Positions 1 to 64,000 of a stretch of DNA of 64,000 nucleotides are shown piece after piece. The translations under genes and the position numbers were made by a program. Where the stretch lies: assembly GCA_000934665.2 (NCBI GenBank), contig JYFJ02001210.1, forward strand, positions 1 to 64,000. Reading direction: 5' to 3'. The stretch is from Catajapyx aquilonaris (Eukaryota). The notes under the pieces were generated by a model. That model saw nothing but the letters and a program-made list of their open reading frames with translations, ran no database searches and was not told the origin of the DNA. Each line of letters starts with the position of its first letter. Position 1 is the first letter of the stretch.

Positions 1-944
1 CTAGATAAACAATACTATCACATTTTAATTTATTAATAAATAACACCGTTAAATGTGGTACAGCCAAGTGTATCAATTTCTGAAAAAATCCACTTGCGGT
101 AAATATTTTTTAATTTTGTGCTAGAATTTTTGTAATTAATGTCATAACTGTTTTTGGGTTTGTGCGGCCCCTCAGGTTCATTATCAACATTTACATCCCG
201 CTAAGTAAGAAATAAACAGAGTGGCAGCAATTTTTACCAGACCCCACAGAAATTCACTGTCCAAGGTATAATCGTATTTATTTCAGTTGTTAACTGTCAA
301 ATTAACTTCAAATTTGGTATCCTCCTAGCTCAATTGTTACTATTCATAATTATCCATTCTAAAGTCCAGATAATCTTAATGGAAACTTTTTATCACATCC
401 TGTGTATAACCCCACCACTCCATTTTTTGGGGGTGTCCCAATATTTTCAGATCAGGGCAAGTACATACAGGATGACCCTATGCACATTAAAAACCTGCAA
501 CAATGGATGAAGTAAATTATAATGGATTACTCAGTGTTACATTGTAGTTCAGTAAGTTGGCTAGTTTGTTATGTTTTAAAACCTCGGAAATAATTTCAAT
601 AATATTTTTCATTCAGTTGTAAGAAATATTCAGATGGCATCATGAGTAAAGATTTGAGCATAAGGGACGTGGCTAACAATAAGTGTTGCTTTTGACAGAA
701 TGACTTGACCAGTTGTAAAATTTAATTGCCACAAGTGAGGAAGATAGCAAGTGGCATGACTATGAAAATTCAGTCACCTCAGTGAATGGCAAGCATTTCA
801 TGCAGCATATGGAGCATATTATAGCTTGGTGTGAATCATGAGTGATTGCAAAGAAATAACTGAAACGTTTGATAGAAATTCAAAGCTTATTGCATTTGGC
901 CTGGGATTATGAGTGTTTCAAGCTTGGTTTTTTTTAAATTGCAG

Positions 945-1115
945 GAGTGTGACATGCACTATGAATACTGTGTTGGTGGTGAATCGGATACAGGACTCAG
1001 TGGGCAGTGGACAGAAAGCGACACGGAAATGACACCCTACAGGAGAGTTATGATCTTCTCGGCAGAAAAAATTGATGATATTGTGTCAAAGCTCCAGTTA
1101 TTGCAGCATGAATAA
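945..1115 (+). CDS. BCCIP: BCCIP/Bcp1 homologue (BRCA2- and CDKN1A-interacting protein), terminal coding exon; 5' exons not found in the window
   Basis: Acceptor tttttttaaattgcag|GAG at 944/945 (phase 0). Peptide ECDMHYEYCVGGESDTGLSGQWTESDTEMTPYRRVMIFSAEKIDDIVSKLQLLQHE* resembles the BCCIP C-terminus as I recall it (ESDTxLxGxW...MTPxRxVMxxxxxKxxxIxxKL). AATAAA at 1111-1116 overlaps the stop. Confidence 0.85.
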   Translation, partial: ECDMHYEYCVGGESDTGLSGQWTESDTEMTPYRRVMIFSAEKIDDIVSKLQLLQHE

Positions 1116-1166
1116 AAAAGAAGCTGTGTACAGAACCTTTTTCTTTATGGAGCATAATAATGTGTG

Positions 1167-3669
1167 TTACACAGGTGTGGCGTGAGTAACTTTTCGGAGA
1201 TTGTTGAGAATCTTCCTCATTTCAGACACTGCATCAGGTGTTTCAGAGCTCACCTTTTGTGGCTCTTTACAGCTCTGAAATTCAGAGTTTAATCATTACT
1301 TTAGTTCACAACTTATTTTTAAAGAAATTCACTGACAAAATTTTTAAAAAATCAATGTTTCTGAAATGACTTGCGTGAACTCGGATGATTTCTCATAAGA
1401 ATTAGAATCAGGTGTGGGAATTTACATGAAACATTGTTACACTTTGCGAATCAGTATTGAAATGATGTGGGTGACATTTGGAAAATTTGTATCGCCTCCA
1501 AAGAAAGCAGCACAAAAATAAAGCCACATTTTTTGAATGACCTGGTTGTAATCTCATTGACATTTCAAAAACTGAATATTACTAGAAATTACTGCCTTCT
1601 GCTCATTTTGTCCAAGGATAAACAGATGTAATAGAGGAAGATAGCTTGCTACATACCTGACCTGTTGACCTCAGGCGCACACTCCCTGTTTTAATCTCCT
1701 TGATCATATTGTCCATCAATTGATTCTTGTCATTAACACGTGCACGTACATCTCTGGAATGGAGCTGATCCTTTTTGCGTATGCCGAGAAGGCAAACTAG
1801 GTCAAAGACTGGGTTTGAAGGTGGAGGTGGGGGTGGGGGTGGAGGCATGGCTGGTGGAGGAGGAGGGGATGTATTGGCACGTTTTGTCAGTTCTTCCACT
1901 TTCGATTCGAGCATTATGACTGTAATGACAGGGTGGAATTTTTAATATATTGCAGATCTTTCATGATATGATACACTTGAATTTGACATGGAATAAGGAA
2001 ACAATATATTTACCTGTCTGCTCCAGGCCAATCACTCTTTTCTCAGCTTTCATGTATCTCTGAGTGGCAGAACCCAACTCTAATGTGACCAGTTCTAATT
2101 TCTCCTTCATCGTAGCTGCCTCTTTGGTGCTTTCCAGCTCATTAATTTTAGCTTGAAGTTCATCTACTGTCTTGCAGTGCCTGAGTTTCTCCTCCTCCAG
2201 ATGCCTTTTCAGCACTTCCACCTCTTCCAGAACCTTATTGAATCTGCTGTCAAGTGACACTTCAGAAAGGAGCAATGCACTCTGATGTGCCAACACATTC
2301 CTTTCTCTCCTCAGCTATAAAAATAGCATACAGATTTAATTTGAGCACAATGGTGTTAAAAGACAATGTTCTAACCTTGTCAGCTTCAGTCCTGAGGTGG
2401 TCTGCTTTCCCTTTTTCCTGCTGACACTGGCTCTGAAGGGACACAACTTCTTCCACAACCAGCCTGGACACTTCAGTGAACTTGACTTTGAGATTCTCCA
2501 GATCCTGGAGCGACTTCTCCGCTGCCTCCCTGCCCTTCCGCTCCTTCTCCAACTCCGCAGAGAGTTGCAGCATCTGCTCCTGAGCCTCAAACTCCTCCAG
2601 TTTTGCTTGGTTCAGTGTTGTCTGAAGCCCTACCACCACCTCTTGCAATTCTGCATAATACCAGTCAGGGTATCACACCTCAGACTTCGACACTATGCTG
2701 TGACATGTCCTACCTTTAACTTGAGTGTTCAGGACCTGAACCTCATCAGACTCTGAATCTTCATCGGATCCATTTTCCTCCTCTCTAAATTCCACCACAC
2801 TGATCCCGCTGGCAATTTCCTTGAATTTCTGCTCCATGGCTACGCTTTTCCTCTTGAGGGCTCGGTTTTGCTTGTACCACTGCAATGGACGCGTATTAAA
2901 TTAATCCTATACAGGGTGGTGCACTGCGGAGGTCCCCGGTTCAAGGAAACAAGTTGCGGATTGTTCGCTCCAGCAACCACTTTTAAGAGAAGCGACATTG
3001 GATGCAAATACTTGTGATATCCGTTTCTCTTTGATCTGGTTGCTGCAGTAATCGACCCGCATCATATATCCGTCGACTTGGGGACCTGTGTAGTGAACCA
3101 CCCGGTATTGTATATATGTCTGAGAAGATTTCACACGCCAGTCCTTCATTCGACCGCACTGTTGTCACGCAGTGCACGGCCATCATCCTCCTCCTCACCT
3201 TGGATGCCGTTTCCATGACGTCCTGCATGGCCCCAGTCTCCACCTTGTATCTGGTCCGAAGAGACTCATACTCCTTGTACACTGCTTCGGACACTGTCCT
3301 GAGTCGCTTCAGCTGGTCCTCCGTGTCCTGCTGCCTCTCGTACAACACGCTGTAATCTTGACGAAGCTCGGCGTAACGGGCTCGCAGCTCTTCATAGTCA
3401 CTTGTTGCTGGAAGTGTCAGATCATCATTATTTTTTACCATCAAACTTTTTATATATAAACCGAAATTTCAGCCATTACCTTTTTGCGCTAATCGGATGA
3501 GAGCCTGCCTCTTTCCTTCCGACTCTTGGTACAGAGCTTTCCAGTCTTCTTGTCGCACTGGATCGTCCCCCATGTTCCTGTTGCTGTTGTTAACTTTCCT
3601 CCTGTGCAACACTTTGGTGTCAGCAGCAGACAGTCTGCTCTGCCCAACTTGTCGATTCCAATCGGACAT
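1167..3669 (-). CDS. SHTN1: Shootin-1-like protein (~503 aa): long coiled coil, polyproline tract, WH2-like actin-binding motif. Exons 3669-3480, 3407-3199, 2879-2714, 2650-2376, 2314-2014, 1919-1657, 1274-1167
   Basis: All six introns are GT-AG with matching phases (1,0,1,0,1,0), giving one 1512-nt ORF ending TAA at 1169-1167. Motifs: ASKWYKQNRALKRKS, heptad-rich coiled coil, PPPPPAMPPPPPPPPPSNP, WH2-like LMDNMIKEIKTGSVRLRST, and C-terminal DAVSEMRKILNNLRKV, in the order I recall for shootin-1. The start could be ATG 3669, ATG 3573 or further upstream. Confidence 0.8.
2912..3105. mobile_element. Non-autonomous Tc1/mariner-type MITE (~194 bp) in intron 2 of the shootin-like gene
   Basis: TA at 2910-2911 and 3106-3107. 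Left end CAGGGTGGTGCACTGCGGAGGTCCC vs reverse complement of right end CCGGGTGGTTCACTACACAGGTCCC (20/25 identical). No transposase. Confidence 0.7.
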
Positions 3670-4557
3670 GCCCCCCCACTATAGCCAGACTCGGGAACTT
3701 TTTACTAGTGAACTATATATTCCTACCCTCGACCGACCAACCCCAGCAGACCGCGATTAAGGGGTTTTTATTACTGGCTATCAGCTGACTGGTACAGCAA
3801 AGAGCAAAATTCTCGGAAAACTCTTTGCATCACTCGAATGGCTCGGTCAGATTGTATTATCCAATATTGCACTGATTTCTCAGGAATGTAGGCGCTATCA
3901 AGCGATTTTTGGGGGGCGCTTTTATTAAACGGAGCTAAGGCTTGTTGACACGGACTCTATCACTGTTTTTCCGGATGTGACTAACCTGTTTATCAGGCTA
4001 GGATATGACTCGCTCGTGTTTTGCTACAAAACTCCAGGCCGAAATAAGTGGAAAATTTTTGTTATTGGAAGCACCCTTTGTGTATTGAGAATTTAACATT
4101 TCATTCCTTCCAATCCTGATAGCTGCTCGCTGCGACAACTTCATATGACAATCGAGACAAGGAACAATGAATTGAATAACACGTACGCTATAAAAACAAC
4201 ATTACTCATAATATGCCACTGACAAGTGAGTGTTCCTTCTGTTGTCGTATAGAAGGTGTCTGATCTGTTTTGAACATGATGGTACCAGTTGCATTATGGA
4301 TAGGTGCGTGCCGCGAAATTGGCGACGGGTCAATTGCATACACGTCATTACATCGGCGTCGTGATTCCGCGATCTGAACAGGGGGAAGGGTTCCCTGTAT
4401 ATGAGTACACCCATCCGTGACTAATCTGGACTGCTTGGGAAGCAAAGGTGCTCAAAGTCCCAGTCGAGATTGGACATCACCGCCGATTAAAGATAGTTTC
4501 CACCTATAGTTTTACGGCCTGTTTGCGTCAATACATGTCAAGCGGAGACAAGGACGG

Positions 4558-4965
4558 GTGACGTCACGCTGCTTTTGTCAGCGGAACAATATCGTGACGT
4601 CACCACGTGTCTAACCCAGTTAGAAAAATCGTTAATAATATTCGTTGTCTGCCTGGCGATCCGGCCTCTAGATGTCGGAGCGCTGCAGTTGGGACCCGAG
4701 TTGAAATGCTGGGCCGATAGGTGGATTATTATTGCTAGACTCTGGGGAGTCTATCGACTGCTAGTTCAGGGGGTGTGCAGGGGGCAGAGTCGGCGATTTT
4801 CAAACAGTATCCGAAATGGTAATATGCGTCGTGAATTGTGGTCCTGTAGTATATACCAACAGATTCGCATCATCAAAGCGCCTCGTTTTTCAACGAAGGA
4901 GCGACACTTATTACACCCGAACTTGTAACTTACGGAGGATATTGCTTATCTGTATGACGTCATAC
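4558..4965. promoter_or_regulatory. Cluster of three perfect CRE palindromes (TGACGTCA) plus an E-box, upstream of the shootin-like gene
   Basis: TGACGTCA at 4559-4566, 4595-4602 and 4955-4962; CACGTG at 4604-4609; CpG-rich region 0.9-1.3 kb upstream of the shootin ATG. Confidence 0.45.
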
Positions 4966-7900
4966 CAGCGGTCACAACTTAACTTTAACATTTAAACTAT
5001 CATTCCGGGTATATGCACAAATCCGCCTGGACATCTCATGCACAGTAATCTCATCCTCGCTACTCATCAGATAATTCAATCAAAGAATTCCTTTCACCAT
5101 CAATGTCGTGCATACACTTAGGAAACTGCCTGACAACTGATCATATCATAATTCAAATTAATTATATGGTAACACCAGTATTTTAAATGAAAAAGGCAGG
5201 GTCGCTTGGAGAGACGCATAGCTGCCAGGATATGTTATATCTTGCTTTTGAACACTTTCTGAAAAACGTTGTACACACAAATTAACATCTCTATGTAAAG
5301 TGGCCTTCTAGTTAATATGAATGTCTTACTAAACACCTTTTTGCACGAGTAACATACCGCTATTTATCTGAGTGGCAATGTTTATTACATCCGTTATAAC
5401 TTAGCATCTCCAATCACAGCGGCATATGCAGCACAAAAAGGCGAGTAAAACTAGTAACTGCGCTCTAATAGTTCCTTCGGGTCTGATGTAATATGGCCAA
5501 GGACAAAACTATTGATTCCCAGGTGTGCTTTGTTTGAAGTAGAGATCTCCTGTCTTTTCTCCCGGGCGGGCTTCTCCCGGAAATGATGCTGCGATCGAGG
5601 AGAGCCATCCAAGGAAACACTCCCAGGAACAAGACACTGTTGCTCAGAGACAGGACCTGGAATATGCACCTCGCATCAGTCGCGCTCCAAGAATTTTGCA
5701 ATAACTTGCAAAATATTTCCTGCGCAATATTACTCGACTCATAAAAACTTGCATGCTCCACTCTACAGGGTGCTTCACAGCTCAACAGGTACATGCATCT
5801 CAAGAGGAAAAAGATGAATAGATTGTTCACTCCAGAAGCCAACAATACTGACAGGTGTTCGTGATTGTTGTTTCCAACGGACAAGTCGCGTCAACCTGAA
5901 TTTCACATGTTGTTAGTTGTTATAAATCTGAATGGTTCAATAATTTTTCAGTCACGGGTGAACATCATTGCCGGTCGGGTGCGACACAAAGTTTGTAAGT
6001 TATTGCCCGGGTATCTTTGACAATCAGCAATCAATAGCATATAAACGTCATGCAGGGCCGGCTCTATGTATTTCAGATAAAAACTTTTCGGGGTGATACC
6101 ATCACAACCATAGTTGGGGGAGGGGAGAGGGGGGTGAATATAGCAGGGGCTATGATTTTGTGGCTATCAAGGGTTGGCCCGTGCGGGCATCGCGGTAATT
6201 ATGAGTGAGAACAAGGGAGCTAATTAGGTTGATGCCTCCATCTCTGGCGAAGCAAGCGCGCTCTGCAAATTAACGTCAACTGAGACATCTATTCCCGGTC
6301 TAATTGGGTACCAGATTCCATTCTACTAAATGCACTCACAAACCACGCAGGAGATATTTTAGAAAGAAAAATTGAAAATTATCATTATGCGCGCATTGAT
6401 TCATGCATCCTATATTGAGTAATTAACAGTCTCGTTTAAAATTCAAATGTGGATTATGTCTGAAATATTAAAACAGTTACACTGAATTCAATGCATTGTA
6501 TTCAGTACGTAATGGTTTGTGTCAGTAATTTTTGACTATACTACCTATTTTTTAGCGAATACTTTCCAAAACTTTAGGAGCTTCAACTGAATGTACGGTA
6601 TTAGTTGCTAATAATTGGGTGCCAGCATTCATTCAAACCCCTGTACCGAATTTTTGAACTTAATAAAATATAGGGACTTGGACCTATTTTGATCCTTTGG
6701 CATCTAAGGTATAGGTAATTGAAACCTTTTATTTATGCATGAATGACCCTCCCACGGTGCTATAAAACATGTATCAATTCTTCCTAAGAGTATCAGCTAA
6801 CATTTCAGTTTCTCTCAGACACGTAACTACTTACACATAAATAGTTTATTGCAAAAAATTAGCAATTTAAACGGAATCCTTCGGTACAACAGTGCAATTT
6901 GCTATGAATAACTTTTTGACTGACGAGTACCGTATAACTTCAAGAAAGATATCGGTTTTTTTCCATCACTTAGTAAATTACAGTAACTAACTAACAAGTA
7001 CAGACCATTAAAATTCACTGCTGTTCCCTCATTGTAGTACGACAACCTCTAACTTTAGACAAAAGATATCAAATGCCCACTCTTTGTTTCTTTCCTATTC
7101 CTACTATAGAATCAATGTTGAAACCACAAATACGTTTTGCATTGGCTATACGGGAATCAATGATACTGCCCTAAAATGGGATGGCTTACCTCGCTTGGGG
7201 CGTAAAAGGTCAGTTACAACTTCATTGGTGGGTTACACAGCAGCTCATATTCCAGAGTCTGACAACATGTCTAAAACTCTCCAGAGCGCTAACTTGACAG
7301 GACTGCCAAAACTACCCCCTCCACCCCCTCTAAATCAGAGTTGCTGGGGGGGACGAACTATTGAACTCTTCGCATCAGCAAACTAAAGCGAAAAATATTA
7401 AGCGGATATCGTCGATGTCTATTATTCCCCCTTTTATTATTTCATTTTTGTCGATTAAGAGCGCTGGCTCCATCCATCCAGCAGCATCCTATGGGGGGAG
7501 GGTTATATATAGGGACAAAATGAACTGCAAATGGTATATCCCCCCTTCTTCCTTCCCGGCTCTTCCCAATCATAAGGCTTCCCCAGGGAACCGCACCGAG
7601 TTGAATGTAATCAAGATTGATGCAGGCTAATTATCGCTCCCCCGTATCCTCGCTTCATCGGCCTCCAAAATGCTCAGACCTTAACCACTATACTTCCCAG
7701 ACCAGACTTTTTTTCACAACCAGCCCTCTCTCTTCCCAGCAGCATCATGCTCTACAACTTTTTCGGTGAGTGGTAGTTTCGCACTACCCTGTCAATACAG
7801 GGGGCGGCAGAACTGTATCCCAGATATCACGGTCTAGTTGACCACGACAACTCAATTAGGGGCATCCAAAGTCGGCATGGAAACCGATATGTGCTTATTA

Positions 7901-10900
7901 TTCTGCGGGAGGACCGTCCGTCATCGATTGCCAATTTACTATCCCGCCTACATGACCCCAATTCCATATATTGGTTCTCCGATAATGCCATATACACTGT
8001 AGACAACTCGGCAATGATCAGGAGGGATACACCCAGCCACCTACACAACAATATGAACCCGGGCCCATCTCGACGGAGGCCGAAATCTGGACTCATTTAT
8101 TGAGCGCTGCTTCGATTTCTCGCGGCGGGCAGGAACATTTGTCTGGAAATAAGCAGCCAGAGGCGGAAACGGCGCCAAAATATACCCGAGAGCTCGATAG
8201 ACTATATATTGGCCAAAAAGGACCTGCTCTTTCCCCGTGGCCTTTTTCCGACCCTGCCTCCCTTCCCCAGTGAGTCATCACCTTGACATCGACCTTGCAG
8301 CTTCACCTTGGGACCTTGCCACCAATACCACGTCGCTGCCGGGAGCAGATAACAATGGAGCTCTTTTCAGGGTGTTGACAACCATGCTGCATGTCACACT
8401 CTTGTTGTACGTGTTAAGCCACTGCCGCGGTTCAAATAAAGGCCGGAATTATGCATAGGTCATATCTGCCTTTTTGTGGGGTTAAAAATAACGGACTGAA
8501 AGAATTATTTAGAATGTTGTAAATCTATCCCGTAGTTATCAGACACTTTGAATAAATTGGCCAGCTCGGTATTTCCTGCAAAAAGTCACTAAATAATAGG
8601 CTTTAGAAGGTTAGATGAAACACTTGGTGTTGCCAGAATTTCTTTGCTCGAGTAGAGCAGGCATCTACAGAAAGTATTGATGCTGCAACGTTAATAAATA
8701 GACAAATTGACTTATATTTTTGAGTCCAGTACAAAATGCCATAAATGTGATGATTTACTAGTTCAATATTTCTGATATTTGGATCTCCTGTAATTTTTAT
8801 TATTATTTGTGACATACAATGTTCCTCGTATACACCATCAGGTCAAGAAGAATCTCAGGTAAAAGTAAGGATCATAAGTCCTAATGCAGTACAAGTACAA
8901 AGTAAAGAAATTAACAAAGAAAGGGATATGAAACGAATTTTGAGTGCAACAGAATCGATTACTGTAATAACGTTTGGAAAGAATCCCCAGACCTGACCGC
9001 CCTGCCACCTGCACCATTCTTCGGTTCAAAGTGCTGGACGAAGAGGAAAATCCAAGCAGAAACTTCCATGCATGTCGTGTTACGATGTCTCCTGGCCAAA
9101 AACTATGTAGCCTGTGAACATAAGAATATGCCCAGAATATGTTCTACGTTTCTCACCATAATGCCACGGGGTGTATAGCAAGAATGGAGTGACTGACTTG
9201 TGAGTACTACCAAAAATAATTAATAGCCTATTATTCTCTAATCGCTCTCCCACTTATCCCGCTTCTCTCCAAACGATGATGCTTCAAAGTAAGGTCGACC
9301 TTGACCTGCGGTGTCTCTCCTATTCACCTGTATCATACAGTACAGTACCCCGTGGCACAGCAAACTGCATGAAGTTGTTTGGATCCCTGGAGTCGGGCAG
9401 CGTGCCATGATCAGCATCATGAGTGGCGCGCGTCATGCTCAATTTCCCTGGGCCACAATCACGTGAGAGATCCGGGCGGAAACGGCCATAAACTCCAGAT
9501 TCACTCAGGCCTGCTTGTCGGATCACACCCCCCTCCGTAATTGGGTGAGAGGGAAAGAGAGAGAGACGTACCCCTTCCCCCTCCCTTTCTCCCCCCAAGT
9601 ATAGTACAACCGGGTGGTGAATGCCAGGAGCACACTAGGTGAAGTTAACTGAAAGAAATGGAGGGTGAAGAAGCTTCTGGTGGGATGAGGTCGGATTGGC
9701 TCCCATTTGCCCACAAGCTCTGGGACTCGAGAGGGAACGTGCCTCGAATGCGAGTTGCCCCCAAAAACCCCTTCCCCTCCTCTCTCTCTCTCCGACCCCA
9801 TCCATTCTTACCTACCTACCTTATATAGACCCCCTATAGACCTCCCCCCCCCCCTTTCCTCCTAACCTTCTTCCTCCTCCGAAACCATCATCCCCATGCA
9901 GTCTAGCGTGCGCCAATAGGATCGATTTCTGTCTGCTAGGAAGGTATAGATGGTGGTGGGTACGGCGGTGGGAAGGAGCCTTCCTCCACCCCCTCCCCTC
10001 CGGCTTTTTTTTCGGTTCTTCCAAAGCTTTTAGAGGGTGTGAAACTGCCTGTTAGAGCACACCGCCAGAGGGGAGCTGCCACTACCTTTTCTTTAAGGTT
10101 ACGACGTTGAGGTTGCGTGCAATAATGAGCAGCAGTCCGGACTAGAGCCATTTAGTTTGGTGGCACATGTGGCATGTGAAGGGCCAATCTAATGAAATTG
10201 TTGCCAACACGTTCTTCACAAATTGCGAGTACAGGATGGTCGAAAAGGTGCGCAAGATTCGTACCAAATTGTTAAGGTTAATAAATTGTTATAGTCTCAT
10301 TGTTTTTGGCAATTTCGGTTCCTTACTTTGTTCCTGTTTCCCCTCCCCCATGTATGTATGATGTCAGAATAATGTACCGTATATATACTTATATCCTATA
10401 TAGGACTATATTGGAAATAAAATTCGAGGGTACACAGTTACAGTAGTTATGTGCGTTTCTTCATTTCAAATCACGAAGATTGGTAGGTTCACTCTCTAAC
10501 CAGACAAACCAGACCTGATTGCAATTATTTCCTTTCAGGCGGGGGGCATGTTACTTCTCCCGACTGCAAAATACATCGAAAGTGACATTTTGTGGGATTA
10601 TCATAAGACGCACCTGTTGGAATCATTTGGGATGAACCACCGCAGGACTAGCTTGCTCTCGCTTGTTATTCCCGTAGTTTAATTCTGCACGCAGCTTCGG
10701 ATGTTTCCACTCGAGTACAGCATGAGCATACGTTCATTACACACGCTTCCTGAAGCATTGCAAGCAGTGTGGCGTAATGCTGGTTGCGATGACCCCAGGA
10801 TATCAAAACTGAGGCGGTAGCGCGCATTGGTTTTCCAGTCGCTCTGAAGGTCTCATAAACTGCTGTGATTTTAGTTTTTAACGTAAATTTTACATACATT

Positions 10901-13900
10901 GCAGATTCAATATTAATTTCAACTGGTTAACTCATAGCACCTCCAGTATACCGTACACAAAAATCACTGCAGTATAAAGATGGTATAACTGACACACTAT
11001 ATCTAAAGTGTGTTCAAATGTATTAATGCAAAGTGATATTGATAGACACTGGATTTCAATACCGTACTGCTAACTGTAAATTCTCAATAAAAATTGTGAC
11101 ATTATCTATAGGAGAATTACGAGTGCGCGTATTATTTAGTGGAAATATTTACCATGCAAAGAGAGCAAACATCGCACACTTAATAATATAATGTGTGAGC
11201 TTCACCATTTTGTCCCTGAATCACCATCGTCCTGCGGCCTTTTCTGGACGATGAGTCTGTCCCCCTCGCCTCGGCACCATCGATATGCCGTTTGGCCTTT
11301 CAGGCTTTTGCGCCGCAGTCTCCGAGATCCACTTTTATGGCGGATACGCAAAGCCCGATCTCAGTTGATGAGGTTGTAACTCTAGAACTCACTGTTTCGG
11401 ACCCCCTCTTTCAACAAATTCCTGAGCATGAGGATTGGAAACTACGCACTCTATAGGCTACAAAAGATGCTTCTCCTTCCATTTAGCAACACATCAATGC
11501 GACATAGAAAAATGCAATCAAGTCAAACCTGCTTCACTTCTTGGCTTATTCACATGGGAGTGGTCATGGTAATTTTGCTGATTTTCAACCTGTTTTGCTT
11601 TTCATCGGTGTATCTTATTACGACTTAAGTTTGCTCTTTAATTAATTCCTAATACATCTCCACTTAAATCGCAGAGAGTCCAGTGAAATTAAAAGATACT
11701 TGGGAAATCTGAAACAATCGCAATAGCATTAAGAGAGAATCCTTTTGGAGTGGTGAATCCGCTCGATCACGAGCAGGATCCACCCTTAATGCTGTTATTT
11801 CCAAGGTTGGGTCCCCCCCGAGAAAGAAGATGAAATCGAGATCCCTCCCTGGATATGGTCAATAATGGAAATTGGTTTTCATAAAGAAAGCGCCAGCCCG
11901 GGAGTGTCAAAGCAGCAAAGGAGGGTTGCATTTCTTTTTTTTTTCTTTTCCTTCCTTCCCTATAGTTCTTTCCACTCCTTGCCTCCCCCTCCCCTGTTCT
12001 GTATTATTCGCGGGGGCACTGGTCTTAAGGCAAGTTAGTCATGAATCACCTTCTCACTGGGGAGAGACAAATGGTCTAGAATGCAAAAAGAAAGGGGCGA
12101 GAGAGAAAAAAAACTGCAATCGGCGAAGAAGACTGGTGGGAACAAATTATACAATGATTCAGTGCCACCTGTGTCAGTGGCAGGCGATCACTTTGGCGAT
12201 ATTTTTCTGGACAACCCCATTAATTTGCGAGTCCTGGCTGAGTCCGTGCCTGAAATCGGAAGCAAACTGCGGCCTGGACTGGGTTAACCCTGATGGCTTG
12301 CACGGTTTTTGAGGGGGGATAGGGAAAGGGCAGGGAACTACCCTCGGATCTCACCCCAATGATGAAGTGTGGCTTCATCGCACTCCTCTGCCGTCATGCC
12401 CCAAAGCCACGGATTCCACTTCCACCCCCACCCCCATGAGGGAGGGAGAGAGATAGAGAGTTGGGTTTGGGGAGAAACTGGAGGCTGAATTCCCTTGGAC
12501 GTCCTCTAGCTCCCCCGAAAAAGGGTTTATTTTCACTTTCCGCCAGGCCTATTTCGCATCCTCCACTCATTAGCCTGGCAGATATGACAACTCGCCCTCC
12601 AGCAAGGCAATGGACGGAATTCAAGATCAAACGTTTAAAAGCCGTCGTTTCCCGGACCCAAATTTACGACTTTTTAATGGGGACGTGGATTAATTGCGGT
12701 CAACAAAGAGACCGGTTGCAACAAAATATTTGCCCTGGATATGCACGATTATGGCATATTTGCGCAATGCAACAGCTGACAGTTCAAGCAGACGGACTAT
12801 CAGGACAAAGGGCTGCAGTTGCACCACTGCAAGGAGGTTTTTCTAGTTCGAGTAGGTTGTTAGCAACTTTGTGGCTAATTTTGACACAGCAAACCTAATC
12901 CAATTGTATATGAATAGGAATATGTGTCACCCGAATTTGTTACAGATGAAATTGGTCAAAGTTCATTTATGCATTTGGTAAGCCAGTCCTTGAGTATTGC
13001 TTTTTTATTGTCGAGTCAGTTGTGATCGCCATAAAAGAACTGTCCCAAAGATTGGTTTCTCCTGAGTGAAGATCGGGCACGTGCCTCCTGTGGGCCTCAT
13101 GCTTCACAGAGACCGGCTTCCTAAAAGATCAGCCGCTGAGAAATAAACCGTCTCGAAGGCCACCTGTTTTCAACGCGCCTAGTTTTCACTTTCACACAGC
13201 CTCCCTTTCCGCCACATAGTAGCGACACTTCATCTTGACCCACTTGTCTTTGTCCATTTCCCGCCACATGCCAATCCGTGACAATAGACCATCTTCCCTT
13301 GCCATAGAAGCAGCCGTCAACTTCTCTGGAGTGGTTATCCTTCCCGATTCAAGGATACGGAGGCGGCGTGACCCTCGCCACTTCCGGCACTCTCTGGGTT
13401 CAAAGTATCAAGTGGTGCACGTCCATAAACACCTAATCAGGTCATTGCTAGAGCCCTTTGGCGGCGGGGAGGGACAAACATTGATCTTCTCTTTTTTTCC
13501 CCCTTTTTTTCCTCCCTCTTCTTCTTCTTCCAGCATCTTCTGGGGAGACGTCTCCATCGTGATCTCTCACCTCTCATGCTCGCATTTTCTCATCGTTTAC
13601 TCAATCTCTCGTCTTTCTCTGCTGCTTCCATCCCCCCTCCCGCCCTGCAAACTACCTTCCATCTCCCAGCCGTTCCAGGCTCCTCCCGAGAGAGGGCTTA
13701 AAAGCCTGGAGGGAGCCCAGCGGAAATGTATTTATTACAGACTGAAACGATTTTTTTCTTCTCTCTCTCTCCCTCCCTCCCCCAGCCTCAAATGGTCCCC
13801 GCGGAGGAGAAAAGAGTGCTTAGGTGATTTGAAAGCCCTGCAAACCGCTTTGTATTCAGAGCACTAGTTTGACGAAGGAGGGAGGGAATGAAGGGGGTCC

Positions 13901-14538
13901 ACCTCCCCCCCATATTCGCAGCTCCCACTAGAGATACACGCCGACTTTGCTGCACCCAATGAATCTTTTTTTTCTTCTATCCTCCGTCCCAAAGGGAGCG
14001 ACGCAATCAAAAGAGGATTCACAACAGGTGAAATTGGACGCGGTTTCTCCAGGGAAGGGTCAGTTTTCACGTCTGCCATGAAATGCGACTTTATTGATGC
14101 GCAGAGATGGGTTCATCTGGAGTACAGCGGACACTGTGATGTTACTGTACATTCACGTAACCTAACACGTTCAGGTTACGTATATTTGATGGTTCTTTCG
14201 TCTGTTTTCCGGACGTGACCGGAGCGTTACGAATCCGCTCGAGTGGTCATCGTCCAGCTTCATTTCTAGATCTGGCAACTTGTTTCCGGATCTCCCCCTC
14301 CTCATAACTCAGAGAGCCCAGCATAAGCCTAAGGGAGAAGATGGGCCTGGTAGTAGGGTCCATCAGTTGGGCGCTTATGGAAGAGAAATTCCCCTTGATG
14401 TAAGGAAAAGGGTCCGTCCGGACTGAGTTGTGGCGTGGCCTAACAATCACGCCATGGTCCAGTTGGCGGTGGGAAGTGGAAGAGTCGCGTGGAAGCTGAG
14501 CCGTGCAGCCAGCTTCACGCTTCAAGAGAGATTCCCCC

Positions 14539-15379
14539 AAACCCTCTCTCTCTCTCTCCTACTTCTCTCTCTGTTAGCTCCAGAGGCGAAGGGGGGAGGG
14601 AGAGGATCCGCGGATATTGAGGTGTGATCCCATCGGGGGCCGGCCTGATATGAGCTCGATCTTTCTCTGTCCTCCGCCTAAGCTCTCTGTTCCCAGCCCG
14701 ATAGGAAGTCCCAAACCCACCCTCCCACCCATCGGCTATTGTCCGCCATAACCTAGCCAAAATCCAGATTGCGGAATGACCTGGCCGTCTCATTTCAGGG
14801 GTCTCCAGACGCCATTCAGGGTTGTGATGAGGATATTGACTGCTCTCAAACCCGGAGACTCATCATCACCCCAGTGTGGGTTTGGATGACGTCAAACCCT
14901 GATCTACCCTCCCCTTCTTTTCATGTGACCAAAAGCCAGAGGGACCCCCCTTNAAACCCTCTCTCTCTCTCCTACTTCTCTCTCTGTTAGCTCCAGAGGC
15001 GAAGGGGGGAGGGAGAGGATCCGCGGATATTGAGGTGTGATCCCATCGGGGGCCGGCCTGATATGAGCTCGATCTTTCTCTGTCCTCCGCCTAAGCTCTC
15101 TGTTCCCAGCCCGATAGGAAGTCCCAAACCCACCCTCCCACCCATCGGCTATTGTCCGCCATAACCTAGCCAAAATCCAGATTGCGGAATGACCTGGCCG
15201 ACCACCCACGCCGTCTCATTTCGGGGGTCTCCAGACGCCATTCAGGGTTGTGATGAGGATATTGACTGCTCTCAAACCCGGAGACTCATCATCACCCCCA
15301 GTATGGGTTTGGATGACGCCAAACCCTGATATACCCTCCCCTTCTTTTCATGTGACCAAAAGCCAGAGGGACCCCCCTT
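14539..15379. repeat. ~420-bp direct tandem duplication split by a single N; probable allelic (haplotype) assembly duplication
   Basis: Copy 1 is 14539-14952, N at 14953, copy 2 is 14954-15379. The copies differ by one CT unit, a 13-bp indel (ACCACCCACGCCG), a 1-bp indel and about four substitutions. Confidence 0.9.
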
Positions 15380-18300
15380 TGGGTTCGGGGCTTGCCTGAC
15401 GGGCGAGCGTCTTCATCCAAAGGTTGACTGATGAAGCTCTCAAGGCTGGGGCGCATCTCGATGTAAAGCCCACACTATCTCCATTGAATATCATTTTTCC
15501 CAGCAAAAGTTGCCCGGCGGGTTGGTATACCAAAAGTACTAAATTTTTGCAGATTTTTGCAGGATAAAATTATGGTTTTTAAATAATTAACAGTTACTTA
15601 CATATGCGCTAGGCTCACCACATAAGCACAACCTCGAGGTTATATTGGGAACTAGCTGGATTGTCAAGGTTGGCACTCGTATTCGCATAAATTCCCTGGT
15701 TCAACAACACTTGCCCGCAGCAAAAAATGAGATGACAATTATGCGGTATTGTGTTCGGAGTCCTGGCATCGTGGCCACTCCCTGCTTCCCGGCGTATCCG
15801 TTGAATTTTTCGGCGGGCAGTGTACCGTGGAGTAGTTTGAGCAGGATGTTACTAATGAACTCAAAAAATGCTGGAAGCCAGGAAAAGGCACGACCTGCGC
15901 AACTTTCGCCGTCTTTCTTTAAAAGCAGACTCTTGACACGACGTGATCTCTCGCTGGAAAAAAAGGGCAAAAGACCCTGCAGGCTTTACAGTCATTCTAC
16001 GCAATATGCATCACTCTTTTGAGTCAGTGATCTATATAGTAATTCTAGAAACCGAGCTCGAACCTGTAAGGCTGTAATGCAGCCGACAACATCTGCCAAT
16101 GTGGGTAGCTATTAGATCCCGCACCATGTGCATTACTTGGCATCATCGCTGCTGCAATTCAACATTTGGCACCCTCATATGCATGTATATAAAGCCTACT
16201 ACGCCGCTCCGTTTTGCCAATTATCTGGAGTCGTAAGTGACAGTTCCAATTTCACAAAGGATGTTCGCTTTGTCGGATGTAAGTCCTCCTCTCCCCAGCT
16301 CCCCTCCCTCAATATATTCGTGTGTAGCTCCATGCATATCCCGAGTCGGTGAAGCAAGGGAAGGGAGAGAATATTTGAGAAAAGAGTGCAGATATGAAAT
16401 CTGCTGAGTGCGTATTTGCTGCTGAAAGCCTAACTTCAAAGAGGGAGTTGAGCGGATCTCCCGGTATATACAGTAACTGACTGTGGGGATCCTCCTACTT
16501 TTCCATGCAGCCCTGCCCCCTCTCTCTGATGCTCAAAAGCCCCTCGGTTTTTTTTCCTCTTCTTGTTCCTGTCCCCTTTTTTGGTGTCCCCAGAGCCTCC
16601 CCACCGCGTGTATAGATTACATCATCCTCGTTCCAAGAAATCACCTGCCGCCATGGAAAAGATGGGGAAGGTTAATGAAGTGGATGGGAATCTGCAGCCT
16701 CTTTTTCCAGGGGGGCCTATAGTAGCTGTGTCTTATATATCCGAACCTATATACACTTTTCCCCTGGAAATACTTCGCAAATGAGCTCAGGTATAATGCG
16801 TCTGAGGCTTATTACCAACTTTGTGAAAGCGATGCGGGATTTGTTGCCGGTATGAATGGGAGTGAAAATTACTGTACAGTTTTCGGAGCTCACGAGAGAA
16901 GCGTTCTTAAGAGGTAGCTTATTTTCTAAAAACTGTAGCTGCCTTCCTCTTTTATTGTCTGAAATGATTAAGTCCAAGGAGAGCTTCGCTACATAATTTG
17001 TGAGGCCCTGTACTCTGAAGTTCAAAAATTATAACTTCCAACATGCTTTCAGATTTGTCTCCCTTCGAGAGGCACAGACCACAAAGCAAGTTAGCTCTCT
17101 TCTATTGCTTCTCAAGGGAATGTGCTGCCAACTCAGTGGCTGGACTTTACCTTGAAGTGGGTTATTGTAATTTGAAATACCACTCGCACTCCTATATTTT
17201 GCAATATCTGCGCACCTTCAGTGTCTGAATTTGCAAAAATGTTTACGATAGTTTTTCTATGTAGTACTCAGGACGTGAACCAGAAATAATTCCAAAAAGC
17301 AGTTGTCAACATTATTTATGTGTGACTCTATTAATGCAGGCTCAACTGACATTTCCTATTCAACTACGCAGTTTCCACAAAGTAATAAATATAGTAGTTC
17401 ACCTTACATAAATGTTTCATGAAGATGCGTCTTCTCTCTTATTTTATATATACCATACCTCTTTTAGAGCAGCATATTTACTTCCGAGCTTCCAATAAAA
17501 AGTGGCAAGTATTCTCCTCGGTGACTTAATTATTCCCTGCTAGTAGCAAGCAGTCAAAGGGCGCGATGTGTACTCCACCTGCGATTCTTATTGACACAAT
17601 GGAGCGCAAAGTTCTCCGACCTGCCTGCAATTAGATGCCGACAGTTTATGAGAAATACCTGGCATTTTCATCTCCTCAGCATCTCTCTCTCTTTCTCCTT
17701 CTAGTTCCTCCTCTCCTATATATGCTCATCCTTCTCTCCCCCTCGCGCTCACTTTTTTCATGCACTTTTTGTGATGGCAGCTCGATGACAAATGAGATTA
17801 AAGCGAGGGAAATGCGGCGTCCGTGGAGCAGGGAAGCCAGTGGAACTAAATGAAGCGCAAAGCCCTGATAAACCTCAGCCCTTGCTCATTGCGCCGGCGC
17901 TTATCCCTGGCCCCTCTGTGTGTGCATGTGTGTGTGTGTGTGTCGCCAACTATGGCAGAGCCAGCAGACTAACTTCTTCTTCCACTGGGCTCTAAACCAC
18001 CCCTTTTGCAGTCGCCCCACTCACTCGTTTCTCCATCAGTTAGCCTCCCAGCTGGAGTTGTCGCATTTAGAGTGTCTCTTTTCGCAGTAAAAGTTGTGTG
18101 CGCGTGCATTTCAATATCCAAGGATATAGCATATACTTGTGCATGGCTGGACGGAGCCTTCCAGGTATTACATGTTGAATATTGCCTTTCATCGAGCGGT
18201 TCAGGCTCTTCACTCTAATGTGGGATTAATGTTTAGGATGGTTTAGGGCTGGACGATCATTGCTACGACTGGGGTGAGTGATCGATAGTAAACAAGTTAC

Positions 18301-20197
18301 GAGCATTTAATAACCAATATCAACCACTTGTTCTGGGTTTACTATCGATCATCATGACCATGCTTTGGGAAATTGACAAAAAAAGTCATATTTTTGGTGC
18401 AGTTCAAGACCTACTAAAGCAATAATTTAGATACAAATTACACCGAATTATAGTTTCAAACACATCTTTATTTTGGGAATCCGGTCACGAGCAAAATTAA
18501 ACTTTTCGCCACCTATAGAAATTTGCTGCAGCTCTTTCATTTTGTAAACAGTATATTGAGGCTGAGGTTAAAGTGTGTATGACCTATGAGAACCTATAAT
18601 GCTAATGAAAAATGCAATAAAATACAACATCACAGCATCCAGATGAACAAGATTCATCTGGAAAAAGTAGAGGTCCCTATTTGCACATTTTAGTTTTTAT
18701 AGGGTATGCAGTGCAGAGTTTTGAGAGCAATATCGCAACTATCAAGATACATGAATGGAAGCTTAGTGGAAAAACGTTTTCAAATATAAGGTACCAGCAC
18801 TCGTAAAGTATTGGCTAAATTATTACGGTTTCTCGGACGGATTCTGGCTTCTTGAAATCTGCAGTTGAATAGGATCAAAATCATATTCTAGATCATTATA
18901 TATAGGCAAAATGTCCTTGTGGCCTACTTAACTCGAGTAGTTGCAAAATTCTCATTATTTTGCAAAATTAAAAATTGTGGGAGAAAATTAACAAATTAGT
19001 CTACAATAGACGCCATAAGATTTTGGTAGAGTCATTATAAAGCTTACTGGACAACTGCGGCGCTTAAAAATAAAACAAGGATGCGCAGTAGTCTTACACT
19101 GACAAGCGACGATTTCTTCAATTCTCCTGTTGAAACTGCATATTACAATTATTTTTTCTCGACTGTCGTTACCAACAATAGTACTGTAGACAAAGATGCA
19201 AATTTATTTTGTCTGTTACTGGCAGGTAGGCTATAGTGTAAGCCTGTAAAAATTGACAGGTTTCTGAAATATATTTGGAGTATTCCCCCCCCCCCTGTAC
19301 AGAACCACACACATTTATTTAATACTGTAGCTATGGACAATGTGAACACTGGTTACCTTCTCTTTGTGTCAGCACCACCGGCTGCCACATTTTAAACGCA
19401 AATCAAACAAACAAGCCAATGATGTTTTTATGGCCCTCTATTTAATTCCACCTGCTAGCCATCGAGAATGGATTATTTTTATTACCTAATTATGCATATC
19501 CGGCATGATTTTCGGACTCGGCTGTGCGGCAATAACAAGCTTCCAGCTCAAAACAGTTTTTTTTTTGTGTCAGGCCTTTTTGATATCTCTCTTACTGATT
19601 CATGTACATATTATAACCTACGTAGTAATATACTGTACAATCAATTTTGCAAACCGCATAAACCGAATATGGAGCTTTCAGATCCTCCCTTTATTGCAAC
19701 ATGATTGACATGCTACAACATTAACAGTGTATACATTCCATCCAATGTCACTTTACTGATAGGAAAGGCACAATGCTGCTAACAATCTAGAACTGATGAT
19801 TTTGGTCATATCGGGCTTGGTGACACTGTGATAAATGGTTTCTAGTTATTCATCCGTTTTATAAATATGTTGCAGGATAGACATTTGCAATATCTATCCT
19901 CGAGTGACTCAGAGACACAACACACTTGAAATACCAGCCGCTGCATCCTGTCCAACAACCGCACCACACGCACTTTTTTATTTATTCATTCCTCATCATT
20001 GATATGCTCCCCTATCCGACAAAAATTCCTGCTGGTCACGACTGCGTGTTGAGTAATAACATGCAAATTTCCCTATACGTATTTCCACATCCATCAAGAG
20101 TAGGAAGGAAACCGTATCGCGTGGGATGGCCTAGAGCTGTGTAGGCCATGGCCAAGAAAGGAAAAGTCTTCCTCCCCCGCCGCCCCCACTCCTTCTT

Positions 20198-20299
20198 CTG
20201 GCTGGCTGGCTGGCTGGCTGTCGGTGGTGGTGGTTGCCCTCCAGCTCCTCTATAGCTAGTTGCTGCTGTTGCCTGGCTGCTTGCTTGCTGGCTGGCTGG
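20198..20299. repeat. (CTGG)n / (TGC)n / (GCTT)n low-complexity tract just upstream of the first Knk-family coding exon
   Basis: ctggctggctggctggctggctg ... gctgctgttgcctggctgcttgcttgctggctggctgg read directly from the sequence. Confidence 0.7.
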
Positions 20300-20485
20300 T
20301 CTTCCCCCCTAACACCTGAGTGTAGTGTACCTCTCGGTCCCATTCCATCCGGGCCCGTCCTTCCAATCGGTGCCCCCTAAGCACTTTCCATTGGACCGAC
20401 GTCAGGCCAACACATCATGCGCAGTGCGCGAAGCGGGAAGGGCGATTGTAGAGCCCTGCAGTTGGCAAGCGGTGCGCGGGCCGTC

Positions 20486-20540
20486 ATGGTGGGACACACA
20501 GTCTACATTTGGGGGCTCTTGGCCCTCTTCACCATCCCCG
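20486..20540 (+). CDS. Knk/Skeletor-like gene, first coding exon (signal peptide); an in-frame upstream ATG exists at 20417
   Basis: ATG GTG GGA ... ATC CCC G|GTGAGT is a strong phase-1 donor matching the phase-1 acceptor at 42147. Hydrophobic core VYIWGLLALFTIP, with cleavage site T-H-S supplied by exon 2. Confidence 0.7.
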
Positions 20541-23500
20541 GTGAGTGCCCAACAACCACCACTCTTTTTTTATTATTCAACTTCTTCGCACCCATCCTCT
20601 CTCCCTACAAACACACACACACACACACACTGCCATCCAACCAAACACGTCGCAATAATACAAGTGAACCATTGTTGGCTGCTGCACCGACAGTGGCTCC
20701 ATCCGCATCGGTGGTGCTATAGTGATTGTGCTTTTTTGCGGACTTGGCCCATTGTTGATTGCATATGTGATCGGATGTGGTGATCCAGGCCTGAGGATGA
20801 GCAGCGTCGACCTGGCGGCCATGTTGACGGCGACATCTTCTGCTGCTGCAGCACCCCCCCCCCCCCCCTCGTCATCACCACTTAGACCAATCCAACATCC
20901 CCCCCCCACCCCTCCTATTTCCCCGTATATGTACTGCGTTGTAGCCCTCCCCGGATTTCCATGTCTTTGACGACAATTATGAGCTGGTAGATTCAACATG
21001 ACTTCTTGTGAAATGTGGAAGCCACACAACTGAATTAAGGCAACCCGAGCAGGTTCCGGGGGAGGTAACAAGGGCGTGGTTGAGAAGCCGGAGACGTATA
21101 ATTGACTCGACTTTGAAGTAAGGGGGGCACTCGACGCTCAACTTTATTTACGCGAAGGAAGCGAAGGAAAAAAAACCCGCCCTTGACGGTTCCATACCTG
21201 AGCCAATTCCGGTATTGGTCAATTGGGAATAAGTTCCATGAGATTGGGGTCAACTCGTAAAGCACACGGGTCCCTTTTTTCTCCCATCACCTGCGAGAGG
21301 GGGGCACTCGGACTTGTCGCACACTCGGAATTGCTCAATTGAAGGGGTCATGAAATCTCGGGGTTCCGTACCATTCCATTGCTGATGCAGGCAAAGCAGG
21401 CGATTCGGATTCCAAGGGAAAGTCTTTGTGTGCGGATGCCCTTCCGGGACTTGTCATGACTTTGGCCATCGACAGATATAGCTCCTGGCACTTGATTAGG
21501 CAGAGGAAACACTGCGGTCAAAACAGCTTCCGATATGGAAGTGGTACAACCTAGAAACAACTTGCTGATATGACATAATGCTCATTCACATAATTTTGAA
21601 CTCTTTTTCCGACTATTTCCTGAATTGAAAGTCTTTCGCGCCTTTTTATTGGTATTATGTAGGAAGCAGCCACCGGAACAGTTTAAGACAGTTTTGGTCC
21701 CAAATTTGAACCCGCCTTTATGCTAATTTATGGCGAATTGGCGCGATAACAAGCAGGATTTACGAAAGTGCGTACACCTGTACTGGATTCACAAAAACAG
21801 GTGTGCCTGTTGTTTTTTTTGTCGTAACTCTGGCTTCTAGCAACGAAACGCTAACTTATAAACTATAGCTTTGCAGTTGGCTATTTTGGAGGCATCAAAA
21901 AAATCTGCACTCTAATTTTTGTAAGTTGCACTTTGTCGCCAATGATCTTGTCAATGTCAGTAATGGTGGTGCCATTTGTACCTCGTGAAAATTAAGAGAC
22001 CACAACTTTTCTTGCGAATCCAGCGGACAAGCGTCACTTTCCACACCCATTGTTGCAGGTTATAGACGCGGTCTGCAACGCGGGGCCCTGCAATTCACCA
22101 GCGCATCTGTGTCAGTGTTGCACTTTCTAACCAGGCCGCATCTCGACCAACCCGGCGCGATTATTAATTATCGTATCCTTGGCTGGAAGGTTATTGCTTC
22201 ACCCGCACTCGGTAAAGGTCAGCTCCCCGTCACAAAACTGTTGCCAATCACCCCCTGGATTTTTCGCGAACTTGGCACCGACCCTCTGCCTTGCTTGAGG
22301 GGGGAAAACCTTGTGTCCAGATAGAGTTTTGCACACACATTCTCCCTATAGGCAGGCAGGGAACGAAGGCTGTGCAGTCTTTTTTTAAAAAAAAAAAAAG
22401 AGCCTCTGAACTGGGCCGCCACTGCACGCCTACCTGTTCGCCAGGCCTTTTGTTTTCTGGGGAAGCGATTCATAATTCCCATATGCACTCGCCATGTCGC
22501 ATTGGGCATGAATTGTCGGCGCGAACAATATCGCTGTCACGGTTGGCTTACTGTCCATTAATATAAGTCAACCATGAGTCGGGCTAGACTGGGAGGGGTG
22601 TGAGGCTAGGAGCTATACCACACAGCTCTAGGAGAAGGGGACTTGCACTGGCCAAGTGTGAAAAAAAGCACATCTTTTTGGTCCGAATGTTGGTAAAATT
22701 CTGAGCATGTAATTCCGCTTTGGGGGGGGGGGGGGCGTCTGCGCGACGTTAAGATAAATGACGAGGCTTGTACCAAACTAGTGCGGGATTCAGCCTGCTG
22801 GATGAACCACTACTCTGGCTTCTGGGAAGCCATTTGTCGACAAGGGGAGTGTACAGGCCAGAACGGGGGAAACATTGTGCCCCCTGTTTTTTAAAAGCAA
22901 CCAGTTTGCGCCGACAAAACTTTACAATTGCCAATAACTGTTACAAACGGGAGGAATTGCCAATATCGCCTCTGACCATAAATTCCGATTCTGTTATCCT
23001 TTTCATGGTTGAGGCAACACCGCTTTTAACTCGCGTTTTTTTTTCTCTCTCTGTCCCCCTGGCCACATCCGAAAACAAAACTTGTTCTGTTACTTGCGTA
23101 CATCGATGGGAACCGAAGTAGGAATTTAACCTTCATCGCGTATGATGTAACACTCTCGAAAAAACAACGATTCCCGTTACCATTCCCGTTTTTCCCAACC
23201 GAGCGGGGGCAGCACCCGGAATATATCACTGGCTAAATTTTTCGCATGTGCCCACCCAGTAATTGCTAGTTTTGAAAAATCATGCCGGCGACCCCATTTC
23301 TTGCCCGATTATTATGGATTCTTATTCTAGTGATCATCTCCCACGAGTATATAATGTACTTCCGACTGCGCCATCAAAAAAAAGTCACAGACCTAGATAG
23401 AAATGTTTTTTTTTTTCAAACTCCTGCGCTGCTGCCCATTTGGAGGGTTGGTCTCTCTATGCACGCATGCCCCCGGAGGTCATAAAACTTCCTGTCTATA

Positions 23501-26500
23501 CAGAAAACAAAACTGACCCGGAAATTATATCTCAGGAAGAGTAGGCTACATAGTGCCCTATTTTTACTTACAACTTGCGTTCACTTCACTTTCCACGTTG
23601 ACTTAGTACCGGTTTGCTCTCCATTTTTTTAAATGCAGCGTGCAGTGCTTGTCCGTGGAGGAATGTTATATTTCATATCAAATTATTAATTACTCGGTCA
23701 TCCCCAAGAAAATCGGCGCCTAGAAATTAATTGCTAGGCTACAGTTACCCGTACTGTAAGCCATGGAGTATTAATACACTTAAATGGAGAGATGTGTGCG
23801 CATTAGACGTTTTTGTTTAATTTGGCCAATAACGGTTGATAACACAAAGGGCAGTAATTAGACTAATATTACACTCTTCCTTCCCCCGGCGACGGGAGTT
23901 GAAAAAAAGTAGTAGGCTACACTAGTAATAATAACCGCCGCACACCAGAGGGGAACACAAATAATAAAAATGAGCCCGTTACAATGTCAGAATGCTCCTA
24001 ATGAAGCAGTGGTGTTGGAAGAAATTGTGTACGTATAATTGCTGCAGAAGGATTGAATCTAAACATTAATTTGCTATAAACATTGCGCTACGCCGGTGTG
24101 AGTATAACATGGTGCTGGACCGCCCTGTGCGAGTGCATTACCCCAATTACCATAGTGAAGCGGTGGGATGGTTGACCAAACGGTATTCATGCAGTTTAAA
24201 TAAACCTTGGGCAGCATGGCATCAGAGGACATGGACCTCTGCTGCCTCCAGCAGGTGAACGCTGGCAGCCGGAGTGAGTGAACCTTTTCGCCCCTAGGCT
24301 GCCTGCAAATTGCAATGCCAACCCAACGAACCGGTGCCAACGTTCCTCCAGCATCCCAAAGACGTGGGTGTGCAGGACACACTCGCATACACACACGCGC
24401 TTGTGCAAAAAAAAACAACGAAGAAGAAGAGAAGCTCGTGCAAGGTTAAGTACCCGAGTCCCGAGTCCCTTCACCTTTCCCGTTTGGGCTAAAATTGTCT
24501 TGAGAGTGGAGGAGGAGGACAGGCCAAAAGCAGAAGCAGGATTGAAGTGTGGCACTATTTTAATAAGGTCATGGGTTACTGATAAGTCCCGTCTGAAGGC
24601 TTGATTGTCCCCAATACACTCACTTTTCCTTTTCTTAACCTCCTTTTCCCAAAGCAGACAAGGTCGGATGCGACACTGGCATATACTATACTATAAACTG
24701 GAATATGCAATGGGGCTTTACATTTTGAAGGCGGTGACTTTTAGTATTTGCTATTTGATAAGGACATTGATTTTCGAATATTTGGCTAACTGCAGCGTTG
24801 CCGTTTCGAATATCCACATATGCAGTGGAGGACACCAGCAGACAAAACTGACGACACTATATAAGCAGGGTTACTAAACTACCGCCGCTATTTTCTTTTA
24901 TATTGCATTGATATTTGACAGATCTTACACTTGCACTTTACCCTGCCGATTACAATTTCAGATAATTGCTGTTTAGGCATTCTGTCCACATAATCAAAAA
25001 TTAATATCGATAGTCAGATGCATTGTTGGGCGCATAAATATATATTTTATTTTAGTTCATTACATGAACTGATATCTTTATAAACATTTTGTTTGTGACG
25101 TACCAGAACGGCATATGCTGAAGTGTTTTGTATCAAGATGGGTGGAATTTCCTGTTCTGTGTAGTACAAAAATAACTGAAATCAACCTAAAAGCAGCAGA
25201 GGTGTAAACAAAAAGCAAGCAGTTTGAAAATTAAAGCCAGCCCATAGAAAAATTATGAAATCAATCAGTTCACGGCGATCGTACAGTATAGTTTACCAAA
25301 GTACCGCACTATATTTCATTTGCGTATACGTTACCTAACTTTATCATATGAATTTATTGACTGACATTGCACATTTTCACTCTTTCTTACCTATATGATG
25401 GCACAGGATGGGAAAGTGAAGCAACAAATTATGATGCCACATTATTATTAGTGTCTCAAATAGAGATGCTATACGCGGTGTAAAACAGTTCTCCCGGACT
25501 TTCGGTATTCAGAACAAAATTCTGTATCGGTCTTTCAGCTATACTAGGGCTCATGACATACTTTAGAAAAGGATGACAACTTTCATTTTTGTCCATTAGT
25601 GATGTTAGTAACACAATGTCCCCTGTGAATATTGTTACTCTTATTGCCGTGAGAGTTGGCAAAGTGGAGTGAAGCTATTATGTGCTCTTATTGTGTAAGA
25701 TGGATTGTGAACTTGGAAAAGTATTCATGTCCGGCAATTTCTTTTGAGCAAATACGAGGTCATTATATGATGCTTATTCTCTGCGTAACAATTGTTAAAT
25801 TACTATTATGCCTGCTTGTTGTGGTTTTGATTATATTACACACAATGATTGAAGTCCTTCATGCTGTTGCGAATAAAATCCGGCCCTTTTGTTGCGTACT
25901 GTAACTGGAGGAAGAAGCTTCATTATATCAGTTTACACACATGGTAGACACAAGTTCTGCAACCATCCTAATAAAGTAAGCAAAAATATATTAATGTTTC
26001 GTATTCCATGCCATTCACCTCTGGGATATTTTTCTCCTAATCATTGCGGGATCACTTTCTGCAATTTAATTTTGAACTCCAAAACAGGTTTCATAAGCAG
26101 AGGTCATACAGTATACGTATGTGCAAAGCAGCAAACAGTTCATACAGTGACAGCTAAAACTTAATAAAAAAGAACTGACGTCATGGGACCCCCTAATATG
26201 CGTTCCAAACACCTCAATTACAGTGCCAGGCTGGTTATCCATAGAGAACGAATCAGAAAATAGATCATGATAATGACTCTTTCATCTATACTAGACTATA
26301 GATACTTTATGCTACAAAAATTATTACTACTGAAGTAGGCTGCACAGAAAGTAATTTCTGACTTTTTTTTGCCCTTGCGAGTGGAAAGCAGGTTGGGAAT
26401 TAAGAAGGAGAGTTCTTTAGATCAGATTTTGCTGAGAGGATAGTGAGAAATTGATCGTATTTTCAAGATTACAGCCACGTACCTTAAGCGGTGGAATGGG

Positions 26501-29500
26501 AGCAAAAGTAAGTTCGGACATTTTGAGGTCTGGGCAGACCTTGAGGAAAAGCAAAGAAGTGAATCGAGCATTCCCCAAACCACCTTCGTCTCGGAGAAAG
26601 TGGGGACCAGAATGGGAAAGAAAATTCTGCTATGTGTGGAGACACCATTTTTTCCCCCCGAGCCCGCCAGATTTATTCAACACTGCGGAGATCGCTTGAA
26701 AATGGTGGAAATTCATGAGACCTGGCTTGACAAGGAGCATCATAACTTCTCCAATGTCCATTCATAACAGTCTCCCTCATATGGCACGTTAGGAAGTGCG
26801 CCATGAACATTATTAGGGCAAAATTAGTCTCTATACTGCTCACCCTGTATGTATTGTAAACTAGTCTTGTCCGTCAAAGCTCAATTTCGACTGTGATTTA
26901 ATTTGGATTATATTACACGAAATTAAAGCATTTGCCGTCGTACACTACGTAATTAAGCCTCAATTTCAGATATCATGTAGATAATTTTGGTTTTAGAATA
27001 GCTCAATAGATCGATGTACCTGAAGCAAATTTGGAATTATTTACCACGCTAGAGGCAGGTCTCAATGTGCCAAGTTATGTTAGAATAAGTTAAATGTCCA
27101 GCACAATCTATCTTATGAAATTCATGGTAACCACTGTTTCGGCTCACTTACGTGCGAAAAGTGATAAAGTCAGTACTGTGAGGAACAGACCTTCAATTTT
27201 TCATAACTGACTACACATGCATTTTTCCAACATTTTGCAGGATTATTATCAATCTTCATTGTCAGAAGGAAAATTTCCATTATATTAGTGTTGTAATTCA
27301 TTACGTCATGTTTAGAACCGGCATGTTAGTACCTCTGCATTTCAGTAAATGCAAAGGAAGTAATGAGTAAAAGACATGGGAAAGAACCCAAGGGAGATCG
27401 GCTGCATTGCATCATACAATAGGTTGATTTTTAATTGCTTAACGATATGTTATTGCACGTTTCTCGATCCATATACTTCACTTAACCAGGTCCATATTTT
27501 TACAATGTTCTTCGGCCGATATCAATTAATTTAATGGAGTTTCGCAACTGATTAATGGATTCCGGAGAAAAAAATACTGCATTGGAATACTGCGAATATT
27601 CATTTCAGAGTCGACTAGAAATCGGAAAAAGTAGGGTCTCGATCTCATGCGAATTGGAGCAGGACTGTAGGGTAAAAATATATACTCGGTTTCATGAACT
27701 ACATTCTCGGGACCTAAAAAAAAAGAGGTGCATTCAATTTCATCACATCAACCAGTTAGTGTTCGTACAGTATTTTTTTTTCCTCCCTTCCTCCCCTCCC
27801 CCTTTCCCAGCGAACTGGCTTCTCATCTTTCCCATGATTCCTTCAAGAACTGTCAGCAATTCGGTATCGATGACGCCGACATTTCCACTGATCGATTGAG
27901 CAGGTCGCAGGCACAATAGGCCACCTTATAAGCCCCCAGGGAATAGACTGGAGCTATTTATTTTCCTGTCCTGACTCAATACACCGTGACCCCCTCTACT
28001 CCCCACCCTCTCTCCCCTTCAAAAGATATGAAGACCGGACTGCATGTGAAAGTAACTCCGATGCATAATTATTCAAGTTCGTGTCTGGTCAAGGTGAGGC
28101 CGTGACCGTTCGAGCTGAATTTAATTTGTAATGCACGTTGGGAAAGTTAGTGACCGAGTACATTCCCCTCCCGAGCCAAGTGTTTGGCGGCGAATCCTTC
28201 CAACTGGTGAGGAGTTCCGTTTAGTTGAAAAAAGGTAGAAGCCCCAAAAAAGTTCTTTTCATAAAAACCGGCTTTGAAAGTTGCGCCATCTCAATGCCCT
28301 TTCCCCCTCAGCATGATAGCCAATATATTGCGGGTGATGCACCGCGACGTGATCATCCGGACATTTAAAGATAGACCAGGAATGCTGTTCGAGGTTGCTC
28401 CTTCAAGGACACATGGTTAGTAGTGCTAGTGGCATAACCGCAAGGATGTACGAGTGCAGAGCTGAAACACATATTTTGGTATTGTTGACCAGAGTTCAGT
28501 AATTAGCATAATTTTACATTGAAGCTAAAAACATATTTAAATCAAGCTACAAAAACCGGGAATAATTGACTAACTTAACAAAGAGCCCTAGAGAGACTAT
28601 TTTCACTTTTTCAAATGCAGAAAAAGCGAAGGACTCTCAGAATATTTCCGACGGTTGGGCTGGAACACCCTGTATAGAAAATAACCGCGACTTAACCCAA
28701 CCTTGTGACATCATGACGTTAGGCGCGGATTCAATTTCGTGGAAAGGCTCTCTCTGTCCTCGGAAAATCTTTGGGTTTTTTTTTCTTCTTCTTCTTCTTT
28801 CCTCCACCCCTATTTCGTTCTTCTCTCAATTTTTTCTGGCTCTCTCGATCCCCCCTTTCCATTCCATATATACTATATACACGGTACAGACGAAGTGGTA
28901 GGAGGCAGATCCCTTTAAGCCGGCGGAGGATCCAACACTGGTCTCCTGAACCAGAAGCTGAAACATTGTAATCTGGGTCCCTCAATCTCCGCCCACTGCA
29001 CATGATGAAACTGCAGTTGTGACGAGCCGAAATAGGCGATTCCAGTCGTGCTTCTGCCGCATCGCATCGGGGGTATAGCCTACTACTATACTATAGGTGG
29101 GTCGAATGGATAGAGAGAGAGGTTAGAGGAGGGGAGGGAGGGAGAGGAGAAGCGTTTTCTCGCATCCCGCGGCCATTTTATCATTTGATTTACGGCCAGA
29201 CGAATGGGATTTATAAGATAGGAACCCTCTTCCTCTAACTTATTGGGGAACGGTTATTGAGTATTAAGAAGGTAAGGAGGAAGTCATGAAGGCCCCCCAG
29301 TGCTTTCTAACACAATCATCCACTGTTTCCCAACTGCATTGGGTGGAGTCTTCATGAGCATATACCGTATGGTCGCTGTTTTTCGCCCAATTACAAACTC
29401 TTGGGCATATTCGTAACCTTCAAATTGACAGCATTTGATACCAGAAGTTTGCCCCATGCAGCATGAATTCTGAGGCAAATCTCCATAAAATGCATCTGTT

Positions 29501-32500
29501 TGCGAGGCTTTAGTATATTGTGAGTTTTCACCTTACAAAAAACGACATGAAATGCGCTCGCCTTTGCTGTTGTTTAGCACCCCTGGGCGAGCGAGGTCTT
29601 GTGTTCGTGTATATGAGGAAAACCGAGCAGCGTCTATCGCCAGCATTTGTCGGATTATGCCAGTGAGCCATGCTGCGGGCTAATTCTGTGCACCTTTTAC
29701 CCGGCCCCCCCAATCTTCATTATCCCGCTTCCCTTGCATTGTCGTTTTCATGCGGCAATGAATGCAAACATGACAGCCTGTAACTCAATACGAGTATGGG
29801 GAACGGCGTATGCACATAATTCCGTAATGGCCGCCGCACCACCAAACTGCTGCTGGGCCTAGCTGCAGCTAAAATGCTACCTGGGCAACAAAAAAAAGAA
29901 GTTACAAACAGAATTTGTTCAGCCCCAAAGATATTGTAAATATGTGGTAATACGCAGTGAATCTCGTTTCAAGACTTTCCGAGTTCTTTTCGTGCTTTGG
30001 TTTGGTAAATCTGTGAAGAAAAAACAAACTTAAATACTGAATAGTAATGATGCACAAATTGCACCTCTTACATTAATATTTTCATATCCCAACAATCCTG
30101 CCAGGATTTAAAATGCTACGTCAGAAATGGACCATTATAGTGTAGCTGATTTATTAAATTACAAATAAAGGTTCAGCATTATGATGTGTATGTATGAGAA
30201 TAACCCATACCGAGAAAAAATTCATTAACGCACCGGTAATGCAGTTTTGATTGCATGGTACTATTCCACCTGTGTATTAATGGTGAAAGTGCACTGCGGG
30301 GTTGGAAAATATTGATCATGCACTAGTTTGCGCATAGTTTCCAGCACGTATACATTTCAATAACGCGCTTTTCAAACGTCACCTTGGGACAACCTTCAAC
30401 AGCAGGCACTTGGCATTTTTCTCGCTTAGCTCAGCTCATTCCCCCGACGGTATGTTCGAGGCTACATACTGATCCAAGGACAGTGTAGCCCGTGATAATT
30501 CGGAAAACCAAGGCTCGACATCTCCTTACAACAATTCCGAGGCCATTTTTGGTAATGGGTGTGAAACAGAAATAGGTTGGTGAAGCCCCCAGGAAATATT
30601 GTGTTAGCATGCTGCATCACTTCTCTCGCATCTTCAGCCCCAGCACACCTTGACCTCGTATTCTATGTCCCGTTATAAACTGTTGTATGCACGCAGGTTT
30701 TCCTTTTTTCCATCCGGTGAAACTCGGACAAGGACGAATACCTGGCAGTTTAACAAGTCGTGTGATTTTAAGTGCACTTTAAGAACGGTTCGACGACCCT
30801 GGTTGCTGGCTCATGAGCCTCTTAGGTCAGGTCACGGCCAATCCCTGGGATGCAAAGTCGAGATCACGTCTGACAAATCCTCTTTCGCCGACAATCCCGC
30901 CGAGTTTTGCAGAGGTGGCAAATCCCATTTTTTTCCCCCTTTCCAAGCCGCCAAGAAGATTTCGCATCAGCAAAATGGTAGGGCGTATCAAAATATTTCA
31001 GCATGCAGGCATCTTGATGGTCATGGCTCGAATGTTGCACAAAAAATTGAATTAAAAGCGAGGGGTCTTTCTACAGTTTACCGCAAGCATAATTATTTAG
31101 AATTAACATCTGTACTAATCATTTGACACTGAATTCGCGGATTATGCAGCCTTCGGATATTATTGTAATATGTACACTGTCATCGTGACTGTAGAGTATT
31201 TAAGAATTATTCTTTGCATGCACGCATGTGGTTTTTGAGGTTCTTCTTGCTATTCCGAGTCGGACGAAAATGTCGTGATGTGATGATGACTAAACGCGAA
31301 CCACAACTACAAACGTGATGACAACTTTCCAACATGCTTCACGATTTTCAATTTATAAATAAAACGTGGGAAGCAAAAGAATACGTATTTACTCATTAAT
31401 TATTGTGCCTCGAGATAGCAGTCCATTTTCGTACATTGCACATCAGTCAAAATAATCTACAGTACCGGTACCAGTACATCGCACAAATTTTGTGCCATAA
31501 TTTTATGCCATTTATCTCAGCAATTATAATGTATAAGTTACAGTACTCGCCATATTCTCTCTCTATATATTTTTTGACTACACCAGCACTGCCTAAAAGT
31601 CGGGTACAAAAAACCTGCAGATGTAGCTAAGATCTGTGCTAAATAGCCCGACCTCCCTGCTTGTTCCGGATCATTTGATTCCATTCTGTCTCCGAGCAAG
31701 AGTCTGCCTCTGGAGAAGTCCAAGTCAAGTCGGAGGGGGTGACCCTTTCGCCTCCCCCCACCCCTTAGCCCCCCTTCCAACCAACCGCCCCTCCCTCCAA
31801 ATGCAGGTTAATTAAACATCGTCATAGGAACAAGACAAGGCAGTCGAATCGGCGCAATTACCAAGACCTTTGTCTCCGGTGTCTCGTGCATCTGCGAAGC
31901 TCCAAAACGAATCCGTCACTTTCACGCTGCTGACTTTACGTGGTAGCCTATACCTGAAACAACTACCTGCTGGAAGGGAAAGGAGTCGAGAGACACACAC
32001 AGAGAGAGAAAAGGAAGAAAGGGGGGTATCGCCATTGACTCCTACTGTACAAAGACCCGGAGGAGGGGGCTAAATCTCTTAGTAGAGAAGAGTGTCTGAG
32101 AAACGCTCGTCCTGCCTTAATTAAACTTCATTATCCTTGCTAATGAGTCAGAATAAGCATATATCACGGGATAGTCAAGGTGGATACTAGACGATAGGAT
32201 TTGGGTGTTTCTATTACCCCCCTTTTGCTTGCTTGCCCCCATGAAAATAAAACTTGCCTTTTGCGCAACTTGTACCATCATCGCCTTGCCGTTTACGACC
32301 GGGTTTTATGCGCCTGTTGGTCTTCGCGCTCTATTTTTTGGCTGTTAAATCTTGGGGGAAAAAACTTTGGAATTCTTTAGTGTACCGCCGTAAAAGAAAA
32401 GGCTATCCAGTATAGTTATCCGTTACCGATTGTTAACTGCATTTTTAACAGGCATATTTTTGTCATAAGGCGTGTCTTCCCATTGTTACGGGTAATTTAA

Positions 32501-35500
32501 TGTGCGCAAATTCAGTCATAGTTACTGCTATTAAATGGTAGGTGCTAAATGAGCAATTACCACCTATACTGTGATGAAAAGCTACTTTTAAACTCGATGA
32601 AAATTGCAGTTTTGTCATACGATCTATTGAAGAGTCCTTTAAAAAAGTATACCCATGCAGGTTTTATCTTTCCCTACAACATCAGCTGAACACATTGACA
32701 GCTACATGCAGTTTATCTGTTATGAGCGTGACGAACTCCCCGACAGGCGTGGTTGCTCCTAAGCGTTGCATTTAGTAAATAGGCTTTTAAGAGCGTCATA
32801 ATTTGCCGATGCAAAAAACACATGGGTGGTCTCACATCCTCCTTCACGGTTACTCCCTCTTCGCAACTTATTATCGGACATCCCAAACGGAAAATACGGC
32901 ATCCGCCCATGAAATAACGCACTATTTACATCTGTCACGTATGCTTCTGAAGGTTATTGTCTTGTCTCGTGGGAGGTCGGTTTCTGCATATTTTTTGCTG
33001 TACACAGATTTTAAAGCTAGCGTCTGCTCCCTTACGTTATGTCTCACTCCTACATTTTTTACTTGTTTTGGAGCAGGATCTTCTGCAAGTAAGAAGCGCC
33101 TTTCATGAGGAATGTACCAGCATCCGCGTCTGTATATATACACGAGGCATTATTTTAAAATCAGAATATAGCAGCAGTGGCTGGCGGGCAGGCAGTTTCG
33201 ATATTCGTGTCTGAGAGAGCGTGGGTATATGAAAATTCTAGGGTGGCAAAGACCGGAGCGAATGTTAATGCCAAAATGGAAGGCCTTTTGTGGAGCTGGG
33301 TGCGCTCAGCATGGAAGTTGGCTCCTGTGCTGGATGCTGCCGTCGGCGGTATAGGAAGGGGAGAGGGGTGGGAGGAAAAGGAACCCCCCCAGCAGCAGCA
33401 GTAGTAAGAGAGAGAACCGAGAGAGACGTGAATGCACAAAGGAGAAAGCAGCCAGCCGAGGGTGGAAAAACTGAGAATATTCTCTGGGCCCGCCCGCACT
33501 TATACCTTGCCTTCAGACCGGACAACTTTTCGAGGGGAAATACCTCTAGCCAGATTCTTCGGAATATTAATAAGCTTCCTTTTTGCGGATGCTGCTGTGG
33601 AAACTTTGCAGGAGGAAACGAGCCCAGCCAGATTATATGCACCATGGGGGCACATTTTGGGCCGCCCATGCAATTAACAAGCTCCGTCACTTGAAACATG
33701 TCGTTGCGTTCATGCCAGTACCCAAAGGAAAGACGCAATTCGTACACTTTTGGTGTTCTAGCCCCCCCCCCCCCCTTTGCACCTTCATACATGTCGCTTG
33801 TGGCAACATGCATTTTGCTTAGGGAATATTTTGTTGCATTAGACGTACAGGGTGGTGCGCTGTATACACGTTCATCATTATTCAGGAGGTGCACTACATT
33901 ATGTACAGTACACAATCAAGTGTAGAGATTAAGATCAAATTTATTGTCCACAGCTGTTGCCAATTGGCGGTATGTACTGTACATGTACGATTTTTCTTAA
34001 TTGTCATAGATTTTACCGTCAAATCATGGACCTTAATGTGAAATGGACAATTTCGTAAAAAGTCCGGAACTTTTAACTCTCGTCCTCTTCTTCCCTCCAC
34101 CGTATAGAGAAAAAAAAGTGTCTCGATGATCAAATAGACCTCCTGTGGATTTTCCAGCAGTTCACCTCAGATTGGTGCTGATCAACGTGGCAACGCTCTT
34201 CGTCATTTTGCTGACAATAGGCTTCGGTAGTCATTAAGGGGAGGAAAATTGCTTTCTGGCCTTTGAGCAAAGCCCACTCTGGTGGGGCCCGCAGAAGCCA
34301 AAGCCTCCCCCTGAGGAATCAGAACTCACACGCCAACCTTCCCTTTCCCCCCCCCCCCCATTCCATCCATACAGGGTATATACCCTCAAGCCCATCAGAT
34401 GAGTTAACTACAGGAAAAGGGTTCGGTGAATCAATTCCATTTGGGGAATAAATGGACTGATCCATTTGGATTTCAACTGGGGCGACATGACCCCATGTGT
34501 AATAAGTTAAGAGTATTATTTGGTTCCCAGGATTTATTGACCTTTTTTTTTAGATCGTACTTATAGTGCCCATTAATGCAAATGAGTGCCGTGAAACCCC
34601 TAAGAAGATGTTCAAGCTGTCAACAATAACGCGTTCAAGGAGCTAATCATTACTCATTAGGGAATAACCTTGCATCCAACAAGATATTGTTGCAGGTAAT
34701 CATACAGTTTGGGTGAGAAAAGGCTGCATGTTCTCAGAAAATAACAGTGTTTCACTTCAGCTCGGTTGCACCATTGAAAGCTTGGCCTCAACCCCGGGTT
34801 TGTCCTTGTTAGTAAAATTGTTTGGTTCATTGTTTCTCAACAATTAAGAATGGCAAACAGCGCGAAAACAATGGCAAGACTTTATCCCTTGTGGCTAGAC
34901 GGAGAAATTTCATATTGGCATCTTTCTTCCATTCTTTCTCTGCGTTGGTGATGTGTTGGCCCCGGACAGTAATGTTTAATGATAATGAATGTCTAATGAA
35001 ATTACCTTCCCACGTTATTGTGTACGGTATATCTAAACAAACCAAGATTATGGGTAGGATTAAACAGTGTCTATAAAGAATAATTATTTTAAAAAGTCAT
35101 ATAAAATCTGGTAAAGCTACACACATTGAATACCATCCAGCACAATGCCAGATTTTGAGTATCACAGAGTCCACTTTGTGTAACTATATTTTTTAAAAAA
35201 AGAGTTGGGACGAACACATGCTAAATACAATATTGGGGTCCCCTGCAAAAAAAGATGGCTCGACATAGCAGTGGATACTGATTAGTGTGGATTCCTCTCG
35301 CATGACCGATGCAGAAGGTTGCCGGGGAGACGGTTTCCATGGCGAGCATGAAGTGGATATTTGTACAAAGTTATTGAAATTGCTCATCTCCCAAAGAGAT
35401 GTGCGCCAAGTCGGTATAGCGACTGGGGTGGGTGGGAGGGGAAGGCTTATTATATAGACCGACCGGGGGGTGGAGGGGTGGGATTAGGATTAGCACGAAA

Positions 35501-38500
35501 CCCAAGCCGTGGGAAAGGGCGAGGGAAAGAGAAGGTTTCAGAATTAATTGCTGACTCCTCTCCTGCGAGATGGTTTTCGACGTTGGAGAAACTCCTGAGG
35601 TGATAGCCCGCTGATGGAGTCATACGATAGTCGCTTCGGAATAATAAGTCTTCGTTTATGTCGCATTAACTTGTCACCTTTGTTACAGATTGGCTTCCAA
35701 AAGAAAATTTATTCCGCAGATAAACTCTTAATGACAGCATGAATTTTGCCACTTTACGAACGTAAAAAAATGGGAATTAAAAAAAAGAGCACAATTCTAG
35801 GTTGCGGATAACTTCTTTGTTCCACCATGCACCCTTACACGGTTATAATCATGTTTTTCGCCGATTTGGTTTCATATCTCGCTGGGCCCTACCAGCACAT
35901 CTAATGTTCTGTGCAATATCGAATTACTAATTGACTATTTATAGCTACTGGATATATGCCCATTTATGGGATACATTCTAAGTTTGAATATCTGGATCAG
36001 CTTTTGCCGGATGGTTTGTAACTATGGGTATCAGTGGCTGTATTTTCACACAAAAAAAGTGTAGCAGTTAACTTTATTACTACCTTGGTGATGATAAAGA
36101 GAGCCACAACGCGATTAACTCAGGCGATGTCCAGTGTAATCAAACGGTGCGTCTATCTTTCTGGATGTTCGGTTAGCGATCTGAATGAGAGGGGCAAGAT
36201 GGAGAGCTTTGCGACGTTAACAGCAGCAACAGCTTCAAATCTGCGGCGTGCCAAAGTGTGTACAGGGGAGGCAGCCTTCGCTGGTAATATCCTAAGCGGC
36301 TTAGGAGATCCTAATCTCATGTTGCCCGGATTTGCACCGCTTTTCCTTGCCTGCTTCGCTTCAGCCAACACGGCCGACTAGTCTCCCTTTCATTCTAAAG
36401 GACTGCGGAAGAGTTGATGGGCTGTATATATACGTACAGGCTTCGTGTCGCTTGCGAGCAAGTGTCTGTTTTACATACGCCGCACTTGTCACTGGGATAA
36501 GACGTTTAGCGCCCAGAGGACAGGTCTGTCGTCTGCACTATTGACGACCTGTTTTGCTCAAAGGACTGCGATAGTGCTGAAAATGTGCACACGTTTAGTG
36601 AGAAATTTTGAGAGTGATCGATCGGATCAAGCAGAGCTGCGCTTCTCTTCTCTTTTTTTTATGGTAGTTTACTTAGGCGACATCATCATCACAAGGTGGA
36701 AAAAGCGTTAAAAGCCTTCCCCTGGTCGGAATTAATTTCGAGTCTTCGGCATCAGCGCCCTTTTAATACATTCACCAATGCAGGCATGCAGAGGGGTACT
36801 TAAATCACTGTGTTATACGGTACCAACTTTTGTAGCAAATGTATCGAACGCTCGCTGAATTCAACTATGGCCGCACAGTACATTTGCACTTAATTATGGT
36901 TAAACCAATGCTCAAAAATGAACGTGTTGCAATGAGGTTTTAGGTGACCTATTTTACCTACAATAAAGAAGTTCGTGTTATGAAAATTGATCTCAATAAA
37001 CCTAACTATATGATGCTACCTTATGGACACCATGTATTGTATCCTGAGAAAATCTGAGAAAAGCTTGGAAAGCACGGACACTGAACTGCCTGGGCTCTTT
37101 TCTATATAGAACTAGTTAATTCAGAGCAAAAATGTGACAATTATTTTCTTTTCTGCTCAAATATTCTACACCAATTGCATTGGAAATCCTGTTTGTGTCG
37201 TCCTTGAACTTTTTTCTTGTGAAAGTCTATAATTTAAAGTACAAGTATATGCAACTGGACAATCGTCCTTACAAATCGTCGCATGATCAGTAGAGGACAA
37301 TAATTGTTCAAGATTTACCAGTAATGACCATTCTTGACCATTACAGTCATGATAAAGAGTGAGTAAATATAGTGATCCACGTACTCCATGTGAAGGTGTG
37401 TTCCCTCAGTTTATCATGGTATGTCTAGCCATACCAGATTTTACTCTCTCAGTAACAGACTTACTGCCAATCAAACCGTAACTAATCCATTACCTGAGCC
37501 AGAATCGCAGTCAGTACCTGGCCTGTGTGCTTGTATACACCAACACCGCAATTATTACCTTTGTCGCTCTTTTTCCGGTCTGTGTTCCTCCTAACCCTGA
37601 CACGCACAAAAGCCAAACGCAACTCAGCTCCTTTCCTTTTGTCTCCACCTCCAAGTAATTACCACTAAAGATTGGCGCGGAAGAAATAGGAGAGAGCTCT
37701 TCTCTCTCTCTCCTTTTTGTCTGTCTCCTCTTTCTCTCTTTTTTTTCCTTTCTTGGTTGGTCTTCATTCTTCTCCTGTGCCCTTCCCCCTCCTTCCTTTT
37801 ACACCCCATCATCACCCCCTTCTCCAGTAGCACGCTCCGGAGCATTCTGTGACAGCCTCAGCTGCTGGCAAGGCGCTTTCCGAGACCCCGGAATTTTTGT
37901 CCGGGACACGCCTTTCTCCTTTTCCTCACCTACAAACCTTCCCAACATTTCGCTGACTTGGGTGTGTCAAGACAAGAGGCATGTTGGCAGAGATAACGCC
38001 GCATCAATGCTTCATCATTCCCGTCTTGACTTTTGAGAAGACCTGCTGGCAACCATTATAGGCCAGCAGGCCTTTTCTCTCGCTTTTGTCCGGCACGTAT
38101 AAGGCTTTAAAACTAGGGATTTTTTTGAGCTCCGATTTTCTAGGGAGACTCCAGAAACTGGAGTTTGGTTTCCTCAACCGTTGCACTTTTTGGGATTGCA
38201 TTCCAATTATCCTGGGAAAGAATAATCTCCGAAGAAGCGGGTCTGATCACATTCCACACCTTGGTGAAAGCAAGCGCAGCGTTTTTTATTACTTTATTTG
38301 TTCCGGGGGGTCCAGAAGGAGCGATTTTCAGGGTTCCCTTTTAAGAAACGGAACAATCGTAAAGATGGACTATTGTGACAAGAAGTTCCATGATTTTTTT
38401 TTATTCGGAGGGAGGAGGGGGAGAAAAAAGACCTCTTTTTTCTCGGCTCCTTTTGAGAAAGGTAATGACCTCGTTTTCATCTCCGGACGAAGAAGACCCT

Positions 38501-41500
38501 AAGACCTCTTCCGGTGCCAAAGGAAAAGATACTCTTCTGAAAGGGAAGACTTTCACAATAGTCCGGCTGCTTTCACATGCAAGAAGGAAAATACGCAGAA
38601 GCGAGTCGGTGCAATGTAGAAAAAAACAAGTACATTGTTTTGACGATCCATCAGTCAAAAAATCAGGCTACAATTTATTATCTGGCATATTGCTCTTGCG
38701 GTCGGCTTGCTGTTGCTGATCAGTCCAAAAATAAGTTTTGCTTTGTTACTAATTATTTCGGTAAAGGTACTTGACAAGTAGCTATTTCTACTTGATGGTC
38801 CAGTCAGTCTTATAGTATTAAAATTACGGTTCCCTGCACAATAATATTTGAATAAACTGGAGCTCATAATGGCTGATGAAACTTCAAACTTCAGACGCTT
38901 ATTATCTTGAAATCATTCATATTTCGCAGAATTTCAGACCTTCAGTTAATGATGTAGCATGCTCGTAAATATGATGGAATATTATTTATATTACCGACCC
39001 CCAGTGCAACTAGCCTGCTTTTAAAACCGACATGCACTGCAACACCCCAGCTGAAATGCCACTCCCAAACATAAACAGAGAGAGGCCATCATTATGAATT
39101 AATTTACACTCCACACACACACATACGCACATACGCACACGCATGAGTTACCTTTTGCCTCATGTGAGCAGGCTCGGACTCACACGTAGGCGTGGCCACC
39201 CCCCCCTAAAACTCTCCGAAAATCCCTATACGTCACGCCTACCAATACCACCCCCCCACCTCCCACGCCAATACCCGCAAAAAATAGCCTCCCAATCCAG
39301 TGAGAGCATTCAATTTGGAGTGTATAGAGCAGGATGGACGTTTTGTAGCTGTGTGGAAGGGCGTTTCAACCCTAATGCTTGTCATGTGTATGCATAGGCT
39401 CTAGGTTTACAGGTCGTTGATGCTGCCCGGGTGGAGAGGCCCAGGGGTGGCAGGGGTATAGGGTTGGGGGGGGGGGGGTTACTATACTGATACTAATGGG
39501 AACGGCTTACTGGGGGAGGGGAAGGTAGAAAGGAGAGTGATTTCGGCCTAGAACCAGATTTATGCAGATTGGTCCAATCGTTTCTGATGCGGGTTGCAAA
39601 TTGAGAGTGCGGGGAGAGAGGGGAAGGGAGGAGGGGAGATCAAGCTCTCGACTGCTCTTTAAAATCGTTGGAGCCAATTCATTATGGACTAATTATGAGA
39701 TTCGCGGTGATCCCTTAGCGTTTCAGGGTGAAAGTCGTGCGTCGACCTCTTTCCACCCTTAATGTCAACCCTCCTTTTTTTCCGAAAAAAAAGAGGAACA
39801 AAGTGCATACCCACCCGCCTCAAATGGAGCGTCAATTCCAGTTTGGAGTAATCTAATGTAGGTTTTTGGCATAATAGTCTGTTGGTTTCGGCACTCGGTT
39901 TAGGGTCGGAATGATTGGGTCGTGGCTGAGAGGCCAATCAAATAATTAACAGTGTTGGCCCCAAGGGGAGGGGACTTCCGCTCCTCTAGAGTTTGTGTTT
40001 TTTTATAGTTAAAAAGTGTCAAAATGTGCCTTAAGGTCACACGAGACACAAGGAGGGAGTCAATAGGAGAGGTTTTTGGAGAGTGGCATGAAACGACATA
40101 ACCCCGAGAAAATCCAAGGACTTTTCAAAGCTTATCACCATGATTTGTCAAAAGCGAGTAAAAACCAAGAAATTCACTTAGAATTCGCCTCATTAAATCA
40201 AACAGTACCATAATTCCAACTCATTCTAAACCCAGCACATGCTCCCAAATGAGTCACTTTTACATAAAATAACGACGAGTGTTCCATTCGGTGTGGTTGA
40301 CCTAATCCTGTGTGTTGTGTGGCAAGAAGGAGAAACAGTTTGTCTCCCCTGATTCCATTCAGAGTGTGTCTGTCCCACCAGCACCTCTTTCATCTGCCTG
40401 GGAAACGAATCACCTTGCACCTCCTGCTCGCATCACGCTTCCAGCAATTTCTATACTGGAACATTCCTGCGGGTTTTGCGAACAATCGCCTTCGCATTTA
40501 TTACCGAGATTTGAGCCCGGATAACCTGGAATCCCCCCTACTTGAATAGCGATAATGGACCAGAAAAGAGTAGGGTATATGTGGGTGGGAGGGTGGAGAG
40601 AGAGCTTTACCCCCTCTTTTCCCCCTGCTGTCTCATCCACTAATACACACTCAACCACGTCCGTCTCTACTGGCTATGCACACAAGCCTGTTGGCGTAAT
40701 GCGTTTGGAATTACCGGGCGGTCTGATACACACCCTATAATACCGTCAGCTCGTTTATGCGCCCACTGATCGGGCGGAGATTGCCGGAATTTATGTCAGC
40801 ACAAGTGCACCCGACATTTTTTTTTTGCGACACACCGAGCCCGCACGGAAATGAGGTATTACTTTGACTTTCATGACCGCACTAACTGCTCAACCATTTC
40901 CTGCAGGACGATTTGATTCGTCACTCGAGAGAGGGGAGAAAAAATTGCAACTTGGTTTTTCCATGGGTTCCGCGAATTCCACAGAAACACCCGGTTGAAA
41001 GTCGTGGCAAAAAAACCGAGATTACACGCATGTACATCCTGGCAGTTTTTCCTCCCAAGAGAGATAAGATATAAGGCGGTGTACATCCAGTTGTCAATAC
41101 CGCCTCTTTTGAAAGGTATCGCGCGCACAAATTAGATCATCATTTTCGTCTCTCTACACAGAGTGAATGGTTTCCGCTTCTGCAAACCATTTATTAGCCC
41201 ACTCTCCACACCGGCTGAGTGATAAAACATGGTCTATATAATTAAGCCGAGCAATAATGTTGCAGCAGAACTGCAATTAATTACACAAGAACGGTCCAAG
41301 TAATTACGCACCGGTACACTGAACGCTTTTTATTAACTGTCTCCCCCCCCACACACCTATTGTCCTATGCTAAAACTTTAAACTGAGCTGACACTATTGT
41401 TTAATATACCATCTGCACTAGCCCAAATGGTCTTGTAATCGGAATGCATTCTAGCATGTGAATCAAACGCAATCATTCGTCCGGATCTCTTATCAATGAA

Positions 41501-44500
41501 GTTTGACACCTGATTGCCTTCAAAATTATGTATCTACAATTTGCACCTTCCATTCGAGTAGATGACAAAAGCATCAAGTTCCGATGTCATTTCCCCCAAT
41601 CAGACCTGAGTAAGGCAAGAGGCGAGAACAGACCGCGTCTGGCGAGTCAGACAATACGGGAAATGGCATGACCTTCCTCATTCGAGATGTCCCTGCATTG
41701 TTGCGTGCGTGTATAGTTATATGCAGCGAGGGAGAGAGCGACAAAACCCGAGCCATTCCTCACCCTGCCATCATGTTTATCCCTGGGCGTCCCTGCCGAG
41801 CAGCAGCGGGGAACAAATCTGCCCCTCCATCCCCCCCTCCCGTCCTTTGCAAACTATATACCTTTTCCACCTACCCACTCAAGCTGATTACAAAACGGAG
41901 AGGAGGAGTTGTGCCGTCCTAAACTAAACGCTGCAACATTCGACCAAACCCCCTCCCCATCCCCCCCACCTTTCTAAACACGTCCCCAGCCTCCATTCCA
42001 ATGATACTCATCGATTAGCTTGTTGTAGCCTCTGCGGTTCCATTTGTCAACAGCTTTGCCTAACTTTCAGGAAAGTGAAGAGAGTTGGATTTTTTTGATG
42101 CTGAAACTCTTTTTTTCTGTATCTCTTTCCGGATGGGCCAACACAGCAACTCACTCCTTAAAGCCTTACTACGGAGTGTACATCGGAGACTTGAACAGCT
42201 ATGCACACAATATCAGCGGGAAGTTGTACGCGGTGGATGAGTACACGCTCTACCTGAAGGACCTTTACTACGATGGAAGAGGGCCAGGTAAGTTCTACTT
42301 GTAAATATTTACTTCGCGTGCTTTTAACGCTCATGATGTGGAAGTGCAAATATTTTTAACAGCATTCTGATATTAGGTTTTAAAATGCAAAGATGTGGCA
42401 TTAAATAAGTCATGTAGAGGAGAAATGCGCATAAATTCATAAAATACATTTTTAGTTCTCCCATGTTATGTATAAGTGAATCTGAGCTTTAACAAACAGT
42501 GCCACTGATTTGCTCCAAAAATGTTACCAGCTGGCTTATTTAGGTGGAATAATCCTGTCCCCTATAACATACAGTATATTAACATTGCAGGTCAGTACTC
42601 TTGTTAGATGAGCTGAAAAGAATCAAAGCTGCAGTTTGTTGTATGGCATTTTCCTTTAACTATTGCTTTCCCGGTTTTAATTTAATAATTAGCCACCTTG
42701 AGAAGGGGTGGTCAGTCAAGCTCTGTAGATGCAGAAATTATTTTTACATGCGTTTTATAAAATTTATCACTACTTATTTACTCTCAAAGACTTCTTCCGA
42801 CTGTTTCAGAATATAATATTGATCAAACCTGGCAATAATTATACTTCTAGAGAGAATAATATTTACGTAGGTGATACATATAACTTCTTATCCAAACCTG
42901 ACTTTTATATAGAATTTGCAACAATTCATGAAAATTTCCTTATTTACTTGTAGCCCTATAATAATTCATCTTCCACGTCGTGATTGTTAGACATAATTAT
43001 TATGTGTCATTCGTGCGTTATCGTTGTTGGACCTGCACTTGAACTCCAAAAGTCTAAAAGTAGACTATTATTTTGATTTCAGATGCATATTTCTGGGTTG
43101 GAAAGACCAACAAACCCACCCCAAATGGAATGATTGTGCCCTACCCACACCACTACCAAGGATCGTAAGTATAGAGTTTCTCTCATATACCGTTACTAAT
43201 TTACTCAACCGTAACCCGGGTCGCTCACTCAAGCGTTATTCCTCGTATGCATTCGACGCAAGAACCGATGATTATCTCGATTAAAAAAACATCAGAGGCC
43301 GATAGTTAATTTCACTCGTAATTTTCCTCGATCCTAATTACACCTAACGTATCTTACAATTAAGGTGACATTAGCCACTATTTTTCATTTCATGTCGAAT
43401 TTATGTCGACAGCGTAGACTCCATCTCTAACGTTTTGATGGGGCCTTTTCATTTCCCCATGAGCAACATGAAGCTCAATACCCCTCTTATACACACCTGC
43501 TTATTAAACCTTTCTTCTCCGGTATCAAAACATGCGCAGGTAATGAATAATAATAAAAAAGTCCGCTCATATTTTCAAACGTCAGTCATCTTTTTTTTTC
43601 ATCTTTTGCATACTACTCGGGGCGAGTTTCACCGCGTGCGAGGGCTGCTTCCAGTAGTACACTAAGGGCTGTTGGCCCGAGGGCAGCCGCGGCGTCGACG
43701 TCGTCGTCGTCGTCCTCCTTTATTGGAGGCTGGCGGCGGCAGCGTCGAGGGGGAGGTAAACAGAGTCGTCATAGGAACGGCGCATTTTCTGCCTCTGTGG
43801 CTCCGAAATTACAGCGCAGGGACAGGCGCGGTCAAAAAACCACCTCTTTCTCCACCACAACCTACCTTTCCTTTTTGCGATTCTCAACCCCCTTTGCCCG
43901 CAGAAATGAATCTGGGAGGTTTTTTTTTAAATATATCATATATAGCATATTCATTCCCCGAACCTAATGCTCTAGTGAAAGCCGGTGGCTTTTTGGAACC
44001 GAAACTTTCAAAGGGAAGCTTACACCCTACTTTTTACGGAAAAATGAAGAAAGTGAGCAAATTACGATGATAAAAAAGTGAGGATTCGTGTTCATGTTTG
44101 AGTGTTTTTATACATAGCACGTAAGGACTGCCAGAAATTAATTATTTGAACAACATACCGTAGCATATCGTTTTGAAATCTGATTATTGAATAGAGCAGA
44201 AACTCTGAAAAAATTAGTAGCCCTAATATTTCAATAATAGCCTACAATTATTTATTACGATATTAACTGCGGTAAATCACTGTGCATATAGAGGCTGTAC
44301 CATAGTTTGTGTCTATCCTCATTTGATTACTTGCAGCATTAATTTCAAATATTAATTCAACTAATCTAACTCTTTCTCTCGGAACTCTCACAAAATGTAA
44401 ACACCGACCGCAATTGCGTACGTCGCTCCGGTAACGAAGCAGCGTTTAAAGCTGAAGAGCGTGTATTAATTTCCCTGAAAGTTGTTGAAACAGCAAGCCC

Positions 44501-47500
44501 TTTGCTGCAACCTCATCCGCAGCAACAGCAAGCGAAAAGGGACGGTGTATATATATTCGACGGCATGTTTCATTGATGGGAGTGTACCGGCGACTGGTGA
44601 CAAGGGGCTGTTAGGGCCACGAGAGCTGATCGCCAAGTCGAGAGCTACCCTGATTGCAGAAAGGGGACTGACTTTAAGCGACAGCCTCCAACCAGGAAGA
44701 GAACTATTCGAGCGTTGAGCCTAGGCCCTACAAAGCATATAGAGTGCAGTGACTGTCAGTTGGATCATTGCAATCAAAAAAGGAAAGGGGGGGAAAAATG
44801 TGTCTTTCTATCCGAGTGCTTCGACACGATTTTTATGGATGATTTGTCGCAATATTGCCGGAAGATATTTTTTGGATTTAGATTAGTCCATATACAAGGA
44901 CGTAACAGAAAGCGTTGAATGCAAAATGCATAACATTCACTTGCTAATCGATAAATAAAGTATAGTGCTCGCTTTGTACATTTTCTCTAATTTCTTCTCA
45001 GATATGACGGGACAACTCTCTACAATATCACTTACAGCTCATTATTTGGTATTTGAGAATGGGAAGCAATCTGATACACCCTGTATTTTGCGAGAGGAAA
45101 TGGAGCTTCTCGCTTTCAACCCCTTCCATTCTCGGCATACTTCAGCTTCTGCTCAGAACCACTGTCTTCATCTCAATAATCCTACCTGTATTAAATTGCG
45201 CTAAGTCAAAATCAGTTGACCACGCTAAAACTTGTGTTCGCTACACTCTAGCATTGTTCCTCCAATTTAAACTCTGCAACTCTCCGTCTCAAGTCAGCCG
45301 CACTTTCCCCCGCAAGTCGACTTGTTAACCTCGATTATTCCTAGCAACTTCTTAATCCAGTTGCGAAGCGAGGCGCGCGGTTTGAAACAGTAACAGGAAT
45401 CCTTCACAACAGAAAAAGAGAGGAAAGAGAGAGACTAGCTTATCGTCCTCTCCATTCTCCCCCATGTCCCCATCCCCCTCTGAGAAAGCACCAAATTTAG
45501 AGCCGATCTGATTTAAATCGGCGAGCCCGCTTCCTCCATAAATAGTCCCGTGGGATCCGCCTAAATGATGTCACTCCCGGAAAGCGCCTTGATTGCTACA
45601 ATTCAGCCCGAGTGGGGGCTAACGTTGCAGAGTTGCCTACCCCTCACCCATCGACCCCCTTCCCTTCCCCCATCCACCCACCACTCAAAAATCCTCTCTT
45701 TAAACTTTAAAAGAGCAGGATCATTTCGTGCTCAAAAGTAAAATTGGGCTGATCTCTGGGTTCCAAATGAGCCCACTTATGTGAGATTGCCGGATCGAAT
45801 AATTTCTCTTTGTGTCAACTAGGAACCCCGTTTTACATATGCTTACTCCAAGCAAGCAAGTAAGCAAGCAAAGCCTGAGACAGTTTTCAACTCTTCAAAA
45901 TAATCTCGAGCTAAGATGGGAGGAGGGCTTATTCTCAGGACCATTAGTATGGTAACAGTCTGCGCTCTGTAGCAGTATACATGCTCGGTACATGAATAGC
46001 AAATGATAGCGTCTATACAAAGGGTGGAAAACTAGGTCAGGCAGATAAAGTTGCTGGAGGATGACTAGTTTTGCTCAAATCCTGCGCATATGCCACTAAC
46101 AGCAACACGTTGCCACTTATGCAGAACGGTGCGCTTCACAAGCGAGGGATTCTTTTGCCCCCAGCAACCAGTTCAAATATAAGCAACTGGTTGGAAGAAA
46201 CAATAAAAGCTTCTCCTTAACTGATTTCCGTGACTTGAACTAAGGACTGGAGCATAAATGTCCAAAAAATGACGCTGAAAGATGCGAGAGGTCTGATGAC
46301 AAGGTTTCATTAGAGTGGGTTCCTCAACCAGATACGGTCTCCCGCACACTATAATAATTGATGGTAACGAAGGAAATCATGTCCTGAGCGCTTCATTAAC
46401 GCTCCTCTCCTCTAATTTGAGACTGGATTATTACGTTAAGGATTCACCCGTGAGCACGCTGCGAGTCCAAACCCACTCTTCTGATAGCCGAAGGTTCACA
46501 GCGGTGTGAATTAGTAATAATTTGCAGATTTTTTTGTTTGTTTGTTTGTTCTGCGTGTGGGTCGACCTCAATGCAAATGACGTGCGTTTCGGTTGATGGA
46601 ACCACCCATTTCCTTTTCGCCAATTTCTTCAAACATGCTCATCGCCTCTGTTTCGCAATTCGTATTCGATCTTCCAAAACGAAGCCGACATTCCAGTTCC
46701 CGAAGCAGTCGGAATGCGCTAACGAGTTGTCGAGCTCCACGTACGGCGCAATCTAAATCCTCCTACCCCCCACACCTCTCAGTCCCTCCAACACCATCAT
46801 TACCTTCCAGTTCCTCTGGCGTGTACACTTGGAATTGGAAATGCGACCGGAGGCAGCGGTGCTTTCAATTGCTAGTTAACGATCGGAGACAGAGATGTCG
46901 CAATAAACCTCGCTTCATTAGCCGCCTTGTTAAAAAATACTGCGTATATGTCGAGAATTTTTATCCGCGAGTGATGACGCTTAAACTGTGCAAATGGAGG
47001 GACACGGTTCCCTTGTCGCGCACCTTTATACCCTACTAAAGTGTTGAAACATGCAGACCCTTAAGCATGTACTTGCATTGATGCACTGATTTCATGAATA
47101 ACTCGACGGAACATTTGCACTGATGGAAATTATGATCCAGTTTTCTATAGTTACTCAATTCGATTCAATTAGCCTACAGACTTCGCAAGAAACTCTGGAA
47201 ACTGCAGCTCACAGTTTAACCGAATTTGTCTTCATTTCCAGGGAACCACCAGTGTTGGGTCAATTTTCGGGAGAAGGGGTCATCCTCCGTCTTCCAAACG
47301 GAATCAAGCTGAGGGACATCAAATGGCTGTCCATCTGGTGCCGACGTTTTACGGTAAGACCATCTCTGCAAAGCAGCAAAACCCCTCTTAGAGCTAGGTG
47401 CTGAGCTTTACCTAGCTTTAAAGGGTAACAGGTGCCTGTTACAAACGTCAACATGGCCCCCGAATCCCATCCATTTAAGTTTGTGAAGAGAGTGAGTTGG

Positions 47501-50132
47501 AAAAAAAAGAGTGAGTCGACGGATCCAGTTATGATAGAATCACCTTGTTGGTCTAAAGAACAGCAAACATCTGACTTGTAGGTAGGCGCTTGGGACTCAC
47601 ACAGATTTTCCCGGGGCGTTATTTGTTTTCACCGCCGTTAGGTTTGCAATGCGGGGTTGAGGGCTTCGGTGGAGGAGGAGGAGGAGGGGGTATGTATCCT
47701 GTCTATAGGGTTGGGTTAGGTAGATAGAGTGGGGCTCTGTGAATGGCTATGGAAAGGCTAAAGACGACAGCTTTTCCAAGTCTGGAAGACGACAAAGGCG
47801 CTGGAGCGTTCTCCGACACTCCATCCTTCGCGCTTGGTTTCCTCTTTTAGCCTTCCCCACCACCACCACCACCACCACCACCATCCCCATCCCCCCCAAC
47901 TCTTGCCTCAGGAAATCATATTCTGACAAGAGACGTCGTCGGCACACCCCCAAAATCGAGGATGGAATGGCGGAACATTACTGCCGTAACCTCATCTCAA
48001 GGTCCGCTCGACACTTCCAAGGTCGGTTTCGAAAATGATCGAACCAGGTGATACCAGAAATCAATGGCGGAGTGCATTACGTAACGTAATGAATGCGCCT
48101 CTCTCCTTTATTGCCTGCTCGGAAAAGAAAGCAATGTGCTGTGTTGTGTCGCACGAAGGCTTTCTATATGCAAGGCAGGCGGAAACTACCTTTTATCCTG
48201 GAACAACGGCAATATTCCAGCCTTAATTGTCAGGCAGGTTGCGAGCCCTGCAGGCGCTGAAAGTCAGCCAATCAACTCAGACTGAAAGTATTCCGCAAGT
48301 ATAGCAGCTAGTGCTTTTTACCACTAAGCCGTTTACTTTTAATGACTATAAAATGTAGCTTCTATTTTCAGATTTAGCGAAGGTGTAAATTTTTATTGAA
48401 TGTAAGATGGTCTAGGCTGAAAAATAATTAGACAATTTACATGAAGAGCTAATGGATTTAAACAGGTCCAACTCTAAAATATGCATGACTTAAAGGGATG
48501 TATCCATTCGGCATAATATTATCGCGCAATATTACAATGCCAAACAATACGGGCAATGCCATCAGAGCGTGCTAAATATCTCTGCTGATGGCAAGTACCG
48601 AAAAGCTAGCAAAATTCAAATTATGGCCCATTGTAAATACAGTTGACTCCGGATATAACAGCCTCGGCTATAACAGACTGGAAAGGCTGGTCCCGCTATA
48701 CTTCCATGTATATGGCTATAACAGACCTCGGATGAAAATGTCTGATTTTCTCGGTCCTTTGAAGTCTGTTATAACCGAAGTCTACTGTATTAGGACAGCA
48801 TTTATGTAACAGTTATTAGCACTCTTTAATCATTACAACATTCATAATTGTTTCAAATTATGGTCAAAAGTGTACATGAGACTGTAGTACTCCAGACGCA
48901 CGTCATAAATCATATAATGCTTCCTGAGAGTTCTTCGTTATGGTTCGATCGGCCCTCGGTCAAACAAAAATATAAAAGCAGACCAGGTAACGCAGATAAA
49001 TGATATCTTTTCAAAAACACGATCAGCAAAACTTGTATAAACGCTGTGGAACAAAGTAATTCAGTGAAAACTGCGGCATGTGAAAGGCCCCTTTCCATAA
49101 CTTATCCATGAGACTATCTAGACGGGAGCAGATGGAATATTGCGATATCACCCGCCGCAGTTGCTATTCAGAGTCTTGCGGAGAAGCATCAACTGTATAC
49201 TGCATAAGGACGCCTCCAGGGATGCGATTTAAGCTGATTAGGAAGAATAGCCCATTCAGTACAGTATATACAGCCGGTCAGATTACTGCAGGAACTAACT
49301 TTCGTCCTGCACATGCACAAAGTTATATCTGTCTATTTGCATGTGAAATAATTCAAGCAGTCTGGTCGGTCGCATGGGCAAACCACAATCGGATTCCCAG
49401 AACCCATTTCTCCCTATCCTTCTATCTGGTCAAACGGGAAAGAATATCAGATTTCAATTGAGAAAAAAAAATCCCGTCCAATAATAATGAATAATAAATA
49501 ATTCAGACGCTGCTTCGGGTGGTCGCCTTATCTGCATTCTTTCCTTGTTTTTTTTCTGTAGTAGGGTAAATTACTTGGAATAATTTTATGCTATCCAAGT
49601 TCACTGTTCAACAATGGCTAAAGGGGAGCTGTTGCCGATCCTTAATCCGACAGATTTTTTTAAAAATATATTAAACTATCTGGTGTAGATTTGGCAGTGA
49701 ATCAACTATGAACAAGAACATGTCTTACCCTGGTTCAGTAACCCGTTGTACGCAACAATCAGGACCAGATTCCCTTGCGACTGTTGTTTCTCTGTCAACT
49801 GATTGCCTGAGTGAGCAGTCCACAGCAACTTCTATGGGCAGTGCACGTCACCTTTTGACAAGCCTGTCTAACACCTGTTTACACGGGATGCGTCACACGT
49901 GTACCAATCTCCGCAAGTGACCTATAACACAGCAGAGTCTCCCAGCCTCCCTCCCCCTCAATTCCTAGGTATACGCTCAGCCGTCTTGAGATAAGGGGTA
50001 ACGAGGGGTATCAAAACGGGCGCCCCGGTCATTTGCAGGAAATATGACGGGAAATGTCACCGTAACAGAAAGGTCTAATCCGCCTAGCGCCCCGTATCAT
50101 CGCCAGGCCACGCGGGGCTCACAGGGCAAAAG

Positions 50133-50206
<74 letters not shown>

Positions 50207-53200
50207 CACAACCCAACCCCACCCAACCATCCCATGGGAAAGGCAAAGAGAACCGTGCCACCCCAACCAACCAAAAGGAGAAGTGATTCCGGTAGGAGGG
50301 AGAGAGTGTTCATTTTAGCCAACTTCTGCCCCCCCCCTTTAACATTTTCTTATTGCGACTTATGGGAAGATATTGCGGTCCATTCAAGGATCTGACGCGG
50401 ATTGATATATCAAGCCACTTCTCTCTCGTCCCTCCAAAAAAAACGAACAAAAAATATTCAATTAATATCCGGTCGTCACTCCCAGTACTATTTCGAAAAC
50501 TGGGTTAATATTTTTATCACGTCATGAAATTTTTTTGGAGTTCATTATCGCGTAATTATAATGCGATTTGGGTGACACGTGCTGAGCGATTGATATTCAT
50601 GACTGCAGCATGGTGATGATGCTAATGCTGCATTCAGTTAATTCCCAGCGAATCCGGGTAATGGCATTGAACATTTTCGACGCCTCTCTGTGCGCGCAGG
50701 AGCATTTTTCGCATCATACAGTGTGCAGTACAATGCAGGATCAGGATATAGTTGCAGTTGCGCAAAGCAAGGGCCCTTTTGTACACCATTATGCATTTTT
50801 TGATCCAAAAAGGCGCCCTTTTATGGTTTCAATATCAATAGAGGTTTTAAAATGAGTCGCTCAAACTTTATACATCGCATTATGAAGCATTCATAATCTT
50901 TTTACACTATCATTACATTGGCAATATACATTTAAATTCGCATTCGCGTCATAATACATGGTGGTGCAGTGCCACAGTTTAATAATGGGGGGGGGGGGAA
51001 GAAGAAGGTCTGCTCCGTAAATTTATTTTGAGCGCTTTTTTGACTTTCTCTCCCAAAGTAGCCAATACTCAATGTTTTTGTGCTCTTTCAATTGACTCGA
51101 TTACTCAATTTTAAAGTAATTCTTCCATCGATTTTGGTATTCAAATAGACAGAACGGTTACTTGAGAAGATTAAGATCAAATCTCCTTTAAAATGAGTCG
51201 TCGTGTGTAGGAAATTTAGCAGAAAATGTCTCGAAATTATTGGGAAAGTGGATTGTTCGACACAGAAATCAGTTTGAAGAGAAACAACCCCGTTGGAAGC
51301 AACAGTCAGGGCCATTTTCACACTGCTTATGATTGTTGCTTCTCTTTAAACGGACACTACTCGAGTGAACAGTCCATAACTTTCTCGGGACTCGGGCAGT
51401 GCACCGCCCTGTACAGTGTTGCTGAAGTATACACTTTGCCAAAGTGAGGGCAGACCCAGCCTAGAATAAGCCCTCTCTTGTAATTTATGTACAACACTGG
51501 TACTCTAAAGCTTATCTATGTGGAATTTCGAAGGAAGCGCCCAATTGAGAAGGCTCCCAGTAATAATGTTCTCCGTCGGTATCTCCCACCCTAATTTCCG
51601 AAACTCATGTCGTCAGTGGTTCCGCTCTTTTCGTCCTCCCCCCTCCCCCCCTCCCCCGCCCACCAACCTCCATCTGGCAGACAACGACGAGCAAAAGAGT
51701 TTGTCGAAAAGTCGCCTAAAGAATCGAATAGTCTCCGCAGAATTCGCTCATTTGACTCCACGCAGATCATGGCTTTCCCTCCCCCCCATCCCTTCTTCCT
51801 CCTCATTCCCATTACATCCCCCATCTTCCTGGAAAATCCTTCCCCCGCTGGTCTCATTAATGGTCTCCCTCCCCCTTTCTATCATCACCCATCATTCCCG
51901 TCAACCCCTTCTGTCACCAAAAGGATGACGTCATTGTCCCCTCCCCCATCCAGGAATACGCCAGATTACGTGGGCGGCGGCGCTTTTGACATCGGACAGC
52001 GTGTACCCTGTTTGCCTAAGGTCTTATTTACAAGGGCGATCATGTCGAGCCCCGCATCCATGTAAATCCACTGTTTTCCACAGGTCAGCCCTAAAATAAT
52101 TATGCAAATTAACAAACTCATTTATTTTCAGACTGACAATCTTGTACTATTCTTATGGCCCGTGGAAATAATGCGATGGGTTGTGTAATGCAACCAAAAT
52201 TGGTGACAATGCCTGTAACTAGTGGTGACTGGAGCCAGTTTAATGCAGTGGCGTATTAATCAGCACCTCTTTTCCAGCAGTGTTGTGACCACTGAAGCCC
52301 GACCAAGCTAGCCAGGCAATCGCGAATTGAAAGGGAGGTGGGAGGGAGGGAGCAGGTCCTCCTCCTCCTCCTTCCTCCCCCTTTCCATTTACCCCTTTTC
52401 CCCCCTTCCCCCAACTCTATACCTCCCATCCGGGAATCCGGGATCGATAACTTGGAGTCCATTTGCAACCTCCACTCCATTTAGGCGATGAAACGCCTCC
52501 AGCGCAGTTGACTTTCGTTTTGCGCTGCGATAAAGAAATCAGCATGGTGTGTGGGAGAGGGAGGGAGGGAGGGAGGGAAGGAGGGAGAAAAGGGGAAGGA
52601 GGAGGGAAGGGAAGGGACTTCTTACAAACAGCCTGGCATCGACTTACACGCTTTTGGACCCCCACACATCGATTCTATTTGGATTCATACAGGATATTAA
52701 ATTTCCTATAGGTGATTGCCAGCTGAAGAATAATCAAACGGGCCCCTCAAAAAAATTACAAGGTGGTACGCTACAAGTTGACACTGGGAAGGGGTAAAAC
52801 GCGCTAGTTATTTCCCAGGATGATAAAAATAAATATTGCGGGAATCTTACCTCACAAGGCTTATCATAAAAATATGAATAAAAAACCGTATGAATGGCAA
52901 GGAATGGCGCAAGAGTCAAATTAATCGGTTCCTAGCACACAACAACAACTTCCTTGAGCTAATTCCCTCAGGAAGCAACGTGGATAGCACTCATAATTTC
53001 CACCGGAGCACTTTATCTTGGAAAAAATGAGCCCGATTCATTTCCTACCGCCCGCACACGAGTTCACGCTCTCATTCACACAATTCAGCCAGCGTTAAAT
53101 TCTCAGATATGCCAAGAACAAATTAGATTATTCCAGGCTAACCTTTTCAAAGTGTTTGTTCATCTGAAATTAAACTCCGACGAAGCAAATCCGGACCACC

Positions 53201-56200
53201 GGTTTTCCCAGGCTACTTTTCAGATTGGACTTTTTTTTTGTATGTAACTCACTCCGCCCTCCTCGGAAACTATCGACGCCACGCATCGAACGTTAATTCC
53301 GCGTAAAAACGAGCATATGCATAATTATGTAATTACTTCTGAGCGACTGCAACGATAGGATTCGCATGACAGTAATGATGATGGGTAATGTCGCCACGGA
53401 ATAAAGGACAGGTATGGCGGTGTTTACAGTTAGCAAATTGGTTGGATCCTTCAGATTTTGTAAGTTGAATCTGATTCTAAACAAAATAATATTAAATGCA
53501 TACGATTCCGCCCTTCTGTGACTTCAGGTCAGCTATTAAACATGATGAATATTTATGGTACTTTGCATTGGAATAGTTAAAAATATTTTGCATTTGAATA
53601 TAAAATAATGTTTCACCCACTGCCCTGTACGAATGGTAGGAAGTTCAGCAAGTAACAACACAAATTGAAAGAAAATTTCCGGATATGACACAATCAGATG
53701 TTTTTTCCCTTACTCTGATGTAATTAGTACTGAGCAAGGTAAACACAGAGTATAGCATTATTTTGATACGGACTGGTTTGGCAATTAATGTGCTGTTTAG
53801 AAATAATTGCCCTTCGTTTTACTGTAGTATAGTGGGAAGTGTATCATGAACCGCACTGTATTAACTTCGTTAGGTCTCATTTCGGGGCTGCAATATCTGG
53901 TCAGACAGAGTGCTCAATACCCATCCAATATTGCAGTCTGCTCAAGTTGAGCGCGCATTTAGCTCGGGCATGATCGGAGCTGCATCCAATTAATCCGGGG
54001 GAGTAAAGTGATGGGAATAGGGGGGAATAAGGGGGAGCGGAGGGGAGAGAGGGAGAAAAGTAAGTAAAGGTAATTGCGGAGCATGTTGTCTGAAGGAAAC
54101 CTTCCACCACCATCACTGTACTTTGCTTGGGTTGGAAGCTAAGCGCAGTCGACAAAGATCCTCTTACACAGCAGCCATCTTCTCCTGCCTTGCTCCGGAT
54201 CTCTGATCTTGCTTACAAAGCTGTCCTAAATGCTGGGCTTGTGCCTGTCGTCTCCCTGATGCTGCTGCTGCCTTGCGTCTTCTGTCAACCGCCCGGGGCA
54301 CATTATTTTACTGTACTTTCTCCCCTCAACTGTATACTTGCAAGATAACTGGCTGCTGGGAACGTGAACTTTAATGCCTGCTCCAGCGCTAAGGCTCATG
54401 TATGGAGCACCCGCAAATCCCTTCTCGTCCAGGGCATTTGAAGTGGTATATACATAAAGCAGGGTGCATGGAGAAGGAGGCTTAAAGGAAGGCTTCAAAA
54501 GGAAAAGTTGGTCGTCTTGCTTCACTAGAAAAGTTCAAGGAGGGAAAAAACCTTCTCCGATAAGAGAGCCCTGCCATTAATTCTGGTATAGCCAGTAGTT
54601 GTGATTGGAGGTCAAGTTCCTCTGGAGAAGCAGCAAGTCCCACTTTGTTGTATCCCTCGTGCGGTGCTCATTATCATGATGCGAGATCGATTGGGTCGAT
54701 TGACCGTTCCCCTCTGCTCGCTGCCTCGTTTTCTGGCCTAAGGTATGGTATAAGAGAGAGCCTTTCCCGAAACTGACTCACCCATGACGGCAAAAATACT
54801 CGATATAATATATACACTCCGGAGGGAGCGCTGAGAGAGACGAGCGAAGGAAAATAAATGGGGGGGGGGGGAGGGATGGAAGCTGGATCAACTCTATTCA
54901 ACTCGGTTAGTCAAGTAGAGAGCAACGCAGTACCTAATTATAACAAGCCCTTCAGGCACACGGGCAAAAATCTACGTGTATAAAAGCCCGGTTTTTTTAA
55001 AGCGGAAAAAGTGTTGCCGCGTGTGCTCATCACGTGTTCAAAAATGCGATGTTAAGGGGGAGGTTTCCACCAGTACATTTTTTGCTTAGAGCCAAATGTA
55101 AGCCAGGACAATTTTTGCCAGGGGGGATTTTATGTAGGACAGATTTTGACGTGTTCCAACTGAAGGCAGGGAATGTCCTGAAAATTTCTGGTATACTTGG
55201 CAGGCATACGATGTATTTTCTCCACTCGCCAATTAATTACATCTGACTCAATTGCACACCATAAATTGAGTGTATCAACACATACGCCACATATATTTTG
55301 TAGATATTGCTTCATAAACCAAATTAGAAACCACTAGGAGATTCCAAGTTACTGTACTTTCTAAATATCATTGCGAGTTATGTTCTGCTCAATGTCAATT
55401 TCAGTGATGCTCTTAGCCACATCCTACACTTCAACTAGGATTCTTTCCTTTGTAGCGAACCGAAGGTACTCACTCAATATGTCCTTAAATCAACAATTAT
55501 TATGTAGATCTGACCGTGAGCAAAACGGGCGTAAAAATTCCCAAGTGGCACAATATTATGGATGTTGAAAGATAAGTTGCACTAAAAATATACTTATGCC
55601 ACGTTCAGTGACCTCAGAAAGGCATTTATTTCTCGTCGAGCACAATATTTTCCGCCTTTGAACTGTACTTTAGGTCGGTAAAATCCAGGCTTTAATTGCA
55701 GGATTTTAAAGCTTTGGGTTGTCATCTCTGAACAGATGCTTCTGCCTATATTTCAGCAGTCCTAAACTCGTAAAACAGCCCCAGTGAATACCTATGCATC
55801 GAGCATTTGCGCCTCTCCATACCATTACGCACTTGACAACAATTCCCCCCCGTTGACTTTCACTCACACATTGTCGTCATGCAAATGAGACACAATTTGT
55901 TCCATGCAGCCTATGCAAACCCATTCTATCACACGCATTCCAACCGAATACTCCGCGAATATTGACTGTGCTGCGCAATCTCACCATATTTTTTTTCCGT
56001 CCGCAGCTCTCATGAGCTACCATTGTTCCCATTGTGATGGTCTCAGGGAGGAGGATGGAGCGGGGGAAGTAGAGAGCAAAAAAATTATCCTCATCAAAAG
56101 GAAGGGAAAGGAGAGGGGGGGCGTTGAAGGGAGACTGTATCCGGAGGGGCTAATTTAATGGGAATAATTGGGAAGGGGTTGAGAGAGAAAGGCTGAAGCC

Positions 56201-59200
56201 TAGGTGTCAGTTGGCAATGGCAACCGGAACGCGATATCCAAGAGATGACACGAGAGAGAGAATCTCAGAAACTCATCCCTGAGCCACTGTTTACGAGCCT
56301 TGAATAGGCCCAAAATCAGAAGGGCGCAAGTGATATTCGCATCACGTCGAGGTAATGAGCCCTGAAGCTGCGACCTTTCCATCAAAGCTCAGCACCTGCT
56401 TTAAACCATTAGCAGTATGAATTGTGGCCCATGCATACGGAACCAAAGTCAACTGGGCCTGGTCCGGACCCGGTCTGCAGCTAAAGATGAAGTGCAAATG
56501 AACCAATTTTTAAATCTCTCCCAATTACAGCGTGCCCTTCAAAAATGTAACTAATATTATTCTGGCCCACGTATGATCAGCCCACGACCTTGTTCAAATG
56601 TCAAGGTGGGTCTGGAATGGGGCTCAATTAACGGTGAAGCGCGATTAGTGACGTGCTGGGTGGGTTTCGAAATGTCTGCGGTGTTTGAAATTGGAAGCAG
56701 ACAGAAATGGCAGGTGTGGGTTGCAGTCGTTGCACTAACAAAGCTGAAAGCTACCGGAGGGATTTATTTTGGACAGAAATCTAATCAGGCTGTTATACGG
56801 TTTCAATTTTGCAAATAGAAAGTGGAAGGAAAAGACGGAAGCGTGGGATGCTTTGCTCTCCCGTGTCAAATCTGGCTTCATTCTTCGTCTGAACCTCAGC
56901 CAGACAATACATTCCTGGCCTCCATTACTTGCATTATTGCTTACCAAACATTGCAGCGTGGGTGTTGGACATGTTCATCACGCCAACCTGAAAGCAGAGG
57001 TTGGCAAGCAATAATGGCATTGCCCATTCCAACCGTGGCCGTCACCATGCTGTTTCGAACGGACATTAATTTGGCATTAACTCCTGCACTACGGAATAAT
57101 GAAACAAGAGAACGTGGGAAGTCTACTGACGCTATTTTTGGTGCCTGCCAATGTACTCTTTGCTACGAGAATGAACCAAGACACTGCCCATATGCTGCGC
57201 GATAAATAATGGGCATTAATCAGTGATTTTCCACTGAGATTGACCCAGTGAGGGGGCGTAACGAGATTTCGACCTGATGAAACTAAGTCTGCCGATCACA
57301 CTAGTAGGGGGCTGGGCCGCGTAGTTAGCGAGATAAAAGACCCAATTTTGCAAACCAGTGTCCTGCAAAAGGGCCAATCCTCCCTGCACACGCCTCTCCC
57401 CCGCCCTTAGAAGCGATCCCCTAGTTTCCACCAGACAGGAAAAATATGAAACGAGTTTTCAACCCTCCCTAGTCCTAAATCGCTCTCTTCAGCCTCTTCC
57501 TATATATATTTTTTTTAGGGTGGGCCTCGTGTGTGGGGGCAGCCCCACGGGCTTTGTCACCGAATTTCTTGCATAATCCCCTCTTTTGATGTCGTCTCTT
57601 CAAAAGCTTTCCCCCATCCTCCACAGTACACATTCATACTGTAGTAAGCAGGAGGACCTTTGTAGTCTATTACAAATGTGATGGTCCAGTGCCTTAGAGA
57701 TTTTATTATCTTGCTCTGCCCTCCCTCCCTCCCACCATCATCTCTCTCCCTCGACTGTGCAACCCCCCATCCCTCCCTCCCTCCCTCCCATCTCGAGCAG
57801 AAAGGGAGAATTAGCCGGATTTGTATGCTGGGCGCCTAGCGACAGACGAGCGAGACGAGACTTTAGGGGAGTGGGATCCGATAATGTGTCCCTCTTCCTC
57901 GACTCGGGGCTGCACGGGATAAACGATGCGCCGTTTCCGATTGGTAAGACCAAACTGCTCCTGCGCCTCGTCCCCCCNCCCCCTCCACCCCTGTTGCTAC
58001 TTCACCCTGAAAGCTCAGATGCTGCTTATGTACACAAACTGCCCACTGCGCTCCAGGAAATCACTCCATTAATAAGTTTTTTCTAGCTCTTTAGAACGAT
58101 TGTCGTAAAAAAGAACTTCTGCATAATAACTCCGGGCAGAAGGTGGTGAAAACGGCATAATGTTTCAGGCAAGGTCGCCAAGGGTGTATTATAACTAACT
58201 ACCAAGTTTGAAGACTATAGGAAACTTGCATTTGGCGAAAGCCCCTTGTTAGCAGCCATAAACGCGAATTATGAAATATCCTGGCAGGTATGCGTCCCTC
58301 CGAGCGACCTAGTCTTTTTTCATCTAAAATGCAATAGTATCGGCCCAATTTTAATATGAATAGCCACCGAGGTCGCGGAAGGTCATGAATGACATGGTAC
58401 AATGAGATCTACGATTAATGCTAATTTTCTCATACTAAATGAAACCTCAATTTGCTGGAATTATTATGAAACACCTTGTGTGTCACTTGAGTCAAGTCTC
58501 GCCGCTGACGTCAACGGGTGTGTTTGTACCGCGGTGTCACGGTCGATTAGAGGTCATGCAAACCCGAATTAGTCGCTAGCAAACATTGGCAACTGTACAT
58601 TTTTGGAGCACGGGTATTGACAGTGCTGTGCAGAGTTTAGGCCTCTTGACACAGGTTTCTCTAACCGGTACAGCCAATCAGTAAGGCTCCTTTCGGCTCA
58701 CAGTGAGCAGCCAGACGCCACAAATTGGGGCTTCATTATCAGGAATAAGCCTTATCCGATTCTCCTTCTCATCTCTAGGAAACAGCTCCAAGCATGAACC
58801 GCAATCATGAAGCATCCATTAGTGAAGTTGCCAATAGACCCTATTCTGCAAACATATAGAAAGATTTTTTAAAAAAATCACATTGGATGCTGAAGGATGC
58901 TGAAGTGGGATGACTTACATTCTCACATCAGACAAGGCAGACAACTTTGATTATTCAATAGAATTTAAAATCCAGGGACAGTTACTGTATATCATAATGT
59001 TCCCATAATTCCCGAGTGTCTGTTACAATATGAAACTCAAAAATATGCAAAATCGCAACATTAAACCTCGGATTTGCGAAATTACAGAATCGCCTGTAAA
59101 AAGCTAGGATTCGTCTCTTCACTTACAATACGATTAGGATCTAACAGCTCAACCTCCACTAAAAATGTTATCCCTTCAAGGTGAAAACCATCACTAGAGT

Positions 59201-62200
59201 GTGAGTATTTTTTCGTGCTTCTCATAATTTTTCCCTAGCGTCACTGAAACATTCCGTACTGAAGTGCATTTTATCCTTCCACACTGTGTAGAAGCCGATT
59301 CTGTAGAAAAACTGGCAATTCCGCGAATCGCATCGAAAACCCTGCGCCAAAGTTTTGAATGTTTCATTTGGCAGATTTTAACGGTTTGAACTCTTAGTTC
59401 TGAGCAAGCCCCTATAATACAATTAGCGAGCACGAAAAAAAAAACCCCCGGCCAGTACTCCAGTGTACTGTAATAACGTCGTCAACTGGGTGCACCTTGT
59501 TAAGTGCGTCAAATTCCGCGTAATTTATTGAAACTTTAATGAGACCTCTCCCGGCTCAAAACCCGGCTTAACAAAATTTGGATTATGAGTCATAAAGCTT
59601 TACAAGTGGAATAAATTCGGGTCTGTACTGTAGATGGAAGGGGGGGAAAAGCCCTGCGGGACAATGCCGAACGAGGCCTGTTGCTGTACGGCGTCGATTC
59701 ATCGCCACAAAATTCGCCCAGGCGTCGAGTCATCGCCGCGCCGATTTATTGCGTTGCGTACGTCACAACAACCAGTTAATCGCGAGCGTTACCGCCTCTA
59801 TTGGCCTCGTATTTCCCGAATTTTCCCCCTTTATTGGCTGTTTTTTTCCCGAGGAGACAGCAAACTATGACATTCTTATATAGTGTCGCGTGTTTAACAA
59901 AGGTTGGAGACAAGTACAAGGAAATAATATTGAACCAACATTTTTCAATGGACATTGAGCAGATATACTTGCTGCACATGACAATTTCCTGTTCAGAGAA
60001 TTTTCCAGCAATCATTGCACTGCTAGCTGATACAGTCCCTGATGATTTTTTTCCCCTAATTACTCATCAGGACTAACGCAAATATTGAATTGCTACAATC
60101 GAGTTGAGAGCCAGATCAATATTGTTGGACTATAGTGCAAATTGTTAGCATTCTCCTCCCCTCGCCCTTCTCTGGAACCAACCTGGCCTTCTCAACTTCA
60201 CCTGCTGGAAAGTCTGGAAAGAAAAGAGGGGTGGGGTGATCGCATGGGTGGGGTGGAAACAGATACAGAGCATGTCATTAGCGAGATTCCATCCCTGTTC
60301 CCCTGCGAGCTGAGCGAGCGAGAGAGTAAAGACTGCGAGGCTTTGGAAGCGCCCTTCTCAAACTTCATATAACTAGCGCCCCCCCCCCCTCACCTCCCTC
60401 TTCCTTGAAAATAAACCCCCTTGCAACTTGGATCTGGCTTTATTTTCTATTATCGCTCGGATCTAGCTCACGACGAAACGGAAGGGTGGGTGGGAGGGAG
60501 GAAGGGAACCTTTCCTTTCAACCCAACTTAATAGGGAGAATTAGATCCTGCGTTTGTGCCGTCGACGACGAATTTCCAACGCGTTAGCTCGGCTATTACC
60601 AAGTTTCACGGAGTTGGGACGGTTGCCAACAGCGCAGGAGAACTGCTCAAAAAAAAATGGAGGAGGGTGGGGGAGAGACTGTGGTGAACACTGCTTTTAA
60701 CTGCGATAACCAGGGAATTTATGAATAAATCGCTGCAGTAAAAGATGGCCGTAAAACCGAATTATGGAGTGTTTCTTGGTAAGCTTCTTCGTGTTTCGCG
60801 GCATAAATGTTTGCATCAACCATGTCAGCCAGGGTTCAGAACTGGCAATTTTTAACAACATTAGAGATATAAAAACATGAATGAATGTCTGTTTAATTTC
60901 AGGTGAATTTCGGCGACGCTTACATCCCCCCGAATCTGGACCCCCCGCGCCCGCGTGTGTTGCCCGAATTCAAGCGCTTCGCCCACGGACTCAGATCTGG
61001 AAACATAACCATCCTGGACTCCAAGACCATTTACATACCCAACCTGCACTACGACGGGGCCGGACCCGCCGCGTATTTTTGGGTCGGACGAGGACCCGAA
61101 CCCGGACCCGACGGGATTAAAGTTCCGGACGAGGAAGGAAGGTAAGGGTTTCCATATATCCACCCCTCTCATATTCATATAGGAGGATGGCAATTCATAC
61201 CACATCGATTTTTCATTAAAAGGTGCTGCGATATGGAAAACCTTGAATACGAAATGAAACGCGGGCGGAAGCAAACCATACATACTTTTTTTTCCACGTG
61301 ATGATCATACGTCAAAATGTACAGTCCGCCGTTGTGATCTCCTGCAATTCATTGTTTCGCGTTATCATCACTTCTCGTTCAGAAACTTGTAATCCTCGAG
61401 CCCTGCTGGAGGAACCGTTTCCTCTTTGAAGGAAAAACTCTTCCAGAAGTTGGGACTTGCGAGTATATAGGGTACTTGTCCGGTGGCTATTTTTCTGGTG
61501 TTAAATGAGGTGGCAACCCAGTTACTGTGAGAGGTTGGGGGGAGCTAGAAATTTTCGGGAGAAGCTGTGGAAGGGCCAGGGTGTGAGGGGGGGTTCACAC
61601 CATTATACCTGCAGAGCCTTGTTCGTCGGTATTCAGCGGCGGCTGCTGGCCCCGAAATGAAAGTGCAGTCACCGGAACTAAGTGCTCGGCGTCATATCCG
61701 GAGCTCCTGATCGCGATAAAAATGGGGACGGACGGCCCATTTTCCGGACGGGACACTGCACTTCTCAGATGAAGTGGGAGGCAGGCTAGGAGGGGGGGGG
61801 GAGAGGGGAGGAAGTCGAGAAATTTTGCTCTGGACTCTTCACATAGATATTTTTGTCATCTTTCTTGAAGGTGATGGGGGTATGGGCTGGATATTTTCGG
61901 GATGGAGCATCATAGCCCAACAGAATTTCGATCATCGCCTTCAAAAAAGAAAAAAAGACCCGGACATCACACACTATACCGGTTGAAGAGGTCTTCTTTA
62001 ATTGTTTAGCATCATTTGCTCATTGAATATTTCAAAAGCTGAACATCGCTTTCCGCCCAGTACAATGCTGCATTGGGAGCTCATCAATAATTAATGAGAC
62101 ATAAATATTTCAGCTAATTCTCGCTCTGCATAGGCTGCATGAAGCGTAATTAATTGGTATATAATTCACTTTCAGGGACAGCGCTTTAAAAGTATGTCAG

Positions 62201-63733
62201 AGAGCTCCTCGTTCCTAAATTTTGCATAATTTTATCGGAGTTTCTGATTGACCGACGTGTTCCATACGAAGCTGAATACACAATAGGACTCGACCCAATG
62301 CCTTTTGCTTCTTTTTTTTAAATATTTTATTTCAATGCAGCTTGGCTCCACTGAGCGCTTACGAAGGAGAAGACATCCAGATAGTCCTGCCTGGAGACAT
62401 GACAGTGCACGACATCGGCCACCTGTGCCTGTGGTGTGTGGACTACCGACAAAACTTCGGTCACGTAATCATACCTCCGAACCTCGACGTCCCTCCTGCA
62501 CTGGGACAGACCAAAATCACTGTGAGTGAAGAAGAGGACGATGATTAACTATTTCCATGTAGTGTCTTACATTTATGTTAGCAACAAACAAAAATGTCGT
62601 TCTAAACTTACAGTTTAGACATTTGATGCCAGTATAATCGAGCTACCTGTACTTTTTACAGGCACACTGCCTTTATTTTTCATGTACAAGTATTTGCCAT
62701 AACAATTATTGTTGACTGGTTGGGGTTATTTATTTGTGGTTATGCTGCCCAGCTAGTAATTGTAGTAGTTGCTACAATGCTTCGTTATTAATTTATCACT
62801 GTCCAAATGACTCCAATAAATATACGATATGCACAAGAGGTCATTGTCCCAACTTTCCAAGGGAGGATTTTAAAAACAGGGCAGGAATTATCCACAATAA
62901 TGTGACCCACAATAATGACGCCGTTAATGAAGAGATCACTTAATGTGGCACAAATTCGGAACCGATACCACAAAAATAATGAGCCCGAACGACCGACACA
63001 AAATTTAATTGGAGTAACTCGCTCGTTGTCACTGATTAATCCGCTTTGATTCGCGGTACTTAAATCATGAGTGGCCATTTAGAGAGCCATATTCAAGTTG
63101 ACTCCGTGGGAAACTATATGAGTACTTTACTGCAATTGGAACTATGCCATGAATCAGATCTTTTTCTACTCACAAAACAGTTCCCCCTATACGTATTATC
63201 CACCCCCATTTTTATATAAATTAACAAACATGCACCTTTAAAAAATCATGCACAAAATTTAACACACGTCCAGCTTAATTTCTGGCTTTCAAAACGCACC
63301 TTGATGGTTATGAATATTAAAATTGCACTTCAATTAGTGTAAAACTATTTTGTGGTTCATCCAGTCGATGCAATTGGAAGGACCCATTTTATGTAAACTG
63401 AATTAACTATCATTACACAGCCATTTCGTGCCAAATATTTGTGCAATATTAATGTAGAAGGCTAGATCTAGCTGCCAGGGTAAGCTGGACAAGCTCATTG
63501 CACCCTCATGCACAGTAAATGCAAGAACAGTGTACTGCACATCTCTATTCATAGGTGCAGTGCATTAACAGAAGCTGGACTTTTATCGACCCCCCAAAAA
63601 ATAATTTTCATACAAATTGTAACAACAGTTTGTTCGTTGTGAGCGGTCTTTCCCTCGACGCTCTAGGTTGACAAATCCTCTTTGTTTTGCATGTCTTACC
63701 TTGACATCTTAGCCTTCGTGGTGGTACAACCCT
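20486..63733 (+). CDS. Knickkopf/Skeletor-family DM13-domain protein ('protein Skeletor-like', probably Knk2 clade), 3'-partial. join(20486-20540, 42147-42287, 43083-43164, 47242-47353, 60903-61141, 62341-62521, 63713-63733, ...)
   Basis: Spliced product (277 aa so far): signal peptide MVGHTVYIWGLLALFTIPATHS, DM13-1 (YYGVYIGDL...AHNISGKLYAVD...YDGRGPDAYFWVG...LRDIKWLSIWCRRFTVNFG) and DM13-2 (AHGLRSGNITILDSKTIYIPNLHYDGAGPAAYFWVG...LWCVDYRQNFGHV). All introns are GT-AG with consistent phases (1,1,2,0,2,0). The DOMON domain typical of the family is expected downstream of the window. Confidence 0.9.
42147..42287 (+). CDS. Knk/Skeletor-like exon 2 (DM13-1 N-terminal part)
   Basis: ...acacag|CA ACT CAC ... 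GGG CCA G|gtaagt; encodes THSLKPYYGVYIGDLNSYAHNISGKLYAVDEYTLYLKDLYYDGRGP. Confidence 0.9.
43083..43164 (+). CDS. Knk/Skeletor-like exon 3
   Basis: tttgatttcag|AT GCA TAT TTC TGG ... GGA TC|gtaagt; encodes DAYFWVGKTNKPTPNGMIVPYPHHYQG, in a frame not shown in the ORF track. Confidence 0.92.
47242..47353 (+). CDS. Knk/Skeletor-like exon 4 (DM13-1 C-terminal part)
   Basis: ttcatttccag|G GAA CCA ... TTT ACG|gtaaga; encodes EPPVLGQFSGEGVILRLPNGIKLRDIKWLSIWCRRFT. Confidence 0.92.
48640..48787. mobile_element. Tc1/mariner superfamily (pogo/Tigger-like) MITE, 148 bp
   Basis: TA target-site duplication (48638-48639, 48788-48789). TIRs CAGTTGACTCCGGATATAACAG and reverse complement CAGTAGACTTCGGTTATAACAG (19/22). 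Internal repeats of GGCTATAACAG. Confidence 0.85.
50134..50202. repeat. (CT)34 microsatellite
   Basis: Uninterrupted CT dinucleotide run of ~69 bp. Confidence 0.95.
60903..61141 (+). CDS. Knk/Skeletor-like exon 5 (linker plus DM13-2 N-terminal part)
   Basis: tttaatttcag|GTG AAT TTC GGC ... GAA GGA AG|gtaagg; encodes VNFGDAYIPPNLDPPRPRVLPEFKRFAHGLRSGNITILDSKTIYIPNLHYDGAGPAAYFWVGRGPEPGPDGIKVPDEEG. Confidence 0.95.
62341..62521 (+). CDS. Knk/Skeletor-like exon 6 (DM13-2 C-terminal part)
   Basis: ttttatttcaatgcag|C TTG GCT ... ATC ACT|gtgagt; encodes LAPLSAYEGEDIQIVLPGDMTVHDIGHLCLWCVDYRQNFGHVIIPPNLDVPPALGQTKIT. Confidence 0.95.
63713..63733 (+). CDS. Knk/Skeletor-like 21-nt microexon (PSWWYNP), phase 0-0
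   Basis: Pyrimidine-rich tract ...tcttaccttgacatcttag|CCT TCG TGG TGG TAC AAC CCT|gtaagt; in frame after ...GQTKIT. Confidence 0.75.
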
Positions 63734-64000
63734 GTAAGTATTCACAGAAACTTGTGCTTGACGATTTTGACGCTGAAGATACGTCTCTTTTAGCCATTTT
63801 TGTTTGTCATGCATTACTTTTCACACGCACTGCCTTTTGGTTTTTGGGTGTTGGTAGCTAACCACAATATATATTTATACCGAGGGGGAAAATGGTGGAA
63901 AATTAAGATTGGTGCTGGCAACACGTTTGTTGGGCTATGTAGTCAGCTTTGTCAACAACGCTGTAGTTTGCATGGCGGGGTGATGGGTGATAATTAGCCC

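Follow-up and report, generated by a model that had tools for sequence, protein, structure and literature searches.

Positions 63713 to 63733 of the window, the 64,000-nt stretch of Catajapyx aquilonaris DNA analyzed here, very probably encode a microexon of a Skeletor (Knk3) ortholog that is optional in insects and adds an aromatic triad to an interdomain hinge. The 21-nt exon would be spliced between the exon closing the second DM13 domain, which ends ...GQTKIT, and an exon opening the Thr/Ser-rich linker and the DOMON domain, predicted to lie beyond the window, past base 64000. The host protein would be secreted, with DOMON preceded by a pair of DM13 domains and followed at the C terminus by an At5g54830-like domain.

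Host gene and identity of the microexon

The best named relatives of the window's protein are "protein Skeletor, isoforms B/C," to which coding exon 5 is 68 to 73% identical. Skeletor proteins of insects and Artemia served as tblastn queries to trace exons 1 to 5, and the exon boundaries were then read from the letters (Table 1); the first DM13 domain extends across exons 1 to 3 (tblastn), and the second is split across exons 4 and 5. In a maximum-likelihood tree built from 33 rows (277 columns), obtained by a quick search only, the window falls within a 25-row Skeletor clade (SH-aLRT 99), with Knk-type representatives outside. Together, the best relatives and the tree support a Skeletor (Knk3) ortholog rather than Knk or Knk2, so that the gene assigned to the Knk/Skeletor family in the preliminary description can be named more narrowly. 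The exon before the microexon, which that description called exon 6, is coding exon 5 by our tracing, with five coding exons up to GQTKIT; the number six holds only if an untranslated first exon is counted. With the insect Skeletor B/C proteins (Drosophila Skeletor; Tribolium TcKnk3), the window's gene shares the domain order, the exon boundary after GQTKIT, the 7-residue insert, its 21-nt length, and the AG/GT borders seen in genomic loci. It differs in that its protein is at most 71 to 73% identical to any named insect protein and, in the quick tree, sits on a long branch outside a group of 18 pterygote insects (SH-aLRT 84).

Table 1. Features of the Skeletor-type gene in the window and orthologous loci carrying the microexon
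Feature	Position	Strand	Description and basis
Coding exon 1, probable	42098..42287	+	Inferred ATG; signal-peptide-like start MLKLFFSVSLSGWA...; first DM13 begins; donor CAG/GTAAGT; tblastn
Coding exon 2	43083..43164	+	...DAYFWVGKTNKPTPNGMIVPYPHHYQG...; first DM13 domain; tblastn
Coding exon 3	47242..47353	+	...EPPVLGQFSGEGVILRLPNGIKLRDIKWLSIWCRRFT; first DM13 domain ends; tblastn
Coding exon 4	60903..61141	+	VNFGDAYIPPNLDPP...DEEG; second DM13, first half; Pfam DM13 profile 1-58, E 1.5e-11
Coding exon 5	62341..62521	+	Second DM13, second half; Pfam DM13 profile 60-104; ends ...GGACAGACCAAAATCACT (...VPPALGQTKIT) at codon boundary; donor ACT/GTGAGT
Upstream intron	62522..63712	+	1,191 nt; without intronic similarity to orthologous loci
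TGCATG (UGCAUG in RNA), candidate RBFOX site	63688..63693	+	Starts 25 nt 5' of exon
CTTAC, best-placed branch-point-like YTNAY	63695..63699	+	A at 63698, 15 nt 5' of exon; inferred only
Microexon	63713..63733	+	CCTTCGTGGTGGTACAACCCT = PSWWYNP; 21 nt, phase 0-0, stop-free; basis: letters, six-frame uniqueness, insect proteins, orthologous loci
Microexon donor GTAAGT	63734..63739	+	Reads CCT/GTAAGT; strong
Second TGCATG	63969..63974	+	236 nt after microexon, downstream intron
Orthologous loci with 21-nt P-x-W-W-Y-x-P exon	L002-L004, L006, L007, L010, L012, L014-L017		Metagenome contigs; AG/GT borders

The letters are as first described: a short, stop-free phase 0-0 exon with a U/C-rich acceptor and a GTAAGT donor. 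Directly 5' of it the sequence reads ...cttgacatcttAG, ending in the AG acceptor, and the pyrimidine fraction from -40 to -4 is 0.70. Both flanking introns are in phase 0, and the length is divisible by three; because the GQTKIT exon ends at a codon boundary and the insert measures 21 nt, adding or skipping it leaves the frame intact. As in the insect cassette, the microexon comes immediately after an exon end of the form GQTK[ILV][TSA]. Such splice signals are insufficient as evidence for an exon, since 43 comparable candidates (stop-free, phase 0, 3 to 51 nt, bounded by AG and GT) occur within the same 1.5 kb (1,479 nt, 62522 to 64000). This abundance is what would favor a chance open frame or an unused, dead relic of an exon. 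We give that explanation next to no credence, however. The pattern P.WW[YF].P occurs once in the 127,996 codons of the window's six-frame translation, at 63713, versus 0.008 expected; PSWWYNP departs from PPWWYNP, the form most frequent in insects, at a single residue of seven and recurs unchanged in three insect proteins (P0234, P0244, and P0263). Moreover, acceptor and donor are both intact, and the exon forms an island of similarity shared with seven other lineages. By these comparisons, 63713 to 63733 is confirmed as a genuine exon. No second copy of the site exists elsewhere in the 64,000-nt window, and Rfam gave no match at the microexon (60000 to 64000, both strands, E up to 1). Rfam also returned a chance-level lncRNA fragment at 61730 to 61821, with 19.7 bits versus a 55-bit threshold.

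Distribution and optional use of the insert

A GQTK-type junction was present in 191 of the 337 proteins collected. Directly after it, P.WWY was found in 84 and absent in 97, a split that is a biased frequency because the search queries included one with the insert and one without it; nine of the others were short ORFs reading into the intron, and one was too short. The PxWWYNP stretch that the preliminary description mentions for insect homologs is thus present at the same junction, after GQTKIT. Insert-bearing proteins come from ten orders of insects, with dragonflies and mayflies at one end and flies at the other. Since our definition of the insert fixes P1, W3, and W4, leaving only positions 2, 5, 6, and 7 free to vary, the informative residues are Y at position 5 (84/84 insect proteins) and P at position 7 (83/84); conservation at these freely varying positions points to a specific interaction. 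The P-x-W-W-Y-x-P exon is already annotated in databases, and a literature search found no paper on it in Skeletor.

The only named non-insect Skeletor-type model, isoform X2 of Artemia franciscana, lacks the insert, and spider and mite relatives have neither GQTKIT nor WWY. The paralogs Knickkopf (Knk) and Knk2 resemble Skeletor in their DM13-DM13-DOMON order and in a short linker before DOMON, but their linkers read ...VPPSLKMLGVSPQSKLNCEVL... and likewise contain neither GQTKIT nor WWY. Among the sequences compared, only the Skeletor/Knk3 branch has the insert.

Optional use is shown, at the level of gene models, by pairs of isoforms from the same species. All five pairs tested, from Apis cerana, Andrena cerasifolii (two pairs), Temnothorax curvispinosus, and T. 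nylanderi, differ by the 7 residues only, at the junction; the pairs were compared as database gene models ("isoform X1/X2"). Because the five pairs differ in nothing else, we regard the exon as a cassette in insects, in agreement, at the level of gene models, with the skippable insert proposed in the preliminary description. By analogy, the exon is probably optional in Catajapyx aquilonaris too.

A scan of metagenome contigs with the microexon pattern returned 17 loci, of which ten were assigned to Skeletor by tblastn and one by near-identical flanks; AG and GT surround the exon in all 11. Six loci without Skeletor similarity (L001, L005, L008, L009, L011, and L013) were dropped, and a scan of genome contigs with the same pattern gave three loci, all titled as bacterial records and taken as chance matches. 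Between the window and the orthologous loci, similarity covers the splice sites and exon only (25 to 34 nt), and the introns are otherwise unalignable. Within the four termite-like loci, which are close relatives scored as one lineage (8 lineages in all), 52 to 96% of columns are invariant from about -180 to +170, versus 22 to 42% further upstream in the intron; the most conserved intron block, from -31 to +19, is 96% invariant. In this one lineage, the alignment shows constraint on the exon flanks.

These loci bear on whether the exon is instead constitutive here, that is, always included, with insert-less forms confined to some insects or arising where gene models omit a hard-to-find microexon. 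Microexons are frequently missed by annotation. Termite protein models P0258, P0259, and P0261 are without the insert although termite-like genomic loci have an intact exon with conserved flanks, and gene models of several lineages, termites among them, probably miss it. In the window, the donor of the exon is strong and its acceptor tract is pyrimidine-rich. Nevertheless, we think constitutive inclusion unlikely: the five same-species pairs, each with both forms modeled, argue for real skipping in Hymenoptera, and elevated flank conservation is typical of regulated, not constitutive, exons.

Candidate regulators of inclusion

The TGCATG noticed upstream of the acceptor in the preliminary description is present. 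TGCATG occurs 19 times in the 64,000 nt (0.30 per kb), so that a stretch of 60 nt is expected to contain about 0.02 copies. If the exon were an RBFOX-regulated cassette, the UGCAUG at -25 would overlap the branch-point/polypyrimidine region and let an RBFOX protein repress inclusion, and the one at +236 could enhance it. Both fall inside the range considered for (U)GCAUG, about 300 nt to either side of the exon, and two UGCAUG within 300 nt at the window's density have a Poisson probability of ∼1.4%, calculated post hoc. UGCAUG also lies at -27 in 4/4 termite-like loci, inside the 96%-invariant block. Because the introns are unalignable beyond the exon and splice sites, conservation of UGCAUG was scored by presence and position only. 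By this measure, (U)GCAUG lies within 100 nt upstream in only two of eight lineages, the window and the termite-like loci, which count once as close relatives; (U)GCAUG is missing there in two dipteran-like loci, a mayfly-like locus, an ant-like pair, L014, and L015. On the downstream side, GCAUG occurs within 300 nt in three of eight lineages and also in one of the four termite-like loci, a frequency close to that expected from GCATG at 1 per kb. With UGCAUG near -25 in 2/8 lineages only, RBFOX control is not established, and we consider it possible but doubtful.

The UGC near the 3' splice site had also been taken as a mark of dependence on the eMIC domain of Srrm234 (SRRM3/4 in vertebrates), which would make this a neural microexon. 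Several features agree with this idea, including the 21-nt length, a UGC at -25, UGC within 60 nt upstream in seven of eight lineages (Poisson-binomial P = 0.033 versus the local intron background), and AG-exclusion zones of 44 to 115 nt across lineages. The available part of one study (PMC8797185) describes fly eMIC exons as having an unusually long AG-exclusion zone, a CUAAY branch site, a weak 5' splice site, and UGC upstream, and the features above match that description. Like eMIC microexons, the Skeletor exon is very short and frame-preserving, has a surface or linker location, has UGC upstream, and shows flanking intron conservation.

The gene's own constitutive acceptors served as a control, against which the UGC and AG-exclusion features of the microexon do not stand out. 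UGC within 60 nt is also found at three of its four constitutive acceptors, and the AG-exclusion zone of the microexon (44 nt) falls in their range (17 to 52 nt). A CUAAY branch site is missing upstream of the microexon, and its GTAAGT donor is strong, versus the weak 5' splice sites of fly eMIC exons; the fly-type combination of long AG-exclusion zone, CUAAY, and weak donor was not found at the microexon. None of the terms "Skeletor," "CG43161," and "FBgn0262717" appears in Tables S1 to S5 of PMC8797185, among them the 171 rows listing eMIC-dependent exons of the fly. Fly eMIC exons are also reported in that article to be poorly conserved outside Drosophila, unlike the microexon. The Skeletor exon is further set apart by its place in a secreted, cuticle-type protein and by its deep conservation across insect orders. 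We regard an eMIC-dependent neural exon as very improbable.

The insert in the linker and its possible meaning

In the Skeletor protein of Lycorma, the insert occupies residues 275 to 281, after the end of the DM13 domains and ahead of DOMON, which starts at residue 303. An AlphaFold2 model of this protein has a mean pLDDT of 88.6, with values of <50 at residues 271 to 292. Domain limits and model place the insert in the linker that joins the second DM13 to DOMON, a segment modeled with low confidence, in agreement with the linker position given in the preliminary description. With the exon included, this flexible interdomain hinge would gain an aromatic triad flanked by prolines (P-x-W-W-Y-x-P). 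The triad may form a short exposed binding patch for chitin, another sugar polymer, or a protein partner, rather than part of a folded core. The tuning of polysaccharide or partner binding by tissue or molt stage, as proposed in the preliminary description, is a hypothesis. Knickkopf-family proteins organize and protect chitin in arthropod cuticle.

A bolder reading, which we offer as speculation and judge unlikely, is that the exon is an ancient, nonneural regulated switch predating winged insects, in which an exposed Trp-Trp-Tyr clamp toggles the grip of the Skeletor/Knk3 hinge on chitin or a matrix partner and an ancestral upstream UGCAUG, kept in some lineages, is the off-switch. The spread cited for it comprises the window's divergent lineage and dragonfly-, mayfly-, and fly-grade insects. 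In a still more speculative variant, which takes up the Pfam label "electron transfer" for DM13, the Trp/Tyr triad could be a redox relay between domains.

The closest known parallel in alternative processing is TcKnk3, which belongs to the same gene family and apparently uses the same intron (Chaudhari et al. 2014, PMC4140639, here and below from the available part of that paper). In Tribolium, the intron after exon 5, at the end of the DM13 pair, contains exon 5a, an alternative terminal exon, and probably also an internal start of transcription, and on these grounds it can be viewed as an alternative-processing hub. TcKnk3 differs in that exon 5a (1,156 nt) and exon 8a (55 nt) are reported there, and no 21-nt exon. 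According to the paper's RNAi results, survival does not require the 5' exons of TcKnk3, a point that matters for how strong any microexon phenotype could be. The same study showed Knk3/Skeletor function to be strongly dependent on the transcript made. For splicing biology, the exon would offer a rare example of an insect microexon that is deeply conserved and lies outside the neural program, the exons of which are reported to be poorly conserved beyond Drosophila (PMC8797185).

Host gene and placement of the microexon

The best named relatives of the gene are insect proteins annotated as 'protein Skeletor, isoforms B/C', with 65-73% identity over coding exon 5; Skeletor is Knickkopf-3 (Knk3) according to the accessible text of Chaudhari et al. 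2014 (PMC4140639). In a quick maximum-likelihood tree of 33 rows and 277 columns, the window groups with the Skeletor proteins, in a clade that excludes the Knk-type representatives (SH-aLRT 99). Its branch is long (0.89) and falls outside the 18 pterygote insect rows that group together (SH-aLRT 84). Over the tree columns, its Skeletor is at most 71% identical to any sampled protein.

The start of the protein, which resembles a signal peptide, and its first DM13 domain come from three upstream coding exons, and a single DM13 domain is split over the two exons that follow (Pfam profile positions 1-58 and 60-104). The preliminary description correctly placed the microexon in frame after the GQTKIT exon, but what it numbered exon 6 is coding exon 5. 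Because this exon ends at a codon boundary, the frame is kept with or without the microexon, which lies beyond a 1,191-nt intron. The letters reported earlier (exon, PSWWYNP, donor, and upstream TGCATG) were all borne out on re-reading the sequence. The 1,479 nt of intron within the window contain 43 stop-free, phase-0 AG...GT candidates of 3-51 nt; by themselves, the splice signals of the microexon prove nothing. Translated in six frames, the window gives 127,996 codons; the pattern P.WW[YF].P matches once among them, at the microexon, versus 0.008 expected. Elsewhere, two N bases at about 57.9-58.0 kb appear as X in ORF translations.

Features of the Skeletor gene in the window
Feature	Position	Details
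Coding exon, upstream	42098-42287	tblastn with full-length relatives
Coding exon, upstream	43083-43164	tblastn with full-length relatives
Coding exon, upstream	47242-47353	tblastn with full-length relatives
Intron between coding exons 3 and 4	47354-60902	13.5 kb
Coding exon, first part of split DM13	60903-61141	
Weak Rfam match, minus strand	61730-61821	ZEB2_AS1_3 lncRNA fragment family; 19.7 bits vs 55-bit threshold, E 0.55; read as chance
Coding exon preceding microexon, second part of split DM13	62341-62521	ends ...GQTKIT; donor GTGAGT
TGCATG, first copy	63688-63693	25 nt before microexon start
Microexon	63713-63733	21 nt, encodes PSWWYNP; reads ...cttgacatcttAG, then CCTTCGTGGTGGTACAACCCT, then GTAAGT
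TGCATG, second copy	63969-63974	

The insert across arthropod proteins and its optional use

A PxWWYNP-like stretch, which the preliminary description ascribed to insect homologues, is indeed present in full-length insect proteins directly after GQTKIT. Apis cerana X1 reads ...GQTKIT-PPWWYDP-TSST..., and variants include PPWWYKP in Diaphorina, PPWWYNP in Lycorma, and PLWWYSP in Drosophila serrata; exact PSWWYNP occurs in Daktulosphaira (P0234), Adelges (P0244), and Ctenocephalides (P0263). Among 337 retrieved proteins, 191 have a GQTK-type junction, followed directly by P.WWY in 84 and by no insert in 97, a ratio that is not a frequency, because one search query carried the insert and another lacked it. 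Nine more are short ORFs that run on into the intron ('GQTKIT V...') and so locate it at the same point, and one is too short for scoring. Tyr occupies insert position 5 in all 84 and Pro position 7 in 83, with Thr as the next residue in 82; P1, W3, and W4 are fixed by the search pattern and carry no information on conservation.

By source names, the insert occurs in ten orders: Hemiptera, Hymenoptera, Coleoptera, Lepidoptera, Diptera, Trichoptera, Neuroptera, Siphonaptera, Ephemeroptera (Cloeon), and Odonata (Hetaerina). It was not found in the named non-insect relatives: the model of Artemia franciscana isoform X2 reads GQTKLT-TVPP..., and two mites and a spider lack even the junction motif. 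Unlike insert-bearing Skeletor, Knk-type paralogues have a different linker without WWY.

The proposal that the insert can be skipped holds in insects: all five same-species pairs of database gene models tested (Apis cerana X1/X2, Andrena cerasifolii X1/X2 and X3/X4, Temnothorax curvispinosus X1/X2, and T. nylanderi X1/X2) are identical except for seven residues at residue 275. At the gene-model level, then, the microexon is a cassette in insects. Andrena cerasifolii X1 (P0182) and X3 (P0233) differ solely by the 12 residues TSSTPSPPLSKQ directly after the microexon, and X4 lacks both segments, so the Thr/Ser-rich linker of this species looks like a second, adjacent cassette of 36 nt.

Orthologous loci and candidate regulators

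Scanning metagenomes with a degenerate pattern of the exon and its splice sites returned 17 loci. Ten are Skeletor by tblastn (exon 5 upstream and/or a DOMON-side exon downstream); L004 joins them as an eleventh because its flanks almost match those of three of the ten, and six without Skeletor similarity were discarded. Best protein matches group the eleven into seven lineages: termite-like (L002 and L003 by protein match, L004 and L012 by near-identical flanks), leaf-cutter-ant-like (L010, L017), mayfly-like (L007), fruit-fly-like (L016), other dipteran-like (L006), and two unplaced (L014, PSWWYHP; L015, PVWWYSP). Each locus resembles the window only across the acceptor AG, the 21-nt exon, and the donor (25-34 nt in all), and no intronic alignment was found. 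Termite protein models (P0258, P0259, P0261) lack the 7-residue insert, yet the four termite-like contigs carry an intact exon with highly conserved flanks; absence from a model is thus not absence from the genome, and the exon was probably missed or under-annotated in this lineage.

In the oriented L014 segment 795-1226, exon nucleotides 1-15 and 11 nt in the donor region are shared with the window, and an exon about 190 nt downstream begins TSTANPAYPYP...NCRELL. Since its protein is just 52-59% identical to any sampled insect, L014 may be a second non-pterygote carrier of the exon.

In the four termite-like loci, close relatives counted as one lineage, 52-96% of columns are invariant between roughly -180 and +170 relative to the exon, compared with 22-42% farther upstream in the intron. 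Regulated cassette exons typically show such flank constraint. RBFOX control had been suggested from the upstream UGCAUG, which has position -25 in the window. All four termite-like loci have it at -27, within their most conserved block, but it was not found within 100 nt upstream in the remaining six lineages. A position match in one of seven other lineages has a chance of about 1% (post hoc, from the TGCATG rate of the window), which is unexpected, yet not proof; RBFOX control is possible, if rather improbable.

The other suggested regulator, the SRRM3/4 eMIC, was assessed against features taken from the accessible part of PMC8797185. UGC lies within 60 nt upstream in 7/8 lineages, the window included (P = 0.033 versus local background), and AG-exclusion zones span 44-115 nt across lineages. 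However, UGC also occurs at three of the four constitutive acceptors of the window's gene, whose AG-exclusion zones (17-52 nt) bracket the 44 nt at the microexon; the latter has no CUAAY and a strong donor, GTAAGT. The terms 'Skeletor', 'CG43161', and 'FBgn0262717' were not found in Tables S1-S5 of that paper, among them the 171 rows that list fly eMIC-dependent exons. Together, these features make eMIC control unlikely.

Position in the protein and range of the exon

In Lycorma Skeletor (P0017), the insert occupies residues 275-281 and Pfam places DOMON at 303-436. The AlphaFold2 model (70 aligned sequences; mean pLDDT, 88.6; pTM, 0.54) has high confidence as a whole, but pLDDT is below 50 at residues 271-292, with a nominal helical turn assigned to 276-279. 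This places the insert within a flexible hinge, with a Thr/Ser/Pro-rich stretch after it and no packing on a domain predicted. Because Tyr-5 and Pro-7 are conserved (Trp-Trp being fixed by the pattern), the insert could be a short, exposed motif that binds chitin, another glycan, or a protein partner. The C-terminal domain of the relatives is Pfam PF25489, At5g54830-like, and DM13 carries the Pfam label 'electron transfer'; Skeletor/Knk proteins may have a redox role.

The exon is already within public gene models of many insects. Our literature search found no paper discussing it; in the one paper containing both 'Skeletor' and 'microexon', the words occur only in unrelated references. The accessible text of Chaudhari et al. 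2014 (PMC4140639) describes no 21-nt exon; it reports exon 8a and, in Tribolium Knk3 intron 5, an alternative terminal exon 5a (1,156 nt) and a probable internal transcript start. That intron and window positions 62522-64000 both follow the DM13-pair exon, exon 5a being Tribolium's. As intron 5 hosts both elements in that account, the microexon's intron appears to be a hub of alternative processing, and the window extends the known range of the exon by a divergent lineage.
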